The translations under genes were made by a program, and so were the position numbers. Shown piece after piece: positions 1 to 64,000 of a DNA stretch of 64,000 bases. Source of the stretch: Acidobacteriota bacterium (lineage in GTDB: Bacteria > Acidobacteriota > Blastocatellia > Pyrinomonadales > Pyrinomonadaceae); the NCBI GenBank assembly GCA_031411895.1, contig JANOBZ010000181.1, positions 2,998 to 66,997 on the forward strand, read 5' to 3'. How positions within the stretch are numbered: position 1 is the stretch's first letter; each line of letters opens with the position of its first letter. The notes under the pieces were generated by a model. The model had not been told where the DNA came from. It did not search any database and saw nothing but the letters and a program-made list of their open reading frames with translations.

Positions 1-1
1 G

Positions 2-733
2 CTGTTACATACGACCGGAAAAATTTCCGCCGCCGAAGCCGCCGAAAAAATCAAAAATCTTTCATACGAAAATATCGGCTATGCGCGTGTTGACCACGCC
101 CGCGCCGAAAGACAGGGATTTCCCGAAGTGATTTTCGGTCAGGGAAAAACGCGCGAACAGGTTCTCGGAATTTTTGAAAAGCTCGCCGAACGCTCGCCGA
201 ATGTTCTAATCACGCGCACGACGGCGGACGTTTACGGCGACATCAGAAATATTTACACCGAAGCCGAATGGCACGAAGCGGCAAAAGTGATCCGCGTTTT
301 CCGCGACAAAACCGAACTCGGCGCAGGTGAAATTGCTATCGTCACCGCCGGAACGAGCGATATTCCGGTTGCCGAAGAAGCCGCGCTGACGGCGGAAACG
401 ATGGGCAACACGGTCAAAAGAATCTGGGACGCGGGCGTCGCGGGAATTCACCGCATTTTGTCGGAAAGAGAGATTTTGCAAAGTTCGCGTGTCGTCGTCG
501 TCGTTGCCGGAATGGAAGGCGCGCTGCCGTCGGTCGTCGGCGGACTCGTCAAAGTTCCGGTCATCGCCGTTCCGACTTCCATCGGTTACGGCGCGTCGTT
601 CGGCGGCATCGCTGCGTTGTTGGGAATGCTCAATTCGTGTGCTTCAAATGTCACGGTTGTCAATATTGACAACGGCTTCGGCGCAGGTTTTGTTGCCGGT
701 TTGATAAATCGAAAACGCGAAAATAATGAATAA
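2..733 (+). CDS. larB: LarB-like nickel-pincer cofactor biosynthesis protein (PurE/AIR-carboxylase fold); 5' end outside window
   Basis: Frame open from window edge (...[14 protein letters not shown]...); [19 protein letters not shown] and [10 protein letters not shown] motifs typical of LarB/PurE-like proteins; ORF track shows only the internal start at 128. Confidence 0.8.
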
Positions 734-767
734 AATTTGGTTTTAATCAGTCAACAATTTGGAACAG

Positions 768-820
768 GTGAAATGTGAAAAGTGAGAAGTGAAATTCGTG
801 TTTCACTTCTCACTTTTTAA
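768..820. repeat. Tandem-unit hairpin element (GTGAAAN heptamer family)
   Basis: GTGAAAT GTGAAAA GTGAGAA GTGAAAT - loop - TTTCAC TTCTCAC TTTTT between convergent larB and 847..1896. Confidence 0.85.
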
Positions 821-846
821 ATGAAAACCTTTTTATATTTTTCTGC

Positions 847-1896
847 TTACGACTGAACGGCTTGCGGAAGCATTCCTTTAATTTCCCTGACGATTTTCTG
901 CACATCGTCATCGTCTTCGAGCGCGATCATAAAAAAGTCGTAGCTGGTTTTGAAACAAACCATTCCGTTGCCGAAAAACCAAACGCCTTCCAGCAAAGGG
1001 TTGCCGCCGAGCAGCCAATCGAGCGGCGCACCCGTAATCGTTTTCGGATTCAAAACATTCGTCATCAAAACCGCGCCGGACGCGAACGCGAACGAACCGA
1101 GCAGCGGTGCGCCGATACGTTTTACGATGTCGCGTTCAAACTGCACACGCTCGGCTTCCGCCTTTGAAAGTTCGCCTTTGTTGATGAGTTCTTCCTGATC
1201 TTTTAAGTATTTATTAAATTGTTCGCCGAGTTTTTTGACCGACCAGGCAGGAATCGCGGAATTGAAAAGCCAGTGCGAACTCAAGCCGGAAAAAACAACG
1301 CCGAGACCTGCGCCGACCGCCATCGAAACTCCGGTCGTCGCGGCTTGGACGGGATTTTCCGTCAGCCATCCGCTCGTTTTTTGCAGAGTCTTGTAAGCCG
1401 AATCAAAAGTGCGCGTCCAGCTTGCGCCGAAATTGAATGCTTTTGAAGCCGTCTGCGCGGTTTTGTTGACGGTCTTTTTGGTTTCTTCAAAAACTTCGCC
1501 CGCTCGTTCGCCGGCAAAATTTATTATTTCGCCCGCTTTCTTGCCGAAATCGCGGATCGTTTTTTCGGTTTCGACGGCGGTTTTGCCGAACGCGTCGGCG
1601 GCTTTTTCGCCCGCGTCTTCCGCCGCATCACGAACCGGAGCAGACGCTTCATAAACTTTTTTCGCCGCGCCTTCCGCCGTTTTATATGTTTCTTCGGCGA
1701 CCTTAAAGGCTTGTTTGCCGACTTCGGATTTTTCGGCTTCGTGTTTGATTCTGCCTGCGCCTTCCTTCGCCGTATCCATCACGACCTTCGCGCCTTCCTC
1801 GAGCTTGTCTTTTAAGCCGAGCTGTTTGTCTATTTCCTCAAACTTCTCTTTCGCGTCGCGCTGCCATTTTTCAAAGCGTTCTTTATAATCTGCCAT
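847..1896 (-). CDS. Hypothetical protein: N-terminal amphipathic K/E/A-rich helical repeats, C-terminal hydrophobic segments
   Basis: ORF 847..2010; start moved to ATG 1896 (MADYKERFEKW) preceded by AAGGAA; a TATAAT-like box on the minus strand at 1999-2004 lies inside the longer ORF. Confidence 0.6.
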   Translation of the reverse strand: MADYKERFEKWQRDAKEKFEEIDKQLGLKDKLEEGAKVVMDTAKEGAGRIKHEAEKSEVGKQAFKVAEETYKTAEGAAKKVYEASAPVRDAAEDAGEKAADAFGKTAVETEKTIRDFGKKAGEIINFAGERAGEVFEETKKTVNKTAQTASKAFNFGASWTRTFDSAYKTLQKTSGWLTENPVQAATTGVSMAVGAGLGVVFSGLSSHWLFNSAIPAWSVKKLGEQFNKYLKDQEELINKGELSKAEAERVQFERDIVKRIGAPLLGSFAFASGAVLMTNVLNPKTITGAPLDWLLGGNPLLEGVWFFGNGMVCFKTSYDFFMIALEDDDDVQKIVREIKGMLPQAVQS

Positions 1897-2055
1897 TTTC
1901 TTAAATTCCTTTTCGTAAAAAAACTTTTGCCGTAGATACGTTTTCCTAAAAACTTTTGTTCGCTTTTGATGCTTTTTTGCATCGAAGTTATGTCTTGCAT
2001 TATAACGCAAACTTTGTTTTTGAAATCAAATTATTTATAGTAATCTTTCATATTT

Positions 2056-2259
2056 ATGCCATTAGTAAAATGTCCGACTTGCGGAAAACAAGCTGAATAC
2101 ACGGGAAACGAATTTCGCCCGTTTTGCTCGGAAAGATGTAAATTGCTCGATTTCGGGGCGTGGGCTGACGAAGAATTTGCTCTGCCGTCGCAGACCGAAA
2201 CGCTTTCCGAAGAAGATATAGACAAGATCGAAAAAGCCCTGAACGAAAAGGAAAATTAA
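2056..2259 (+). CDS. yacG: DNA gyrase inhibitor YacG (zinc finger)
   Basis: CPTCGK...[21 protein letters not shown] matches the YacG zinc-finger signature. Confidence 0.8.
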
Positions 2260-2262
2260 CCT

Positions 2263-2475
2263 ATGGAAATTGCGGCGATAGTTTTTATAATTTTTATTAT
2301 TGCGATTGCGGTCATCACGTTTTTTGTTCTCAAAAAAGCGATTAAAATGGCGGTTCGCACGGCAATCGTTTTTTTGATCCTGCTGATCGGCATCGTCGGC
2401 GCGGCTTCGCTCTGGTATTTCGGTTCGGATTCAAATTCGACCAAAACGCCCGCTTCAAATAAAAAATCCCGCTAA
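2263..2475 (+). CDS. Small two-helix membrane protein, hypothetical
   Basis: Starts 4 nt after yacG stop; two hydrophobic stretches; no recognisable family. Confidence 0.45.
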   Translation: MEIAAIVFIIFIIAIAVITFFVLKKAIKMAVRTAIVFLILLIGIVGAASLWYFGSDSNSTKTPASNKKSR

Positions 2476-2516
2476 TGTTTCGAGCGTGTCGAAAAGAATT
2501 TAACGAAATATAAACA

Positions 2517-2634
2517 CCAATGGACACGAATTTTTTCTGGTATTTCGAGATCAAAGATTTTTTATTTTCTAAAAAATCAGATGAATTTTTCGATTATTCT
2601 GAAATTATCCGTGTTTATCCGTGTCCATCTGTGG
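2517..2634. repeat. Tandem-unit inverted repeat with large loop (GGACACG / ATCCGTG family)
   Basis: CCAATGGACACGAA ... TTATCCGTG TTTATCCGTG TCCATCTGTGG. Confidence 0.6.
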
Positions 2635-2670
2635 TTAAATAATTCTTAAATTTTTCACAGGCAAAATTTA

Positions 2671-3921
2671 ATGGAATCATCTAAAAAAGGCTTTTTCTCG
2701 AAATATAAAAATCTTTCGCCAAATGTCCTCGCGCTCAGTCTGGTCAGCCTTTTGAACGACACGTCGAGCGAGATAATATATCCGCTTCTTCCCGCATTTC
2801 TGGCAATCACGCTCGGCGCGTCGCCGTTTGCCATCGGTTTGATCGAAGGTTTTGCCGAAACGGTTTCCTCGCTTCTCAAACTTTTTTCCGGTTATCTGAG
2901 CGATAAATTCGGTCGCCGCAAGCTGCTCGTTTTTTCCGGCTACACGCTTTCGAGCCTGATGCGTCCGCTGCTCGCATTTGCAACGAGCTGGCAGCAGGTT
3001 CTCGTTCTGCGCGTCACCGACCGGACGGGCAAAGGCATTCGCGGTGCGCCGCGCGATGCTTTGATCGCCGATTCGACCGCACCGGAAAAACGCGGTTTTG
3101 CCTTCGGTTTTCATCGCGCCGCCGATCATCTCGGCGCGGTTTTGGGTCCGGTCATCGGGTTTATTCTGCTTTATTTTTGGGCGGCAAATCCGAATCAGCC
3201 GACGGCAAATGATTACAGCAAGGTTTTTCTTTTTGCCGCCGTTCCCGCCGTTCTGAGCATTTTCGTTATCGCTTTTGCTGTCAAAGAGGAAAAACCTTTA
3301 CCGGAAAAAGAAGCGAACGTCACGCCGATCAAACTTTCACTCAAAGAATTTGACGCAAATTTCAAACTCTTTTTAGTCGCTGTTTCGCTTTTTACTCTAT
3401 CTAATTCGACCGACGCATTTTTGCTTTTACGCGCCGAACAAAGCGGTATTCCGGCTTATTTGCTGCCGATCTTGTGGGTTTTTCTGCATATCAGCAAAGT
3501 CGTGTTCTCGCTCATCGGCGGCGATTTGTCGGATCGAATCGGTCGCAAAAAAATAATTTTCGCCGGTTGGATTTTATATGCGCTGGTTTATGCCGGATTC
3601 GCTTTTGTCACACAGGCGTGGCAGGTTTGGGCTTTGTTTTTTATTTATGGCGCATTTTTCGGCTTGACCGAAGGCGTGGAAAAAGCACTCGTCGCCGATC
3701 TCGTCGAACCGGAAAAACGCGGCACGGCTTACGGATTTTACAATCTCGCATTCGGCATCACGGTCTTTCCGGCTTCGCTGATCTTCGGCGCATTGTGGAC
3801 AAAATTCGGTGCGGAAACGGCATTTCTCGTCAGCGCATCGATTTCTATCTGCGCGGCGATTTTGCTTTTGACCGTAAAAACAAAAGTTAAAAAATTGAAC
3901 GGCTCAACTCTGCCGCCGTAG
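2671..3921 (+). CDS. MFS transporter
   Basis: 416 aa, about 12 hydrophobic helices, DRFGRRK and DRIGRKK loop motifs of the major facilitator superfamily. Confidence 0.85.
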   Translation: MESSKKGFFSKYKNLSPNVLALSLVSLLNDTSSEIIYPLLPAFLAITLGASPFAIGLIEGFAETVSSLLKLFSGYLSDKFGRRKLLVFSGYTLSSLMRPLLAFATSWQQVLVLRVTDRTGKGIRGAPRDALIADSTAPEKRGFAFGFHRAADHLGAVLGPVIGFILLYFWAANPNQPTANDYSKVFLFAAVPAVLSIFVIAFAVKEEKPLPEKEANVTPIKLSLKEFDANFKLFLVAVSLFTLSNSTDAFLLLRAEQSGIPAYLLPILWVFLHISKVVFSLIGGDLSDRIGRKKIIFAGWILYALVYAGFAFVTQAWQVWALFFIYGAFFGLTEGVEKALVADLVEPEKRGTAYGFYNLAFGITVFPASLIFGALWTKFGAETAFLVSASISICAAILLLTVKTKVKKLNGSTLPP

Positions 3922-4467
3922 AGCCGAGTTTGTTCGACTACCGGCACTTGGATTTGATCCGATAGACATTCGTTGAACGAAGAAAACCGACCAACCGACA
4001 AATGTACAAAGCGTAAAACGCACAAAGCCTGATCGACGCATAATCGGAATGATTGATGGGGCAAAACGATAATAGATAGAAACCAAAAAATTACCGATCC
4101 GATTCGTTATCAGAGCATTATCCCGAAACTGTCTCAGAACATTAACCTCGACTGAATCACTTCCATAGATTTCTGTAGCGATAAAGCAATTACCGCTCTG
4201 AGGACTACCGCCCTGATAACCCTCCATCCCCTCAAGCGCGCTCCGAGCTATGCGCGATGTCGGCGTTCCAAATGCTGTTGCCGGAATAGCCGCGCCGCAT
4301 CCGCCCTGACAGTAAGTATGCGACCATCCCAGATTACAGGCTTTACAAATCAATCCCTGAGAGCCGTCTGCCAGTTGACCAAGGCGAAAATCTATAGTTC
4401 CGTCGTTCTCACAGGCAAGCAGCTCATTAGTATACTCGCATTTCGGACAAGTTGCTGTGGCGATCAT
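3904..4467 (-). CDS. Cys-rich hypothetical protein (N-terminal CxxC zinc-ribbon-like pairs; C-terminal CFIATxxYGS...LRxFRD module plus hydrophobic tail)
   Basis: Strong GAGGAGG 8 nt upstream of ATG 4467; CPKCEY...CKACN...CQGGCG cysteines; CFIATEIYGSDSVEVNVLRQFRDNAL motif; sits in an AT-rich stretch. Confidence 0.6.
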   Translation of the reverse strand: MIATATCPKCEYTNELLACENDGTIDFRLGQLADGSQGLICKACNLGWSHTYCQGGCGAAIPATAFGTPTSRIARSALEGMEGYQGGSPQSGNCFIATEIYGSDSVEVNVLRQFRDNALITNRIGNFLVSIYYRFAPSIIPIMRRSGFVRFTLCTFVGWSVFFVQRMSIGSNPSAGSRTNSALRRQS

Positions 4468-4742
4468 TATAAATACCTCCTCTAAAATAACTATCCAAAT
4501 AGATAAAACAGAGCGGTCGAACTTTGTATTGCACCGAAGTTCGGTTTTGTTATAACGAATTATTTATAAGCGTTTTAATTATGTAAAGTCAACAAAAATT
4601 TGACCTCTGGAAATACTTTGCCGCCTGATTCGGTTAAAGTAAATAAACTCGGCTTGATTAAATTATATGTTAAAACTACTCGATGACGTTCGTAATTTGA
4701 TGCGTGTCAGCCTTTATCATTATCAAACCAAGCAATTTGAAA

Positions 4743-5234
4743 TTATTTCCAGGTTTTTTCTTTCTTAAATCTTTTGACGACCATATCACGCCGCATTTTC
4801 GGCAGATGGTCTAAAAAAAGTTTGCCGTCGCAATGATCGGTTTCGTGCAGGAAACAGCGTGCGGCGTAGCCTTCGGCTTCACGCTCGAACCATTCGCCTT
4901 TTTCATTCTGTGCTTTTATTGTGACGACGTTCGGACGCACGACGACCGCCGGAACTTTGCCGACTGACAGACAGCCTTCCTGCCCGCTTTGTTCGCCGCT
5001 CGTTTCGATGATTTCGGGATTAGCGGCGATGAGTTTGATGCCGTCGCAATCCATCACGAACAGGCGCAGATTCAAACCGATCTGCGGCGCGGCAAGCCCG
5101 ACACCTTCCGCCTCATACATTGTTTCATACATATCCGCACAGAGTTCGGCGAGCGCGTCGTCAAATTTTTCGACGGGTTTGCCGACCTTTGCCAGAACTT
5201 CTTCGGGCTATTCGGTGATTTTTCTTAAAGCCAT
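4743..5234 (-). pseudogene. def: Peptide deformylase interrupted by in-frame TAG at codon 9 (5208-5210)
   Basis: Reading from ATG 5234: [55 protein letters not shown]...; [10 protein letters not shown], EGCLS and HETDH motifs all intact; ORF track only reports the fragment from ATG 5132. Confidence 0.7.
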
Positions 5235-5244
5235 AATATTTTTT

Positions 5245-5317
5245 GCCACGAACAAACACGAAAGTACACGAAAAATCTATTATTTCCTTTCGTGAATTTT
5301 CGTGTTTGTTCGTGGCT
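5245..5317. repeat. Tandem-unit hairpin element (AGCC-CACGAA family)
   Basis: GCCACGAAcaaaCACGAAagtaCACGAA - loop - TTCGTGaattTTCGTGtttgTTCGTGGCT; immediately upstream of def start. Confidence 0.9.
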
Positions 5318-5323
5318 AAATTC

Positions 5324-5533
5324 TCAGCGAGGAATTACGCCGCGCCGCGAGCGTCGGCTGAAATCGCGTTTGGCGAAAAAGTTTTTTTCCTCGCGCATCT
5401 GACATTCCCAGCAAACGATGCGTTTTTCATTGGTCGGGCTGACAAATTCGTAATAATTGTCCATCATCCGGTCGCATTCGGAACAACGGGCGGGCGGATT
5501 CGCGGTCTTATTGCTCAATTCTTCTTCGTTCAT
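5324..5533 (-). CDS. Small zinc-ribbon protein, hypothetical
   Basis: CSEC...CWEC cysteine pairs; ATGA overlap with upstream gene stop at 5530 (translational coupling). Confidence 0.5.
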   Translation of the reverse strand: MNEEELSNKTANPPARCSECDRMMDNYYEFVSPTNEKRIVCWECQMREEKNFFAKRDFSRRSRRGVIPR

Positions 5534-7074
5534 TTTTTCCTCAGTAATCTCAGTTTTTCAAGATAAAAATTTTTCGTTTCGACAATAGTGTAATTCGCTT
5601 CGACAAAATTTTCCAACGGTCGGCAACGCTCGCCGTTTTCACAGCTTTCGTCCGTCAGCAGCCAGACCTCGTTTGCTTCTGACGGGATTTCGGAAATGAC
5701 AAACTCCGCCTGTCGTTTCGCGCTTTCAGCCGTTTCCTGTTCCGATTCGAAGATCCATTGGAAAAATTTTTCATCCGGCAAAACTTTATTCGCGCCTTTG
5801 TAATAGACGGGAAGTGCGAGCGCGTCGTAATTCGGAAAAATTATGATCGGCTGACCGGGTTTTTCGTGCGCTTTCAAAAATGACGCAATGCGCTCCCAAT
5901 CACCGCGTTTTGTGAGATTGGGGTGAAGCGTAAAAACGGCGTAAGCGAAAAAAAACGCGACTAAAATCGCTAGACAAGCCGCTATCAAATTATTCGGGCG
6001 AAAAATATTTTTTCTCTTCGCGCCTTCGGTTAGCTCCGGCAACATTTCTTTTAGGATCAGCGAAACGAGTAAAATCATCGGCACGAATAAAACCGCCGCG
6101 TGACGAACCGCAATATATCTTCCGCCGAGCAAAAAATACGGCATCATAAAAAATGCGGCAATCGTCGCCGTGATCGCTGCGAAAGCGAGAATTTTTTCGT
6201 CAAAGATTTTGCGCGTTTTAATAAGAAAAACGATTGCCGCTAAAACCGCGATCCTCATTATCCATAATCTGAAAAAAGATATGTCGGAAATTTCTTTCGA
6301 TTCCGTCGGGAAAATTTCGGTCGGAAGAACGAACGTCAAAAAATAGCTCCAGAGCAGACGAACAAATTCAAACAAACTTTTTTCGGTGTGAAAACCCGAC
6401 GAACCGGCGGCAATCTGAGATTTTATCGCCCACAAAAGCGGCAGAAAAAACAAACCGGCGACGAGCATCTGCAGAAAATACTTTTTCGCCTCGTTCCATT
6501 TCCGCGTCACGAGCAAGGCGGCGAAACAACCCGCGAGCAAAAATCCGAGATAATAATTTGTATAAAGCGCAATGATCGAAACCGATATAAAAACGATCTC
6601 GAATCGCCTCTGACGTTCTGCGTTTCGGCGGTTCAAAAAAATATCCGAGAACAAATTCAGAATCACGACCGACAAAAAAATCACCGGCGAATAAAGTCGG
6701 ATTTCCAGACTCGCCCAGATCAGATACGGGTGCAGCGCGAAAAAAGCGGTTGCGAAAAATGACGCTTTTTCATCGAAAAATTTTCGCGCCAGACGGTAAA
6801 AAAAGATGATCGCCAGAACGGAAAAAATTATCGAAAGTAACCGCGCAAAGAAGATCGAATCACTCGCCGTGCGCCACAAACTCAGAATCCAGAAATAAAG
6901 CGGTGCTTGTTTTTCGATTGAAAAAGCATTGTTGACCGAATAAAGAAAACCGTTTCCCGTCGTGTACAGCGTCGAGGCTTCGTCAACCCAGATATTGACG
7001 AAATAAGCCATCGGCAGAGCGATGAGCGTATGCAGAAATACCAAAATTAAAATATTTTTCGGCGGTTTAATCAT
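5530..7074 (-). CDS. Integral-membrane glycosyltransferase, GT39/ArnT-PMT-like
   Basis: 514 aa, many TM helices in the N-terminal two thirds then a soluble C-terminal domain; architecture of dolichyl/undecaprenyl-phosphate-sugar-dependent glycosyltransferases. Confidence 0.75.
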   Translation of the reverse strand: MIKPPKNILILVFLHTLIALPMAYFVNIWVDEASTLYTTGNGFLYSVNNAFSIEKQAPLYFWILSLWRTASDSIFFARLLSIIFSVLAIIFFYRLARKFFDEKASFFATAFFALHPYLIWASLEIRLYSPVIFLSVVILNLFSDIFLNRRNAERQRRFEIVFISVSIIALYTNYYLGFLLAGCFAALLVTRKWNEAKKYFLQMLVAGLFFLPLLWAIKSQIAAGSSGFHTEKSLFEFVRLLWSYFLTFVLPTEIFPTESKEISDISFFRLWIMRIAVLAAIVFLIKTRKIFDEKILAFAAITATIAAFFMMPYFLLGGRYIAVRHAAVLFVPMILLVSLILKEMLPELTEGAKRKNIFRPNNLIAACLAILVAFFFAYAVFTLHPNLTKRGDWERIASFLKAHEKPGQPIIIFPNYDALALPVYYKGANKVLPDEKFFQWIFESEQETAESAKRQAEFVISEIPSEANEVWLLTDESCENGERCRPLENFVEANYTIVETKNFYLEKLRLLRKK

Positions 7075-7104
7075 CGGTAAATTTTGAAATAAATTTATAA
7101 AAAT

Positions 7105-8433
7105 TTATTTTGCCGGAGAAGGAAAATGTTCAACCAGACTGCCGACCTTTTTTCTCGTCCGCCAGTAAACGTCTTCCATAAAAATATGTGCAAACTCGCC
7201 GTTGCGCCCGATGCTCAAAAGATTTTCGATATTCGTCGAACGCTCGAAATTCTTCCGCGCCTGCTCGTATTCGTTCAGATAAACCGGATACGAAATCGGC
7301 GTCCGCAGAACGTTTGCGCCTAAGAAACGAGCGCGCGCGTCGGGAACGATTTCGGCGAGCGAATCGAGACACATTTCGGCGAGCTTCGTTTCGTCCATAT
7401 TCCAGATTTCGTCCGATTTTTCGCAGCCGATATCAGCCGTAATGATCGTCTTGCCTTCGGGCGCGAGCCACGGCATCGAAAGCGTCGCTTCGGTCAGGCG
7501 GAAAAACGGAAATTTCCGCTCGGGAAGCCACAAAACCGTGTCGGGAAGAAGTCCGCGCCCCGTAAATTTCAAGTTAACAAAAACCATCGGGCGATAGCGA
7601 AAATCCTTGAATTCGTCGAGCGCGTCGGTGCCGCTGACGAGCTTTGCGAGAATATTCGCGGGCGCGGTGCTGACGACCGCCGAAACTTCCCTGATTTCGC
7701 CTTTCGCTTTAACGGCGACGACGCGTTCATTTTCGACGATGATTTCTTCGACCGGCGATTCGAGCCGGATTTTATCATTGATGCCTTCGGCGAGTTTTTC
7801 GCAGAGCGTCGCGACGCCGCCCGCCGGGTAAACGTGATAGATGCCTGCCGATTCCGGCATTTCGCGATTGTAACCGCAGGCGACGGCGCGGCGCGTCACG
7901 CGGCTCGCGGCTTTTAGATAAAGCGTTTTACCGATGCTTCCGGGCAGAGATTCGCCGACCGCCGCCGACAAATCTTCGGCGCGCGCGCCCGACCAGGCTT
8001 CGACGAGCGGCAGCGCGACTTCGTCAGCCAGCGCCGCGCCGTAACTTTTGCGAAACCATTCGGCGGCGCTCTGCGGCGCGTGCCCGTTTCCCGACAATTT
8101 GCTTTTGATTCCGCTTAAGGTCATCCGCGCGATTTTCATCAAACCGAACGGGTAAGAATATGTTTTTTCGCCGAGCCTGACCGTTTCGCCGTAATGGCGA
8201 ACGGTCAAACAATCCGCGCTGACGCCGATCGCCGCCGCCAGACGATTGGTGATAAAATGCGCGCCGAAATCATACGAAAAACCTTCTTCGTCCTTAAAGC
8301 TCGCCGCCAGACCGGCGATTTTTTTTCCCGCTTCGTACAAAACGAACGGCACGTTTTGCCGCTCTAAATAATTAGCGGCTGTGAGTCCGGCAAGTCCCGC
8401 GCCGATAATGGCGATTGGTTTTTCGGTTTTCAT
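7105..8433 (-). CDS. FAD/NAD(P)-binding oxidoreductase (amine oxidase / phytoene desaturase-like)
   Basis: N-terminal IAIIGAGLAGLTAA...YEA dinucleotide-binding motif; about 440 aa. Confidence 0.8.
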   Translation of the reverse strand: MKTEKPIAIIGAGLAGLTAANYLERQNVPFVLYEAGKKIAGLAASFKDEEGFSYDFGAHFITNRLAAAIGVSADCLTVRHYGETVRLGEKTYSYPFGLMKIARMTLSGIKSKLSGNGHAPQSAAEWFRKSYGAALADEVALPLVEAWSGARAEDLSAAVGESLPGSIGKTLYLKAASRVTRRAVACGYNREMPESAGIYHVYPAGGVATLCEKLAEGINDKIRLESPVEEIIVENERVVAVKAKGEIREVSAVVSTAPANILAKLVSGTDALDEFKDFRYRPMVFVNLKFTGRGLLPDTVLWLPERKFPFFRLTEATLSMPWLAPEGKTIITADIGCEKSDEIWNMDETKLAEMCLDSLAEIVPDARARFLGANVLRTPISYPVYLNEYEQARKNFERSTNIENLLSIGRNGEFAHIFMEDVYWRTRKKVGSLVEHFPSPAK

Positions 8434-8476
8434 AACCTTATAAAGTCTTAATTAAACAAAATTTGTAAGAATTATT

Positions 8477-8542
8477 AGCCGCGGATTTCGCGGATTTTTA
8501 ATTTATTGATTTAATCCGCGTTATCTGCGTTTATCCGCGGCT
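8477..8542. repeat. Tandem-unit hairpin element (AGCC-CGCGGAT family)
   Basis: AGCCGCGGATTTCGCGGAT - loop - ATCCGCGTTATCTGCGTTTATCCGCGGCT; overlaps the stop of CDS 8541..9500. Confidence 0.9.
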
Positions 8543-9500
8543 AAATCTCTTCCGGTTTCTGCAAAGTCGCCCGCAGCAGCGCGCCTTTGCCGAGCTTCTG
8601 TAAAAGTATGTCGAGCGATGTAAAAGCCGACAGCGAAACGGTTGATTTAAGCGTAAAACTATTGATTAAAAAGCGCGGCGCTCGGAGATCAACGAGTGCG
8701 TTGTGAATCGAATAAACCCAGTTGACGGGCGAAACCTGCGTTGTTAAATCCGCCACGCCGAACCCGCATTTTTCGGCTAATTTCGTTAAGGATTTACGGT
8801 TAAAAAGATTCCAGTGGCGCGGAAAGTGATAGCCGCCCCAGTAGGAATTTTTGAAAAGCGAAAAATCCAGCGAATCCGTGTTATCCGTTACGACGACGAG
8901 CCGCGCGCCGGGTTTGAGGATTTTCAAAACCGCCGCGAGAACCTTTTCGGGATGAGCGACGTGTTCGATCGTCTGGATCATAAACGCGAAATCGTAAGTA
9001 TTTTCGGGCAGGTCAAGCGTTTCGACCGTTCCGAGATGCACTTTCAGACCCGTTTTTTCCGCCATCTGCGCGGCGCGTTCGTCAACATCAATGCCTTCGA
9101 GCCGCCACGTTTTATTGCCGTATTCCTTTAAAAGATTAAGATGAAACCCGTCGCCGCAGCCGACATCGAGAATTTTCGCATTATCGGGCAAATCTTTGCA
9201 CCAGCTTAAAACGCGTTTCGCTTCGAGCCGCGAACGGATTTTGTAAACAAAGCCGAAATCTTTTTCGGAAAAATCGAACGCGTGATAATTTGCCGGGTAA
9301 ATCGTTTCAAATTCGCTAATCTCGGGACGCGGATTTAAGTAAACCAGATCGCAAACTGTGCACTGCATCGCGACGAAAGAATCCTTGCTCGTGCGGTATT
9401 CGAAATCTTCGCCGACGCCGACCGGCGCGGCTTCGCCGCCATCGCAAACGCAGCACGCGACGTGCGCCAGCTTTAATTTTTTTTCGCTCAAGTTTTCCAT
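8541..9500 (-). CDS. Class I SAM-dependent methyltransferase with N-terminal Cys4 zinc ribbon
   Basis: CCVCDG...CTVCDLVY cysteines then ILDVGCGDG SAM motif I. Confidence 0.85.
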   Translation of the reverse strand: MENLSEKKLKLAHVACCVCDGGEAAPVGVGEDFEYRTSKDSFVAMQCTVCDLVYLNPRPEISEFETIYPANYHAFDFSEKDFGFVYKIRSRLEAKRVLSWCKDLPDNAKILDVGCGDGFHLNLLKEYGNKTWRLEGIDVDERAAQMAEKTGLKVHLGTVETLDLPENTYDFAFMIQTIEHVAHPEKVLAAVLKILKPGARLVVVTDNTDSLDFSLFKNSYWGGYHFPRHWNLFNRKSLTKLAEKCGFGVADLTTQVSPVNWVYSIHNALVDLRAPRFLINSFTLKSTVSLSAFTSLDILLQKLGKGALLRATLQKPEEI

Positions 9501-9501
9501 C

Positions 9502-10476
9502 TTAAGCCGCTGCTTCGATCTCCGAAAAATTGCGCGTCGGAATTTCGCCGCTCCGCACCGACGCGGCGTGTTTCTGCATATTGACGACCTCGAATTTATC
9601 GGTGAACGCCTCGAGAATCTCGCCGACGAATTCGAGTTTTTTCTCGATCGGCAGATTCATCGCCGGAAAAAACTTCAGTTCCGGCGCGTCTTCACCCGAA
9701 AGAAAATCGAGCGGATGAAGCAATAAACTCAACTCCGTTCCGGTCAATCTGCACATTTCGAGCGCCGTTTTCCAGTACGCTTTCGCCGCGAATTTTGAAA
9801 ACGTCGAAAGATAAATCACATAGGAAGCGTGAATCGGCGTTTTAAAGATCGGCAGCGTCGTAACGGGAATTTCAGTCAAAGATTTTTCGCCGATCTGCCA
9901 CCGATAAGGTTTTAACGACTGAAACCCGTCCGAAAATTTACCGAACAGCTTTTTGCGTTTTTCCTTTTCTTCCGGCGACATTTCGGGCGATTTGAAAAAA
10001 TAATAAGCTCTTGCCAAAGGCGCGATGTAGGTCGGCAGCGTCGAACAGTCGTATTCATAATCGCGTTCGGCTAAAACTTCCAAAACCGTCGGACTTAACG
10101 AATAACCCGGACCGCGAAAACCAACCGGTCTTTGTCCGGTAATTTTTTCGAGCGCGTTTTCCGTCTTTTCAAATTCTTCGACGAGTTCCTGTTTCGAGTA
10201 AAGATGCAGCCACGGCTCATGCCGGAAACTATGATTGCCGATTTCGTGTCCGGCGTCGGCGATTTGCCGGATCGCGTCCGCGTTTTTCTCCAATGCCGCG
10301 TCCTGCCCGACGATAAAAAACGTGATCCGCAAATCTCTTTCCTTCAAAAACTTCAATACGCGCGGCACGCAAACGTCCAAATAAGACGGCAGCGATTCCC
10401 AGCCCGCATCGCCGTGCGTTTTCATATACGACCATTTATTGTCGAGGTCTAAACTAAGACTTGCTATCGGTTTCAT
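9502..10476 (-). CDS. Polysaccharide deacetylase family protein
   Basis: ITFFIVGQDA...GHEIGNHSFRHE NodB-type motifs. Confidence 0.85.
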   Translation of the reverse strand: MKPIASLSLDLDNKWSYMKTHGDAGWESLPSYLDVCVPRVLKFLKERDLRITFFIVGQDAALEKNADAIRQIADAGHEIGNHSFRHEPWLHLYSKQELVEEFEKTENALEKITGQRPVGFRGPGYSLSPTVLEVLAERDYEYDCSTLPTYIAPLARAYYFFKSPEMSPEEKEKRKKLFGKFSDGFQSLKPYRWQIGEKSLTEIPVTTLPIFKTPIHASYVIYLSTFSKFAAKAYWKTALEMCRLTGTELSLLLHPLDFLSGEDAPELKFFPAMNLPIEKKLEFVGEILEAFTDKFEVVNMQKHAASVRSGEIPTRNFSEIEAAA

Positions 10477-10485
10477 AAGATTTTT

Positions 10486-10556
10486 GCCACGAATTGCACG
10501 AATTACACGAATGTTTTTTTTGAATTTTATTCGTGTAATTCGTGCAATTCGTGGCT
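10486..10556. repeat. Tandem-unit hairpin element (AGCC-CACGAAT family)
   Basis: GCCACGAATTGCACGAATTACACGAAT - loop - ATTCGTGTAATTCGTGCAATTCGTGGCT; contains stop and last 9 codons of CDS 10527..11999. Confidence 0.9.
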
Positions 10557-11999
10557 AATAAATTTTTCGGCTAACTGCACCGTTTCGTTGACGTTCAAAG
10601 TTCCGTTCGTAATTTGCGCCGAATTGACGATAAAAACTCCGTCGAGCGAAGTTTTTACTTCGTGCAGATTCGCCGAATAATTTAATGTCGGAATCGGGAA
10701 AACCTGCCGGACGCGCGAGATTTTGAATTCCAAAACATCCGCGCGCAAAAAATGCGCGTACATTTTTTCGAGCGCCGCCGTGAAATTTTCTTCGATCTCG
10801 GCGTCCGTTTTGTCGAACAGTTCATCGTCGGGCGCGACGTATTTCGGCAGATAAACGAGCGCGTTGCCGCCGAACTCCTTTTTATCAACGAGCGCCGACA
10901 TCTCGATAATTCCCGTAAACGGCGTTTCGTCCGTGATGTTCGTGACGTAAAAATCCGACAAAGACTTTTTCATCAGAACCGACGCGCAGACAATGCCCTG
11001 ATATTTTATATTTTCTAATTTCGCTTTTTCTTCGGCAGATAATTGCGGGCAAATCTTTGCGGCGATTGTTGACGGGCAAGTTAAAATTACTTTATCGAAT
11101 TGGTCATTCGATTTCCGATTCGGGATTTCGGATTTCGGATTTCGTTGGTCAATTTCAGATTTCAGATTTGAAATTTGAAATTGATTTTGTAATTTATGAT
11201 CTGTAATTTGTAATTCAAATTCCTTTGCGTCTTCGCGTCTTTGCGACTTTGCGGGAAATATCTCTATTTTTTCGTCAATCGTTTCGATTCTTTCGACGCG
11301 CGAATTAAGTCTAATCTCAACACCTTTCGCTCTTAAGTGTTCGCCGAATCTTTCCAAAACTCGTGCGTAGCCGCCGCGCACGTAGCCGAACATTTCTTTC
11401 TTTAATCCCGAATTTCGCGCCGCGTACATTCTTTGGATCGTCGCCCAGATAAACGCGGCGCTCGTTTCGCGGTAGGCTTCGCCCAATTTGGCTTTCAAAA
11501 GCGGTCGCCACATTTTTTCAAACGTCCGTTTGCCCGAAAACTTTGTTAACCAGTCTTCGACCGAAATCTTTTCTAACGCTTTCCAGTCTTTAACGCGCGC
11601 AGCGTAAAAGATCGTGCCGCCGAGCCGGAATTTTGAAATTAAATCCAATGGCGGAAATTTCAAAAATTCGAGCGTGTTCGACATCGAAACGAGCTTGCCG
11701 TCGGTGTAAAATCCGGTTTTCGTTTCGACCCATTCAAATTCTTCGCCGAGACCAATTTCTTCGACGATTTTACGCGTAAACGAATCCGAAAGCAGCGTCA
11801 CGTGATAATGTTTGTCCCACGTAATGTCGCCGATCTGCCACGCGCTCGCAAGCCCGCCGATTTCATTTGCGGATTCAAAAACCGTCACCTGATTGCCCGC
11901 TTCGGTTAGCCGCAAAGCGAGCGTCAAACCGAGAAAACCCGAACCGACAATCGCGATTTTGGATTTTGGATTTTGGATTTTGGATTTTTCTGAATTCAT
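10527..11999 (-). CDS. FAD/NAD(P)-binding oxidoreductase (amine oxidase-like) with repeat-derived N-terminal extension, about 50-aa internal insert and C-terminal tail
   Basis: IAIVGSGFLGLTLA...FES dinucleotide motif; segments NPKSKIQNPKSKI, ...SNLKSEIDQRNPKSEIPNRKS... and ...SHELHELHE are encoded by tandem-repeat arrays. Confidence 0.8.
   Translation of the reverse strand: MNSEKSKIQNPKSKIAIVGSGFLGLTLALRLTEAGNQVTVFESANEIGGLASAWQIGDITWDKHYHVTLLSDSFTRKIVEEIGLGEEFEWVETKTGFYTDGKLVSMSNTLEFLKFPPLDLISKFRLGGTIFYAARVKDWKALEKISVEDWLTKFSGKRTFEKMWRPLLKAKLGEAYRETSAAFIWATIQRMYAARNSGLKKEMFGYVRGGYARVLERFGEHLRAKGVEIRLNSRVERIETIDEKIEIFPAKSQRREDAKEFELQITDHKLQNQFQISNLKSEIDQRNPKSEIPNRKSNDQFDKVILTCPSTIAAKICPQLSAEEKAKLENIKYQGIVCASVLMKKSLSDFYVTNITDETPFTGIIEMSALVDKKEFGGNALVYLPKYVAPDDELFDKTDAEIEENFTAALEKMYAHFLRADVLEFKISRVRQVFPIPTLNYSANLHEVKTSLDGVFIVNSAQITNGTLNVNETVQLAEKFISHELHELHE
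11107..11256. repeat. Concatenated single-arm tandem arrays inside a CDS
   Basis: (GATTTCG)n, (CAGATTT)2, (GAAATTT)2, (TGTAATT)3, (GCGTCTT/GCGACTT)n in series; translated in frame in CDS 10527..11999. Confidence 0.85.
11955..11989. repeat. (GGATTTT)4-5 heptamer array encoding the N-terminus of CDS 10527..11999
   Basis: GATTTTGGATTTTGGATTTTGGATTTTT read directly; gives SKIQNPKSKI. Confidence 0.9.
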
Positions 12000-12023
12000 C
12001 TTATTTGGAATTGAGAAAATGTT

Positions 12024-12383
12024 TTACCAAATTACAATTATGCCCTTTTTCTCTCTTGCTATTTGAACTGCATCTAAAATATTTTGCACTCGGGCTTTTA
12101 TGTACTCTTGCTCAAATCCCGATTCTTTTGAGAAAGCCTCCAGGTTTTCAATGATAGTTTTGAGTTCGCTTTCCAATTCATTTAATTGCTCACCACCGAC
12201 GTCCCATAAATCATGACTTTTTAATTGAGGTAAAAGCTTTAATCCTAAATTCTCCGCCAGTTCCGATCCGTATAACTTGTAGCGTGAACTTTCAAAGCCT
12301 GCTAAATCTCTGCCGTTGTCTAATTCAATATTAAATTTTTCATCATTATCGTCGTAGGCAAAAACACTCACCGATAAACTCAT
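12024..12383 (-). CDS. Hypothetical acidic protein in an AT-rich insert
   Basis: ORF 12024..12470; start moved to ATG 12383 (MSLSVSVFAYDDNDEKF), 1 nt after the upstream stop; visibly AT-richer than neighbours; no family recognised. Confidence 0.5.
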   Translation of the reverse strand: MSLSVSVFAYDDNDEKFNIELDNGRDLAGFESSRYKLYGSELAENLGLKLLPQLKSHDLWDVGGEQLNELESELKTIIENLEAFSKESGFEQEYIKARVQNILDAVQIAREKKGIIVIW

Positions 12384-12384
12384 T

Positions 12385-12987
12385 TTACAACTCTCGCACA
12401 TTTCGGTTTTCGATTTCGTATCGCAAACCGCAAACGCATTCAAATTCCTGCCGTTCCGAAGTTTCATCAAAGCGGTGAAAAAGCTGTCCGCATTTGCAGA
12501 CCGTGCCGACCGAACGCGCCGGACTGCCGATGACGAGATGAAAATCGGGAATCGTTTTCGTGACGACCGAACCCATTCCGACCATCGCCCAGCGTCCGAT
12601 CTCGAGATCGTTGCCGATCGTGCAGCCCGCGCCGATCGTCGCGCCTTCGCGCACCAAGGTCGGGAGAGTGTGTTCGTCAGGTTCCGACGGTCGCAAAGAT
12701 TTCAAATCCGGCATCGTCGCGCGCGGGAATTTATCGTTCGTAAAAGTCACGCTCGCCGAAATCATCACGCCGTCTTCGATCGAAACGGCGGCGCAGATAT
12801 AAACCATCGCGTTGATCTTTACGCGGTTGCCGATTTTTACGTCATACGCGATATAAGTTTTTTCGCCGACGATGCATTCTTCGCCGATTGTCGCGCCGTG
12901 GCGAATATGCACGTTGTCCCAAACGCTCGTGCCTTCGCCGATTTTAACGTCGTCTTCAATGATTGCCGTCGGATGAATTTTAACCAT
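12385..12987 (-). CDS. Left-handed beta-helix (hexapeptide) N-acetyltransferase, WbpD-like, with C-terminal Cys-rich extension
   Basis: Hexapeptide repeats (IGEGTSVWDNVHI, IGEECIVGEKTYI, IGNRVKINAMVYI); start at ATG 12987 (MVKIHPTAII) just 3' of a hairpin repeat. Confidence 0.8.
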   Translation of the reverse strand: MVKIHPTAIIEDDVKIGEGTSVWDNVHIRHGATIGEECIVGEKTYIAYDVKIGNRVKINAMVYICAAVSIEDGVMISASVTFTNDKFPRATMPDLKSLRPSEPDEHTLPTLVREGATIGAGCTIGNDLEIGRWAMVGMGSVVTKTIPDFHLVIGSPARSVGTVCKCGQLFHRFDETSERQEFECVCGLRYEIENRNVREL

Positions 12988-12996
12988 AAGATTTTT

Positions 12997-13070
12997 GCCC
13001 CGAACAAACACGAAAGAACACGAAAATTCTATTAAATTTATTTCGTGTCTTTTCGTGTTTTTTCGTGGCT
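12997..13070. repeat. Tandem-unit hairpin element (CACGAA family)
   Basis: GCCCCGAAcaaaCACGAAagaaCACGAA - loop - TTCGTGtcttTTCGTGttttTTCGTGGCT. Confidence 0.9.
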
Positions 13071-13337
13071 AATTCCTGTTTTCCATTCTCTATATTTTTC
13101 GCGCAGACATTCGAAACAAGGTCGAAATCCGGCGGCGATTGCGATTGATTCATCGGCGAAAAAGACGCGCTGCTTGGCATAATGACCTTTTGCTAGCCAG
13201 CGCGCCGCGCCTTTGCAGTCTAATGTGCCGTAAATCTTGTCTTTGAGATGTCCGCCCAGAGTGCCTTTCTCGGCGCTTTCGTAAAACTTGCCGTCTGTGC
13301 TGAGAAGTTTGTAAGTTTTATCGTTCGAATCGGTCAT
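13038..13337 (-). CDS. Ada-like metal-binding domain protein
   Basis: FYESAEKGTLGGH..K.YG...C..A.....GHYAKQRVFF..E..A...G.RPCFEC resembles the Ada Zn-binding N-terminal domain; last 11 codons and the stop lie inside a hairpin repeat. Confidence 0.55.
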   Translation of the reverse strand: MTDSNDKTYKLLSTDGKFYESAEKGTLGGHLKDKIYGTLDCKGAARWLAKGHYAKQRVFFADESIAIAAGFRPCFECLREKYREWKTGISHEKTRKDTK

Positions 13338-13515
13338 TTACCTCAAATCCAGCGTCGTTTTGCGATTTTTTAATCGAAAGATATCTTCTCGAAAGTAATA
13401 AATCTCTTTTCGAAAGAAACGCCTTTGCTAAATGTTTTAAAGCCTTTTCTAAAGTCTTAACAAAGAGTTAATTCAAACAACTTTTTCTTAAAATTATTTA
13501 AGAAACTGAATAAAA

Positions 13516-13694
13516 GTCGTTGAAAACGACAAATATTATAGCCCGGTGTGAAACGCCGGGTTCAGTGAACAAATTCGATTGCTCGCTGAAAGTGAGCGAC
13601 ATACGAAACGTTCGACACCTTCAGCGTCGGAAACCTTATTCGACCGTAACCCGGCGATGCTCGCCGGGCTATAATATTTGTCATCTTCGATGAC
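13516..13694. repeat. MITE-like / structured element A with hairpin-containing terminal inverted repeats
   Basis: Left GTCGTTGAAAACGACAAATATTATAGCCCGG; right CCGGGCTATAATATTTGTCATCTTCGATGAC; internal hairpins. Confidence 0.75.
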
Positions 13695-13745
13695 TCAAAT
13701 CTTCTGTTTCAAGTCTTTAAACGGCGTCTAAGAAAAACTTTAAAG

Positions 13746-13822
13746 AGTTTAGAGTCCCGCGTTTACGCGGCATTTACTTGCTTGAGAAAATAGATGCCGC
13801 CTAAAGGCGGGACTCTAAACTT
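13746..13822. repeat. Long imperfect hairpin (about 28-nt arms) downstream of CDS 13829..14839
   Basis: AGTTTAGAGTCCCGCGTTTACGCGGCAT - 20-nt loop - ATGCCGCCTAAAGGCGGGACTCTAAACT. Confidence 0.8.
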
Positions 13823-13828
13823 TTTAAT

Positions 13829-14839
13829 CTACGACGAAACCGCCGATAAACCTTTCGAATCTTCGACTCTTGCCCAGAGATTTTCATTTAATGAGCGATA
13901 CGCGGCTTCGATGACTTCGACCGAGGCGAGCGCGTCAGCCGGATTAATCAACAATTCTTCACGCCCAAGAATCGCGTTGCGAAAGTTTTCGATCTTTGCG
14001 CGGAAAGCCTGCACTTTATCGTAACCGTTACCGAAAATCGTCCAGTCGGGCGACGAATTGAGCTTGTATTTCGATTCGCGCCAGCCGATATGCAAGGTTC
14101 CGTTCGTGCCGTAAACACTGATAAAATTCGGCAGTTCCTTATTGATGCCCCACGTCAGATCGACGCTCGCGACGACGCCGTCGGCGGTTCTCGCCAGCAT
14201 CTTGACGTTTTCGTCAACCGACAGATTCTGCGTTCCCGAGGTTTCGACCGCGAGAACTTCTTTAATCGCGCCGAGAAAGTAGCGAATAATATCAACCGAA
14301 TGCGTTCCGTTGTCGATCAAAACGCCGCCGCCCGCAATTTCCCGGTTCGAATTCCAGCGCTTCGACATATCGACTTTTGCGGTAAACGCATTTTCAAACT
14401 GCACGATCTCGCCCAAAACGCCCGAAGCGAGAATCGCTTTCGCTTTGACGACGTCTTCGCAGTAACGAAACTTCGTCGCCATCGTAAACGTCACATTGCG
14501 CGTTTCGGCGGTTTCGATCATCGCTTTGGCTTCCGGCAAAGTCAGACAAAGCGGCTTTTCGCACAAAACGTTGACGCCTTTGCGCATAAAAAACATCGCG
14601 ATTTCGGGATGCGTATCGGGCGGCGTCGCGACGATCACGGCGTCGATTTCCGTACTTTCGGCAAGAGTTTGATAATTCGAAAAATGCCGCGCGCCGAACG
14701 GCTCGGCAAACGCCTTCGCCGAATCCTGATTGATGTCGGCAACCGCGACGAGCGTGCAGCAAGTGCTCTGCTGAAACGCCTGCGCGTAAGTCTGGGCAAT
14801 TCCGCCCGTTCCGATGAGTGCAAATTTAAGTTTGTTCAT
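13829..14839 (-). CDS. Gfo/Idh/MocA family oxidoreductase (WbpB-like)
   Basis: MNKLKFALIGTGGIAQ Rossmann N-terminus, EKPL motif; start moved to ATG 14839 next to a hairpin repeat. Confidence 0.85.
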   Translation of the reverse strand: MNKLKFALIGTGGIAQTYAQAFQQSTCCTLVAVADINQDSAKAFAEPFGARHFSNYQTLAESTEIDAVIVATPPDTHPEIAMFFMRKGVNVLCEKPLCLTLPEAKAMIETAETRNVTFTMATKFRYCEDVVKAKAILASGVLGEIVQFENAFTAKVDMSKRWNSNREIAGGGVLIDNGTHSVDIIRYFLGAIKEVLAVETSGTQNLSVDENVKMLARTADGVVASVDLTWGINKELPNFISVYGTNGTLHIGWRESKYKLNSSPDWTIFGNGYDKVQAFRAKIENFRNAILGREELLINPADALASVEVIEAAYRSLNENLWARVEDSKGLSAVSS

Positions 14840-14849
14840 AAAGATTTTT

Positions 14850-14917
14850 GCCACGAATAACACGAATAACACGAATTATTTTTACTTCTATTTGTGTTAT
14901 TCGTGTTATTCGTGGCT
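14850..14917. repeat. Tandem-unit hairpin element (AGCC-CACGAAT family)
   Basis: GCCACGAATAACACGAATAACACGAAT - loop - TTTGTGTTATTCGTGTTATTCGTGGCT. Confidence 0.9.
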
Positions 14918-14927
14918 AATTTTTGTT

Positions 14928-16157
14928 TTATTTAATTCTCGTTGCTTCGACCGCTTCGCGGATCGAATCGGCGAGAAATTCGATGTGTTCTTCGGTGTAT
15001 TTTTCGTTGATCGGCAGAACGAGAACGTCGTGCAAGCCTTTGATCGTTCCTTGAAAATTGTCGTCGTCGTAATTGACGGCTTCGGGGCGCGCCAAGTTAA
15101 ACGGATAATGCGAATCGCCGAACGTATTCTGGTCGCGGAAAATCATACATTTATAAGCCGGTTTTACGACATAGCGCGGAGCTGAGGCAACGTCGTAAAC
15201 CTTCAAAGCTTTCGCGAGTCCGACCGCGCCGTCTTCGATCTTTGCGTCGTCAACGCGCAGGCAGAATTTCCAGTAAGTCATTGTCGAGCCGTCCGCCGGT
15301 TTATAACTTTCGATGCCGTCAATACCGGCGATCTTTTCGTCGAGCAGCGCCGCCATTTTCTGACGCTGCGAGACGGAATAATCGAGTTTCTTTAATTGTT
15401 CATAGGCGATTGCCGCTTGGAGTTCGGTCATTCGATAATTCAATGAAGCGAAATAATGGTCGGGATTCGCATCGCCGTAGCCCCAGGCTTTATTGATGAA
15501 AAGATACATTCGGCGGGCGATCGCGTCGTCATTCGTGACGACGATGCCGCCTTCGCCGGTCGTCATCTGTTTGCCCTGCTGGAACGAAAATGCGCCGATC
15601 TTACCGATCGTTCCCGCGTATTTTCCGTCGCACAAAGCCATAAAAGACTGCGCCGTGTCTTCGATCACCGGAATTCCGCGTTTCTCAGCGAGCTTCATGA
15701 TCGCTTCCATTTCGCACGGGTTGCCGAAAAGATGCGTCACGATAATCGCTTTGGTGCGCTCAGATAAAACCCGTTCGATGGTTTCAGCCGTTACGTTCAA
15801 AGTTTTCGGGTCAACGTCGGCAAAAACCGGAATCGCGCCCTGAAAGATGATCGGCGTCAAAGCGCCCATATCGGTGATCGAAGTCGTGACGATCTCGTCG
15901 CCCGGATTCGGATTGATCGCCGCAACCGCAACGTGTACCGCCGCCGAGCCGGAATTACACGCGTAAGCATATTTAACGCCGAGCTTTTCGGCGAATTCCT
16001 GCTCTAAAAGCTTGCCGTATTTGCCTTTCGTCGTGATCAGCACGCCGGATTGTAAAACTTCCGTCACGGCACGGATTTCCTCCGCGCCGAAAGTGCGCCC
16101 CGAAATGTCCTGATCTGATGGTAATTTGATGATTTCTTTTTCTAATGTCGGTGTCAT
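14928..16157 (-). CDS. DegT/DnrJ/EryC1/StrS family PLP-dependent sugar aminotransferase (WbpE-like)
   Basis: 409 aa; SGSAAVHVAV, FSFQQGKQMTTGEGG (PLP-lysine region) motifs. Confidence 0.9.
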   Translation of the reverse strand: MTPTLEKEIIKLPSDQDISGRTFGAEEIRAVTEVLQSGVLITTKGKYGKLLEQEFAEKLGVKYAYACNSGSAAVHVAVAAINPNPGDEIVTTSITDMGALTPIIFQGAIPVFADVDPKTLNVTAETIERVLSERTKAIIVTHLFGNPCEMEAIMKLAEKRGIPVIEDTAQSFMALCDGKYAGTIGKIGAFSFQQGKQMTTGEGGIVVTNDDAIARRMYLFINKAWGYGDANPDHYFASLNYRMTELQAAIAYEQLKKLDYSVSQRQKMAALLDEKIAGIDGIESYKPADGSTMTYWKFCLRVDDAKIEDGAVGLAKALKVYDVASAPRYVVKPAYKCMIFRDQNTFGDSHYPFNLARPEAVNYDDDNFQGTIKGLHDVLVLPINEKYTEEHIEFLADSIREAVEATRIK

Positions 16158-16167
16158 AATTTTATAA

Positions 16168-16243
16168 ACGGTAAATGGTGAATGGTAAATGGTAAATGGT
16201 TATACAAAGACATCAACCGTTTACCATTCACCATTTACCATTT
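16168..16243. repeat. Tandem-unit hairpin element (GGTAAAT heptamer family)
   Basis: ACGGTAAATGGTGAATGGTAAATGGTAAATGG - loop - CCGTTTACCATTCACCATTTACCATTT; contains the stop of CDS 16235..17953. Confidence 0.9.
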
Positions 16244-17953
16244 AGAATTTTTTTTATCAATATCAATCTGTGGTTGCAGATTCTCTGTGGATAATGAAGT
16301 TTCAATCGCTTCGGATTTCCCGAAAACGCGCGATTTTGAAAGTTTTGAGAGTAGCTTTAAGTGCCCGAAAATCGTCCTTGCAGTTTTCATTTTCGAAAAT
16401 CCGAACAGACGGACTTCGAGCACCGCCGGGTATTCGACGATCTTTCCGCCCTTCAGATCGAGCCGCCCGAGCATTTCCGCGACGCCTAAGAAACCCTTTT
16501 CCCGAATCGGCAAGTCAACGACGGATGCGCGGCGGTAAACGCGAAAACAGCTCGTATAAGTCGCGAGTTTTGCCCGCAGCGCGCGGCGGTAAAGCCACGA
16601 CGCGCCTTTTGATAAAAACAAGCGCCATTCGGGAACATTGCGCACGCCGCCTTCGCGATGATACGGCGAAGCCGTCACCAGATCCACGTCGCCGGTCAAA
16701 AGCGGCAGCATTTTAACAAGCTCGTGCGGGTCGTACGTGCAGTCGCAGTCCATCGAGCAGACGATTTCCGTGTCCGCCGCGCGAAGCCCGGTCATAATTC
16801 CGGCGGCAACGCCCTGATTCGTTTCGTGACGAACGATTCGCACGTTTTCCCGTCCGCCGAAAAGCTCGTTCAGTTTTTCGAGCGTCGTGTCTTTCGAACA
16901 ATCGTCAACAAAAATAAAATTCGCGCGGAAACCGTTTTCCGAGAGGTTCGTCTCGACGCTTCGGAGGGTGTTTGCCAGGTAAGGCAGCGCCGCTTCTTCG
17001 TTGTAACACGGAATGACGACCGACACGGGATTTTGGATTTTGGATTTTGGATTTTGGATTTGCGGAGTCGAATTTTCCTTTTGCAATTCGTGATTCGCAA
17101 TTCGTAATTCGTCTTTTAGCCCGAGAAATTCCGCTGCGTCGCAGAAATCGTATTTCTGGATGTTTTCCTTGAGAATCCATTCCATTTTGTCGAGCTTGCG
17201 GTAATGACGAATGCGGTTGTAGTGCGAGGCGGCGTTGATGCGCGGCTGTTCGGGGTCGAGTTCCCAGACGTGAAAATAAAAAACGAACGGCTCGCTTTCT
17301 CGTTCGTGCCAATCGCGCACCGCGCGGCGCATCAATGTGTATGGAATCTGACGAAAGTAATTGCCGCCCGAGATCGGAAGAAGCCCGACGCCGAAATTCC
17401 GCGTCGAATACGGAAATTCCCAGACGGCTTTCCCGTTCGTATGAACCTGATGCGCGAAACGCTTGTTTTTATCGTCTTTTCTGGTCGGCAGAAACGACGC
17501 GTCGTAAACAAATCCTTCTTCCGCCAAAACGTCGAAAATCCACGAATCTTTTTCGTAATTGAGTTTTTCGGCGGCGCGGTAACCGATGATTTTCTGACCC
17601 GACGCATCTTCCAATATCCGATTCGTTTTGCGCAAATCTTCGCGAAATTCTTCGTTTGTCAGGTTTTTCAAACTGCGGTGATAAAAACCGCGCGACGCTA
17701 GTTCGTGTCCGCGCGCGGCGATCTCGCGGACAAGTTTCGGATTCTGTTCGGCAATCCAGCCGAGCACGAAAAACGTCGCTTTCGTGTCGAATTCGTCGAG
17801 CAGATCGAGAGTTTTCAATGTGTTCTGTTCGTAACGCGGCTCGAAATTCTCCCAATTTCTCTGCTGAATCAGATTTTCGAACGCGCCGACGTGAAAATAG
17901 TCCTCGACCAGCACGGTCAACAGATGTTTTTTGTTTTGAAGGGGTGAATTCAT
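16235..17953 (-). CDS. Fusion of DUF3473-type polysaccharide deacetylase (PEP-CTERM-locus type) and family 2 glycosyltransferase, joined by repeat-derived linker
   Basis: N-terminal LLTVLVEDYFHVGAF...ATFFVLGWIAE...GHELASRGFYH; C-terminal VSVVIPCYNEE...FVDDCSKD GT2 motifs; linker ELRIANHELQKENSTPQIQNPKSKIQNP encoded by two tandem-repeat arrays. Confidence 0.85.
   Translation of the reverse strand: MNSPLQNKKHLLTVLVEDYFHVGAFENLIQQRNWENFEPRYEQNTLKTLDLLDEFDTKATFFVLGWIAEQNPKLVREIAARGHELASRGFYHRSLKNLTNEEFREDLRKTNRILEDASGQKIIGYRAAEKLNYEKDSWIFDVLAEEGFVYDASFLPTRKDDKNKRFAHQVHTNGKAVWEFPYSTRNFGVGLLPISGGNYFRQIPYTLMRRAVRDWHERESEPFVFYFHVWELDPEQPRINAASHYNRIRHYRKLDKMEWILKENIQKYDFCDAAEFLGLKDELRIANHELQKENSTPQIQNPKSKIQNPVSVVIPCYNEEAALPYLANTLRSVETNLSENGFRANFIFVDDCSKDTTLEKLNELFGGRENVRIVRHETNQGVAAGIMTGLRAADTEIVCSMDCDCTYDPHELVKMLPLLTGDVDLVTASPYHREGGVRNVPEWRLFLSKGASWLYRRALRAKLATYTSCFRVYRRASVVDLPIREKGFLGVAEMLGRLDLKGGKIVEYPAVLEVRLFGFSKMKTARTIFGHLKLLSKLSKSRVFGKSEAIETSLSTENLQPQIDIDKKNSKW
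17027..17112. repeat. Two single-arm arrays, (GGATTTT)5 and AATTCGT units, forming the inter-domain linker of CDS 16235..17953
   Basis: GGGATTTTGGATTTTGGATTTTGGATTTTGGATTTG ... GCAATTCGTGATTCGCAATTCGTAATTCGTC. Confidence 0.9.
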
Positions 17954-17967
17954 TAAAAATTTAAAAC

Positions 17968-19173
17968 TTAAGACTGCTGAACGTTTCGGGCTTTTTTAAC
18001 TTTCGCGCCGAATTTTTCTTCGATAATTTTAACGATCCGCTGCGCCGCGCGCCCGTCGCCGAACGGGTTCGCGACTTCTTTAACGGATTTTATCCACGTT
18101 TCGACCGAATAATTTTCTTCGAGCATCCGCGCCAGACTCGTCGGATTTCCGCCGACCAGTTTAGCGACGCCCGCGCGAATCGCTTCCGGTCGCTCGGTGT
18201 TTTCGCGGAGCACGAAAAGCGGTTTACCCAAACTCGGCGCTTCTTCCTGAATGCCGCCCGAATCCGAAACGATCAGCCAGACCGATTTCATGAGCGCGAT
18301 AAAATCCTTGTAACCCAAAGGTTCGAGCAGGTAAATTCTTTCGCAGTCTGCCAGAATCTCGGCGGTTACCGCCTGCACGTTCGGATTCGGGTGAACCGGA
18401 AAAAACAGGCAGACGTCTTTTCTTTTCTCGACGAATTTGCGTAAGACTTTTAGATTTCCGCTCATCTGCTCGCCGAAACTTTCGCGGCGGTGCGTGGTCA
18501 GCAGAATTCTTTTCAAGCCTTCGGTTTCTTCGATCAGTTCGGCGATTTCCCCGCTCGTCGAAAGATTTTTCAGAATGTGCCGCAAGGTGTCAACGACCGT
18601 ATTGCCGGTCACGAAAACCTTCTCGGTCGGAATACTTTCGGCTAAGAGATTGCTGCGGTTGCGCTCGGTCGCGGCAAAATGAAGATTGGCGATCTGCGAG
18701 ACGAGACGACGGTTTAATTCCTCTGGAAACGGGCTGTAGAGATTCCCCGAACGCAGTCCGGCTTCGACGTGTCCGACCGGAATCCGGCGATTGAAACCGG
18801 CAAGCGCGCCTGCTAAAGCCGTCGTCGTATCGCCCTGCACGAGAATCAGATCGGGTTGTTCCTCGGCGAGAATTTTGTCGAGTTTTGCGAGAATCTTCGA
18901 GCAGACCTCATTCGGCGTCTGATTTTTTTTCATCACGCGCAGATCGAAATCCGTCTCGATCTCGAGCATTTTCAAAAAGGGTTTCAAAAGTTCGCGGTGC
19001 TGGCTCGAAGAAACGACGACGGTTTGAAAAAACTTCTTTCTCAGTTCGTGAACAACGGGCGCGAGCTTGATCGCTTCGGGGCGCGTCCCGAAAAGCACGA
19101 GAATCTTGAGCCGCCGAGGGGCTGTCTCGGGCGGTTTGATTTGTGTATTTTCCGGCGCGGCGGCGTCTAACAT
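17968..19173 (-). CDS. wecB: UDP-N-acetylglucosamine 2-epimerase family (WecB / WbpI-like, non-hydrolysing)
   Basis: ILVLFGTRPEAIKLAPV, LVQGDTTT, DSGGIQEEAPSLGKP motifs. Confidence 0.9.
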   Translation of the reverse strand: MLDAAAPENTQIKPPETAPRRLKILVLFGTRPEAIKLAPVVHELRKKFFQTVVVSSSQHRELLKPFLKMLEIETDFDLRVMKKNQTPNEVCSKILAKLDKILAEEQPDLILVQGDTTTALAGALAGFNRRIPVGHVEAGLRSGNLYSPFPEELNRRLVSQIANLHFAATERNRSNLLAESIPTEKVFVTGNTVVDTLRHILKNLSTSGEIAELIEETEGLKRILLTTHRRESFGEQMSGNLKVLRKFVEKRKDVCLFFPVHPNPNVQAVTAEILADCERIYLLEPLGYKDFIALMKSVWLIVSDSGGIQEEAPSLGKPLFVLRENTERPEAIRAGVAKLVGGNPTSLARMLEENYSVETWIKSVKEVANPFGDGRAAQRIVKIIEEKFGAKVKKARNVQQS

Positions 19174-19465
19174 AATCTTTCTAATGTTCAGATTCGAAAC
19201 TTTCCGAAAATTTCGGTTCGATATTCACTTAAACTGCCAATATTTCCCTATTTCTTGATTTTCACCGATTTTTATAAATTGAAATGAGATTGTACCTGCG
19301 ACGACAAAAGCCGGGAAATAAAGAGAAAAGTTTTTTGTAAATTAATTGCGGAACGCGGTTTAGTCTGCCTGAACCGGCAGAACTTTTATATTTTAGCCCG
19401 ATTTTTCGGCAAAACTCAAGGAATTTTTGAATTTACGCGGATTTTCTTGGGCACAAATATACAAA

Positions 19466-19501
19466 TAAAAAAAGACGGGTCGTCGAAACCCGTCTTTTTT
19501 C
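19466..19501. terminator. Bidirectional rho-independent terminator (serves ferredoxin gene on minus strand)
   Basis: AAAAAAAGACGGGT cgtcgaa ACCCGTCTTTTTT. Confidence 0.75.
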
Positions 19502-19521
19502 AAAAAAATTGTAAAAATTGC

Positions 19522-19818
19522 TTATTCCGGCTGACCTTTACAACCCGGAGCGAAAAGCGCGGGCTGTTTGGTGGAAATGATCGGATAATTTTCCGCTTCG
19601 GTGTTAATTTCGACCCAGCCGAGATATTCTTCGGGAATCGACATATCGGAGAAAATCGCTTCGACCGGACACTCCGGCAAACAGGCGTCGCAGTCAATAC
19701 AGGTGTCCGGATTGATTAAAAGTTTGTCAGGCAGTTCGTGAAAAGCCTCGACGGGACAAACCGCAGCGCAGTCGGTATATTTACATTCAACACAGGGTTC
19801 GGTAACGATATAAGTCAT
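19522..19818 (-). CDS. Ferredoxin (FdxA-type, two Fe-S cluster motifs)
   Basis: MTYIVTEPCVECKYTDCAAVCPVEAF...CIDCDACLPECPVEAI. Confidence 0.85.
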   Translation of the reverse strand: MTYIVTEPCVECKYTDCAAVCPVEAFHELPDKLLINPDTCIDCDACLPECPVEAIFSDMSIPEEYLGWVEINTEAENYPIISTKQPALFAPGCKGQPE

Positions 19819-19969
19819 TTAATTTTTGAAAATCTCCTCGCGTTTTTAATCAACTCAAGATAAAAAGCTAAAACAGCAGGGCTAACTTGTCAAATGCCGC
19901 CGTTCAAGTGATAAAATGCCTTCTATTATCAAAATTTATCAACAAATAACTTTTTAGGGAAAACAGAAA

Positions 19970-21010
19970 ATGAAATTAAAGGCAGAACACGATTTAGCGC
20001 TGGAGTTTTTGCGCGTGACGGAAGCGGCGGCGATTGAATCCGCCAAAACAATGGGACAGGGCGACCGGAAGCACTCGGACCACGTGGCGGTCGAGGCGAT
20101 GCGCGAAGTGATGGACACCGTTCCGATGCGTGGGCGTATCGTCATCGGCGAAGGCGAACGCGACGAAGCGCCGATGCTCTATATCGGCGAAGAACTCGGC
20201 GGCGGAAGCTTTTCGGAAGAGGCAAAAGCTGATTTTCCCGAAGTTGACATTGCGGTTGATCCGCTCGAAGGCACGAATCTGTGCGCCTTGGGCGCAAACA
20301 ACGCGATCGCCGTGCTCGCGGCGGCAGAACGCGGCGGTTTGTTGAACGCGCCCGACATTTATATGGATAAGATCGTCGTCGGACCGAGTTGTCGCGGCGC
20401 GATCGATATCGATGCGCCGGTTAAAGACAACCTGAAAAATATCGCGCGCCGCCTCGGACGCGACATTGACGATCTAACGGTCATGTGTCTCGACCGTTCG
20501 CGGCATAAACAGCTGATCGCCGACGTTCGCGCGACCGGCGCGCGGATCCGCCTGATTTCGGACGGCGACCTTTCAGCAGGGATTTCGGCGGCGGTCGCGG
20601 GAACGAACATTCACGCGCTGATGGGCATCGGTGGCGCGCCCGAAGGCGTTATTACCGCAGCCGCGATGCGATGTCTGAACGGCGAGATTCAAGCGAAACT
20701 CGTTTTCGATCCCGAACGCCTGGGCGTTGACAAATCAAAAGTGCCGCCCGTCGAAGAAGTAATGGAACGCCTTAAATCAATGGGCATTTCCGACCCGAAC
20801 AAAATTTACGACACCAACGATCTTGCGCCGGGCAAAAGGATTATTTTCGCGGCGACCGGCGTGACCGACGGCGCTCTTTTGCGCGGTGTCCGGTTTTTCG
20901 GTGCCGGCAAACGCACGCATTCCGTCGTGATGACGACCGATACGAGAAATATTCGTTTCGTTGATACGGTTCACGTCGAAGGCGGACCCGACGCGGTAAT
21001 CCGATTTTAG
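19970..21010 (+). CDS. glpX: Class II fructose-1,6-bisphosphatase
   Basis: [19 protein letters not shown]...[22 protein letters not shown] motifs of GlpX. Confidence 0.9.
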
Positions 21011-21017
21011 GATTTTC

Positions 21018-21090
21018 AGCCACGAACAAACACGAAACCACACGAAAAAATTTATTGTAATTTCGTGAAATTTTGTGTTTGTTCGTGGCT
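21018..21090. repeat. Tandem-unit hairpin element (AGCC-CACGAA family) between glpX and ppsA
   Basis: AGCCACGAAcaaaCACGAAaccaCACGAA - loop - TTCGTGaaatTTTGTGtttgTTCGTGGCT. Confidence 0.9.
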
Positions 21091-21101
21091 AAACTATAAA
21101 T

Positions 21102-23510
21102 ATGAATAATTCAAAACCCTTTGTTCTCGATTTGAGCGAAGTCAGTGCCGATGATGTGGCGCTCGTCGGCGGAAAATGTTCTTCTCTCGGAGAGCTTTTC
21201 CGCGAGCTGACAACGCAGGGCGTACGCACCGTTGACGGTTTTACGACGACGAGCTTTGCTTACGAGCTGCTGCTTGAAACGAACGGCTTGCGGAAAAAAC
21301 TACAGAAACTTCTTAAAGGTTTGGATGTCAACAACCTTGAAGAACTGGCGCGCGTCGGCTCGGAAGCCCGTGCGCTGATGCTCGAAACGCCTTTTCCGAA
21401 AGAAGTCGAAACGGCGATCTTCGAAGCTTATAAAAAGCTCGGCGACCGCATCGGCAAAAAAACATTCGAAGTCGCGGTGCGCTCGTCGGCAACCGCCGAA
21501 GATTTGCCCGACGCTTCGTTTGCCGGTCAGCAGGACACGATCTTAAACGTCAGGGGCGAATCAAGGCTGATCGAAGCGTGCCATGAATGCTACGCGTCGC
21601 TCTGGACCGACCGCGCGATTTCGTACCGCACGGCAAAAGGTTTCGACCATTTCGACGTCGCGCTCTCGATCGGAATTCAGCCGATGGTGCGCTCGGATAT
21701 CGCCTGTTCGGGCGTGATGTTCACGCTCGATACGGAATCGGGTTTTCGCGAAGCGGTCGTGATTAACGGCGCATGGGGTTTGGGCGAAGCGGTCGTGCAG
21801 GGCATGGCGACGCCCGACGAATGGATTATCTTTAAACCGACATTGAAACTCGGCTTTCGCCCGATCGTGACGCGGAAATTAGGCGTCAAGGAAGTCAAAA
21901 TGGTTTTTGCCGATGACGGAACGGGAACGCAGGTGCGCGATGTCGTCGAATCACAGCGCAAACGTTTTTGCCTTTCGGGTTACGAAGTTTTGCAGCTCGC
22001 TCAATGGGCGTGCGCGATCGAAGACCATTATTCGAAACGCGCCGGAAAACCGCAGCCGATGGACATCGAATGGGCGAAGGACGGCATCACGGGCGAGCTT
22101 TTTATTCTTCAGGCGCGCCCGGAAACCGTTCACGCGCAAAACAACGAGAACTTTATCGAAACTTATAATCTTTCGGAAAACCACGGCGCGCCGCTCGTTT
22201 CCGGCGTCGCGGTCGGCGAAAAGATCGGCTACGGCACGGCGCACGTCATTCTCGACACCAACAAGATCACGAGTTTCAAAGAAGGCGAGATTCTCGTTAC
22301 TTCGATGACCGATCCGGCGTGGGAACCGATCATGAAACGCGCTTCGGCGATCGTCACGAATCGCGGCGGGCGCACCTGTCACAGCGCGATCATCAGCCGC
22401 GAGCTCGGGATTCCGTGTATCGTCGGCACGGGAAACGCGACCGAAATGCTGCGTTCGGGCAGCGACGTGACGGTTTCGTGCGCCGAAGGCGACCGCGGAA
22501 ATATCTATTACGGACAAGTTGAATTTACGGTTGACCGCCACGAAATTACCGATAAGGAACGCCCGAAAACGCAGGTCATGATGAACGTCGGCGATCCCGA
22601 CCACGCTTTTTCCGTGTCGCGTCTGCCGAACGACGGCGTCGGACTGGCGCGCCTTGAATTTATCATCAACAATCACATCGGAATTCACCCGATGGCGCTC
22701 GTCAATTATCCGGATTTGAAAGATCGTAAGGACGTCGAGGTAATTTCGAGCCGCATTTTGGAAGAAGACCCGAAAGAGTTTTTCGTGCGCAATCTGGCGG
22801 AAGGCGTCGGGCGAATCGCGGCGGCGTTTTATCCGAAACCGGTGATCGTCAGAATGTCTGACTTTAAATCGAACGAATACGCGCGGCTGATCGGCGGCAG
22901 CGAATTCGAACCCGAAGAAGAAAATCCGATGCTCGGATTTCGCGGCGCGTCGCGCTATTACGACGACCGTTACAAAGCCGGTTTCAGATTGGAATGTCTC
23001 TCGATTCTTCGCGTTCGCGAGGATATGGGATTAACCAACGTTAAAGTGATGATTCCCTTCTGCCGGACGGTCGAAGAAGGCGAAAAGGTCATCGAATGTA
23101 TGGCGGAACACGGGCTCGTGCAGGGCGATAACGATCTCGAAGTTTACGCGATGTGCGAATTGCCGGCAAACGTCGTTTTCGCCGATGAATTTTTACAGGT
23201 TTTCGACGGTTACTCGATCGGCTCGAACGATTTGACACAGCTTGCTTTGGGCTTAGACCGCGATTCGGAGATGGTCGCGCATCTTTTTGACGAACGCAAC
23301 GGCGCGGTCGAAAAAATGGTCGCGATGGCGATCGACGCGGCGAAAAGAAACAATAAAAAGATCGGCATCTGCGGTCAGGCACCGTCGGATTATCCGGAAT
23401 TTGCGCAGTTTCTGGTCGAACGCGGGATCAATTCGATTTCGCTTAATCCCGACACGGTTATTCAAACGACGGCGCATATTTTGAAAACCGAAAAGCACTT
23501 GAAAAAATAA
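21102..23510 (+). CDS. ppsA: Phosphoenolpyruvate synthase
   Basis: 802 aa; VGGKCSSLGE, VAVRSSATAEDLPDASFAGQQDT, GGRTCHSAIISRELGIPCIVG (phospho-His) and GICGQAPSD motifs. Confidence 0.95.
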   Translation: MNNSKPFVLDLSEVSADDVALVGGKCSSLGELFRELTTQGVRTVDGFTTTSFAYELLLETNGLRKKLQKLLKGLDVNNLEELARVGSEARALMLETPFPKEVETAIFEAYKKLGDRIGKKTFEVAVRSSATAEDLPDASFAGQQDTILNVRGESRLIEACHECYASLWTDRAISYRTAKGFDHFDVALSIGIQPMVRSDIACSGVMFTLDTESGFREAVVINGAWGLGEAVVQGMATPDEWIIFKPTLKLGFRPIVTRKLGVKEVKMVFADDGTGTQVRDVVESQRKRFCLSGYEVLQLAQWACAIEDHYSKRAGKPQPMDIEWAKDGITGELFILQARPETVHAQNNENFIETYNLSENHGAPLVSGVAVGEKIGYGTAHVILDTNKITSFKEGEILVTSMTDPAWEPIMKRASAIVTNRGGRTCHSAIISRELGIPCIVGTGNATEMLRSGSDVTVSCAEGDRGNIYYGQVEFTVDRHEITDKERPKTQVMMNVGDPDHAFSVSRLPNDGVGLARLEFIINNHIGIHPMALVNYPDLKDRKDVEVISSRILEEDPKEFFVRNLAEGVGRIAAAFYPKPVIVRMSDFKSNEYARLIGGSEFEPEEENPMLGFRGASRYYDDRYKAGFRLECLSILRVREDMGLTNVKVMIPFCRTVEEGEKVIECMAEHGLVQGDNDLEVYAMCELPANVVFADEFLQVFDGYSIGSNDLTQLALGLDRDSEMVAHLFDERNGAVEKMVAMAIDAAKRNNKKIGICGQAPSDYPEFAQFLVERGINSISLNPDTVIQTTAHILKTEKHLKK

Positions 23511-23573
23511 GACCACGGATTACACAGATTATTTTTACAGCTTTAAAGTCCGTGTAATCCGTGTAATCTGTTG
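23511..23573. repeat. Tandem-unit hairpin element (CACGGATTA family)
   Basis: GACCACGGATTACACAGATTA - loop - TCCGTGTAATCCGTGTAATCTGTTG after ppsA stop. Confidence 0.85.
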
Positions 23574-23578
23574 TTAAA

Positions 23579-24109
23579 TTGAAGATGAATCAGCCGATCG
23601 AAAACTATATTCCGCAGAATTTTACACAGAAATTCCGCCGTCAGGCGTGGAAGGTTTGGGCGATTTCCCTGCTCGTGGTTTTCGGTTGGGTTTTGCTGAT
23701 TTTGCTCGCGCCGCTCGGCATGACGAACGGCTTTGAAAAGCTTTCGGCTGGAATTTATAAAGCGTTCGGTTTTATCTGCCACCAGATTGATGGGCGTTCG
23801 TTTCACATCGAAAATCACGCGTTTGCGGTTTGCACGCGCTGTTTCGGCGTTTATTTCGGGCTCGCTCTCGGTTTTTTGATTTACCCGATTTTAAGAAAAG
23901 TCGACGACATCGAGCCGCTTCCGCGTTTCTGGCTGTTTCTCTCAATGATTCCGATCGGGCTTGATTGGGCGCTCGGCGCATTCGACATCTGGGAAAACAC
24001 GGCTTATTCGCGCTTTTTTACGGGTTTGATTCTCGGCGCGGCGTGCGCGATCTATATCGTTCCGGCGCTGGTCGAAATTTTTCGGTATCTGCGGAAAAAT
24101 CCGAAATAA
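23579..24109 (+). CDS. DUF2085-type membrane protein
   Basis: CHQIDGRSFH...AVCTRCFGVYFG motif with four hydrophobic helices. Confidence 0.7.
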   Translation: MKMNQPIENYIPQNFTQKFRRQAWKVWAISLLVVFGWVLLILLAPLGMTNGFEKLSAGIYKAFGFICHQIDGRSFHIENHAFAVCTRCFGVYFGLALGFLIYPILRKVDDIEPLPRFWLFLSMIPIGLDWALGAFDIWENTAYSRFFTGLILGAACAIYIVPALVEIFRYLRKNPK

Positions 24110-24111
24110 AA

Positions 24112-24132
24112 AGGCTGTCGTATTGACAGCCT
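24112..24132 (+). terminator. Hairpin after DUF2085 gene (weak terminator, no U tract)
   Basis: AGGCTGTC gtatt GACAGCCT directly after the stop codon. Confidence 0.35.
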
Positions 24133-24424
24133 CGTAATCTAAATTTATATTTTCGATATTTTTCTGGATATTTTGTTGGCAATTGCCGTCGTATCGGCAA
24201 TCCCTTGATAAGTAAATTTTATTTTAGGGAAGATTTTTTTAATTGGCAAGTTTTATTTTGCAACTTTTTTATTTTGTTCCGTTTACGGCTAAATTTCGAA
24301 ATTATTTAACTTAACCTTGTAATAAAAAGTTTTCCACCTGTGGAAAACTTTTTCAGGCTTCGATATTTATTGACTAATCATCAAAATAAGAGCAGAATTA
24401 TTTTGCAAACGACGAAATTAATCT

Positions 24425-24706
24425 ATGAGTTTTACCAAGGAAAGCGCAGTTGAAAGAGCTAAACAGGATTTGGCGCAGCGCGTCGGCGTCCCGGAAAGCG
24501 AAATTACAGATTCGGTGACCGACATGGAATTCCCCGATATGGCGCTCGGCGCGCCCGAAGACGGCGAAATGGCGGCACAGATGATTACGAGCGGTTGGCG
24601 CATCGATTTGAGCGCGAACGGCGAGAATTATGAATACCGCGCCCAGAAATACGGAGAGCTTCGGCTGCGTGGATTTAACGGAACAAATTACATTATCGCA
24701 TCGTGA
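24425..24706 (+). CDS. Small acidic hypothetical protein upstream of S8 peptidase
   Basis: Host-like codon usage over 93 codons; no family recognised; no clear SD. Confidence 0.5.
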   Translation: MSFTKESAVERAKQDLAQRVGVPESEITDSVTDMEFPDMALGAPEDGEMAAQMITSGWRIDLSANGENYEYRAQKYGELRLRGFNGTNYIIAS

Positions 24707-24776
24707 ATATAAAGTGGAAAATGCTTTTTCTTTGAGGAAAAGTTTTCCGCTTTAATTTTTTTGGAGTTAAAAAAAA

Positions 24777-26210
24777 ATGAATCGTAATAATATTTGGATA
24801 CATATTTGCATCGCAGTTGTCTTGATTACGATGGCGGCGGTTTGGGGACAAGTTCGCCGTTGGGATAAATCGCTGAGAACGGCGAACACGACCCAAAAAT
24901 CCATCAAAACAACGCCGAAACCGGTTGCGCCGAAGCGTTCGAACAGCGAAAAGGAACCGGAAGTTCTGGTTAAATTCCGTTCGGGCGTCAGTTTAGCGGA
25001 CATTAAAAAAATCGCCGAAAAAAATAACGACCGGCTCGAAGACGAAATCGAAACCGTCAAAGGCTTGGTTTCAATCGACGATTTAGACAATGCCGACGCT
25101 CAAAAAGTAGCGGAACAATACGCGCAGATGAGCGATCTGGTCGTTTATGCCGAACCGAACTTTGAAATCAAATTAAGCGACCCCGCAAATGTTGCCGCGC
25201 CCGTCTCTGATTTCGACGCGCCCGAATACGATCCGGCGATGCCGAACGATCCGATGTTTGCCGAACAATGGGCTTTAAACAATACGGGACAAAACGGCGG
25301 CAAGGAAAAAGCGCACGTTGACGCGCTCAAAGCATGGCTGAAAACCAAAGGAAGCGATAAAGTCGTCGTCGCCGTTCTCGACACGGGCGTTGATTTTACG
25401 CACGGCGATCTTGTTTCAAACATCTGGTTTCGTCCCGACAATATTCCGCAATACACGGACGACGAGCTCGGAACTTTTAACGACGAACACGGTTTTAACG
25501 CCACCGACAACATTTCTGACCCGATGGACGATAACGGGCACGGAACGCACTGCGCCGGAATTATCGGCGCGGAAGGCAATAACGATAAAGGAATTGCCGG
25601 AATCAACTGGAATGTCCAGATCATGCCTTTGAAATTCCTCGGACGCGGCGGTTTCGGTTCGACGAAAGACGCGATCGAAGCGATCAATTACGCGGTCGAC
25701 CGCAAACAAAAAGGCGTCAATATCCGCGTCATCAGCGCGAGCTGGGGTTCGACGCAGTATTCGAAAGCGCTCGAAGATTCTATTCGCGCCGCGAGCGAAG
25801 CGGGAATTTTATTCGTCGCCGCCGCCGGAAACGACGGTTCGAGCAACGATAAACGCGCGCATTACCCGTCGAATTACGATCTGCCGAACGTGATCAGCGT
25901 CGCCGCGATGGACCGAAACGACCAGATGGCTTCGTTCTCGAACTTCGGCGTCAAAACCGTTCACATCGCCGCGCCGGGTAAAGACATTCTTTCGACGTGG
26001 CTGGGCGACCAGTATCGCGAAGCTTCGGGAACCTCGATGGCAACGCCGTATGTTTCGGGCGTCGCCGGATTGGTGCTTGCGGCTGAGCCGGATTTGACGG
26101 TCGCTAAACTGCGCGAACGGCTTTTGAAATCGGTCGATAAAATGGACAATTTGAGCGACAAAGTTCAAAGCGGCGGACGACTCAATGCCGCCAAAGCGCT
26201 CGGAGATTAA
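24777..26210 (+). CDS. S8 family (subtilisin-like) serine peptidase with N-terminal I9-like propeptide
   Basis: Catalytic triad motifs VAVLDTGVD, HGTHCAG, GTSMATPYVSG; N-terminal signal anchor. Confidence 0.9.
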   Translation: MNRNNIWIHICIAVVLITMAAVWGQVRRWDKSLRTANTTQKSIKTTPKPVAPKRSNSEKEPEVLVKFRSGVSLADIKKIAEKNNDRLEDEIETVKGLVSIDDLDNADAQKVAEQYAQMSDLVVYAEPNFEIKLSDPANVAAPVSDFDAPEYDPAMPNDPMFAEQWALNNTGQNGGKEKAHVDALKAWLKTKGSDKVVVAVLDTGVDFTHGDLVSNIWFRPDNIPQYTDDELGTFNDEHGFNATDNISDPMDDNGHGTHCAGIIGAEGNNDKGIAGINWNVQIMPLKFLGRGGFGSTKDAIEAINYAVDRKQKGVNIRVISASWGSTQYSKALEDSIRAASEAGILFVAAAGNDGSSNDKRAHYPSNYDLPNVISVAAMDRNDQMASFSNFGVKTVHIAAPGKDILSTWLGDQYREASGTSMATPYVSGVAGLVLAAEPDLTVAKLRERLLKSVDKMDNLSDKVQSGGRLNAAKALGD

Positions 26211-26225
26211 CTCTTTCGATAAAAT

Positions 26226-26271
26226 AAGAAATAAAAAAGCCGCGATATGATTCGCGGCTTTTTTATTTCTT
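26226..26271. terminator. Bidirectional terminator after S8 peptidase gene
   Basis: 20-nt perfect arms AAGAAATAAAAAAGCCGCGA / TCGCGGCTTTTTTATTTCTT. Confidence 0.8.
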
Positions 26272-26444
26272 ATTGCGGAACTTGTGAATATTTTCATTTT
26301 CAACCTTCTGCGACATTGCGGTTAACCATTTGGAACATTGAAGATACAGAAATGTTGGCGAAAAATATTTAGCGACACAGCTTGAAATTATTAAATTATT
26401 GAATGTCAACAACTTAAAAGATTTGTAAAGTTCCCTAAAGATAA

Positions 26445-26459
26445 TGGCACGCGCTTTGC
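26445..26459 (+). promoter_or_regulatory. Sigma-54 (-24/-12) promoter
   Basis: TGGCACgcgctTTGC, exact match to TGGCAC-N5-TTGC; 100 nt upstream of ATG 26559. Confidence 0.7.
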
Positions 26460-26558
26460 TTTTTAGCTTCGGCAGAGGCAGCGCCGGTTACCGATAAAGG
26501 TAAGAGCAATTATCAGCAAAAGCGCCGCCGGTAGAAAGTTTTGATAAGGAGAGAAAAA

Positions 26559-27125
26559 ATGAACCGTTTTAAGAATTTATTTACAATTTTTGCTTTTTCG
26601 CTTTTAGTTTTGGCTTTGCCGACCATTGCTTCGGCACAGTGGCGCGACCGCGACCGCGATGATGACAATTACAACCGCAACGGTCGCAGCAACCGCAATC
26701 TCGAATCAACGATCAGAAACCTGAAAAACAACAGCCGCGAATTTGTGCGCCGTCTCGATCGCGAACTCGACCGCAGCCGTTACGACGACCGCAACCGTGA
26801 AGATCGGCTCAACAGTTTAGCCGAAGAATTCAAACGCGCGACGGCGAGATTGGACGACGAATATGATGGTCGCGGCGATTACCGCGACAGTCAGGACGAA
26901 GCGCGCCGCGTGATTCAGCTCGGTCAGCGACTCAGCAACGCGCTTTACCGTTCGCGTCTCGGCTACAACGTGCAGGGCGATTGGAACCGAATCCAGCAGG
27001 ATTTGAACGTTCTGTCGAACGCTTACGGCTACGACGATCGATATGATCGCAACAACCGCAACAATCGTAATAACCGCAATAACCGCAACGACGATTGGCG
27101 CAACCGGATCCCGTTCCCGTTCTAA
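26559..27125 (+). CDS. Secreted R/D/N-rich low-complexity protein, hypothetical
   Basis: Start at ATG 26559 after AAGGAGAG; signal peptide ...LPTIASAQ; (NNR)n tail; preceded by sigma-54 promoter. Confidence 0.6.
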   Translation: MNRFKNLFTIFAFSLLVLALPTIASAQWRDRDRDDDNYNRNGRSNRNLESTIRNLKNNSREFVRRLDRELDRSRYDDRNREDRLNSLAEEFKRATARLDDEYDGRGDYRDSQDEARRVIQLGQRLSNALYRSRLGYNVQGDWNRIQQDLNVLSNAYGYDDRYDRNNRNNRNNRNNRNDDWRNRIPFPF

Positions 27126-27263
27126 GATTTTCGGAAATTTAGCGCGGCTTAAAAATCCAGCCCTTCCGAAACCAACTATTAAGCCGTGTTGAAGAAAAAA
27201 GCCTGAAGCCGAAAAGCTTCGGGCTTTTTTTATTTTGCGCTTCCAAAGATTTACAATCAACGA

Positions 27264-28097
27264 ATGACGGGAACGCTTTATTTGGTCGCGACGCCGATCG
27301 GAAATTTACAGGATATGTCGGCGCGCGCTTTGGAAACATTAAAAGCCGTTGACGTGATCGCCTGCGAAGACACACGCCACACGCAAAAGCTTTTGAATCA
27401 TTATTCGATCAAAAACCGCCTCGTCAGCTATCACGAGCACAACGAAACGGCGCGCGCGCGCGAATTAGCCGAAATGCTTCGCGCGGGAAAATCCGTCGCC
27501 GTCGTCTCGGACGCCGGAACGCCCGCGATCTGCGACCCGAGTTTCAGGATCGTCGAACAGGCGATCGAGATCGGCGCGCCGGTCGTTCCGATTCCGGGCG
27601 CGGTCGCCTTTGTCAGCGCCTTGATCGCCTCGGGACTGCCGACCGATTCGGTGTTTTTCGGCGGTTTTCTGCCGTCGAGAAAAAACGAACGAATCCGCCG
27701 CTTTGAAGAAGTCAAAGATATTCCAGCGACGCTCGTTTTTTACGAGTCGCCGCACCGCATCGAAAAATCTCTGGCTGACGCGCTCGAAATCCTTGGCGAT
27801 AGAAAAGCCGCGCTCGCGCGCGAGCTGACGAAACTTCACGAAGAAACGATTCGCGGACGCTTGTCCGAAATCTTTTCCAAAGTTTCTGGCAACGCGCCGA
27901 AGGGCGAACTCGTCATAGTTCTCGACCGTAAATCGAAAGAATCGAAACGGTTAGATGTGAATAAGGCGGTGACGCTGAAATCTCGTTTAACCGAACTTGA
28001 AAGCGAAGGATCGGAGCGCAAAGCCGCTCTCAAAAAGCTTGCTAAAGAGTTCGGGTTAAGTCGTTCGGAAGTTTATCGAAGACTTCTTATAGATTAG
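27264..28097 (+). CDS. rsmI: 16S rRNA (cytidine1402-2'-O)-methyltransferase
   Basis: GTLYLVATPIGNLQD...ACEDTR...SDAGTP.I.DPG-like, FYESPHR motifs. Confidence 0.9.
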   Translation: MTGTLYLVATPIGNLQDMSARALETLKAVDVIACEDTRHTQKLLNHYSIKNRLVSYHEHNETARARELAEMLRAGKSVAVVSDAGTPAICDPSFRIVEQAIEIGAPVVPIPGAVAFVSALIASGLPTDSVFFGGFLPSRKNERIRRFEEVKDIPATLVFYESPHRIEKSLADALEILGDRKAALARELTKLHEETIRGRLSEIFSKVSGNAPKGELVIVLDRKSKESKRLDVNKAVTLKSRLTELESEGSERKAALKKLAKEFGLSRSEVYRRLLID

Positions 28098-28235
28098 AAT
28101 TTTCAGCCGAAAGATTTTGATACTCAAAAAAACACTCTTCTGATCGAATCTTCCTAATTGCTTTGACATCTTTAATTTATACCAATGGTTGTTCGAATTT
28201 TAACAGCCATATTTTTATTTTTGGAGTAATTAAAA

Positions 28236-28898
28236 ATGAAAAAATTAATACTTAGCGGACTCATGACATTAGTTTGTGCTTCATTCGGATTGGCGCAGAC
28301 CACCACGACCAGTGATTATAAAAAATCCGAGTTTTTCGTCGGTTATTCAAACCAGCAGGTTGATACCGGCATCGAGACCGAAGAAGGAAATCCGGCGCAG
28401 GAATTCTTCAACGAACGCGAATCTTTCAACGGTTTCAACGTTTCGGGCGCTTACAACGTCAGCCGTTACGTCGGCATTAAAGGCGATGTTTCGGGAGCTT
28501 ATAAAAATCAGGACTTCACCTATAACGTTCCGACCAGTCCCACGACGACCGGAACCGTCGGCTTCAAAACCCGCAATTCGGTTTATAACTTTTTAGGCGG
28601 CGTTCAGGTCAAAGACAACGCATCATCGTCGAGAATCAAGCCTTTCGGTTATGCCTTAGCCGGTGCGGCAAACGTTCGGACGAAATTCCGCGAAGTAGCC
28701 TGCCCGACCGGAACCGACTGCACGTTTTTTGACGAAGACTTTTCGGAAACCGGTTTAGCCGGCGCGTTCGGCGGTGGTTTAGACATCAAAATCACCGACA
28801 AAGTTGATTTTCGCGCGATCAAAGTCGACTACAACCCGATCAAACTCGAAGGCGGCGTAACGCACAACGTTCGTATCGGCGTCGGTCTTGTTTTCTAA
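28236..28898 (+). CDS. Outer-membrane beta-barrel protein (OmpA-like N-terminal / Opa-type barrel)
   Basis: Signal peptide, alternating amphipathic strands, terminal ...RIGVGLVF aromatic residue. Confidence 0.75.
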   Translation: MKKLILSGLMTLVCASFGLAQTTTTSDYKKSEFFVGYSNQQVDTGIETEEGNPAQEFFNERESFNGFNVSGAYNVSRYVGIKGDVSGAYKNQDFTYNVPTSPTTTGTVGFKTRNSVYNFLGGVQVKDNASSSRIKPFGYALAGAANVRTKFREVACPTGTDCTFFDEDFSETGLAGAFGGGLDIKITDKVDFRAIKVDYNPIKLEGGVTHNVRIGVGLVF

Positions 28899-28920
28899 AC
28901 CAAAACCACAAAGTAAACGG

Positions 28921-28955
28921 AAAAAGCGGCGGGCTAAAAACCTGCCGCTTTTTTA
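28921..28955 (+). terminator. Rho-independent terminator after OMP gene
   Basis: AGCGGCGGG / CCTGCCGCT stem followed by TTTTTTATTTT. Confidence 0.75.
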
Positions 28956-28984
28956 TTTTCGAGCCGCTTTTTGTTTTTTAAAAG

Positions 28985-29199
28985 GTCGCTGAAAGCGACA
29001 AAGATTATAGCGTAGGGTGTAATGAGTGAAACGAATGAAACCCTGCGTTTGATGAATAAAATAATCCGAATCTGAAGGAGTCGAACAAAAACGCGCGCAG
29101 ATTATTCGACTCTTTCAGATTCGGAACACATTGGCGAATTTGTCCCGGGGGTTAAGCTTTGCTTCACCTCTGGCTATTATCTTTATCGCTTTCAGCGAC
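28985..29199. repeat. MITE-like / structured element B (same family as 13516-13694)
   Basis: Left GTCGCTGAAAGCGACAAAGATTATAGC; right GGCTATTATCTTTATCGCTTTCAGCGAC; internal 20-bp hairpin CCGAATCTGAAGGAGTCGAA / TTCGACTCTTTCAGATTCGG. Confidence 0.75.
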
Positions 29200-29262
29200 T
29201 TCTAGAAAGCCTTTCGAACTTCATTTTCCAGTTCACAAACCGTATTCTTATTCTTTAAAGAC

Positions 29263-29298
29263 AAAAAAGGCAAAAGTTACTCAAACTTTTGCCTTTTT
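29263..29298 (-). terminator. Terminator for M28 peptidase gene, flanked by (TTTTTAC)3 units at 29298-29318
   Basis: GGCAAAAGT / ACTTTTGCC stem with A run (T run on the minus strand). Confidence 0.7.
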
Positions 29299-29319
29299 AC
29301 TTTTTACTTTTTACTTAAA

Positions 29320-30990
29320 TTACCGCTTTGTTAGTTCCGGCGGAAGCTGTTTATCAACCTTCGGGCGTTCCTTGAGATCGGCAATTTCCCAGAGCGTCAA
29401 AAAGATCGTCCGCGTAACTTTTTCCATCTTCTCGTAATCGATCTTGTCAGCCGAATCGCTCGCCTGATGATAATCGGCGTGAACGCCGTCGAACCAGAAG
29501 ACGATCGGAATGCCGTTGACCGCGTAATTGAAATGGTCGGAGCGGAAAAAGAAACGGTTTTTGTCTTTCGGGTCGTCGTATTTGTAGTTATACCCGAGCT
29601 GTAAATACTGGTCGTTCGTTCCCTTTGTGATCGCGCCCAAGGTCGAACTCATCATTTCCGAACCGATCACGTAAATGTCGTTTTCGCCCGAAAGTTCGGC
29701 GTTGCGTTTATCGGTGTCACCCGGCTTTTTGCTGCGCCCGATCATATCGATATTGAGCTGCGTAACGACGTTTTTAATATCGACCGTCGGGAATTTGTTG
29801 AAATATTCCGAGCCCCACAAACCTTTCTCCTCGCCCGCGTGCCAGACGAAAAGAATCGAACGTTTCGGACGCTTGGCGACTTTGGCGAGCGTTTCGGCAA
29901 TCGCCAGCACGGCAACCGTGCCCGAACCGTCGTCGTCCGCGCCGTTCCATATTTTATCGTCGCCCGGCGCGTTCGGACGAATTCCGTCGTGGTCGTAATG
30001 CGCGCCGATCGCGACGTATTCGTTCTTCAAAACCGGGTCTGAGCCTTCCCAGATCGCGACAACGTTCTGCGTCGTCGCTTTTTCCTGCGTCGTCACAACC
30101 GACACATCAGCCTTTTTATCGGCGCTGAAAGCGAAAGTCGGCATCGGGACTAAGGTCGGATTTTCCGTAGTTGGATTCTTATTAAAAATCTCGGTGATCT
30201 TGTTCAAATCGCTCGCTTCGCCGCGAAACAGATTTTCCGCCGCCTTGCGCGACAGGTAAAGCGTCGGCAAAGGTTTGTCGCCCGGTTCCTGCAATTTATC
30301 AACGACATAGCCGCTGCGCTCGCGCAAAGGGCGAATCATCTGCCAGTTTTTCTCGACGTTCGGCGAAGCGACAACGATCAAGCCCGCCGCTCCGCTCATT
30401 CTCGCGTAGGTCATCGGATCAGCCCAATCGACGCCCTGTTTGCCGCTCGCGAAAAGCTCCTGAAAAGTCGCGCCGCGCGGGAAATTTTCGCTGTAGATGA
30501 CCGCGATCTTGCCGCGCACGTCAACGTCTTTGTAAGGCTCGATGCCTTTTGATTTGATGAGCCAGCCGTTGCCGCCGAAAACCATCGGCACACCGGCAAC
30601 GCTTCCGGCAAACGGGTTGGCGAAAAAGTCCGTTCCGTAAACCAGATTCTGCCCGCCGAGATTCGCGACCGTGCTTGCGGGATTAACTATGTCGCGGTGC
30701 ATATCCATTTTCTGATAAAACGAACCGTCGCCGCCGCCGCCCTTAAAGCCCCAGCGCGAAAGCAGCGTGCCCATAAATTTCGCCGTCAGATCAAGTCCCT
30801 GTGAAGGCGTATCGCGCCCGCCCATCTCGTCCGAAGCGACGTAATAAAGATAATCTTTAAGCTGCGCCGCCGTAATCATTTCCGCCATTTTGCGTTCCTG
30901 CGGCGTAATCTTGACCGCCGCCTGACCGAGCGCAAGCGACGGGAATAGAAACGTAAAGACTAAAAATAAACCTAATAAATTTTTTCGCAT
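29320..30990 (-). CDS. M28 family metallopeptidase with PA domain
   Basis: Start at ATG 30990 (MRKNLLGLFLVF signal) after GGAGAAAAA; HYDH, DDDGSGT, EEKGLWGS, HQASD motifs. Confidence 0.85.
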   Translation of the reverse strand: MRKNLLGLFLVFTFLFPSLALGQAAVKITPQERKMAEMITAAQLKDYLYYVASDEMGGRDTPSQGLDLTAKFMGTLLSRWGFKGGGGDGSFYQKMDMHRDIVNPASTVANLGGQNLVYGTDFFANPFAGSVAGVPMVFGGNGWLIKSKGIEPYKDVDVRGKIAVIYSENFPRGATFQELFASGKQGVDWADPMTYARMSGAAGLIVVASPNVEKNWQMIRPLRERSGYVVDKLQEPGDKPLPTLYLSRKAAENLFRGEASDLNKITEIFNKNPTTENPTLVPMPTFAFSADKKADVSVVTTQEKATTQNVVAIWEGSDPVLKNEYVAIGAHYDHDGIRPNAPGDDKIWNGADDDGSGTVAVLAIAETLAKVAKRPKRSILFVWHAGEEKGLWGSEYFNKFPTVDIKNVVTQLNIDMIGRSKKPGDTDKRNAELSGENDIYVIGSEMMSSTLGAITKGTNDQYLQLGYNYKYDDPKDKNRFFFRSDHFNYAVNGIPIVFWFDGVHADYHQASDSADKIDYEKMEKVTRTIFLTLWEIADLKERPKVDKQLPPELTKR

Positions 30991-31174
30991 TTTTTCTCCA
31001 CAAATTATGTTAAAAACCAAGTGAATACTTACGTAAGAAGTTTTGATGATGTTTCAAAATCGCCGATTAAATTCAATCGAACGAGACTTTAGATGACGAA
31101 AGCCGCGTTCGCGAACCTCGCGAAAATGCTTCTAAATGAAATTAAAAGCCGCCTGAAAAACACTTAATGATTTT

Positions 31175-31221
31175 CTTGGCGACTTTGCGGGAGAAAAGAT
31201 AGTTCCCGCAAAGTCGCCAAG
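31175..31221. repeat. Hairpin element (GCAAAGTCGCC family)
   Basis: CTTGGCGACTTTGCGGGA - loop - TCCCGCAAAGTCGCCAAG, perfect 18-nt arms. Confidence 0.9.
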
Positions 31222-31245
31222 CCGCTAAGAAATTGAGAAAGCTTT

Positions 31246-32046
31246 TTAACTTTGGGCGACGACCGAGATTTTATGACGGTCGGCGAGCGCGAGCATTTCC
31301 GTTTTTTCGAACATTAAGGTTTTGTCGGGCGTCAGGCAAAGACAGGTTGCGCCGGCTTCGATCATCGTTTCGATCGTCGGAACGCCGACTACGGGCACGT
31401 CGAAGCGCATATCCTGATTCGGTTTTGCGACTTTAACGACTGTCAGTTTGCCTTTTGCGAGCGTTCCGGCGCGCTGAATACAGGCGTCGGTTCCTTCCAT
31501 CGCTTCGACGGCGACGCACGCTTTGGCGCGGACAACGACTGTCTGCCCCAAATCGAGTCGCGCGATCTCGCCCGCGATGCGCAAGCCGTATTCGATGTTT
31601 TCGCGTTCGGTTTCGTCGGGCTTGCGGCGCGTTAAAACGCCTTCCTCAGCGAGTTGGTCTTTGATGAAATAGGTCGAATCAATCAATTCGATGCCTTCTT
31701 TCGCCATCTCTCCGGCGACGCCGCCGATCAGCGCGTCGGTGTTTCTTTGCGGCAGATTCCAGAGCATTTTGATCATCCGCAAATCCGGCAAAGCGCCCGA
31801 AAATATCTGCACGTGCTTGACCTGTCCAGCCATGATTGCCTTTTCGACGCCTTCGCTTTTAAAAAACGAGATCATCTTGCCGAGCTGTCCGATGCCGACC
31901 CAGACGACTTTGTCCGCGACTTCTTCGATGCGTTTGTCGGTTTCTTCTTTAATCGCGACGACCGACAAAGACGCACCGGCTTTGCGCGCGCCTTCGAGAA
32001 CGAGAAAAGGAAACCTGCCGTTTCCGGCAATCAGACCGAATTTCAT
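31246..32046 (-). CDS. lpxI: UDP-2,3-diacylglucosamine diphosphatase LpxI (DUF1009)
   Basis: MKFGLIAGNGRFPF...GQLGKMI...D.RFD.P.VG... pattern of LpxI. Confidence 0.75.
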   Translation of the reverse strand: MKFGLIAGNGRFPFLVLEGARKAGASLSVVAIKEETDKRIEEVADKVVWVGIGQLGKMISFFKSEGVEKAIMAGQVKHVQIFSGALPDLRMIKMLWNLPQRNTDALIGGVAGEMAKEGIELIDSTYFIKDQLAEEGVLTRRKPDETERENIEYGLRIAGEIARLDLGQTVVVRAKACVAVEAMEGTDACIQRAGTLAKGKLTVVKVAKPNQDMRFDVPVVGVPTIETMIEAGATCLCLTPDKTLMFEKTEMLALADRHKISVVAQS

Positions 32047-32108
32047 AAGCTTTCAGACAAAAAGAGATTTTAGCATCTTTGCGCGGTAATTTTCAGGCAA
32101 TTGCGCCT

Positions 32109-32202
32109 GAAAAATCAGTACAGCGAGCGGCAGCGAGTCGAGTTTCAATATTAGAACTTTGCTCGAAAAGCATACTTGCTGCCGCTCGCTATACTGATTT
32201 TC
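32109..32202. repeat. Element of about 95 bp with 25-nt terminal inverted repeats
   Basis: GAAAAATCAGTACAGCGAGCGGCAG ... CTGCCGCTCGCTATACTGATTTTC. Confidence 0.8.
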
Positions 32203-32227
32203 TCTCAATACAACGAACATTCGAAAT

Positions 32228-32296
32228 AAGTGAAAAGTGACAGGTGATAAGTAAGGCGTTCGAATCTATCACTTTTCACCTGTCACTTTTTACCTG
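32228..32296. repeat. Tandem-unit hairpin element (GTGAnAA heptamer family)
   Basis: AAGTGAA AAGTGAC AGGTGAT AAGTAAG - loop - TATCACT TTTCACC TGTCACT TTTTACC; unit order differs between the arms. Confidence 0.85.
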
Positions 32297-32357
32297 TTCC
32301 GAATCGCGCGTCGGCTCTCAAATCATTTTTAACGCGCCAATTTTGTATGATTGAGAT

Positions 32358-32909
32358 ATGAAAAATTTCAAACCCTCAAAAGAAGATTTGCGCGATGCCG
32401 TCAATCGGACGACCGAAGATTTGATCGATCATAACTTGAAGATTTTGTTTTGCGGCATCAATCCCGGTTTGTGGTCGGGCGCGACCGGCTTTCACTTCGC
32501 GCGTCCGGGCAATCGTTTCTGGAAAGTGCTGCATCTCGCGGGTTTTACCGACCGCCAACTGCATCCGTCGGAAGAATACGAGCTTTTAGAACGCGGCTAC
32601 GGCATCACATCTTTCTGCAAACGAACAACCGCGCGCGCCGACGAATTAACGACCGAAGAATTTATCGCAGGCGGCAAAGCGCTCGTCAAAAAGCTCGAAA
32701 AATACAAACCGCAAACGCTCGCCGTGCTCGGCATCACCGCTTTCCGCGCCGCGTTTCAAAACCCGAAAGCGAAATTAGGCTTGCAGGACGAAATAATCGC
32801 AAACGTTCCCGTCTGGGTTCTCCCAAACCCGAGCGGCTTAAACGCGCACTATCAAGCAGATGCGCTTGCCGCGCTGTTTCGCGAAGTAAGAATCGAAAGC
32901 GAGAAATGA
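32358..32909 (+). CDS. mug: G/U mismatch-specific DNA glycosylase
   Basis: ILFCGINPGLWSGATGFHFARPGNRFWKVLHLAGFT and LPNPSGLN motifs. Confidence 0.85.
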   Translation: MKNFKPSKEDLRDAVNRTTEDLIDHNLKILFCGINPGLWSGATGFHFARPGNRFWKVLHLAGFTDRQLHPSEEYELLERGYGITSFCKRTTARADELTTEEFIAGGKALVKKLEKYKPQTLAVLGITAFRAAFQNPKAKLGLQDEIIANVPVWVLPNPSGLNAHYQADALAALFREVRIESEK

Positions 32910-33203
32910 ATAGCGAAATGTTAGAAGCTATCTCAAAAACTTTTGAAAGAATTTTGAAATCTAATCTTCTGTTCCGTGATTGCATTGTTCGACCGCAATC
33001 AAACCAAACTCGCCTTCGGCAAATTTATGTTCTTGACACCGCACTATCTCGCCAAAATCAAACTGCGGGTAAAAATGTTCGGGATCAGGATTTTCATCAA
33101 CAATCCGATAACAATTTTCGTGCGCGTGAACTGATTGAACAGGAGACCAGTGTTGAATAAAACCTTTAATAGAAACTATAGATCAATGTTTTCTCAGACA
33201 TAC

Positions 33204-34757
33204 TTATTCCCACTCGATCGTCGAGGGCGGTTTCGATGAAATGTCGTAGACGACGCGGTTGATGCCGCGAATTTCCGCTGTAATCCTTGATGAAACTTTT
33301 TGTAAGAAATCGAACGGCAGACGCGCCCAATCTGCCGTCATTCCGTCGGTCGAAGTGACGGCACGCAGCACGACCGTTTTTTCGTATGTGCGGAAATCGC
33401 CCATCACGCCGACCGATTGAACCGGAAGCAGCACGGCGAACGCCTGCCAGACATCGCTGTAAATCTTGAAATTATGCAGCTCCTCGATAAAAATCTTGTC
33501 GGCTTTTTGCAGTAATTCAACTTTTTCGGGCGTAATGTCGCCCAGGATACGCACGCCCAAGCCCGGACCGGGAAACGGGTGACGTTCGAGAATCTCGGCG
33601 GGAATTCCCAAATCCTTGCCGATCGCGCGAACTTCGTCTTTGAACAATTCGCGCAACGGCTCGATCAGTTTGAGATTCATCTTTTCGGGCAAACCGCCGA
33701 CGTTGTGATGCGATTTGATTGTGACCGACGCGCCGCGCAAAGATACGGATTCGATCACGTCGGGATATAAAGTTCCCTGCACGAGCCATTTCACATCGCC
33801 GATCTTGTTTGCTTCCGCATCGAAAATATCAATAAATTTCGCGCCGATCGCCTTGCGCTTGAGCTCCGGATCAACGACATCTTTCAAAACCGCGTAAAAC
33901 TCCTCGGACGCGTCAACGCCGATCACGTTTAATTGCAGTTTTTCCTTGTAGAGCTTTAAGGTCGTCTCGAATTCGTCGGCGCGAAGCAGTCCGTTATTGA
34001 CGAAAATACAGGTTTGCCGCTCGCCGATCGCTTCGTGAACGAGAACCGCCGCGACCGTCGAATCAACGCCGCCCGAAAGCCCGCAGACGACTCTGCCGCT
34101 CCCACCGACCGTCGCGCAAATTTTTTCAATTTCCTCGGCGATAAATTGTTTCGAAGTCCAATCGCCTTTGCACTCGCAGATATTGAAAAGAAAGTTTCGC
34201 AAAACTTCTTTGCCCAAAGGCGTGTGCGAAACTTCGGGGTGAAACTGAACGGCGTAAATCTTTCGCGCGTCGTTTTCGATCGCCGTCACGACATCGCCCG
34301 TCGTCGCCGTCTGCCGAAAGCCTTCGGGCAAAGCGGTAACGTGGTCGCCGTGGCTCATCCACGCGTCGATTTCGAAGGGCATTTCGGCAAAAAGCGCGGT
34401 CTTGCCGCTCAGAATTTTAACCAGTGCGTGCCCGTATTCGCGTTTGTCCGACGGCGAAACCGTGCCGTTCAAATCCTTTGCCAAGAGCTGCATTCCGTAG
34501 CAAATTCCTAAGATCGGCGCGCTTACCGAGGCGTAAAAATCCGCCGGAACCTGCGGCGCGTCCCGTTCATAAACCGAATTCGGACCGCCCGACAAAATGA
34601 CGCCTTTCGGATTTCGCTCAAGAATCTTTTCGAGCGGAAACGTAAACGGTACGATTTCGCAGTAAACGCCCTGCTCGCGCACGCGCCGCGCGATGAGCTG
34701 CGTGTATTGCGAGCCGAAATCGAGAATTAAAATAAGTTCGTGGTTTGCAGTAGTCAA
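33204..34757 (-). CDS. guaA: GMP synthase (glutamine-hydrolysing)
   Basis: 517 aa; ILILDFGSQYTQLIARRVRE, GICYGMQ, CGLSGGVDS, ...KPPSTIEWE terminus. Confidence 0.95.
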   Translation of the reverse strand: MTTANHELILILDFGSQYTQLIARRVREQGVYCEIVPFTFPLEKILERNPKGVILSGGPNSVYERDAPQVPADFYASVSAPILGICYGMQLLAKDLNGTVSPSDKREYGHALVKILSGKTALFAEMPFEIDAWMSHGDHVTALPEGFRQTATTGDVVTAIENDARKIYAVQFHPEVSHTPLGKEVLRNFLFNICECKGDWTSKQFIAEEIEKICATVGGSGRVVCGLSGGVDSTVAAVLVHEAIGERQTCIFVNNGLLRADEFETTLKLYKEKLQLNVIGVDASEEFYAVLKDVVDPELKRKAIGAKFIDIFDAEANKIGDVKWLVQGTLYPDVIESVSLRGASVTIKSHHNVGGLPEKMNLKLIEPLRELFKDEVRAIGKDLGIPAEILERHPFPGPGLGVRILGDITPEKVELLQKADKIFIEELHNFKIYSDVWQAFAVLLPVQSVGVMGDFRTYEKTVVLRAVTSTDGMTADWARLPFDFLQKVSSRITAEIRGINRVVYDISSKPPSTIEWE

Positions 34758-34820
34758 ATCATTTCTCCAAAAAATTTATGTTTTTATTCTCAAATCTAAA
34801 TAACAAATTCGCAAGTCGGC

Positions 34821-34849
34821 TTGACAAGAAACCGCAAAATACTTAACCT
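34821..34849 (+). promoter_or_regulatory. Sigma-70-like promoter candidate for the tRNA gene
   Basis: TTGACA (34821-34826), 17-nt spacer, TAACCT (34844-34849); tRNA 5' end at 34873. Confidence 0.45.
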
Positions 34850-34906
34850 AAAAATTCGTCTTCGGGCGATATTCCGCAGTAGCTCAATGGCAGAGCATTC
34901 GGCTGT

Positions 34907-35457
34907 AAGCTAGGCAAGGTCTTTTACAATGGCAGAGAAGCGCACATATCAACAGCGCAGAGAATACATGCTCGAAGCGGTTAAACGCCGAAGGGCAAAA
35001 GTTCGAGAAATGGCTGTTGAATACAAAGGCGGTAGTTGTGAGGTTTGCGGCTACAATCGTTGTATCGAAGCACTTGAATTTCATCATCTTGATCCGGTAA
35101 AAAAAGAATTTGGAATTTCCGCAAAAGGTTATTCCAGAAGTTGGGAAAAGGTTAAAGCTGAAATTGAAAAATGTGTTTTGTTGTGTGCAAATTGTCATCG
35201 TGAATTCCACGCTGGAAAGTTGCAGCTTTCACAGGTGACTGTGATTGAAAAATCGGATGAATTCAGGGAAGCCTTCATTAATGCAAATTAATATGGTAAT
35301 CCTGAGCGAAGCCTGCTGAATGGTTTAAGAGTAAGCAGGAACGTGCAGAGACTAGAGATTGAGGAAACCAAACCGATAAAATCTCCACGAGCGTCCGACA
35401 ACTTTTTAGGAAGTTGATGAGATAGTCCACACTCAAACGAAAGTTTGGGAGAAAGTG
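34907..35457 (+). mobile_element. Group I (IC3-like) intron candidate with homing-endonuclease ORF
   Basis: Preceded by exon U, ends in G; blocks CAGGGAAGCC (35264-35273), AATCCTGAGCGAAGCC (35298-35313) and GTGCAGAGACTAGA (35343-35356) resemble conserved P4/P6/J8-7 segments of tRNA-Leu/Azoarcus-type group I introns (from memory; not folded). Confidence 0.7.
34929..35291 (+). CDS. HNH endonuclease (intron-encoded, putative homing endonuclease)
   Basis: CEVCGY...LEFHHLDP...KCVLLCANCHREFH HNH/Zn motif; AAGG 10 nt upstream of ATG; 3' end of ORF overlaps the putative P4-P5 region. Confidence 0.8.
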   Translation: MAEKRTYQQRREYMLEAVKRRRAKVREMAVEYKGGSCEVCGYNRCIEALEFHHLDPVKKEFGISAKGYSRSWEKVKAEIEKCVLLCANCHREFHAGKLQLSQVTVIEKSDEFREAFINAN

Positions 35458-35511
35458 TAACCGAAGGGTTGTAAGTTCGAGTCTTACCTGCGGAGCTTCA
35501 AATTAAAAATA

Positions 35512-35546
35512 AAAAACGGTAACTTTAACAGTTGCCGTTTTTTATT
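35512..35546 (+). terminator. Rho-independent terminator after tRNA-Asn
   Basis: AACGGTAACT / AGTTGCCGTT stem followed by TTTTTTATTTT. Confidence 0.7.
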
Positions 35547-35657
35547 TTCCCTTTCTTTCCAGATCATTTAACGATTAAGGTTGATTTTATCCTTTATCGT
35601 GTCCTTTTTCGTTTACGGTATTCCGAAAATTTCCTCGAACTCCAGCAATTTCAGCTT

Positions 35658-35672
35658 TGGCACGGGCATTGC
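35658..35672 (+). promoter_or_regulatory. Sigma-54 (-24/-12) promoter
   Basis: TGGCACgggcaTTGC, exact match to TGGCAC-N5-TTGC; 108 nt upstream of ATG 35780. Confidence 0.7.
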
Positions 35673-35779
35673 CCTAACATTAGGCAAGAGAACATAAGTC
35701 GTTCTTATACAGATATTTACATAAGTTGACAGTTCTTGACAGAGACGAGATCAACAAAGGAATTATAAGGAGAAATACA

Positions 35780-36325
35780 ATGAAATTATACAGCTTAAAA
35801 AGAACAATCAGCGTCGCGGCATTAGCTTTTGTCGCAATTCTCGGCACGAGCGAAATAACCAGCGCGCAGACGAGAAAAATCCAAAAACAACAGCAGAAAG
35901 TTGCCAAGCAGCAGCAAAAAGTTGATAAGCAGCAGCAGAAACTTGAAAATCAGCAGCAGAAACTCCAGGCGTCGCGCTATCGCGTTTATCGCAACGGCAG
36001 TTATTATCAAACCGACCGTCGCGGAGCCGATCTTCTTAAACAGGCGGTAAACGCGGGCTACCAGCAGGGTTTCCGCGCCGGTCAGACCGACCGCAGATCG
36101 CGTCGTTCGGGCGGTTACAACAGTTCGTCAGTGTACAGAAACGGAAACTACGGTTACCAGAGTTATGTCGACTCGCGCCAGTATCAATACTACTTCCAGC
36201 AGGGTTTCGAGCGCGGTTACCAGGACGGCTACAACAGCCGCAGCCAGTACGGCTCGAACAACAACGGTTCGATGAATATCTTGGGAACGATCCTTCAGGG
36301 TATCCTGAATATTCAGCAGTTCTAA
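35780..36325 (+). CDS. Secreted Q/Y/R-rich low-complexity protein, hypothetical
   Basis: Start at ATG 35780 after AAGGAGAAA; signal peptide ...GTSEITSAQ; QQQKV(A/D)KQQQK repeats; Tyr/Gln-rich C-terminal half. Confidence 0.6.
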   Translation: MKLYSLKRTISVAALAFVAILGTSEITSAQTRKIQKQQQKVAKQQQKVDKQQQKLENQQQKLQASRYRVYRNGSYYQTDRRGADLLKQAVNAGYQQGFRAGQTDRRSRRSGGYNSSSVYRNGNYGYQSYVDSRQYQYYFQQGFERGYQDGYNSRSQYGSNNNGSMNILGTILQGILNIQQF

Positions 36326-36350
36326 AACATATTTACGATTTGTAAGTCGC

Positions 36351-36383
36351 AAAAGCGTTCGGTTATGCCGGACGCTTTTTTTA
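36351..36383 (+). terminator. Rho-independent terminator
   Basis: AGCGTTCGG / CCGGACGCT stem followed by TTTTTTT. Confidence 0.7.
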
Positions 36384-36402
36384 TTAAAAAATACTCGAAC
36401 TC

Positions 36403-36442
36403 AAAGCCCGCATTTGAAAGAGTTCAAATGCGGGCTTTTCGC
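36403..36442 (+). terminator. Second tandem hairpin/terminator
   Basis: AAAGCCCGCATTTGAA / TTCAAATGCGGGCTTT 16-bp perfect stem then TTCGCTTT. Confidence 0.55.
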
Positions 36443-36628
36443 TTTGCAAATTTATAGACTTTAGCTATAGTAATTAAGCAATTCGCAAACGGCTCGAGTT
36501 TATCGCTCGATTTTCGTATTTAAACGCCGCCGTTTTTCTTAAACTTTCACGGGTTTTCGTCATATATCCTTAAAGTAATTCTAAGATTTTTCTGACCTGA
36601 TCTCGAATCGGTCATCATCGGAGGAACA

Positions 36629-37282
<654 letters not shown>

Positions 37283-37304
37283 GCGCGATTAATTCGGAGA
37301 AATA

Positions 37305-37718
37305 ATGAAAAAGAGCAACAGTATTACGCTGGTTCTCATGCCGATTATCGGAACGCTGCTCGCCTGCAGCTGCGGCGGCGGCGACAGCGGATCAACCACG
37401 AGAGACGTTTATCAAAACAAAGAAGACTGCCTGAAAGATTGGAGCGACGGAGAACTGTGCGAGCAGATGAACGACGACGACGACCGCGAATATCGCCGGA
37501 GCGGCGGCGTCTATACGAGCAGACCTTTCTACGGACCGACCTATTACCCGAGCGACCGCGCCGTCGTCTATAAAGGAAAAACGATTTCGCCGACCGGCAA
37601 AAGCACTTCGATGAAGTCTTACGCCGTCACGTCGCGCTCATCGTCAAGCTCGCGCAGCAGCACTTTATCCAGCCCGCGCTCGGGTTTCGGCGGCGGCTCG
37701 TCGAGCAGCGGCGGTTAG
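37305..37718 (+). CDS. DUF1190 (YgiB/YjfM-like) lipoprotein, paralog
   Basis: Lipobox LLAC; RDVYQNKEDCLKDWSDGELCEQMNDDDD parallels the upstream paralog; C-terminal PRSGFGGGSSSSGG. Confidence 0.7.
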   Translation: MKKSNSITLVLMPIIGTLLACSCGGGDSGSTTRDVYQNKEDCLKDWSDGELCEQMNDDDDREYRRSGGVYTSRPFYGPTYYPSDRAVVYKGKTISPTGKSTSMKSYAVTSRSSSSSRSSTLSSPRSGFGGGSSSSGG

Positions 37719-37729
37719 AAAGATCAGGG

Positions 37730-38911
37730 ATGGAGCGAAAAATCTTTAAAGAGCGCGCCGATTATCATGAACGGCTGAACGAGATCGGATTTTATTACCA
37801 CAACGTCGCTTCCGGCGACAGTGAGGAATATTGGACCGAAGGCGTCGCGTATGAATTCACGCTCGCCGAGATCGAAGAAATCGAAGCCGCTTCGGAAGAA
37901 CTGCACGAAATGTGTATGGAAACGGTCGAAGAAATTATCGAATCGGGCGATTATCCGGAAGGTTTCAAATTAAGCGAACGATCGAAATCATTGATCGAAC
38001 ATTCGTGGCGCAACGCCGACATACATATCTACGGCAGATTCGATTTTCTGGTCGAGCCTTCGGGAACGATAAAATTGTATGAGTACAACGCCGACACGCC
38101 GACTTCACTTTTAGAGGCTTCGGTTGCGCAGTGGCGCTGGCTCGAAGAAGCGGAAGACGTTCCAAACCGCGACCAGTTTAACAGTATTCACGAAAAGCTG
38201 ATCGCGCGCTGGGCAAAGGCGAAAGCGCTGACCGACGCGCCAACACTTTACCTGCTCGCAACCGAGGAAGGTCCGCAGGAAGATTGGGGAAACGTCGAAT
38301 ATATGGCGGACACGGCGATGCAGGGCGGCTGGCAGATCAATATCGAGGAGATCGAAAAGGTCGGCTACAACTCATCGCACGAAATGTTCGTTGACGACGT
38401 GGACACGCCGATCGAACACGTCTTTAAGCTTTACCCGTGGGAATGGATGATGAACGAACCGTTCGGCGAGCACGTCGTCAAATGCCCGACGCAGTGGTAC
38501 GAACCGGCGTGGAAAATGCTACTCTCGAACAAGGCGATCCTGCCCGTTTTGTGGCAGAAATACGCGGAGCATCCGAATCTTTTGCCCGCCTTTTTCGAGA
38601 CGGAAAAACCGGCGTCGGACTTTCAGCATATGTATATCAAGAAACCGATTCTCGGGCGTGAAGGCGCGAATATTCAGATGTCCGGAACCTTTGCCGACAC
38701 GCTCGTCGAAGGTTCGCACCAGATTCCGGAATACGACGTTTACGGTTACATTTACCAGCAATACGCGCCTTTGCCCGGTTTTCAAGGTCGTCACCCGGTC
38801 GTCGGTTCGTGGATCATCGGCGACGAACCGGCAGGCATCGGCATTCGCGAAGACAGAACCATCATTACAGGCAACGGCTCGCATTTTGTGCCGCATTATT
38901 TCGTAAACTAG
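37730..38911 (+). CDS. Glutathionylspermidine-synthase-like ATP-grasp ligase (YgiC/YjfC family)
   Basis: Collinear with E. coli YgiC as recalled: MER...ER.D..E......F..H, YNADTPTSL, FKLYPWEWM, EPAWK..LSNKA.LP.LW, HPNLLPA.F, KP..GREGAN, IGSW..GD.PAGIGIRED. Confidence 0.9.
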   Translation: MERKIFKERADYHERLNEIGFYYHNVASGDSEEYWTEGVAYEFTLAEIEEIEAASEELHEMCMETVEEIIESGDYPEGFKLSERSKSLIEHSWRNADIHIYGRFDFLVEPSGTIKLYEYNADTPTSLLEASVAQWRWLEEAEDVPNRDQFNSIHEKLIARWAKAKALTDAPTLYLLATEEGPQEDWGNVEYMADTAMQGGWQINIEEIEKVGYNSSHEMFVDDVDTPIEHVFKLYPWEWMMNEPFGEHVVKCPTQWYEPAWKMLLSNKAILPVLWQKYAEHPNLLPAFFETEKPASDFQHMYIKKPILGREGANIQMSGTFADTLVEGSHQIPEYDVYGYIYQQYAPLPGFQGRHPVVGSWIIGDEPAGIGIREDRTIITGNGSHFVPHYFVN

Positions 38912-38919
38912 GAGAAAAG

Positions 38920-39324
38920 ATGAAATATATAACACTTAAAGCTTTGGGAGATTTTCTTTTATACACTTTTTCGAGTCTTGTGCTGCTCGGCATATTCGGC
39001 AAAATCTATCAATGGCTGACGCCGTATCACGAAGGCGATTCGATCAAAGAAGGAAAGGTCGCGCCGGCAATCGCGCTCGGCGGCGCGCTCATCGGTTTTA
39101 CGATTCCGCTGCTTTCGGTTTCCTATCACGGCGTCAATTACGTTGACTTTTTGATCTGGGCGGGCATTGCCGGTACGCTGCAAATTATCGTGTTTAAAGC
39201 TTTATACTATCTGATTCCGATGCAAATCGAAGAAGACAACCGCGCCATCGCCTTGATCTACGCCGTTCTCGCATTCTGCGTCGGGCTGATCAGCGCCTTT
39301 TCACTGATTCCGGAAACGGTTTAA
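38920..39324 (+). CDS. DUF350 (YjfL-like) membrane protein
   Basis: Start at ATG 38920 after TAGGAGAAAAG; four hydrophobic helices; position after the YgiC-like gene as in yjfL. Confidence 0.7.
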   Translation: MKYITLKALGDFLLYTFSSLVLLGIFGKIYQWLTPYHEGDSIKEGKVAPAIALGGALIGFTIPLLSVSYHGVNYVDFLIWAGIAGTLQIIVFKALYYLIPMQIEEDNRAIALIYAVLAFCVGLISAFSLIPETV

Positions 39325-39422
39325 CAACAAATCGAATTTTCGTAGAAAAGCGCGAGCGTCAAAAACTCGCGCTTTTTCTTTTCGGTAAGTTCCTGATTAG
39401 TTTATAATTTTTCCGTTAATCT

Positions 39423-40166
39423 ATGAGCGAAACGCCCGACACAATCGTTGAATTTCGCGCCGCCGGTTTTGAGATCGGCGCGGCAAGGATTCTCGATGAT
39501 TTAAATCTCGAAATCCGGCGCGGCGAAATTCTCGTGCTTTTGGGCGAATCGGGCTGCGGGAAAACGACGACCTTGAAATTGATAAACCGTCTGATCGAAC
39601 CGACTTCGGGCGAAGTTTTGGTCGAAGGCAAACGGACGATTGATTGGAACGCGATTGAATTGCGGCGGCGCATCGGCTACGTTTTGCAGGAAGCCGGACT
39701 TTTTCCGCATTTCACGGTCGCCGAAAACGTCGCGCTCGTGCCGAGTTTGGAAAATTGGAACGAAACGAAAAAGCGCGACCGAACAAACGAAATGCTCGAA
39801 CTCGTCGGATTAAGCGCCGGGAAATTCGCCGCGCGCCTGCCGCACGAACTTTCCGGCGGTCAGCGCCAGCGCGTCGGCGTCGCGCGGGCGCTCGCGGCAA
39901 ATCCCGAACTTCTTCTTTTGGACGAACCGTTCGGCGCGCTCGATGCGTTAACGCGTGTAAATTTACAAAAGGAATTTGCGCGAACGGTACGCGAACTCGG
40001 TAAAACCGCCGTTTTCGTGACGCACGATCTGCACGAAGCGTTTATTTTGGGAAGCCGAATCTGTCTGATGGAAAAAGGCAGAATCGCCTTCTTGGGAACG
40101 GCTGATGAATTTCAAAAATCCGATCTGCCGCTCGTTCGCAATTATCTCGAAACCGTCAGTCTCTAA
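39423..40166 (+). CDS. ABC transporter ATP-binding protein (osmoprotectant/OpuC-like)
   Basis: Walker A GESGCGKTT, signature LSGGQRQRV, Walker B LLLLDEP. Confidence 0.9.
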   Translation: MSETPDTIVEFRAAGFEIGAARILDDLNLEIRRGEILVLLGESGCGKTTTLKLINRLIEPTSGEVLVEGKRTIDWNAIELRRRIGYVLQEAGLFPHFTVAENVALVPSLENWNETKKRDRTNEMLELVGLSAGKFAARLPHELSGGQRQRVGVARALAANPELLLLDEPFGALDALTRVNLQKEFARTVRELGKTAVFVTHDLHEAFILGSRICLMEKGRIAFLGTADEFQKSDLPLVRNYLETVSL

Positions 40167-40930
40167 CGCGGCTGCTTTTCCATCATGTTGCGCGTTATTT
40201 TGAAAGTATTGGTGCTCGATTTCGGGTCAATCAAGATTTTTTCGTCGGTTAAGACAATAACTCCGATAAATCCTGTTCCAATATCGAGGTTAGCGTTGAT
40301 TTGGAGCGATTGATTACTGTTTATCTCAAGCCTTTTGGAGTATGTATTAAATCCGGCGGATTCTGCTTTATACAAATAACGCCCCGGCGCATTGAGCAAA
40401 ATACTGTAATAACCGTTCTCGTCCGACGTAACTTGATATTCGCGTTTTGTATCTTCGTTGATCAAAGTAACATTTGCGCCGGGAATGACCGCGCAGTTCA
40501 GGTCGGTAATCGTGCCTTCGACGAGGTTCAAGTTGCGGCTTTCGACGCTCACAATTCTGCCCGCAGTCTTGCAGGCTTTTTCGTTTCCCGAATTGCTCTG
40601 CCCGAAGCCGACGGAAAATAATGCGAGAATCGCCGTCAATGCCGCGCCCGCACGACGCGTCGTTCGTTTGTAAAAGGCGCGAAGCCCGACCGGACAATCT
40701 TTTGTGATAACTGTTCCGTCGGCACGTTTAAAAAGACGAACGCAAAGCCGGTCTTCGCGGTTTGCGACCAAATCCTTAACTTCCCTTTCGGTCATTTCCG
40801 CGATGTTATAAATATTCAGCTCGCATGAATCGCAGCGGCGCACTTGATTGTCGCCGATCATCGTTTCCCACGGAACCGCACACGGCGAAGCGACGCGAAG
40901 TTTGTTAATGTCGAAGGATTGTTTGGTCAT
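40163..40930 (-). CDS. Hypothetical protein: N-terminal Cys-rich domain, TM helix, carboxypeptidase-regulatory-like beta-sandwich
   Basis: C..PW......RRCDSC....CVRLF...DC cysteine pattern; GTITD...IPGANVTL.........TSDENGYY CarboxypepD_reg-like motif. Confidence 0.6.
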   Translation of the reverse strand: MTKQSFDINKLRVASPCAVPWETMIGDNQVRRCDSCELNIYNIAEMTEREVKDLVANREDRLCVRLFKRADGTVITKDCPVGLRAFYKRTTRRAGAALTAILALFSVGFGQSNSGNEKACKTAGRIVSVESRNLNLVEGTITDLNCAVIPGANVTLINEDTKREYQVTSDENGYYSILLNAPGRYLYKAESAGFNTYSKRLEINSNQSLQINANLDIGTGFIGVIVLTDEKILIDPKSSTNTFKITRNMMEKQPR

Positions 40931-41007
40931 GTTTATGTTTGATTCAAATTTTAAACTTCAGATAGAAGTAAATTGAACAAAAGTTTCGGTTTATCGAATC
41001 AAATAAC

Positions 41008-41043
41008 CCGAAATCCGAAATCTGAAATCCTAAATCGAATGAT
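41008..41043. repeat. (GAAATCC-type) heptamer array ending in ATGATG
   Basis: CCGAAATCCGAAATCTGAAATCCTAAATCGAATGATG upstream of the ABC permease gene. Confidence 0.8.
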
Positions 41044-41108
41044 GCGGCGAGTTTTAATTTTAGTTGCTTACCGCAGAAATATTTTTGCTACAATCAACAG
41101 AACACACG

Positions 41109-42644
41109 ATGAATTTCTTCGAGTTTCTCAAAGGAAATTGGGCGGAACTTCTCGCTTTGACGCGCGAGCATCTGATTCTGGTGTTTGCCGCCACGGCGTT
41201 CGCCGTCGCTTTCGGCGTACCGCTCGGAATTTTGCTGACACGCAAAAAATCTTTACAAACTCCCATCTTAGGAATCGCGAATATTTTGCAGACCGTCCCG
41301 AGCCTCGCGCTGTTCGGGCTTTTGATCCCGCTTCCCTTGATCGGCGGAATCGGCGCGCGCACTGCCATTATCGCGCTCACGCTTTATTCGTTTCTGCCCG
41401 TGATTCGCAACACCGTGACGGGAATTTTGAGCGTCGACGCGAAAACCAAGGAAGCCGCGACGGCGATGGGATTGACCGATTGGCAGGTTTTGAAAATGGT
41501 CGAACTGCCGCTCGCCGCGCCCGTTATTTTAACCGGAATTCGCGTCGCGGTCGTGATCGCAGTCGGCGTCGCGACGGTCGCGGCAGCGGTCGGCGCGGGC
41601 GGTTTGGGAACTTATATTTTTCGAGGACTTCGTCAAAACGACAACAATCTGCTGCTCGCGGGCGCATTAGCTTCGGCGATTCTCGCACTTTTTCTGGATT
41701 TTGCGCTCGGGCAAATTGAAAAATCGTTCGATTACAAAACACGCGCCGAAAATTCGCGCCGCCGTTTTATCGCCGCCGGCTCGCTCGCGCTCATTCTCGC
41801 GATTTTCGGTTTCAGTTTAATCCGAAATCCGAAATCCGAAATCCGAAATCAGATGATTCGTGTCGGCTCGAAGGATTTTACCGAATCCGTGATTTTGGCG
41901 GAAATTCTCGCGCAGCTGCTCGAAAAACGCGGAATCGCGGTCGAGCGCCGTTTCGAACTCGGCGGAAATCTCGCGCACGACGCTCTTTTATCCAACAACT
42001 TGGACGTTTATCCCGAATACACCGGAACGGCTTACACGGCGATCTTGAAGCAGAAACCCGTTACCGACACCGAAAAAGTTTATGACGAAACGCGGCGCGA
42101 ATACGCGGAAAAATTCGCTTTAACGGTCAGCCCGCCGCTCGGATTTTCGAACGATTTCGCGATTCTCGTGCGCGGCGACGCGGCGCGAAAAAACAATTTG
42201 AAAACGATTTCCGACGCCGTTCCGCTCGCGAGCAACTGGCAAGCCGGATTCGGGCAGGATTTTATGTCGCGCGCCGACGGTTACGCGGGATTCGCGCGCA
42301 GCTACAATTTTAACTTCGCCCGCCAGCCGCGCGAGATGGATTTATCTTTAACTTATCGCGCATTGCAATCGGGACAGCTCGACATCATCGCCGGAAATTC
42401 GACCGACGGTTTGATCGCCGCGCTCGATCTGTTTCAATTGACGGACGATAAAAAATATTTCCCGCCGTATCAAGCGGTTTTCATCGCGCGCGGCGACAAA
42501 GCGGAAATTTTGCAAGCAACATTCGAAAAACTAAACAACGCGATCTCGACCGACGAAATGCGCCGTCTGAATTACGCGGTCGACGGCGAAAAATCAACAC
42601 CCAAACAAGCGGCTGAAAACTGGCTCAAAGAAAAAGGTTTTTAA
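41109..42644 (+). CDS. ABC transporter permease fused to substrate-binding domain (OpuCB/OpuCC-like)
   Basis: Start at ATG 41109 (MNFFEFLKGNW); permease EAA-like region; extra TM then linker IRNPKSEIRNQ (repeat array) then SBP domain IRVGSKDFTES... Confidence 0.85.
   Translation: MNFFEFLKGNWAELLALTREHLILVFAATAFAVAFGVPLGILLTRKKSLQTPILGIANILQTVPSLALFGLLIPLPLIGGIGARTAIIALTLYSFLPVIRNTVTGILSVDAKTKEAATAMGLTDWQVLKMVELPLAAPVILTGIRVAVVIAVGVATVAAAVGAGGLGTYIFRGLRQNDNNLLLAGALASAILALFLDFALGQIEKSFDYKTRAENSRRRFIAAGSLALILAIFGFSLIRNPKSEIRNQMIRVGSKDFTESVILAEILAQLLEKRGIAVERRFELGGNLAHDALLSNNLDVYPEYTGTAYTAILKQKPVTDTEKVYDETRREYAEKFALTVSPPLGFSNDFAILVRGDAARKNNLKTISDAVPLASNWQAGFGQDFMSRADGYAGFARSYNFNFARQPREMDLSLTYRALQSGQLDIIAGNSTDGLIAALDLFQLTDDKKYFPPYQAVFIARGDKAEILQATFEKLNNAISTDEMRRLNYAVDGEKSTPKQAAENWLKEKGF
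41819..41850. repeat. (AATCCGA)4 heptamer array inside CDS 41109..42644
   Basis: AATCCGAAATCCGAAATCCGAAATCCGAAATC then AG-ATG; encodes IRNPKSEIRNQ. Confidence 0.9.
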
Positions 42645-42830
42645 CGCGGGCGAAAGACGTCAGCCCGCACGGCGCGAGTATTTTTTATAACGCGGCGCGC
42701 AAAAATTTAGAGCTTTACCGGCAAAAATTCGAGATTTCCCTTCTTCGCCGAGATATTATTTAACATTCTTTTTTTGAACGTATTTACCAACGCCGTTCAG
42801 AAGATTAAAATGGTAAGCGAAGGACTATAA

Positions 42831-43778
42831 ATGGAAACCACCGACCGACAAATCACTTCGGAAGCTGCGGCAGCGCCACGTAAATCGATCTGGGATCTCA
42901 CCAATTTATCGTGGCGCACGCTCGGGAGAAGGGTTTGGATTGAAATCTACGAAGGCATTTTACTGACGCACGCCGCCGCGCTTTCCTTTTATTTTTTCCT
43001 GTCGCTTTTTCCGTTAATACTTTTTCTGATCACCATCCTCGGCTTTTTCGCCGAGGCGGGAACCGAACTTCGTTCGGAGCTGCTTTCCACACTCAGCCGA
43101 ATCATTCCGCGATCGGCTTCGACGCTGATCTATACGACGGTTGACGAAATTGCGCAAAACGCCGACGGAAGCAAGCTTTCTTTCGGTTTTTTGACCGCGC
43201 TCTGGATCGCTTCTTCCGGGATGGGCGCGATCACCGAGGCGCTCAACGCGATGTACGGCGTGAAAGAGTCGCGCCCGTGGTGGAAAGTTCGTCTCGCCTC
43301 GATCGGGCTCACGATCGCGCTTGCCGTGCTGATTATTTCGGCGCTGCTGCTCATTCTTTACGGCGGCGAGGTCGGCGAAGCAATGACTAATTATTTCAAC
43401 CAAACCAGAGACTTCGTCAGTTTCTGGGTGATCGCGCAGGTGCCCGTCGTGCTGGCATTCGTGCTGTTCACTTTTGCGATGATTTATTATTTTTCGCCGA
43501 ACCTGTACGACCAGAAATGGTATTGGATAACTCCCGGCTCGCTGATCGGCATTTTACTGTGGCTGGCGATTTCGTTCCTCTTTCGGCTGTATCTGCGCTA
43601 CTTTGATTCGTACAGCGCCACTTACGGGGCGCTCGGTGCGGTCATCGTTTTGATGCTCTGGTTTTACCTGACCGGCATCTCGATCCTGATCGGCGGCAAG
43701 ATCAACGCCGAAATCGAGGGCGCGGCGGCTGAAGTCGGCATGCCCGGAGCGAAACAACACGGCGAAAAGTCGGTCTGA
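42831..43778 (+). CDS. YihY/BrkB family membrane protein
   Basis: AAALSFYFFLSLFPL...YG..GAVIVLMLWFY... pattern, six hydrophobic helices. Confidence 0.8.
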   Translation: METTDRQITSEAAAAPRKSIWDLTNLSWRTLGRRVWIEIYEGILLTHAAALSFYFFLSLFPLILFLITILGFFAEAGTELRSELLSTLSRIIPRSASTLIYTTVDEIAQNADGSKLSFGFLTALWIASSGMGAITEALNAMYGVKESRPWWKVRLASIGLTIALAVLIISALLLILYGGEVGEAMTNYFNQTRDFVSFWVIAQVPVVLAFVLFTFAMIYYFSPNLYDQKWYWITPGSLIGILLWLAISFLFRLYLRYFDSYSATYGALGAVIVLMLWFYLTGISILIGGKINAEIEGAAAEVGMPGAKQHGEKSV

Positions 43779-43925
43779 TTTTATTTTCTTTTCAATTCGG
43801 CGACATCTACGTATTATTAAAAAATGCGGCGCGAGATAAATCTGAAAGCCGCGAATAATTGATTGTTTTTAAAGATAATCGGTGATAGATTTACCGTCAA
43901 AGTTAAACCACAAGGAAATAAAAAA

Positions 43926-44276
43926 ATGAGTAACGAAAAAGACAAGAAAACCAGCGAGCAGGAAGAAAATGAAAAGGTCGGCAAAATGTCCGGTCTCGGT
44001 GCGGGCGTAATTGCCGGAGCAACAATCGGCTCGGTCGTGCCGGTCGTCGGCACATTTGTCGGCGGCGTGGTCGGCGGCGTCGTCGGCAGCGAGGTCGGCA
44101 AAAAGGTTGGCGGGCAGCTTTTGGGCAGATTTGGCGGTAAAGGTAAAAGCGCGGACGCGGCAGCCGAAAAAACCGACGTTTCGGCTGAACTTCAAAAGCT
44201 CGCCAAACTGCATAAGGACGGCGTTCTCGACGACGAAGAGTTCAAAGCCGCGAAAGCACAATTGCTTAATCTTTAA
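43926..44276 (+). CDS. Gly-zipper membrane segment plus C-terminal SHOCT domain protein
   Basis: Start at ATG 43926; ELQKLAKLHKDGVLDDEEFKAAKAQLL is a SHOCT motif. Confidence 0.65.
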   Translation: MSNEKDKKTSEQEENEKVGKMSGLGAGVIAGATIGSVVPVVGTFVGGVVGGVVGSEVGKKVGGQLLGRFGGKGKSADAAAEKTDVSAELQKLAKLHKDGVLDDEEFKAAKAQLLNL

Positions 44277-44309
44277 ATAAAAAACGAGACGCGAATGACA
44301 AATTAAAAA

Positions 44310-44414
44310 AAATGGGACGCGGATTTGGCGGATTAAAAACGGATCAGGACGGATTTTATTTTTATGTTTATCCGTTGTAATTCGTCTTAAATCCATTAAA
44401 TCCGCGTCCCATTT
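44310..44414. repeat. Tandem-unit hairpin element (CGCGGATT / ACGGATT family)
   Basis: AATGGGACGCGGATTTGGCGGATTAAAAACGGATCAGGACGGATT ... AATCCATTAAATCCGCGTCCCATT. Confidence 0.85.
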
Positions 44415-44428
44415 TTATTTTCGCAACG

Positions 44429-44461
44429 AAAAGACGGCTCGAAATCTCGAACCGTCTTTTT
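44429..44461. terminator. Bidirectional terminator between convergent genes
   Basis: AAAAGACGG.TCGA / TCGA.CCGTCTTTTT with A and T runs on both sides. Confidence 0.65.
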
Positions 44462-44481
44462 GCCTTTTTACTTTTGCCTTT

Positions 44482-44841
44482 TTACTTTCTTTTCAAAAGT
44501 AAGCCCAAAATCAAGCCGATCGCCGCCGACACGACGATTGCCTGTGCCGGTTTCTGACGCGCGAATTCTTTGGCTTCTTCGATTAATTCCTTCGGCTCTT
44601 TGCTTGAAAGCTCCTTGAATTTATCGCTCGCCTGCGTCAATTTTTCGCTCGCGAAATCTTTCGCTTTGACCGCTGCGTCCTGAAATCTCTGCTGATAATC
44701 CTGTGCCTGCATTTTTACATCTCCTAAATATTCGTCGTTAAACGACTTATTGAAATCTTCTTCCTGCGCACTGACGGGAACGAGACTTTTCTGTTCCAAT
44801 TCCTGTTCCGCTTTTTTTACTTCCTGTTCAAATTCCGACAT
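44482..44841 (-). CDS. DUF883 (ElaB/YqjD-like) tail-anchored protein
   Basis: Start at ATG 44841 after GGAGAAAAAAATA; C-terminal KPAQAIVVSAAIGLILGLLLKRK anchor. Confidence 0.7.
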   Translation of the reverse strand: MSEFEQEVKKAEQELEQKSLVPVSAQEEDFNKSFNDEYLGDVKMQAQDYQQRFQDAAVKAKDFASEKLTQASDKFKELSSKEPKELIEEAKEFARQKPAQAIVVSAAIGLILGLLLKRK

Positions 44842-44946
44842 ATTTTTTTCTCCTTTTGTTCCAAAAATCAACCAGGATAAAACACATCTGGTTTCGGGTT
44901 TTGATGCCGCCCGGTTATGAAAAGTTGATACGAAATTTAATTGCCG

Positions 44947-45005
44947 CAAGTTCTTGTAATTTTTTTCACAAAGAACTTGACAGATTATTTCCGGTTTGCG
45001 AAAAT
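44947..45005 (+). promoter_or_regulatory. Candidate promoter plus TetR operator for the efflux operon
   Basis: Inverted repeat CAAGTTCTT (44947-44955) / AAGAACTTG (44971-44979) overlapping TTGACA (44977-44982); 17-nt spacer; GAAAAT (45000-45005). Confidence 0.35.
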
Positions 45006-45050
45006 CATCTGGTTAGTAAGCACTCACTTATATTACTGAAAGGAGCGAAT

Positions 45051-45686
45051 TTGGATAAATTTTTTGGAACAACAAATACGCGGATGCCGGGTGACGAGCG
45101 CCGCGAACAGCTTTGCCGGATAGCGATGCGCCTTTTCTCCGAGCGCGGTTTTCGCGGCACGACGACCAAAGAGATCGCGAACGCGGCGGGCGTTTCGGAA
45201 GCGGTTATCTTCAAACATTTCTCAAACAAGGACGAGCTTTACGCTTCGATTCTCGACAACAAGGCGTGCAGTCATCCGATGAGCGACCCATTTTCGGAAA
45301 TCGCCGACCGGATCGAACAAAAGGACGATTTCGGCGTGTTTTACGGAATGGCGCTCAACGCGCTCGATCATCACAAAGAGGATGCCGATTTTCTGCGTTT
45401 GATGCTTCATTCGGCGCTCGAAGGACATGAGCTGGCGCGGGTGTTTTTTGAAAATTTTATTACGTATATTTACGATTTTTTGGGCGGTTATATTCGCCAG
45501 CGGCAGGAAGACGGCGCGTTTCGCGATGTCGAGCCGCGCGTCGTGGTCAGAGCATTTATCGGAATGTTCGTTCACCATTCGCTGAACAATATTCTGTGGG
45601 ATAAAGAACAGAAATTATTAAAGATTTCGAACGAGGATGCGGCGCGCGAATTTGCGACGATCTTGCTTGACGGAATCAAAAAGTAA
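45051..45686 (+). CDS. TetR/AcrR family transcriptional regulator
   Basis: HTH region FSERGFRGTTTKEIANAAGVSEAVIFKHF; TTG 45051 sits 5 nt after AAGGAG (ATG 45084 is an alternative start). Confidence 0.8.
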   Translation: MDKFFGTTNTRMPGDERREQLCRIAMRLFSERGFRGTTTKEIANAAGVSEAVIFKHFSNKDELYASILDNKACSHPMSDPFSEIADRIEQKDDFGVFYGMALNALDHHKEDADFLRLMLHSALEGHELARVFFENFITYIYDFLGGYIRQRQEDGAFRDVEPRVVVRAFIGMFVHHSLNNILWDKEQKLLKISNEDAAREFATILLDGIKK

Positions 45687-45724
45687 AAAGGCGAAAGTAA
45701 AAAGTAAAAATTTATAAAAATTAT

Positions 45725-47062
45725 ATGCAGTCATTCAAGTTCATATTTTTTGCCGTAACCGCGATCGGACTGTCGCTGTTTCTGGCAGGGTGCGGCGGCT
45801 CGAAGGCGCAGGTCAACGTAAACGTTAACAGCGCGCAGAAACCGAATGTCGAGGTGACGAGCACGCAGGCGGTCGTCCGTCAGATTCCGACGTATTTCGA
45901 AGCGACCGGCAATCTGGCGAGCGACGCGCAGACGGACGTTGCGCCGACGGTCGGCGGAAAGATCGTCGAGGTTAATTTCGACGTCGGAAGCTATGTTAAT
46001 AAAGGCGACGTTCTGATCCGGCTCGACGCGCGCGACGCGCAAATCCGTTTAGAGCAGGCGCAGGCGCAGGTCGAACAGCAGCGCCGCGCGGTTCAACAGG
46101 CGGAAGCGGCGGTCGAACAGGCGATCGCCGCTTTGCGCCAAACGCAGGTTCGCTTAGGCATTACGGACGGCGAAACTTTTAATATCGCCGATTTTTCGCA
46201 GGTTAAAACGATTCGCGCACAGCTCGACTTAGCCGAAAGAGAACTCGCGCGGACAACGCGTTTGCTTGAAACGGGCGACGTTTCGCGGGCGATCTACGAC
46301 CAGCGAAAATCGCAGCGCGACGCGCTTTTAGGGCAACTCGACGAAGCGCGTTCGAACGCGGCGGTCGCGATTAAAGCGATCGATACGTCGCGCGCGGCGG
46401 TCAATACGGCGCGCGCGAACGTTTCACAGGCGCGCGCGGCGGTCGCAACCGTCGAAACGCAGGTTGATCAGGCGCGAAAAGCCATTACCGATACGATCGT
46501 TTACGCGCCGATCAGCGGTTATATCGCGGAAAGAAATTCGGATTTGGGCGAATATATTACGCCGAACACGCCTAATTCAAAGGTCGCGACGATCGTCCGC
46601 ACGGCGGTTCTGCGTTTGCGGATCGACGTTCCCGAACAATCGATCGGCAAAGTTTCGGTCGGTCAGGGCATCTCGGCGCAGGTTTCGGCTTATCCGGATC
46701 GCAATTTTGCGGGCACGATCGTCAGAATTCTGCCGAGTTTGAATACGACTTCGCGGACTTTGACGGTCGAAGCGGAAGTCGAAAACGTCAACGGATTGTT
46801 AAAGCCCGGACAGTTTGCGACCGTCCGCATCACGCAGTCGAATCCGGTTGCGGCGGTCATGGTTCCGACCTCGGCGGTGCGCACCGAAGGCGATATTCAC
46901 AAGGTTTTCGTCGTTAAGGACGGCGTTGCCAATGAACGGCTCGTGCAGCTCGGTTTTCTCGAAAACGATATGATCGAGGTCAAACAAGGCATTCAGGAAG
47001 GCGAAGTAGTTGCGACAAGCAATTTGGACAAATTAGGCGACGGAGTGATCGTCATTCAGTAA
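45725..47062 (+). CDS. Efflux RND transporter periplasmic adaptor (MFP)
   Basis: Lipoprotein-like LAGCGG, coiled-coil hairpin (Q/A/R-rich), I.AP.SG.I motif. Confidence 0.9.
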   Translation: MQSFKFIFFAVTAIGLSLFLAGCGGSKAQVNVNVNSAQKPNVEVTSTQAVVRQIPTYFEATGNLASDAQTDVAPTVGGKIVEVNFDVGSYVNKGDVLIRLDARDAQIRLEQAQAQVEQQRRAVQQAEAAVEQAIAALRQTQVRLGITDGETFNIADFSQVKTIRAQLDLAERELARTTRLLETGDVSRAIYDQRKSQRDALLGQLDEARSNAAVAIKAIDTSRAAVNTARANVSQARAAVATVETQVDQARKAITDTIVYAPISGYIAERNSDLGEYITPNTPNSKVATIVRTAVLRLRIDVPEQSIGKVSVGQGISAQVSAYPDRNFAGTIVRILPSLNTTSRTLTVEAEVENVNGLLKPGQFATVRITQSNPVAAVMVPTSAVRTEGDIHKVFVVKDGVANERLVQLGFLENDMIEVKQGIQEGEVVATSNLDKLGDGVIVIQ

Positions 47063-47065
47063 TTT

Positions 47066-47142
47066 TTCGGTTTTGGGTTTTCGGTTTTAGGTTTTTGATT
47101 TAACAAAAGCCAAAGACCAAAGCCCCAAAACCAAACCGAAGG
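47066..47142. repeat. Tandem-unit hairpin element (GGTTTTG heptamer family) between MFP and RND genes
   Basis: TTCGGTTTTGGGTTTTCGGTTTTAGGTTTTTG - loop - CCAAAGACCAAAGCCCCAAAACCAAACCGAAGG; ATG 47149 follows after 6 nt. Confidence 0.9.
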
Positions 47143-47148
47143 TTTTAT

Positions 47149-50100
47149 ATGCAATGGTTAGCAGAAGTTTGTGTTAAGCGTCCGGTTTTTGCGACGATGC
47201 TGATTTTGTCGCTGGTCACGGTCGGAGCGTTCTCGTTTTTTAGTTTAGGCGTTGATCTTTTTCCGAAAATCGACTTTCCGACAATTACCGTGACGATCGT
47301 CAATCCCGGCGCTTCGCCGCAGGAAGTTGAAACGGAAATCACGGAAAAGGTCGAAGAGGCGGTGAACACCGTGAGCGGGATCGATGAATTGCGCTCGACC
47401 TCGATCGAAGGAGTTTCGCAGGTTTTTGTCCAGTTCGTACTGGAAAAAGACGTTAACGTCGCCGCGCAGGAAGTTGAAAACCGCGTCCAGACGGTAATTC
47501 CGAATCTGCCCGAAACCGCCAAACAGCCGACCGTGCAGAAGCTCGACACGGACGCCGCGCCGGTTATGCGCATCGTCGTCTCGGCGCCGACAAATTTGCG
47601 CGAAGTGACGGAAGTTGCGAAAACTCGTATTAAGGAACGTATCGAATCGGTCAACGGCGTCGGTCAGATTTCGATCATCGGCGGACGAGAACGGCAGATC
47701 AACGTCTGGGTCGACCCGGACAAAATGCGTTCCTACAACATTACGCCGGTCGAAGTAACGACCGCTCTGCGTTTGCAGAACATCGAATTTCCGAGCGGCA
47801 GATTGGACGAAGGACAAAAAGAAACCAGCGTTCGAACGCTCGGTAAAATCCGGAAGCCGGAAGAATTCGCCAACATCGTCGTTGCGACGCGCGGCGACTA
47901 CGAGGTCAAGGTCAAGGATTTGGGCTACGTCGAGGACGGCGCGGAAGAGCTTCGTTCGCAGGCGCTTCTGAACGGTCAACCCGCCGTTACGCTGATTGTT
48001 TCCAAACAATCCGGACAAAATACGGTCGCGGTCGCCAACGAAGTCAAAGAGCGGCTCAAGGAAATTCAAACGCAGCTCGAAGCCTCGGCGGCGACGAAAG
48101 ATTACCGCGTCCAGATCATCGGCGACAACTCGATCTTTATCGAAAACTCGCTTCACGCGATCGAAGAACACTTGGTCGTCGGCGGATTTCTGGCGGCGGT
48201 CGTCGTGTTCCTGTTTTTATGGAATATCCGCACGACGTTTATCGCCGCGCTCGCGATTCCGACTTCGATTATTTCGACTTTCGCGCTGATGTATGCGATG
48301 GACTACACGCTCAATTCGATTACGATGCTTTCGCTCACACTGATGGTCGGCATCGTGATTGACGACGCGATCGTCGTGCTCGAAAACATTTACCGCTACG
48401 TCGAAGAAAAAGGCATGGACCCGTTTCAGGCGGCGATCGAAGGAACGCGCGAGATCGGTCTCGCCGTGCTCGCGACGACGCTTTCCTTGATGGCGGTTTT
48501 CGTGCCGATCGGCTTTATGCAGGGCATCATCGGGCGATTTATGTCGAGCTTCGGTTTGACGGCTTCGTTTGCCGTCGCCGTCAGCTTGATCGTTTCGTTT
48601 ACATTAACGCCGATGCTTGCGGCGCGCCTGATTAAAAAACCGAAGGGAAAAGCCGATCTGGGCGAAGAAACGGAACCGGTCGGTTCGGGCGAACCGTTAA
48701 AAATCAAAGGCGACGGAATGCTCGAAACGAATTACGAAGAGCCTTTGACGAATCAGCCGAAAGAGGAAAAAGCCGCCGGACATTCGTCGAAAGACAGTTG
48801 GTTTTACAGCAAGATCGACAGCGTTTACACAGGTCTTCTGAAGTTTTCGATGGGTCACCGCTGGCTGATCGTTCTGATCTGCGTGCTCGTTTTCCTGAGC
48901 ATCGTTCCGCTGTTTATGTTCGTCGGCAAGAACTTTCTGCCGGTTGACGATCAATCGCAGTTCGAAGTTTCGGTGCGCGCGCCCGAAGGTTATTCGCTTC
49001 AGGCTTCGACCGTTCTGATGGAACGCATCGCGACCGATCTGCGCAAGATGGAAGGCGTTACCGACACGCTCATCACCGTCGGCGGCGGACAGGCGCAGAT
49101 CGTCAATAACGGTACGATTTACGTAAAGTTGAGCGACGTCAAAGCGCGCCCGCTTTCGCAGGAAGACCTGATGAGCGCCGCGCGCGACGTTTTGAAAAAT
49201 TATCCGCCCGAGTTACGCACCGGCGTTCAGCAAGTTCAGGCATTTTCGGGCGGCGGTTTCCGCAACGCGAACGTCCAGTTTTTGATTTCCGGACCGGATT
49301 TGAAGGTTCTCGAAGAATATTCGGAAAAGATTCTCGCCAAGATGAAGACGATTCCCGACGCGGTTGACGTTGATTCGACATTGATCAGCGGCAAGCCCGA
49401 AGTTCAGCTCGAAATCGATCGCGACACGGCGGCTGATCTCGGCGTTCGCATCGGCGATATTTCGCAGGCTTTGAACACTTTGGTCGCCGGACAGGAAGCG
49501 ACGACCTTTAACGAGGGAACCGAACAGTACGAAGTTCGCGTGCGGGCGATCAATAATTTCCGCTCGGACGTCGAAGGTTTGAAACGAATGGTCGTGCCCT
49601 CAGCCAAAGTCGGTCTCGTCACGCTCGATCGTCTGATCAAAGTCAAGGAAGGCACGGGACCGAGTTCGGTTGACCGCGTTAACCGCCAGCGTCAGGTAAC
49701 GCTTCTGGCAAACACCAAACCCGGCGGTTCGGCGGCAAGCATCACGTCGGCGATTGACGCATACGTCAAGGAATTGAAAATGCCGCTCGGTTATTCGACC
49801 GGCTACGTCGGACAGTCGAAGGAAATGAACAAAGCGGGTTTTTATTTTCTGCTCGCGATCATGCTGTCGTTCATCTTTATGTATATCGTGCTCGCGGCGC
49901 AGTTCGAATCGTTTATTCACCCGGTCACGATTTTGCTGACGCTGCCGCTTTCGATTCCGTTCGGTATCTTGAGTTTGCTGATTACCGGTCAGACCGTGAA
50001 CATCTTTTCGGGACTCGGACTGCTTTTATTGTTCGGCGTCGTCAAGAAAAACGCGATTCTCCAGATTGACCATACGAACGGGCTTCGGGAACGCGGAATG

Positions 50101-50430
50101 AATCGCTACGACGCGATTATTCAGGCGAATCGCGATCGTCTTCGTCCGATTTTGATGACGACGATCGCGCTTGTCGCCGGGATGATTCCGCTCGTTATTT
50201 CGACCGGCGCGGGCGCGGGCACGAACCGCTCGATCGGCGTGCTCGTCGTCGGCGGTCAGAGCTTGTGTCTGCTCTTGACGCTTCTCGCGGTGCCGGTGTT
50301 TTACTCGATTTTCGACGACGTCAGCGAGTTTAGACTATTTCGCGGCGTGAGCAATCTCTCGTCGAGAGCGTTCGGCGGTCTGAAACGCAAATTCGCATCG
50401 GCGACAAGCTCGCTGTTTACGAAAAATTAA
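47149..50430 (+). CDS. Efflux RND transporter permease (AcrB/HAE1-like)
   Basis: 1093 aa; RPVFATML...; 12 TM plus two large periplasmic loops; GIVIDDAIVVLENI motif. Confidence 0.95.
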   Translation: MQWLAEVCVKRPVFATMLILSLVTVGAFSFFSLGVDLFPKIDFPTITVTIVNPGASPQEVETEITEKVEEAVNTVSGIDELRSTSIEGVSQVFVQFVLEKDVNVAAQEVENRVQTVIPNLPETAKQPTVQKLDTDAAPVMRIVVSAPTNLREVTEVAKTRIKERIESVNGVGQISIIGGRERQINVWVDPDKMRSYNITPVEVTTALRLQNIEFPSGRLDEGQKETSVRTLGKIRKPEEFANIVVATRGDYEVKVKDLGYVEDGAEELRSQALLNGQPAVTLIVSKQSGQNTVAVANEVKERLKEIQTQLEASAATKDYRVQIIGDNSIFIENSLHAIEEHLVVGGFLAAVVVFLFLWNIRTTFIAALAIPTSIISTFALMYAMDYTLNSITMLSLTLMVGIVIDDAIVVLENIYRYVEEKGMDPFQAAIEGTREIGLAVLATTLSLMAVFVPIGFMQGIIGRFMSSFGLTASFAVAVSLIVSFTLTPMLAARLIKKPKGKADLGEETEPVGSGEPLKIKGDGMLETNYEEPLTNQPKEEKAAGHSSKDSWFYSKIDSVYTGLLKFSMGHRWLIVLICVLVFLSIVPLFMFVGKNFLPVDDQSQFEVSVRAPEGYSLQASTVLMERIATDLRKMEGVTDTLITVGGGQAQIVNNGTIYVKLSDVKARPLSQEDLMSAARDVLKNYPPELRTGVQQVQAFSGGGFRNANVQFLISGPDLKVLEEYSEKILAKMKTIPDAVDVDSTLISGKPEVQLEIDRDTAADLGVRIGDISQALNTLVAGQEATTFNEGTEQYEVRVRAINNFRSDVEGLKRMVVPSAKVGLVTLDRLIKVKEGTGPSSVDRVNRQRQVTLLANTKPGGSAASITSAIDAYVKELKMPLGYSTGYVGQSKEMNKAGFYFLLAIMLSFIFMYIVLAAQFESFIHPVTILLTLPLSIPFGILSLLITGQTVNIFSGLGLLLLFGVVKKNAILQIDHTNGLRERGMNRYDAIIQANRDRLRPILMTTIALVAGMIPLVISTGAGAGTNRSIGVLVVGGQSLCLLLTLLAVPVFYSIFDDVSEFRLFRGVSNLSSRAFGGLKRKFASATSSLFTKN

Positions 50431-50435
50431 AGTTA

Positions 50436-50515
50436 TTCGATTTGGGATTTCGGAGTTCGGATTAAAATTCGAGCAAAGACAAATCCGCAATCCCAAATCG
50501 AAAATCCGAAATCGA
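50436..50515. repeat. Tandem-unit hairpin element (GATTTCG / CGAAATC family)
   Basis: TTCGATTTGGGATTTCGGAGTTCGGATT - loop - AATCCGCAATCCCAAATCGAAAATCCGAAATCGA, then ATGATG start of CDS 50516. Confidence 0.9.
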
Positions 50516-50938
50516 ATGATGGCTTTATCGGTAAAAATCGCGCTTCTGGCTTCGGGCTTATTTCTGCTTTCGGGAATGCTGACCGGCATCTGGAAATACG
50601 CACGGATTATGCAGTCTGCCGAACATCAAGCACCGGTTTATGTTGATATCGCGCATCGCGCGTCGTTCTTTTACAGTTTTGCGAGTTTGGTGATCGCCAA
50701 ATTGATCGAGTATTCGCCGTTCAGCAGTTTTCAGCAGATCGTGATTGTCGCCGTGCCAATTTTATATTTTATTTTAACGGTCGCGGGATATATCAGGGAA
50801 GGCTATTTGAACCGCACGGAAAATATGTTTACGGAAAGAAATTTCGTCACGACGTGGTTTATGTACGGTTTGATCGCGGGCGAGATCGGCGGATTTTTAT
50901 TGATTATGGGCGGTTTTATTTATACGCAGTTTTTATAG
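50516..50938 (+). CDS. Four-helix membrane protein, hypothetical
   Basis: ATGATG start is the last part of a repeat array; hydrophobic helices; between RND permease and TolC genes. Confidence 0.55.
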   Translation: MMALSVKIALLASGLFLLSGMLTGIWKYARIMQSAEHQAPVYVDIAHRASFFYSFASLVIAKLIEYSPFSSFQQIVIVAVPILYFILTVAGYIREGYLNRTENMFTERNFVTTWFMYGLIAGEIGGFLLIMGGFIYTQFL

Positions 50939-50943
50939 ACGGT

Positions 50944-51003
50944 CTTCGGTTTTGGGTATTCGGTTTTTGCAAAAACCGAATACCCAAAACCCAAAACCAA
51001 AAT
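50944..51003. repeat. Tandem-unit hairpin element (GGTTTTG family)
   Basis: CTTCGGTTTTGGGTATTCGGTTTTT GC AAAAACCGAATACCCAAAACCCAAAACC. Confidence 0.9.
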
Positions 51004-51012
51004 TCATATTTT

Positions 51013-52857
51013 ATGAAACGGCATTTATATTTATTCATTTTAATTTTAACATTCGCGGCGTTCGGCGAGCTTCGCGCGCAGGACACGACTCCAACTCCGA
51101 CGCCACAGCCGTCGCCGTCGCCGACCGTTCCAAACAACGTTGACGACAAGCAGAACGTTCAGCCGGAAAATCTGAACGGCGTGCCGACGATTGCGCCCGA
51201 TTACCGGCAGGACGACAAATCGCTGCCCGATCTCGGACGCGTCGGCGTTGATATGCTCCAGCAGAAACCGATATCGCTCCGGGAAGCGATCACGCTCGCG
51301 CTCGAAAATAACAAGGATATCGAGGTAACGCGCCAAAACGTGCGGATCGCCGAATTCGAGCTTCAATCGTCGAACGGTTTTTATGAGCCGCGCTTTTCGG
51401 GACAAACTTATTACGAGCGCGCCAAAACTCCGGTTTTCAGCTTTTTCGGCGGCGGCTCCGACGGCTCTTTAACGACTTCGAGTTTTGTCGGCAACGCCGG
51501 TTTGCAAGGCATGATTCGTCAAACAGGCGGAACCTTCAGCGTGCAGGCTGACAGCTCGCGCGGAACGACGAACAATCTTTTTACGACCGTCAACCCGACC
51601 TACACGACGAACCTGCGCTTTCAGTTTACGCAGCCGATTCTTCGCGGGCGAACCTTCGACCAGCCGCGCCGGAACATCGAAATCGCGAAGCGCAATCTGA
51701 GTCTCACGGACACGCAGTTTCGCCAGCGTTCGATCGAAATTATCACGAACGTCCAGCGCGCTTACTGGGATCTGGTTTATTCTTTGCGAAATTTGCAGGT
51801 TCAGCGCGACGGCGTGCGCGACGCCAAACAGCAGCTCGATCATAACCGGCGGCTCGTCGAAGAAGGACAGCTCGCGCCGATTGATATTGTCGCCGCCGAA
51901 ACGCAGGTCGCCAATATCGAGCAATTCGTTTACGAAGCGCTCGAAGCCGTGACGCGCGCCGAAAATTCTTTGAAAAATTTGATCGCCCAGAGCAAAAACG
52001 ATTCGCTCTGGAGCGAGGCGCTCGTGCCGACCGATTCGGTCGATCTCGAAGCGCCGCGCACGACGCTGCCCGAAGCCTTGACGCTCGCGCTCGAAAATCG
52101 CCCGGAAATCGATATCAACGATGTTCAAAGAGACATTAATGCGCTCGAACAGCGGTTTAATCGCGAGCAGACCAAACCGCAGATTGATTTGATCGCCAAT
52201 TATACGCTGACCGGCGCTGCCGGAACGTTTAATCCCAATGCGGTCAATCCGATCGGCGGCAATACGACGCCGACGCTAAATCAGGTAATTGCCAACGTCA
52301 ATATATTGTCGGCGCAAGTCAACCCACCGCTGCCGCCGATTGACCAGATTCCAATTAGTCCGTCGCCGACGCTGCCCGACAATCTGATCGGCGGCGCAGG
52401 CACGGCGTTGGGAAATCTTTTTGCGAATCGTTACCCGACGCTGCGGGTCGGCGTCCAGTTTAATCTGCCGCTTTTCGGCGATAAAACGGCGAAGGCTAAT
52501 CTCGGACGCTCGCTCGTGCAGGGCGAACAGATTCGCACGCAGCGCACGCAGCTCGAACAGAACATACAGGTCGAGGTGCGCAACGCTTTGCAGGCGATTC
52601 GGACGGCGGAAGCGCGACTGCGAAGCGCGGGGATTTCGCGCGAAAATTCGCAGCGCCAGTATGAATCGGAACAGCGCAAACTCGATGCCGGACAAACCGA
52701 CGTTTTCCGGGTTCTCGAACGCCAGACGGCTTTGATTACGGCGCGCAGCAACGAGCTTCGCGCGCAGACCGAACTCAACAAAGCGATCGCCGATTTGCAG
52801 CGCGCGACCGGAAATTCGCTCAAGGCAAACAACGTCGAAGCGCGGCTTAGAAAATAA
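51013..52857 (+). CDS. TolC family outer-membrane efflux protein
   Basis: Start at ATG 51013 (MKRHLYLFILILTFAAFGELRAQ signal); two OEP repeats (LSL.EAI..AL.NN.DI...). Confidence 0.85.
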   Translation: MKRHLYLFILILTFAAFGELRAQDTTPTPTPQPSPSPTVPNNVDDKQNVQPENLNGVPTIAPDYRQDDKSLPDLGRVGVDMLQQKPISLREAITLALENNKDIEVTRQNVRIAEFELQSSNGFYEPRFSGQTYYERAKTPVFSFFGGGSDGSLTTSSFVGNAGLQGMIRQTGGTFSVQADSSRGTTNNLFTTVNPTYTTNLRFQFTQPILRGRTFDQPRRNIEIAKRNLSLTDTQFRQRSIEIITNVQRAYWDLVYSLRNLQVQRDGVRDAKQQLDHNRRLVEEGQLAPIDIVAAETQVANIEQFVYEALEAVTRAENSLKNLIAQSKNDSLWSEALVPTDSVDLEAPRTTLPEALTLALENRPEIDINDVQRDINALEQRFNREQTKPQIDLIANYTLTGAAGTFNPNAVNPIGGNTTPTLNQVIANVNILSAQVNPPLPPIDQIPISPSPTLPDNLIGGAGTALGNLFANRYPTLRVGVQFNLPLFGDKTAKANLGRSLVQGEQIRTQRTQLEQNIQVEVRNALQAIRTAEARLRSAGISRENSQRQYESEQRKLDAGQTDVFRVLERQTALITARSNELRAQTELNKAIADLQRATGNSLKANNVEARLRK

Positions 52858-52874
52858 TCTTCCTTTAATTTGAA

Positions 52875-52945
52875 GCTGCGAAACAGCGCGAAACAACACA
52901 AAAAACCATTCTCAAATTTAGTGTCGTTTCGCGCTTTCGCGCGCT
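52875..52945. repeat. Tandem-unit hairpin element (GCGAAAC family) after TolC gene
   Basis: GCTGCGAAACAGCGCGAAACAACAC - loop - GTGTCGTTTCGCGCTTTCGCGCGC. Confidence 0.85.
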
Positions 52946-53095
52946 TTTGAATTAAATGATATTCAGCCGGCATTTTTTTTCTGTAAAACCCTTTACTTTT
53001 TCCGAAAATTTATTTGCAATTCACCGCAAATTCGTATTATGTTTGCGTCGTAGTTCTGCAGATTTTTAATCTACAACTTTAAAGGAGAGAAGGAA

Positions 53096-53449
53096 ATGTT
53101 AAAAAAATTTGGTGTAAAAATGTTGGTTTTGGCAATGATTGCCTTGATGGCGTCTTCGGACGTAATGGCACAGACGAGAATCCGGTTCGCCCGCGGACGC
53201 ACTTCGACGACGATTTCGGGAACGCTCAGACCGGGCAATTCGGTTCGTTCATATGTTTTGCGGGCGGCAGCCGGTCAGACCTTGACGGCAACGCTCAGTT
53301 CGGGCAACGGCAAGTGTGATTTTACGCAGGGCGAATATGAAGACACGCAGTATTCGCAGGTCATCGAAGACGACGGCGACGTTGTTTTCAGCCTCGACAA
53401 TCACGGCACCCGCGCAACGAACTTTACGCTGACTGTCTCAGTCAGATAA
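53096..53449 (+). CDS. Small secreted protein, hypothetical
   Basis: AAGGAGAGAAGGAA upstream; signal peptide ...SSDVMAQ; beta-rich 90-aa mature part. Confidence 0.55.
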   Translation: MLKKFGVKMLVLAMIALMASSDVMAQTRIRFARGRTSTTISGTLRPGNSVRSYVLRAAAGQTLTATLSSGNGKCDFTQGEYEDTQYSQVIEDDGDVVFSLDNHGTRATNFTLTVSVR

Positions 53450-53456
53450 CACACAA

Positions 53457-54224
53457 TTATATTTCGACTTTTAAGCCGTCCTGCGCCTGAATTACTTCGC
53501 AGGACGGCTTAAATTTTTCGACTTCCGCGCCGAAATCCACGGCGTCCCATTCGGCGTAAAAATGCGTCAGCAGCGCTTTTCGGGGATTCGCATAACGAAT
53601 CAGAAACATCGCTTCTTCGAGTTCGAGATGCTTTTCGACCGATTTATCTTTCACGAACGAACTTTCGAGCACAAATAGATCAGTATTGCGGGCAAACGCG
53701 CCGAGCGTTTTCGTAAAACCCGTATCCGACGAATAAACGATCGTTTCATCGTTTTTATCCCTGATATGAATCGCGAGACTCTCCTGAGTGTGCGGCGTTT
53801 TTAATGTCACGGCGCGCGTTTCGGGCAAAATCTCGAACTCTTCGCCCGCTTCGACTTCACGGATTTCGAGCGGAAACGGCTGTTTGAAAAGTTTGTAATC
53901 GTTCGCTTCGTCAAACGATTTAACGAGTTTTTCGATTCCCTGCGCGCCGAAAATCCGTAAAGGCTTGGTGCGCGACTGCATCTGCGGCGCGTTTCTCGTC
54001 CCGAACAGAAACGGCGCGAGTCCGCCGCAATGATCGAGATGAAAATGCGAAATCCAGATCGAATTTAAATTCGCCCAACCGAGATTTTCCTGCGCCATCC
54101 GGTGAATCGCCGACGCCGCAAAATCCATCAAAATCGTGCCCGACGAAGTTTCGAGCCAGTAAGCCGAACTGCTTCTCTCCGGGTGCGGAACCGCCGAACC
54201 TGAACCTAAAACTGTAAGTTTCAT
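53457..54224 (-). CDS. MBL-fold metallo-hydrolase (RNase Z/ElaC-like)
   Basis: MKLTVLGSGSAVP..., ISHFHLDHCGGL motif; start at ATG 54224. Confidence 0.85.
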   Translation of the reverse strand: MKLTVLGSGSAVPHPERSSSAYWLETSSGTILMDFAASAIHRMAQENLGWANLNSIWISHFHLDHCGGLAPFLFGTRNAPQMQSRTKPLRIFGAQGIEKLVKSFDEANDYKLFKQPFPLEIREVEAGEEFEILPETRAVTLKTPHTQESLAIHIRDKNDETIVYSSDTGFTKTLGAFARNTDLFVLESSFVKDKSVEKHLELEEAMFLIRYANPRKALLTHFYAEWDAVDFGAEVEKFKPSCEVIQAQDGLKVEI

Positions 54225-54236
54225 AAACAAATTTTA

Positions 54237-54306
54237 GCCACGAATGACGCGAATTGCACGAATAGCCGGAAAAAATAATTCGTGAGATTCGTGTCATTCG
54301 TGGCTG
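54237..54306. repeat. Tandem-unit hairpin element (AGCC-CACGAAT family) between divergent genes
   Basis: AGCCACGAATGACGCGAATTGCACGAAT - loop - ATTCGTGAGATTCGTGTCATTCGTGGCT. Confidence 0.9.
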
Positions 54307-54333
54307 ATTTCTTACTGTGGTAAATTTGTAACT

Positions 54334-55068
54334 ATGAATGAAGTTGATATTCTTGCGATTTTCGCACACCCGGACGATGTCGAACTGACGGTCGGCGGAA
54401 CGCTTTTGAAAATGAAATCTCTCGGCTATAAAACCGGCGCTTTGGACGTTACGCAGGGCGAAATGGGGACGCGCGGGACGGTCGAGATTCGCGCGAAAGA
54501 AGCCGAAGAAGCGGCGCGAATCTTGAAACTCGACGTGCGCGAAAATCTCGGACTTCCCGACGGGCACGTTTTCGTGACCGACGAAGAACGTACGCAGATG
54601 GTCAGAGTTTTGCGGCGTTTGAAGCCGAAAGTTCTTCTCACGCATCAACTGGACGACCCGCACCCGGATCATAATCACATCGCGCATCTCGTCCGCGAAG
54701 CGGCGCGGCTCGCCTCGATGCAGAAATACGACGGCGCTTTCGGGCAGGAACGGATAAAAGTTCCGATGGTCGCGCACAATATTTTTTCGCAGCGCGTCGA
54801 GCCGTCGTTTATTGTGGATATTTCAGAATTTATGGACGAAAAAACCGCCGCCATTCGCGCTCATTCGTCGCAGTTTTACAATCCCGATTCCAGCGAGCCG
54901 GAAACGCGCCTGACGAGTAAGGATTTTATCGTCGAACTCGAAAACCGCTCGCGCTATTTCGGAAGCCTCATCGGAGTTGCGGCGGGCGAACCGTTTTTCG
55001 TTCGCGAAGTCTTAAACGTCGAAGACCCGATTTCCCTTTTAACCCGCCCGATGAATCTTTATTCGTAA
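54334..55068 (+). CDS. bshB1: PIG-L/LmbE family N-acetylglucosaminyl deacetylase, BshB1-like
   Basis: ILAIFAHPDDVELTVGGTLLK...G..DVT.GEMGTRG...R..EA, HPDH motifs. Confidence 0.75.
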   Translation: MNEVDILAIFAHPDDVELTVGGTLLKMKSLGYKTGALDVTQGEMGTRGTVEIRAKEAEEAARILKLDVRENLGLPDGHVFVTDEERTQMVRVLRRLKPKVLLTHQLDDPHPDHNHIAHLVREAARLASMQKYDGAFGQERIKVPMVAHNIFSQRVEPSFIVDISEFMDEKTAAIRAHSSQFYNPDSSEPETRLTSKDFIVELENRSRYFGSLIGVAAGEPFFVREVLNVEDPISLLTRPMNLYS

Positions 55069-55075
55069 TTTTTTT

Positions 55076-55205
55076 AGCCGCGGATCAACGCGGACCAGCG
55101 CGGATTAAAACTTAGCGTCTTTGCGGGAAATAATCACTTTTTTCCCGCAAAGACGCAAAGACGCTAAGAAAGAGTTAAAATACTAATCCGCGCTGGTCCG
55201 CGGCT
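55076..55205. repeat. Nested composite: CGCGGA-family hairpin with a GCAAAGACGC-family hairpin in its loop
   Basis: AGCCGCGGATCAACGCGGACCAGCGCGGATT ... [CTTAGCGTCTTTGCGGGAA ... TTCCCGCAAAGACGCAAAGACGCTAAG] ... AATCCGCGCTGGTCCGCGGCT. Confidence 0.9.
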
Positions 55206-55301
55206 AATATTTTTTGATACTTTCTATAATCAATCTGCGCGTTAAATATTACCGGACAATTTATCCGGCAATATTTTTGTTTTCAAAGGAGATTTATAAC
55301 A

Positions 55302-56342
55302 ATGGACGCAGTTTCCCCGCAATTAGAACAACCAGAAATGCCGCCCGAAGCGGTGATGATGCAGATGATGATGGGCTTTATCGTTTCGCAGGGCATTTCG
55401 GTCGCCGCCAAACTTTATCTTGCCGACCGGCTCGCCGACGGCGCGAAAACGCTTAGCCAGCTAGCCGCCGCCGCGAATACGCACGAGCCGTCGCTTTATC
55501 GCCTTTTGCGCGCTTTGACGAGCGTCGGCGTTTTTCAAAAGAATTCGGACGGGCATTATGAAAATTCGCCGCTCTCGGAAACGCTTCGTTCGGACAATCC
55601 GCATTCGCTGCGCGCGGCGGCGCATATGATCTGCGACCGCGAACACTGGAATTCGCACGGCAATCTGCTGCACAGCGTCAAAACCGGCGAAACCGCTTTC
55701 GATCACACTTTCGGAATGCCGGTCTTCCCGTATTTCGCCGAAAACCCGCAAGTTGCCGAGATTTTCGATAACGCGATGACGAGCTTCAGCGCGCCCGTCG
55801 CCGCCGCAGTCGCCGCCGTTTACGATTTTTCCGACGCCGAAACGATCGCCGACATCGGCGGCGGGCACGGGCTTTTGCTCGCGACGGCGTTAAAAACAAA
55901 TCCGGACGCGAAAGGAATTTTGTTCGACCAGCCGCAGGTCGTCGAAGGCGCGGGCAAAATTTTAGAAGTCGAAGGCGTCGCCGAAAGAGTCTCGACGATC
56001 GGCGGCAACTTTTTCGAATCGGTTGCGGTCGAAGCCGACGTTTATCTGATGAAATTCATCATTCACGACTGGAACGACGAGCAGTCAATCCGGATTTTGA
56101 GCAATATCGCCGAATCAGCCAAACCGGGCGCGCGGCTTCTGCTCGTCGAAACCGTCGTCGAAGAAGACGATTCGATTGCTTCGATGAGCAAAGTAATGGA
56201 TTTAAATATGCTCGCGATGACCTCGGGCAAAGAGCGCACCGCAACCGAATACGCCGCATTGTTCGAAAAAACCGGATTCAAATTAACCCGCGTTATCCCG
56301 ACGACTTCGCCGATGCAGATCGTCGAAGCCGTGCGTTTATAA
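55302..56342 (+). CDS. Class I SAM-dependent O-methyltransferase (dimerisation domain + Methyltransf_2)
   Basis: LFD..A.G..T..ELA N-terminal wHTH-like part, DIGGGHG motif I, IIHDWNDE motif. Confidence 0.85.
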   Translation: MDAVSPQLEQPEMPPEAVMMQMMMGFIVSQGISVAAKLYLADRLADGAKTLSQLAAAANTHEPSLYRLLRALTSVGVFQKNSDGHYENSPLSETLRSDNPHSLRAAAHMICDREHWNSHGNLLHSVKTGETAFDHTFGMPVFPYFAENPQVAEIFDNAMTSFSAPVAAAVAAVYDFSDAETIADIGGGHGLLLATALKTNPDAKGILFDQPQVVEGAGKILEVEGVAERVSTIGGNFFESVAVEADVYLMKFIIHDWNDEQSIRILSNIAESAKPGARLLLVETVVEEDDSIASMSKVMDLNMLAMTSGKERTATEYAALFEKTGFKLTRVIPTTSPMQIVEAVRL

Positions 56343-56356
56343 GTTTTTTTTAGATT

Positions 56357-56427
56357 AGCCACGAATGGCACAAATAGCACGAATAAAGCTTTAGTTTTTA
56401 TTCGTGTTATTTGTGCCATTCGTGGCT
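56357..56427. repeat. Tandem-unit hairpin element (AGCC-CACGAAT family)
   Basis: AGCCACGAATGGCACAAATAGCACGAAT - loop - ATTCGTGTTATTTGTGCCATTCGTGGCT. Confidence 0.9.
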
Positions 56428-56544
56428 AATTCCTGTTTCTTCTTCGCGAAAAATTTTGTCACAAAATTCCCGCCGCCGGTGTTTTCATCACAGAACGCAC
56501 ATTCTGCGAAGAAATAATTTATAAACTTGGAGGGATTTTTTGTG

Positions 56545-57402
56545 ATGTTTAATTCAAATAAAATACGTTTCTGCTTTTATGGTTTCTTAATGCTTGCTTT
56601 TGTTTTGACGGGCGTGGACGTTTCCGCGCAGGATAAAGATAAAGAAAAAAACAAATCGCGTTACAGCAATGAGTTTTGCTCGAACAACTGGTCGAACGGC
56701 GACAAGGTTTCGGGCAGCGAACTGCGCGAAACGACCGTTTCGGGCGGAAGCCTCACGGTTGACGGCAAACGCAACGGCGGAATCCGCGTCAAAGGCGAAA
56801 ACCGCTCGGATATTTTGATCCGCGCCTGTATTCAAACCTGGGGCAGTTCGGCGGAAGAAGCCGCGCAATTAGCAAAAAGCATCCGCATCGAAACCGGCGG
56901 AACCGTGCGCGCCGAAGGCGTACGCGAAGAAAACGGCTGGTCGGTTTCGTACCAGATTCTCGTTCCGCGCAATACGAATCTTAAATTAACGACGATGAAC
57001 GGCGGCATCTCGATCGCCGACGTCGAAGGAACGATCGAATTCGAAGCCAAAAACGGCGGCATACACCTGAGCAATCTCGCCGGCGACGTGAAAGGCAGAA
57101 CGACCAACGGCGGTCTGCACATCGAATTGACCGGCAATACCTGGAAAGGAAACGGCATTGACGTCGAAACCACGAACGGCGGCGTTCATCTTTCGATGAG
57201 CGAAACCTACGCGGCGCGTTTCGAAACCCGCACCGTCAACGGCGGCTTCAAATCCGACATCGCCGCGCTCGCGGTCGAAAAAAATGAAGACGAAAACGGC
57301 TATCGTCGCCCGGGCGTCGACATCAAACGCGACATCAACGGCGGCGGCGCTTTGGTACGAATCCTAACCACTAACGGCGGCGTCAAGATCGGCTCGAACT
57401 AA
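56545..57402 (+). CDS. DUF4097-like (putative adhesin) beta-helix repeat protein
   Basis: Signal peptide then repeated TxNGGI(H/S)(I/L) units (TMNGGISIA, AKNGGIHLS, TTNGGLHIE, TTNGGVHLS, TTNGGVKIG). Confidence 0.7.
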   Translation: MFNSNKIRFCFYGFLMLAFVLTGVDVSAQDKDKEKNKSRYSNEFCSNNWSNGDKVSGSELRETTVSGGSLTVDGKRNGGIRVKGENRSDILIRACIQTWGSSAEEAAQLAKSIRIETGGTVRAEGVREENGWSVSYQILVPRNTNLKLTTMNGGISIADVEGTIEFEAKNGGIHLSNLAGDVKGRTTNGGLHIELTGNTWKGNGIDVETTNGGVHLSMSETYAARFETRTVNGGFKSDIAALAVEKNEDENGYRRPGVDIKRDINGGGALVRILTTNGGVKIGSN

Positions 57403-57432
57403 ACCTCGGAAAATCGAGTTATAATAAGTAAA

Positions 57433-57474
57433 GTAAAAAGGCGCATCGTTTTATAAAACGATGCGCCTTTTTAC
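57433..57474. terminator. Bidirectional terminator / GTAAAAAG-family hairpin
   Basis: Perfect palindrome GTAAAAAGGCGCATCGTTTTA / TAAAACGATGCGCCTTTTTAC between convergent genes. Confidence 0.7.
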
Positions 57475-57490
57475 TTTGATAAATATTTGC

Positions 57491-58600
57491 TTACGAAGCG
57501 TTCAGCAGATTATTAATCATCATCAGCGAGTCGGCTGAAATTCCGCCTTTGTGAGCGCCGAGTTGGACGCCGATTTTTTCCGCTTTAACGATTTGCAGCA
57601 ATTGCGCGCGCTTGATTTTATAAATCAGAAGCTCCGAAACCGAGTTCATATTTTCGCGCGTAAAGCGTTTGGCTTTGCCGAGCGCGAATTTTTGCGAGTC
57701 CGCCGAAATTATCAGGTTATTCGATTTAACGAACTGGTAATTTTTCGCAGTAATGATGAATCCGACGACATATATGCTCTCTTCGATGTTCGTTTTATCG
57801 CCCCGGTAAAGGTAAAAAAGGCGGCTGTCTACTTTCTGCAAAAAGTTTGAGTTCGGAAAATCCAGATAAATGCTCGGCGTCGAAATATGACCGATCCGGT
57901 CGGTCGGGTCGTAGCCCGCGCGCAGACCGCCGAAACCGAGCGGCTGGTCGAAATCGTTCGCGCCGCCGACGTCCGCCCACATTTCCATCTGCGGCATCAC
58001 CTGCGGGCGCACCGGAACTTTCTTCCGGCTTTCCATTTCGCGAACAAAGGCGGCTTGCTTGGCGGCTTCCGCGTCTTTACGGCGCTGAATAGCGGCTTGT
58101 TCGGCGCGAAATTCCCACGACGGCTGTAAGTCCGTCCGGCTCCAAACGCCGCGTTTTTCCGCCTTCGCCTGCGATTCATTGTCTATATAAACGAGGCTTT
58201 CCGCCGGGTCCTGACCGCTTTGTTCGGGAATCGAATACCACGCCGCTCCGTCGCGCAGCATCTGCTGGCTGATGTCGACGCCTTTGATCAAAAGCTGTCC
58301 GGCGGTGCGGTCTTTCATCACGATGCGCGGCAGAAATTCGACCGTTTTACCGAGCACGAGTTTTTGCAGATGATCTTTGACGGTTTGATAAAGCGGCTGC
58401 GCGGGGTCGGGAATTTCGATATACTGCAAAACCACCGTGACCTTTCTGCCCGACATTTGAACGACGCAGGTTCGACCGTCGATCACTTCCGTGACCATTC
58501 CGGCGAATTTCCGCTGCGGGTAAGCGGAAATCGCGGTCAGAAAGAGAACGACGGCGATGAAAATGAAGGGCTTCAGATTTTCTTTAAAACTTTCTTTCAT
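57491..58600 (-). CDS. Secreted/anchored protein with staphylococcal-nuclease-like (OB-fold) N-terminal domain and unknown C-terminal domain
   Basis: G.V.EVIDG.T..V......V.V.L..I..P........K..L..LVLGKTV......KDR..R..G.L...G.D....ML..G.AW pattern; overlaps regulator stop by 1 nt. Confidence 0.6.
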   Translation of the reverse strand: MKESFKENLKPFIFIAVVLFLTAISAYPQRKFAGMVTEVIDGRTCVVQMSGRKVTVVLQYIEIPDPAQPLYQTVKDHLQKLVLGKTVEFLPRIVMKDRTAGQLLIKGVDISQQMLRDGAAWYSIPEQSGQDPAESLVYIDNESQAKAEKRGVWSRTDLQPSWEFRAEQAAIQRRKDAEAAKQAAFVREMESRKKVPVRPQVMPQMEMWADVGGANDFDQPLGFGGLRAGYDPTDRIGHISTPSIYLDFPNSNFLQKVDSRLFYLYRGDKTNIEESIYVVGFIITAKNYQFVKSNNLIISADSQKFALGKAKRFTRENMNSVSELLIYKIKRAQLLQIVKAEKIGVQLGAHKGGISADSLMMINNLLNAS

Positions 58601-59994
58601 TATCTTGTTTCCAAATCGTATTCGCGCAGGCGGCGGTAAAGCGTCGAAGGCGAAATGCCCAGAAGTTCGGCGGTTTTGCCGCGATGCCAGCCGGTTTTTT
58701 CGAGCGCGTGGATAATTTGCTGGCGCTCGACATCGCGCAGAGCGGTCGGCGACGAAGCGTTTTGAAACGAGCTGATCGCGGGTTCGCTCGGTTCGTTGTA
58801 ACTGACGGAAACGCTCGGCTCGGTCATTTTATAGACGACTTCGGGCGGCAGTTCCTTGATCGTGATGCGACCGTTATCGCACAAAAGCGCGGCGCGTTCG
58901 AGACAATTGCGAAGCTGGCGAACATTGCCCGACCAGTTGAACGAACAAAGCGCGTCGATCGCTTGCGGCGCGAGTTCGGGCGCGTTCGCACCGGCGAGCT
59001 TGTGCAGAATATGTTTGGCTAACGGCTCGATATCTTCGCGGCGTTCGCGAAGCGGCGGAATGTGAATCTCGAAGCTGTTGACGCGGTAAAGCAGATCGGC
59101 GCGGAAGATTCCGTCCGCAACGGCGCGTTTCGTGTTGCGATTCGTCGCGGCAATGAGCCGCACGTCAACCTCGACCTTTTTGACGCCGCCGACGCGGAAA
59201 AACGAACGCGTTTCAAGCGCGCGTAAAAGCTTCGACTGCAAATTCATCGGCATTTCCATGATCTCGTCGAGGAAAAGCGAACCGCTGTCGGCAATCTCGA
59301 ACAAGCCTAATTTTCGCCCGCGCGCGCCCGAAAACGCGCCCGCTTCGTGTCCAAAAAGTTCGGATTCGAGCAGATTATCCTGCAAAGCGGCGCAGTTTAA
59401 GTCAATAAACGTTTTATCGTGGCGGCGGCTCAAACGATGAATCGCCTGCGCGATCAGCTCTTTTCCCGTCCCGGATTCGCCGGTAATCAGCACCGACGTA
59501 TCGGAAACCGCGACGCGCTGGACGAGCCGCAAAACTTCTTTCATCTGCGACGATTCAGCGACGATTTCGGGCAATCCCTGTGTGGTGCGCTCGATCTGCG
59601 CGCGCAGGCGCTGATTATCGACCTTGAGTTTTTGTTTTTCAGCCGCCTGCTGGACGAGCACCGCGAGTTCCGTGATGCGGTAGGGTTTCGTCAAATAATC
59701 ATACGCGCCGAGCTTCATCGCCTCGATCGCTGATTCGACCGTCGCCTGTCCGGTCAGCATAATCACTTCGGGCGGATTCTGCGATTTGTCGCGCAGACGG
59801 CGCAGAAGTCCGAGACCGTCGAGGCGCGGCATATTTATGTCGCACAAAATGACATCGAAATCTTCGTGTTCAAGAGATTCCCAAGCCGCTTCGCCGTCCG
59901 AAGCCGTTTCGACCTCGTGCCCCTGACGGCTCAATTCCTTTTGCACGACAAGGCGCAAATTGCTTTCATCATCAACTACTAAAAGTTTTGCCAT
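58600..59994 (-). CDS. Sigma-54-dependent response regulator (NtrC family)
   Basis: Receiver LVVDDE...D..MP; AAA+ GESGTGKE, GAFSGA, ESELFGHE; C-terminal Fis-type HTH. Confidence 0.9.
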   Translation of the reverse strand: MAKLLVVDDESNLRLVVQKELSRQGHEVETASDGEAAWESLEHEDFDVILCDINMPRLDGLGLLRRLRDKSQNPPEVIMLTGQATVESAIEAMKLGAYDYLTKPYRITELAVLVQQAAEKQKLKVDNQRLRAQIERTTQGLPEIVAESSQMKEVLRLVQRVAVSDTSVLITGESGTGKELIAQAIHRLSRRHDKTFIDLNCAALQDNLLESELFGHEAGAFSGARGRKLGLFEIADSGSLFLDEIMEMPMNLQSKLLRALETRSFFRVGGVKKVEVDVRLIAATNRNTKRAVADGIFRADLLYRVNSFEIHIPPLRERREDIEPLAKHILHKLAGANAPELAPQAIDALCSFNWSGNVRQLRNCLERAALLCDNGRITIKELPPEVVYKMTEPSVSVSYNEPSEPAISSFQNASSPTALRDVERQQIIHALEKTGWHRGKTAELLGISPSTLYRRLREYDLETR

Positions 59995-60004
59995 AATTGT
60001 TTAA

Positions 60005-60107
60005 GTTTATTGAGTTTGTTGAGTTCTTTGAGTTCATAGAGTTGAAGAAGTTCATTTACTCTATGAACTCTACAAACTCAATAAACTCTATGAACTCAAA
60101 GAACTCT
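60005..60107. repeat. Tandem-unit hairpin element (GAGTT(T/C)nn family) between kinase and regulator genes
   Basis: GTTTATTGAGTTTGTTGAGTTCTTTGAGTTCATAGAGT - loop - ACTCTATGAACTCTACAAACTCAATAAACTCTATGAACTCAAAGAACTC. Confidence 0.9.
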
Positions 60108-61787
60108 TTACCATTGTTTCTGGAGTGGTAGAAAAATCGTGAAGGTCGTGCCGACGCCGACGTTTGAACGCACCGACAGGCGTCCGCCGTGTTCGGTAAC
60201 GATGCCGTAACAAACGGCTAATCCGAGTCCGGTTCCTTTGCCGACCTCTTTGGTCGTATAAAACGGCTCGAAAACTTTTGAAAGATTTTCGGGCGCGATG
60301 CCGACACCCGAATCCTGAATTTCGATAATCACGCGGTTGTTCGAAGGCTTCGCGCGAAAAGTGAGCGTTCCGCCGTTCGGCATCGCGTCAATCGCGTTGG
60401 TCGCGAGCGCGATGATCGCCTGCTGAATCTGCCCGTGGTCGGCGTTGATCTGCGGAAGATTTTCTTCGAGTTCGAATTTGATATTGATGTCGCTGCCGCG
60501 TTTTTGATGCGCGACGAGATTTGCCGAAGATTTGACTAAATCAGGCACGTCAGTCATCAGGCGGTTGCTCGTCCGCACGCGGCTGAAATCGAGTAATCCG
60601 TTGGTAATCGCCTTGCAGCGAAACGCCTCGCTCCGGATCAGCCCGAGATATTCGTGCAGATCGTCAACCTCCGTTGATTCGCCGAACGCGCCTTCTTCGA
60701 CGCGCGATTCTAAGGATTCGGCGCAGGCGGAAATCGTCGCGAGAGGATTGTTTATTTCGTGAACGACGCCTGCCGCAAGGCGTCCGACCGCCGCCAATTT
60801 TTCGGCGCGTCCGGCGGCGTGAATCGCATCAACGCGCATCGTCACGTCTTCGCCGACCGTGATTACGTGCGTTACTTCGTTCGTCGTTTCGTCGCGCATC
60901 GGAATTTTGCTGACCATCCAATGCTGCGTCGCACCGGATTGGTCAACCGTCTGCTGTTCGATGCGCTCGATGTGTCCCGTTCTGAAGGCGCGCTCGAATT
61001 CCTGCTTGAGGCGGCTTTGCGGATATTTTGCGAAAACCTGAAAAACATTGCGCCCGATCACCGCTTCGCGCGGCATTCCCTGCGCGCCGATTTCTCTTTG
61101 CCGGTTCCACGTCACGATCTTAAATTCCCGGTCAATGACGTAGATCGAAACCGGCAGCGCGTCCAGAACGGATTCGGTAAATTTGCGGTGTTCTTCGCGC
61201 GCCTGATTGATCGAAACGTTGATCGCCGATTCGTAATGCGCCGAAAGATTGATGCTCATCGCCGCCATCTGCGTCGCCGCGTCAATCAAGCGTTTAGCGA
61301 TCTCGCCGCAATCTTTTTTCGCCCGAAAACCGACGATCACCGAGCCTTTCACCTCGCCGTTGATATGCAGCGGCGAAACGTATTCAAACTCGTGAGCATT
61401 CTCGTTCAGAAAAAATTCCGCGTCCGATTCAGTCCAGACCGAAATCTGCGCCGGCAGAATTTCGAGCCATTTTTCAAAGCGTTTGCGATGCAGAATGTCT
61501 TGTTTTCCCGCTTCGCTCGCCGCCGTAAAGATGCCGCTCACCAAACCGATCTGTTCGAGCTCGACAACGACCGCGCAGACACTCGCGCGCGTTTCGCGGC
61601 AAATCGCTTCCGCGACGCGCAACGCGACCTTTTTCGGGTGAACCGTGACGAGCAAACTTCGTCCAAGCTCGGTAATGAATTTTAATTCTGAAGAAGCCTC
61701 GGATTCCTTCGCCATCAAAGAGAAGGATTTCGATGCTTTATTTATCGGCTTAGGGGATAACATTATTGATTTATTAAATTTTGACAA
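60108..61787 (-). CDS. Sensor histidine kinase (GAF-like + PAS + HisKA + HATPase_c)
   Basis: H-box AAGVVHEINNPL, N-box NAIDAM, G-boxes QDSGVGI / GKGTGLGLAV; start uncertain (ATG 61787, 61763 or 61715). Confidence 0.85.
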   Translation of the reverse strand: MSKFNKSIMLSPKPINKASKSFSLMAKESEASSELKFITELGRSLLVTVHPKKVALRVAEAICRETRASVCAVVVELEQIGLVSGIFTAASEAGKQDILHRKRFEKWLEILPAQISVWTESDAEFFLNENAHEFEYVSPLHINGEVKGSVIVGFRAKKDCGEIAKRLIDAATQMAAMSINLSAHYESAINVSINQAREEHRKFTESVLDALPVSIYVIDREFKIVTWNRQREIGAQGMPREAVIGRNVFQVFAKYPQSRLKQEFERAFRTGHIERIEQQTVDQSGATQHWMVSKIPMRDETTNEVTHVITVGEDVTMRVDAIHAAGRAEKLAAVGRLAAGVVHEINNPLATISACAESLESRVEEGAFGESTEVDDLHEYLGLIRSEAFRCKAITNGLLDFSRVRTSNRLMTDVPDLVKSSANLVAHQKRGSDINIKFELEENLPQINADHGQIQQAIIALATNAIDAMPNGGTLTFRAKPSNNRVIIEIQDSGVGIAPENLSKVFEPFYTTKEVGKGTGLGLAVCYGIVTEHGGRLSVRSNVGVGTTFTIFLPLQKQW

Positions 61788-61967
61788 ATCTTTACTGAGA
61801 ATTTGTCATCAGAGAGGATAGAAGGGATATTCGGAAAGCGACAAGTTTGTAAAAAACTCCCTACTAAATTAAAAAGTATTTTAAACTTTTTGTCAATGGT
61901 TTTAACACATTGTGCAAAACAAATATTTGACAGTTTTCGGCGATAAAACGAAAATAGAAAAAGCGTT

Positions 61968-62669
61968 ATGAAAATGAACTTTTTGCGGGTAAGAAAATTT
62001 GTCTTGTGTCTTTTGCTGATTCTGCCGTTTTTCTTTTCGGGCGCACAGGAATCGAGCGCGCAGGAAATCGTTGACCGCACGATCGCGACGGTTGACGACA
62101 GCGTCGGGCAGCCTGAATTAATCACATATTCCGATCTGCTCTGGCAGCTTGCCCTGCAGCCGAATGTTTCGATTACGCCGCCAAGCTCGGAAGACTTAAA
62201 CCGCGCCCTGCAATTACTTATCAACCAGCGTCTGATCGCGCTCGAAGCCGAACGCCTGCCGCGCTCTGAGCCTAACGAAGCCGAAATAGACGCCAAGATC
62301 AAAGAAGTTCTCGCAAATTTCCCGTCGACCGCCGAATTCGAAAAACGTCTGCGGCAGGTCGGGTTCGATTCGGTCAAGGACGATAATTTCGTGCGCATGA
62401 TGGCGCAGCGCGTGAAGATCGAAAAATACTTAGATTTCCGCTTTCGCTCGTTCGTCGTCATCACGCCCGAAACGGAAGCGACATATTACCGCGACACATA
62501 CGTTCCCGATTTTCGCCGCCGTTTCCCTGGCGTGATCGTCCCGACGCTCGATGAAAAACGCGTCGAGATCAACCAGATTCTGACCGAAGAAAAGATCGCG
62601 CAGGACATCGAAAAATTTCTCGACGAATCGAAACGCCGCTCCGAAATCGTCGTCCTGAACGCGGTTTAG
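61968..62669 (+). CDS. SurA N-terminal-domain-like periplasmic chaperone
   Basis: Signal peptide; IVDRTIATVDD..........L resembles the SurA_N region; no PPIase signature seen. Confidence 0.6.
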   Translation: MKMNFLRVRKFVLCLLLILPFFFSGAQESSAQEIVDRTIATVDDSVGQPELITYSDLLWQLALQPNVSITPPSSEDLNRALQLLINQRLIALEAERLPRSEPNEAEIDAKIKEVLANFPSTAEFEKRLRQVGFDSVKDDNFVRMMAQRVKIEKYLDFRFRSFVVITPETEATYYRDTYVPDFRRRFPGVIVPTLDEKRVEINQILTEEKIAQDIEKFLDESKRRSEIVVLNAV

Positions 62670-62739
62670 TTTCCCGCCGCTGCAACCAAATCTAAAATTC
62701 CGGGCATCTCAGAGAGAAATTCGAAACGATAAAAAGTTT

Positions 62740-63435
62740 ATGAAAAATTTTCTCTTTGCGGTTGCCCTTTCCATTTTTTGTTTAATTAGCACCAATCTCG
62801 CGCAGCAAAAACCGGCTGAAAAACAGTATGAATTCAAAGGCGTCGTGAAAACTCCGGACGATTCGGGTTTTGCGGGAATTCCTTTATATTTCAAAAACGG
62901 CGACAAATCAGATTTTGTTTCGACCGACATCAACGGCGAATTTTCGATTCCGCTTGCGCCCGGAAATTATGAAGTAACGGTCAGAAAAACGATTTCCGAA
63001 ACGTTTAAAGCCTTTATTTTCATCCAGGAAAACGGCTTGAACCCGCAGAACGTCGAATTCGTCGTCGAACCGAACCGGGTTTGCTGCGGCGATTCGACGG
63101 AAAAGCCTTATCCGAAAATTACGAAATTAGCGAAACCGCCATATCCTGCCGCCGCCCGAGCGGTTCGCGCAATCGGCGAAGTCGTCGTCGAAGTTAAAAT
63201 CGATAGAGAAGGAAAGGTCGCTGAGGCAAAAGCCGTCAGCGGTCATCCGCTTTTGCGAAAGGTTTCCGCAGATGCAGCCAGACAAAGTTTGTTTGAAGTT
63301 GCAGAAAGTGATGAAATCCGCGAAGTAAAACTAACCTTTGTGTTTTTTTCAGAGCAAACGGAGAAAAAGAGAAAACGCTATTCAAATCCTTACAGAGTCG
63401 AAATTATTAGTGAAGTATTAGGAATTGAGTATTAA
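62740..63435 (+). CDS. Secreted protein with carboxypeptidase-regulatory-like domain and TonB C-terminal domain
   Basis: Signal peptide; P.YP..A......GEVVVEVKIDREGKV..AKAVSGHPLL TonB_C-like motif. Confidence 0.65.
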   Translation: MKNFLFAVALSIFCLISTNLAQQKPAEKQYEFKGVVKTPDDSGFAGIPLYFKNGDKSDFVSTDINGEFSIPLAPGNYEVTVRKTISETFKAFIFIQENGLNPQNVEFVVEPNRVCCGDSTEKPYPKITKLAKPPYPAAARAVRAIGEVVVEVKIDREGKVAEAKAVSGHPLLRKVSADAARQSLFEVAESDEIREVKLTFVFFSEQTEKKRKRYSNPYRVEIISEVLGIEY

Positions 63436-63445
63436 GCTGTAAAAT

Positions 63446-64000
63446 TTAAGCTTCGTTTTCGAGCAACTCTTTCGCTTTCAACAAACTCTGGCGATGTTCC
63501 TCGGTTACTTTCGGATATTGCAAATCCATTGATTCGAGCTTTTTCACGATAACTTCCGAAACGGCGACGCGCGTGAACCATTTTTTGTCCGCCGGAATCA
63601 CATACCACGGCGCTTTGGCGGTCGAAGTCGCCGAAATCGCTTCTTCGTAAGCCTTCATATAATCTTTCCAAAAGCCGCGTTCTTTGGCGTCCGAAGCGGA
63701 GAATTTCCAGTTTTTTTCCGGTTCTTCGATGCGCGATAGGAAACGATTCTTTTGTTCTTCTTTCGAAATGTTAAGAAAAAATTTGAGCACGTGGACGCCG
63801 TTTTCCGCCAAGTAATTTTCAAAATTGTCGATCTGCGCAAAGCGCTTGCGCCAGACATTTTTATCGCTTTTTATATCGGCAGGAAGCGGCTGCGCCTGCA
63901 AAATTTCCGCGTGTACGCGCACGACCAGAACTTCTTCGTAATACGAACGATTGAAAATTCCGATGCGCCCGCGTTCGGGCGTGTTTTTCGCGCAGCGCCA
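63446..64000 (-). CDS. ppk2: Polyphosphate kinase 2 family protein; 5' end outside window
   Basis: Frame open to the window edge; ...GIFNRSYYEEVLVVRVH..., FLNISKEEQKNRFLSRIE.PEKNWKFS..D motifs. Confidence 0.85.
   Translation of the reverse strand, partial: WRCAKNTPERGRIGIFNRSYYEEVLVVRVHAEILQAQPLPADIKSDKNVWRKRFAQIDNFENYLAENGVHVLKFFLNISKEEQKNRFLSRIEEPEKNWKFSASDAKERGFWKDYMKAYEEAISATSTAKAPWYVIPADKKWFTRVAVSEVIVKKLESMDLQYPKVTEEHRQSLLKAKELLENEA

Follow-up and report, generated by a model that had tools for sequence, protein, structure and literature searches.

Within the window, by which I mean the whole 64-kb stretch of DNA analysed, lies what is very probably (at roughly 0.8) an active tRNA-Asn(GUU) gene, the transcript of which must lose a group I intron before its anticodon can form, with the intron itself carrying a selfish gene for an HNH homing endonuclease. 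The parts of this arrangement are as follows.

34873-34906, + strand, 34 nt: exon 1, with the acceptor 5' strand, D arm, anticodon stem 5' strand and C32 U33 G34 U35 (ARAGORN, joined exons and intron mode)
34907-35457, + strand, 551 nt: group I intron, which begins AAGC and finishes GUG (Rfam RF00028; covariation over 53 homologues)
34929-35291, + strand: HNH endonuclease ORF, 120 codons and a stop (ORF list, Pfam, PHROG)
35458-35495, + strand, 38 nt: exon 2, with U36 A37 A38, anticodon stem 3' strand, variable loop, T arm, acceptor 3' strand and discriminator G (sequence, ARAGORN, homologous loci)
35506-35548, + strand: terminator-like hairpin and T run, starting 11 nt past the tRNA 3' end (consensus scan)

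Default ARAGORN finds zero tRNAs in the whole 64-kb window, and it is the intron mode that calls tRNA-Asn(gtt) i(35,551) on the raw DNA, the sole tRNA gene of the window; the joined exons are likewise folded by ARAGORN into a regular tRNA-Asn(gtt) cloverleaf. The discriminator G and the U1-A72 pair of the joined exons agree with E. coli tRNA-Asn, CCA is not encoded in exon 2, and the terminator-like hairpin is suggestive only, since one such site was found where 0.9 would be expected by chance. A preliminary description of this DNA, made from its letters, had placed the interruption between anticodon positions 35 and 36, and ARAGORN and the homologous loci agree, all of the coordinates and strings that it quoted being found exactly in the sequence. 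The same arrangement (CTGT/intron...G/TAA inside a tRNA-Asn) is present in 86 of 86 fetched loci in which ARAGORN calls the split tRNA (78 from genomes, 7 from contigs and 1 from a provirus, with 2 of the 80 genome loci omitted as they reach a contig end), a regularity that excludes chance, and exon 1 ends in CTGT in 87/87 loci.

That the insert is a group I intron had also been proposed, and two tests set beforehand, a match to Rfam Intron_gpI and a foldable P3-P7 core, both came out in its favour. RF00028 matches positions 35189-35449 of the + strand at 101.3 bits (E = 4e-25, gathering score 50) across the full model (1-253), which is the single Rfam match in the whole window and ranks among the highest scores of the family members compared here. 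The splice sites and helices were then fixed by comparison with 80 distinct homologous loci, 53 diverse homologues entering the covariation alignment, and in the resulting P2-P9 model 92.5% of cells hold standard pairs, compared with at most 45% when the partners are slid, while 41 of the 58 core pairs show compensatory changes and none of 500 shuffles reaches any of the covariation measures. Each of the 58 modelled pairs is a standard one in the window, and together they build the pseudoknotted P3-P7 core with P4-P6 and P8-P9 domains by which group I introns are recognized. The elements are listed in order.

34901-34908, + strand: P1 5' strand, exon GGCUGU and the first intron bases AA (pairing over 81 loci)
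34909-35219, + strand: loop L1, with the first ~97 HNH codons, about 311-313 nt, 311 without the two P1-extending intron pairs (splice-site-to-guide distances)
35220-35227, + strand: P1 3' strand, UU and the internal guide GCAGCU, the guide being 35222-35227 (invariance and pairing)
35229-35244, + strand: P2 hairpin UCACAG-GUGA-CUGUGA with a GNRA loop (compensatory change in 6/6 pairs; 99.7% of cells paired)
35253-35259, + strand: P3 5' strand, partner 35392-35398 (7 pairs, 4 compensatory, 97% paired)
35263-35268 with 35300-35305, + strand: P4 (P4 and P5 together 93.7% paired, 4 compensatory pairs)
35271-35273 with 35295-35297, + strand: P5, enclosed by P4 (covariation jointly with P4)
35277-35292, + strand: P5a hairpin AUUAAU-GCAA-AUUAAU, window-specific, containing the ORF stop codon (sequence reading only)
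35306-35308 with 35342-35344, + strand: P6 (covariation alignment)
35312-35317 with 35334-35339, + strand: P6a (compensatory change in 6/6 pairs)
35348-35354, + strand: P7 5' strand, G-A(bulge)-GACUA, partner 35423-35428 (5/6 pairs invariant in 53 sequences, 99.7% paired)
35355-35385, + strand: extra hairpin between P7 and P3' (P7.1-like), GAGAUU...AAUCUC, 31 nt (sequence reading)
35392-35398, + strand: P3 3' strand (covariation, as for the P3 5' strand)
35399-35416, + strand: P8 hairpin (5/6 pairs with compensatory change)
35423-35428, + strand: P7 3' strand, UAGUCC (covariation alignment)
35429-35430 with 35455-35456, + strand: P9.0 (96% paired, both pairs covary)
35432-35438 with 35443-35449, + strand: P9 with a GAAA loop, enclosed by P9.0 (6/7 compensatory pairs)
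35457, + strand: terminal intron guanosine (omega-G), followed by the 3' splice site (invariant and directly after P9.0 in 53/53 aligned sequences)

Three blocks had been named as conserved in IC3 tRNA introns, and these correspond to P4/J4-5/P5 (CAGGGAAGCC at 35264-35273), J5-4/P4'/P6 (AAUCCUGAGCGAAGCC at 35298-35313) and J6-7/P7 (GUGCAGAGACUAGA at 35343-35356), with the guanosine pocket placed in P7 as established group I architecture has it. The core does resemble IC3 tRNA introns, in that it has only P2, P3, P4, P5(a), P6(a), P7, P8 and P9, no P5abc and no P2.1, and its J3/4-P4 and P7 strings agree with those that the Williams seed alignment gives for IC3; however, the IC3 pattern allows no added helices from P7 to P3', and because of the extra hairpin at 35355-35385 I term the intron IC3-like rather than IC3. 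This hairpin has a conserved loop motif (UGAGGA..CC..AAUAA), although its stem is just 58-66% paired in the alignment since the number of hairpins at that place (one or two) and their size vary among homologues.

Covariation also settles the splice sites, for which a U before the 5' site and a G as the last intron base had been expected. U35 (34906) stands opposite G35222 in a U.G wobble and the 5' splice site follows immediately; across 81 distinct loci the exon pairs with the guide through 6 base pairs in 68 and through 4-5 in the others, and the pairing continues into the intron, where base +1 is paired in 79/80 loci (A-U 55, G-C 17, G.U 5, U-A 2) and base +2 in 61/80, counts that 0 of 2000 shuffles match. 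GCAGC is invariant over the 81 loci, directly 5' of P2, and in the window the guide sits within the ORF, 315 nt 3' of the 5' splice site; ORF-bearing homologues have 304-386 nt between the two, and three ORF-less ones (L087, L081 and L082) have 7, 86 and 108 nt, so that P1 of the first closes a 7-nt loop. At the other end, both pairs of P9.0 change in concert (A-U 40 and G-C 11; A-U 27, C-G 20, U-A 3 and G-C 1), and this fixes the terminal G at 35457. Three other pairings were tried and rejected: a guide at GCAG 34932-34935, near the ORF start, which offers 4 bp only and is unconserved, against the invariant GCAGC at 35222 with its covarying flanks; Rfam's own P1/P2 hairpin at 35193-35215, with mismatches and a low posterior probability, which gave way to the covarying P2 at 35229-35244; and a P10, given that the bases 5' of the guide have the first intron bases as partners, not the UAA of the 3' exon.

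The ORF proposed as an HNH endonuclease passes Pfam HNH PF01844 (25.2 bits, cutoff 21.4) and matches PHROG 2255 at E = 2e-32 (PHROGs 2255 and 3106 both being HNH), and across 25 homologues including the window C37, C40, H52, H53, C86, N88, C89, H90 and H94 are invariant, with the catalytic His/Asn/His and four zinc-binding Cys all present (CxxC...HH...CxNCH). It occupies L1 and lies outside the core apart from its tail, as predicted for a homing endonuclease gene. The nuclease proper spans about aa 1-95 and is under strong purifying selection, the median dN/dS being ~0.07 for aa 3-95 over 43 pairs and 0.06-0.14 against close relatives. Residues 96-120 are the guide, P2, P3, P4 and P5 read in frame, and here (aa 96-115) dS is ~0 and dN 0.02-0.27. 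Set against neighbouring guaA, the HNH gene differs modestly in synonymous change, with dS 0.30 and 0.54 for HNH versus 0.99 and 0.84 for guaA. An overlap of the ORF 3' end with P4-P5 had been noted, and this is real but larger than described, for the guide lies inside the ORF and the overlap takes in the guide, P2 and P3 as well. The frame through the guide is the same in homologues, with L-Q-L invariant, and this single fusion architecture is found in host-specific exon contexts in many phyla. The AlphaFold model of the protein is poor (mean pLDDT 55), a PDB sequence search gave no more than marginal matches at E ~0.01, one to McrA (6ghc) and the other to a group II maturase (6me0), and no extra DNA-binding domain is recognisable in so small a nuclease (~95 aa of real protein).

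The HNH gene is common, with at least 561 species genomes in many phyla and 4510 protein clusters, and every complete locus among the best 80 fetched shows the window's arrangement. The preliminary description had known of no tRNA-Asn host, no insertion at this position and no HNH enzyme in a tRNA intron. The first two points do not stand, since a preprint lists an "Asn.4Ug" intron at exactly this site (Williams, bioRxiv 2020, doi 10.1101/2020.01.27.920355), and the window has the features of that class (tRNA-Asn(GUU), insertion behind the 4th base of the anticodon loop, U(-1) and a terminal G) and a core 71% identical to the seed Pam37.Asn.4Ug over 161/228 aligned positions; the intron type is widespread, already catalogued in 2020 and not unprecedented. 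The third point holds as far as the literature search reached: no description of an HNH gene inside an intron of tRNA-Asn or of any other tRNA was found, the sole relevant match being the Williams preprint, which gives the intron type without a protein, and published descriptions were likewise not found for an HNH gene in loop L1, for free-standing relatives beside tRNA-Asn in phage tRNA arrays, or for such relatives beside a tRNA-Asn with an ORF-less intron. Two loci (L008 and L010) share with the window identical exons, HNH proteins at 90-97% identity and guaA synteny, which points to a Pyrinomonadaceae-like organism, and introns and exons co-vary within clades (Nitrospira, Pyrinomonadaceae) as vertical descent predicts. 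The taxon given for a metagenome-assembled genome may be mistaken: one locus labelled Heliobacteriaceae, for instance, has Blastocatellia-type exons.

Uninterrupted tRNA-Asn genes with an identical 49-nt junction occur in at least 120 metagenome stretches, and one of them (L287) adjoins guaA exactly as in the window, so that intron-less alleles with the predicted target intact exist in related genomes. The nuclease family is itself tied to tRNA-Asn genes in three different layouts. Besides the members that reside in the intron there are free-standing homologues, and 42 of the 79 phage loci have theirs next to tRNA-Asn(gtt), although Asn makes up just 11% of the tRNAs there (binomial p = 1e-19), an adjacency that recurs in phages Bastille (Bacillus) and PC-Liy1 (Vibrio) and extends to KVP40-like phages; and in four loci (L081, L082, L087 and L336), from a jumbo-phage contig and from Omnitrophota and Saccharicenans genomes, free-standing homologues stand beside a tRNA-Asn that carries an ORF-less version of the intron. 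Two candidates were discarded: an IMG/VR contig thought to hold a phage-borne, ORF-bearing intron is a junction of provirus and host, with dnaX and recR followed by the tRNA and a serine recombinase, and a locus with a 206-nt ARAGORN "intron" has no group I match. The three layouts suggest a homing nuclease that would target tRNA-Asn, with several stages of its merger with an intron on view.

Splicing and homing can be sketched from these sequences, both being predicted activities. The pre-tRNA would be transcribed as far as the hairpin at 35506-35548 and the ribozyme would fold, G30-G31, C32-U35 and the first two intron bases pairing with UU-GCAGCU (35220-35227) as P1 over a 311-nt loop; free guanosine, bound in P7, would then attack after U35, P9.0 would set G35457 into the same pocket, and exon ligation would yield the loop CU-GUU-AA. 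As P10 looks absent, the 3' exon is probably positioned by the anticodon stem of the tRNA, as is reportedly the case for the Anabaena tRNA-Leu intron. The HNH protein would be translated from L1 and, having no stop of its own, would continue through the guide, P2, P3 and P4 into P5, which should make translation and ribozyme folding mutually exclusive on one RNA molecule; since P1 must span more than 300 nt and ribosomes would open the guide and P2-P5, some regulation or a helper may be required for splicing to be efficient. The nuclease, most likely, acts on an intron-less tRNA-Asn by cutting it near the anticodon region, whereupon repair would copy the intron in.

Could the RNA be put together differently, or the gene serve another end? 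Splice sites each shifted two bases upstream, to follow U33 and G35455, would likewise satisfy the U(-1)/terminal-G rule, leave a 7-nt loop and give tRNA-Thr(UGU), and ARAGORN does fold that product as tRNA-Thr(tgt) and calls several homologues in this way, but I find the idea scarcely credible: the 5' G of the guide GCAGCU opposes U35 and not U33, intron bases +1 and +2 covary with the two nucleotides 5' of the guide, a P9.0 that covaries with the two bases just before G35457 would be broken, G73 and U1-A72 suit Asn, and the phage relatives of the nuclease are linked to tRNA-Asn(gtt), not to Thr. It is very improbable, too, that this is a dead tRNA-Asn with a decayed, non-splicing intron while an intact second copy does the work, even though only 64 kb of the genome is in view and a second copy could lie elsewhere, for decay sits poorly with 58/58 standard pairs, an Rfam score among the family's highest tested, an intact ORF with every invariant residue and a dN/dS of 0.06-0.14 against close relatives, a terminator-like hairpin after the tRNA and the retention of the arrangement in at least 86 other loci.

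A live but immobile intron deserves more thought, that is, one which splices and is inherited vertically, with the HNH protein kept as a maturase or for some host function and not for homing. The plastid tRNA-Leu intron is just such a resident, the co-variation of introns and exons within clades fits it, the ORF is physically fused to the ribozyme, and a dN/dS of 0.07 is conservation far above that of many selfish nucleases, which tend to decay; moreover, group II intron maturases also contain HNH domains and the weak PDB match to 6me0 is to one of these. A maturase, however, would not be expected as a free-standing gene, devoid of any ribozyme, beside tRNA-Asn in phage arrays, where a free-standing homing nuclease would be; the catalytic and zinc-binding residues are invariant, and there are plenty of intron-less alleles with the identical junction, including one at the syntenic guaA locus, all of which leads me to regard immobility as unlikely. 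With the mobile intron as the preferred reading, a larger history can be offered tentatively, at somewhat less than even odds: the HNH family would be a lineage of tRNA-Asn-specific homing nucleases with all stages of intron assembly preserved, from a gene beside an intact tRNA-Asn in phage arrays, to one beside an ORF-less intron, to one fused into L1 without a stop so that the core doubles as the protein's tail, with a single fusion having then spread over many phyla, possibly by phages.

The practical consequences begin with annotation, since standard tRNA finders miss the split gene, as default ARAGORN does here, and hundreds of genomes will therefore appear to be without tRNA-Asn, in Acidobacteriota, Nitrospirota, Elusimicrobiota, Omnitrophota, Patescibacteria and others, while "HNH endonuclease" or "McrA" annotations in the carriers conceal an intron. 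In a cell with no tRNA-Asn gene besides the interrupted one, translation of all Asn codons would depend on RNA self-splicing. Furthermore, a nuclease found beside its presumed target, beside an ORF-less intron and inside the intron provides a testable natural series for the model that derives mobile group I introns from the invasion of an intron by a free-standing nuclease gene, and the ORF tail, with almost no synonymous and some non-synonymous change, is coding sequence shaped by RNA structure and not by protein.

Among known systems the nearest is Asn.4Ug itself (Pam37.Asn.4Ug), which has the same host tRNA, the insertion point CUGU/UAA, the U(-1) and terminal G, and a homologous core, and also shares GCAGCY, a hairpin with a GUGA loop behind it, the extra hairpin 3' of P7 and an ...AAGUG end. 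It differs in that the published seed is ORF-less and 273 nt long and that no encoded protein is described in the preprint, and the Williams alignment draws P1 with a nearby UGUA repeat whereas the 81-sequence comparison puts the guide at the conserved GCAGCY. The classical IC3 introns (Anabaena and plastid tRNA-Leu(UAA), Azoarcus tRNA-Ile(CAU), Agrobacterium tRNA-Arg(CCU) and cyanobacterial tRNA-fMet) likewise have GNRA loops on P2 and P9, but they interrupt other tRNAs at other loop positions, most have no ORF, those in the Williams seed alignment are without the P7-P3' hairpin that the window's intron has, and the window differs further in its P9 region and its large L1 ORF. Of these tRNA introns, the one in Synechocystis tRNA-fMet encodes I-Ssp6803I (Bonocora & Shub 2001, as cited in PMC3984707), and this enzyme is of the PD-(D/E)XK family with activity shown experimentally, in another tRNA and at another insertion site, whereas the window's enzyme is HNH with a predicted activity. 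Phage I-HmuI, I-TevIII and I-PfoP3I (PMC3428280, PMC2790892) offer the closer parallel of an HNH gene within a group I intron, yet there the host genes are protein-coding ones of phages and the enzymes, carrying DNA-binding modules in addition, are larger, while the window has a bacterial tRNA gene, ~95 aa of real protein and no stop of its own before the ribozyme. Finally, the "trans homing" or "collaborative homing" of T4 SegB and of mobE/I-TevIII (PMC2330249, PMC2790892) has the same layouts as the phage and the Omnitrophota/Saccharicenans relatives, although SegB belongs to another nuclease family (GIY-YIG), the window's nuclease is inside the intron and not beside it, and cleavage by its family is a prediction.

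The split gene in the window belongs to an already familiar type, in which a group I intron bearing a homing-nuclease gene interrupts the anticodon loop of a bacterial tRNA, and the preliminary description, which had placed a tRNA-Asn(GUU) in two exons around a group I-like insert, was of a real feature correctly interpreted. [quoted passage not shown]

Features of the split tRNA-Asn gene (window positions)
34873-34906, + strand: tRNA-Asn exon 1, TCCGCAGTAGCTCAATGGCAGAGCATTCGGCTGT
35458-35495, + strand: tRNA-Asn exon 2, TAACCGAAGGGTTGTAAGTTCGAGTCTTACCTGCGGAG
35222-35227, + strand: guide GCAGCU
35429-30 with 35455-56, + strand: P9.0
35355-35385, + strand: extra hairpin between P7 and P3'

CCA is not encoded in the window gene (35495-35498, ...GGAG CTTC) and is encoded in most homologues (...GGAGCCA), so a CCA-adding enzyme would be needed. 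Downstream, the product of an ORF at 35726-36325 (+) is 199 aa long; its N-terminus is signal-like, it contains QQQK(V/L) repeats in a run, and Tyr, Gln, Gly, Asn, Arg and Ser abound in its tail.

Across an alignment of 81 distinct genes, GCAGC(U/C) is invariant directly 5' of a GNRA-loop hairpin, and this guide pairs with exon GGCUGU, its first G opposite U35 (the last base of exon 1), through six pairs in 68 of the 81 loci, the remaining loci having four or five. P1 extends two pairs into the intron and leaves base +3 unpaired; base +1 pairs with the base just 5' of the guide in 79 of 80 loci by four pair types (A-U 55, G-C 17, G.U 5, U-A 2) and base +2 is paired in 61 of 80, counts reached by none of 2000 shuffles. 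The guide of the window lies 315 nt 3' of the 5' splice site, within the ORF, and the loop closed by P1 measures 304-386 nt in ORF-bearing introns and just 7 nt in an ORF-less intron of Saccharicenans (L087; GGCUGU-GGCUAUC-GCAGCU), which is the textbook form. The P2-P9 model was drawn from the window sequence, where all its pairs are standard, and then counted on 53 diverse cores: 92.5% of cells are paired, versus 32-45% with partners slid by 1-3 columns, both sides change at 41 of the 58 modelled pairs, and no measure was reached by any of 500 shuffles. Nearly every pair covaries in P2, P6a, P8 and P9 and about half do in P3 and P4; five of the six P7 pairs show no variation at all. Both P9.0 pairs covary (A-U 40, G-C 11; A-U 27, C-G 20, U-A 3, G-C 1), and the helix ends exactly one base 5' of G35457, which is invariant; the 3' splice site is thereby fixed. 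An alternative junction would yield tRNA-Thr(UGU), and it is excluded by the P1 pairing together with the placement of P9.0 and G35457; the tRNA-Asn junction, with its U before the 5' site and its terminal G, stands as first proposed, now with covariation-backed helices. No convincing P10 was found in the window intron. Established work on the Anabaena tRNA-Leu intron suggests that exons are aligned by the tRNA anticodon stem (Zaug et al., 1993, cited in PMC3984707), and that stem may take the place of P10 here as well. The likeness to IC3 introns was only partly right, since none of the classical introns (tRNA-Leu, Ile, Arg and fMet) has the extra hairpin between P7 and P3', and 'IC3-like' is accordingly preferred here to 'IC3'; alignment support for the stem of this hairpin is weaker, as homologues have one or two hairpins of varying size at that place.

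The ORF at 34929-35291, first described as an HNH nuclease gene, scores above the Pfam cutoff for HNH and has strong matches among phage HNH families (PHROG 2255, E = 2e-32), and C37, C40, H52, H53, C86, N88, C89, H90 and H94 are invariant among 25 homologues, the pattern of a zinc-bound HNH nuclease. By Nei-Gojobori counts on 17 copies of Pyrinomonadaceae and Blastocatellia type, codons 3-95 have a median dN/dS of 0.07 (window versus the close relative L008: dS 0.30, dN 0.018), and codons 96-115 have about zero synonymous change with non-synonymous values of 0.02-0.27. The last codons are the guide, P2, J2/3, P3, J3/4 and P4 read in frame (L-Q-L-S-Q-V-T-V-I-E-K-S-D-E-F-R-E), and they are conserved as RNA, not as protein, which agrees with free-standing relatives that end right after CHREFH (97 aa at L087, 100 aa at L081, about 90 aa in phages), with the ORF-less L087 ribozyme giving the same 'peptide' in the same frame (LQLPRETVVEKPGEFREA), and with an AlphaFold pLDDT of about 35 for the tail. 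The nuclease gene is placed in L1 with no stop of its own and reads on to a chance stop in P5, located in the window in the P5a hairpin; the ORF had been said to run into the P4-P5 core, which it does, and it overlaps the guide, P2 and P3 too. Since it reads through guide and core, a translating ribosome must unfold the guide and half of the core, and translation and splicing would be mutually exclusive on one RNA molecule.

As for the presumed target, at least 120 stretches from soil and peat metagenomes contain a tRNA-Asn that is uninterrupted and shares all 49 nt spanning the junction. In one of them, the intron-less L287, a divergent guaA lies upstream just as it does in the window (GuaA 73% identical), and the close relatives L008 and L010 have guaA and the intron, so that related genomes differ at one and the same locus in the presence of the intron, the polymorphism for which a check was proposed at the outset. 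Large serine recombinase genes (domains Resolvase, Recombinase and Zn_ribbon_recom) also lie directly 3' of intron-bearing tRNA-Asn genes, on the opposite strand, in several unrelated hosts, and mobile elements thus seem to integrate often at the 3' end of tRNA-Asn.

Serine recombinase loci (positions within each locus)
L088, 3491-5224: listed as a viral contig, a provirus/host junction
L002, 3603-4474
L003, 3495-4396
L081, 2144-3205

The protein collection holds 4510 relatives of the window HNH protein at E <= 0.001, the best 120 of which are 58-93% identical to it, which is high for a 120-aa protein from different phyla. At least 561 species genomes encode the protein in a scan of one genome per species, under labels that include Pyrinomonadaceae, Blastocatellia, other Acidobacteriota, Nitrospira, Elusimicrobiota, Omnitrophota, several Patescibacteria, Aerophobetes, WOR-3, Acetothermia, Delta- and Gammaproteobacteria, Clostridia and Planctomycetia. 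Taxon label and tRNA exon type conflict in some metagenome-assembled genomes (L021, labelled 'Heliobacteriaceae' with Blastocatellia-type exons, L041, L045, L053 and others), so part of this apparent phylum spread may be mis-binning. Among 88 loci compared (7 on contigs of metagenomes or genomes, the best 80 of the genome loci and 1 at a provirus), ARAGORN calls a split tRNA in 86, the other two reaching the contig end, and all 86 are tRNA-Asn cut as CTGT-intron...G-TAA with exons that differ by host lineage; the Thr(tgt) or Tyr(gta) labels given to some were rejected as different genes, junction placement being ambiguous. One fusion frame is common to all ORF-bearing introns, with L-Q-L over the guide invariant, and together with the host-specific exons this argues for a single fusion of ORF and intron followed by spread between lineages, to which the greater synonymous divergence of guaA than of HNH (dS 0.99 vs 0.30 for window-L008, 0.84 vs 0.54 for window-L010) also weakly points.

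The tRNA-Asn host and insertion site, unfamiliar to the preliminary description, are not new. No tRNA-Asn intron is mentioned in the 2014 bacterial group I intron review (PMC3984707), the tRNAscan-SE 2.0 paper (PMC8450103) or the 2025 intron database paper (PMC11835236). The class is already catalogued in a 2020 preprint by K.P. Williams, which enlarges the set of tRNA intron types from the classical four to 21 over ~80,000 genomes and has in its seed alignment 'Pam37.Asn.4Ug', a name that in the preprint's nomenclature denotes a tRNA-Asn intron whose insertion point follows base four of the anticodon loop, with U at -1 and G as the last intron base (doi 10.1101/2020.01.27.920355). That intron is 71% identical to the window core over 228 aligned bases, but it has 273 nt and no ORF, unlike the window intron, and its P1 is drawn unlike the guide placement found here. 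Neither an HNH gene in a tRNA intron nor free-standing HNH relatives linked to tRNA-Asn were found described in the literature covered, mostly outside subscription journals. New here are splice sites and helices backed by covariation, a guide far inside the ORF, a protein tail encoded by the ribozyme, the extent to which the element is distributed, and a series of free-standing, intron-adjacent and intron-embedded members of one nuclease family around tRNA-Asn genes.

Homologues on phage contigs match the nuclease part alone (aa ~16-95) and are free-standing within tRNA arrays. The nearest tRNA within 200 nt is tRNA-Asn(gtt) in 42 of 79 phage loci, where Asn makes up 11% of tRNAs (binomial p = 1e-19, the loci not all being independent), and it lies 3' of the HNH gene in 29 of those 42, mostly within ~30 nt. 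Isolated phages repeat this arrangement, and a gap of 4 nt separates the end of the HNH gene from the tRNA-Asn that follows in Vibrio phage PC-Liy1 (KVP40-like). The homologue of Bacillus phage Bastille (L288, NC_018856.1, record 5857-6685; gene at 6037-6480) starts 107 nt after a complete tRNA-Asn and its stop runs directly into a tRNA-Asn 3' fragment, TAGGCTGTTAACCACTGTGTCGTTGGTTCGATTCCAACCTAGCACG, starting in the anticodon stem, a layout that looks like the scar of a nuclease-gene insertion at the anticodon region; the second annotated 'tRNA-Asn' of that record (6618-6685) receives no ARAGORN call. Another phage tRNA array with an HNH/tRNA-Asn pair (L159) holds an Rfam abiF RNA (RF03085, 47.5 bits) at 2558-2594, directly 5' of tRNA-Arg.

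A free-standing HNH gene adjoins a tRNA-Asn with an ORF-less form of the window's intron (Rfam 55-77 bits) at four loci, L081 and L082 of Omnitrophota, L087 and L336. The last, a 436-kb jumbo-phage contig (IMGVR_UViG_3300032782_000001) with an array of 36 tRNAs, has at 1926-2861 a tRNA-Asn split at this same position by a group I intron of 227 nt that lacks an ORF, the HNH homologue 21 nt further on and then an intact tRNA-Asn; a second, weaker homologue at 14348-14593 adjoins tRNA-Val. An ORF-less intron also occurs in a 12-tRNA array on a 77-kb phage contig (L326). The motif from P7 through the extra hairpin to P3', GTGCAGAGACTA-N25-55-AGCGYCCR, is present in at least 120 phage contigs (L291-L410), and in 114 of 120 among the matches listed no split tRNA surrounds it, so that phage protein-coding genes are the probable location of close relatives of the ribozyme core; a few copies lie in other tRNAs, which ARAGORN calls Gln, Lys and Leu.

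These layouts match two known systems of phage T4. The free-standing nuclease SegB lies in a tRNA cluster and prefers the T2L tRNA-Asn gene as its site (PMC2330249), and the free-standing HNH gene mobE confers mobility on an intron next to it (PMC2790892). The HNH relatives are likewise free-standing in tRNA arrays beside tRNA-Asn, as is SegB, and likewise free-standing beside an intron, here ORF-less and in tRNA-Asn, as is mobE. The family most likely recognises tRNA-Asn genes.
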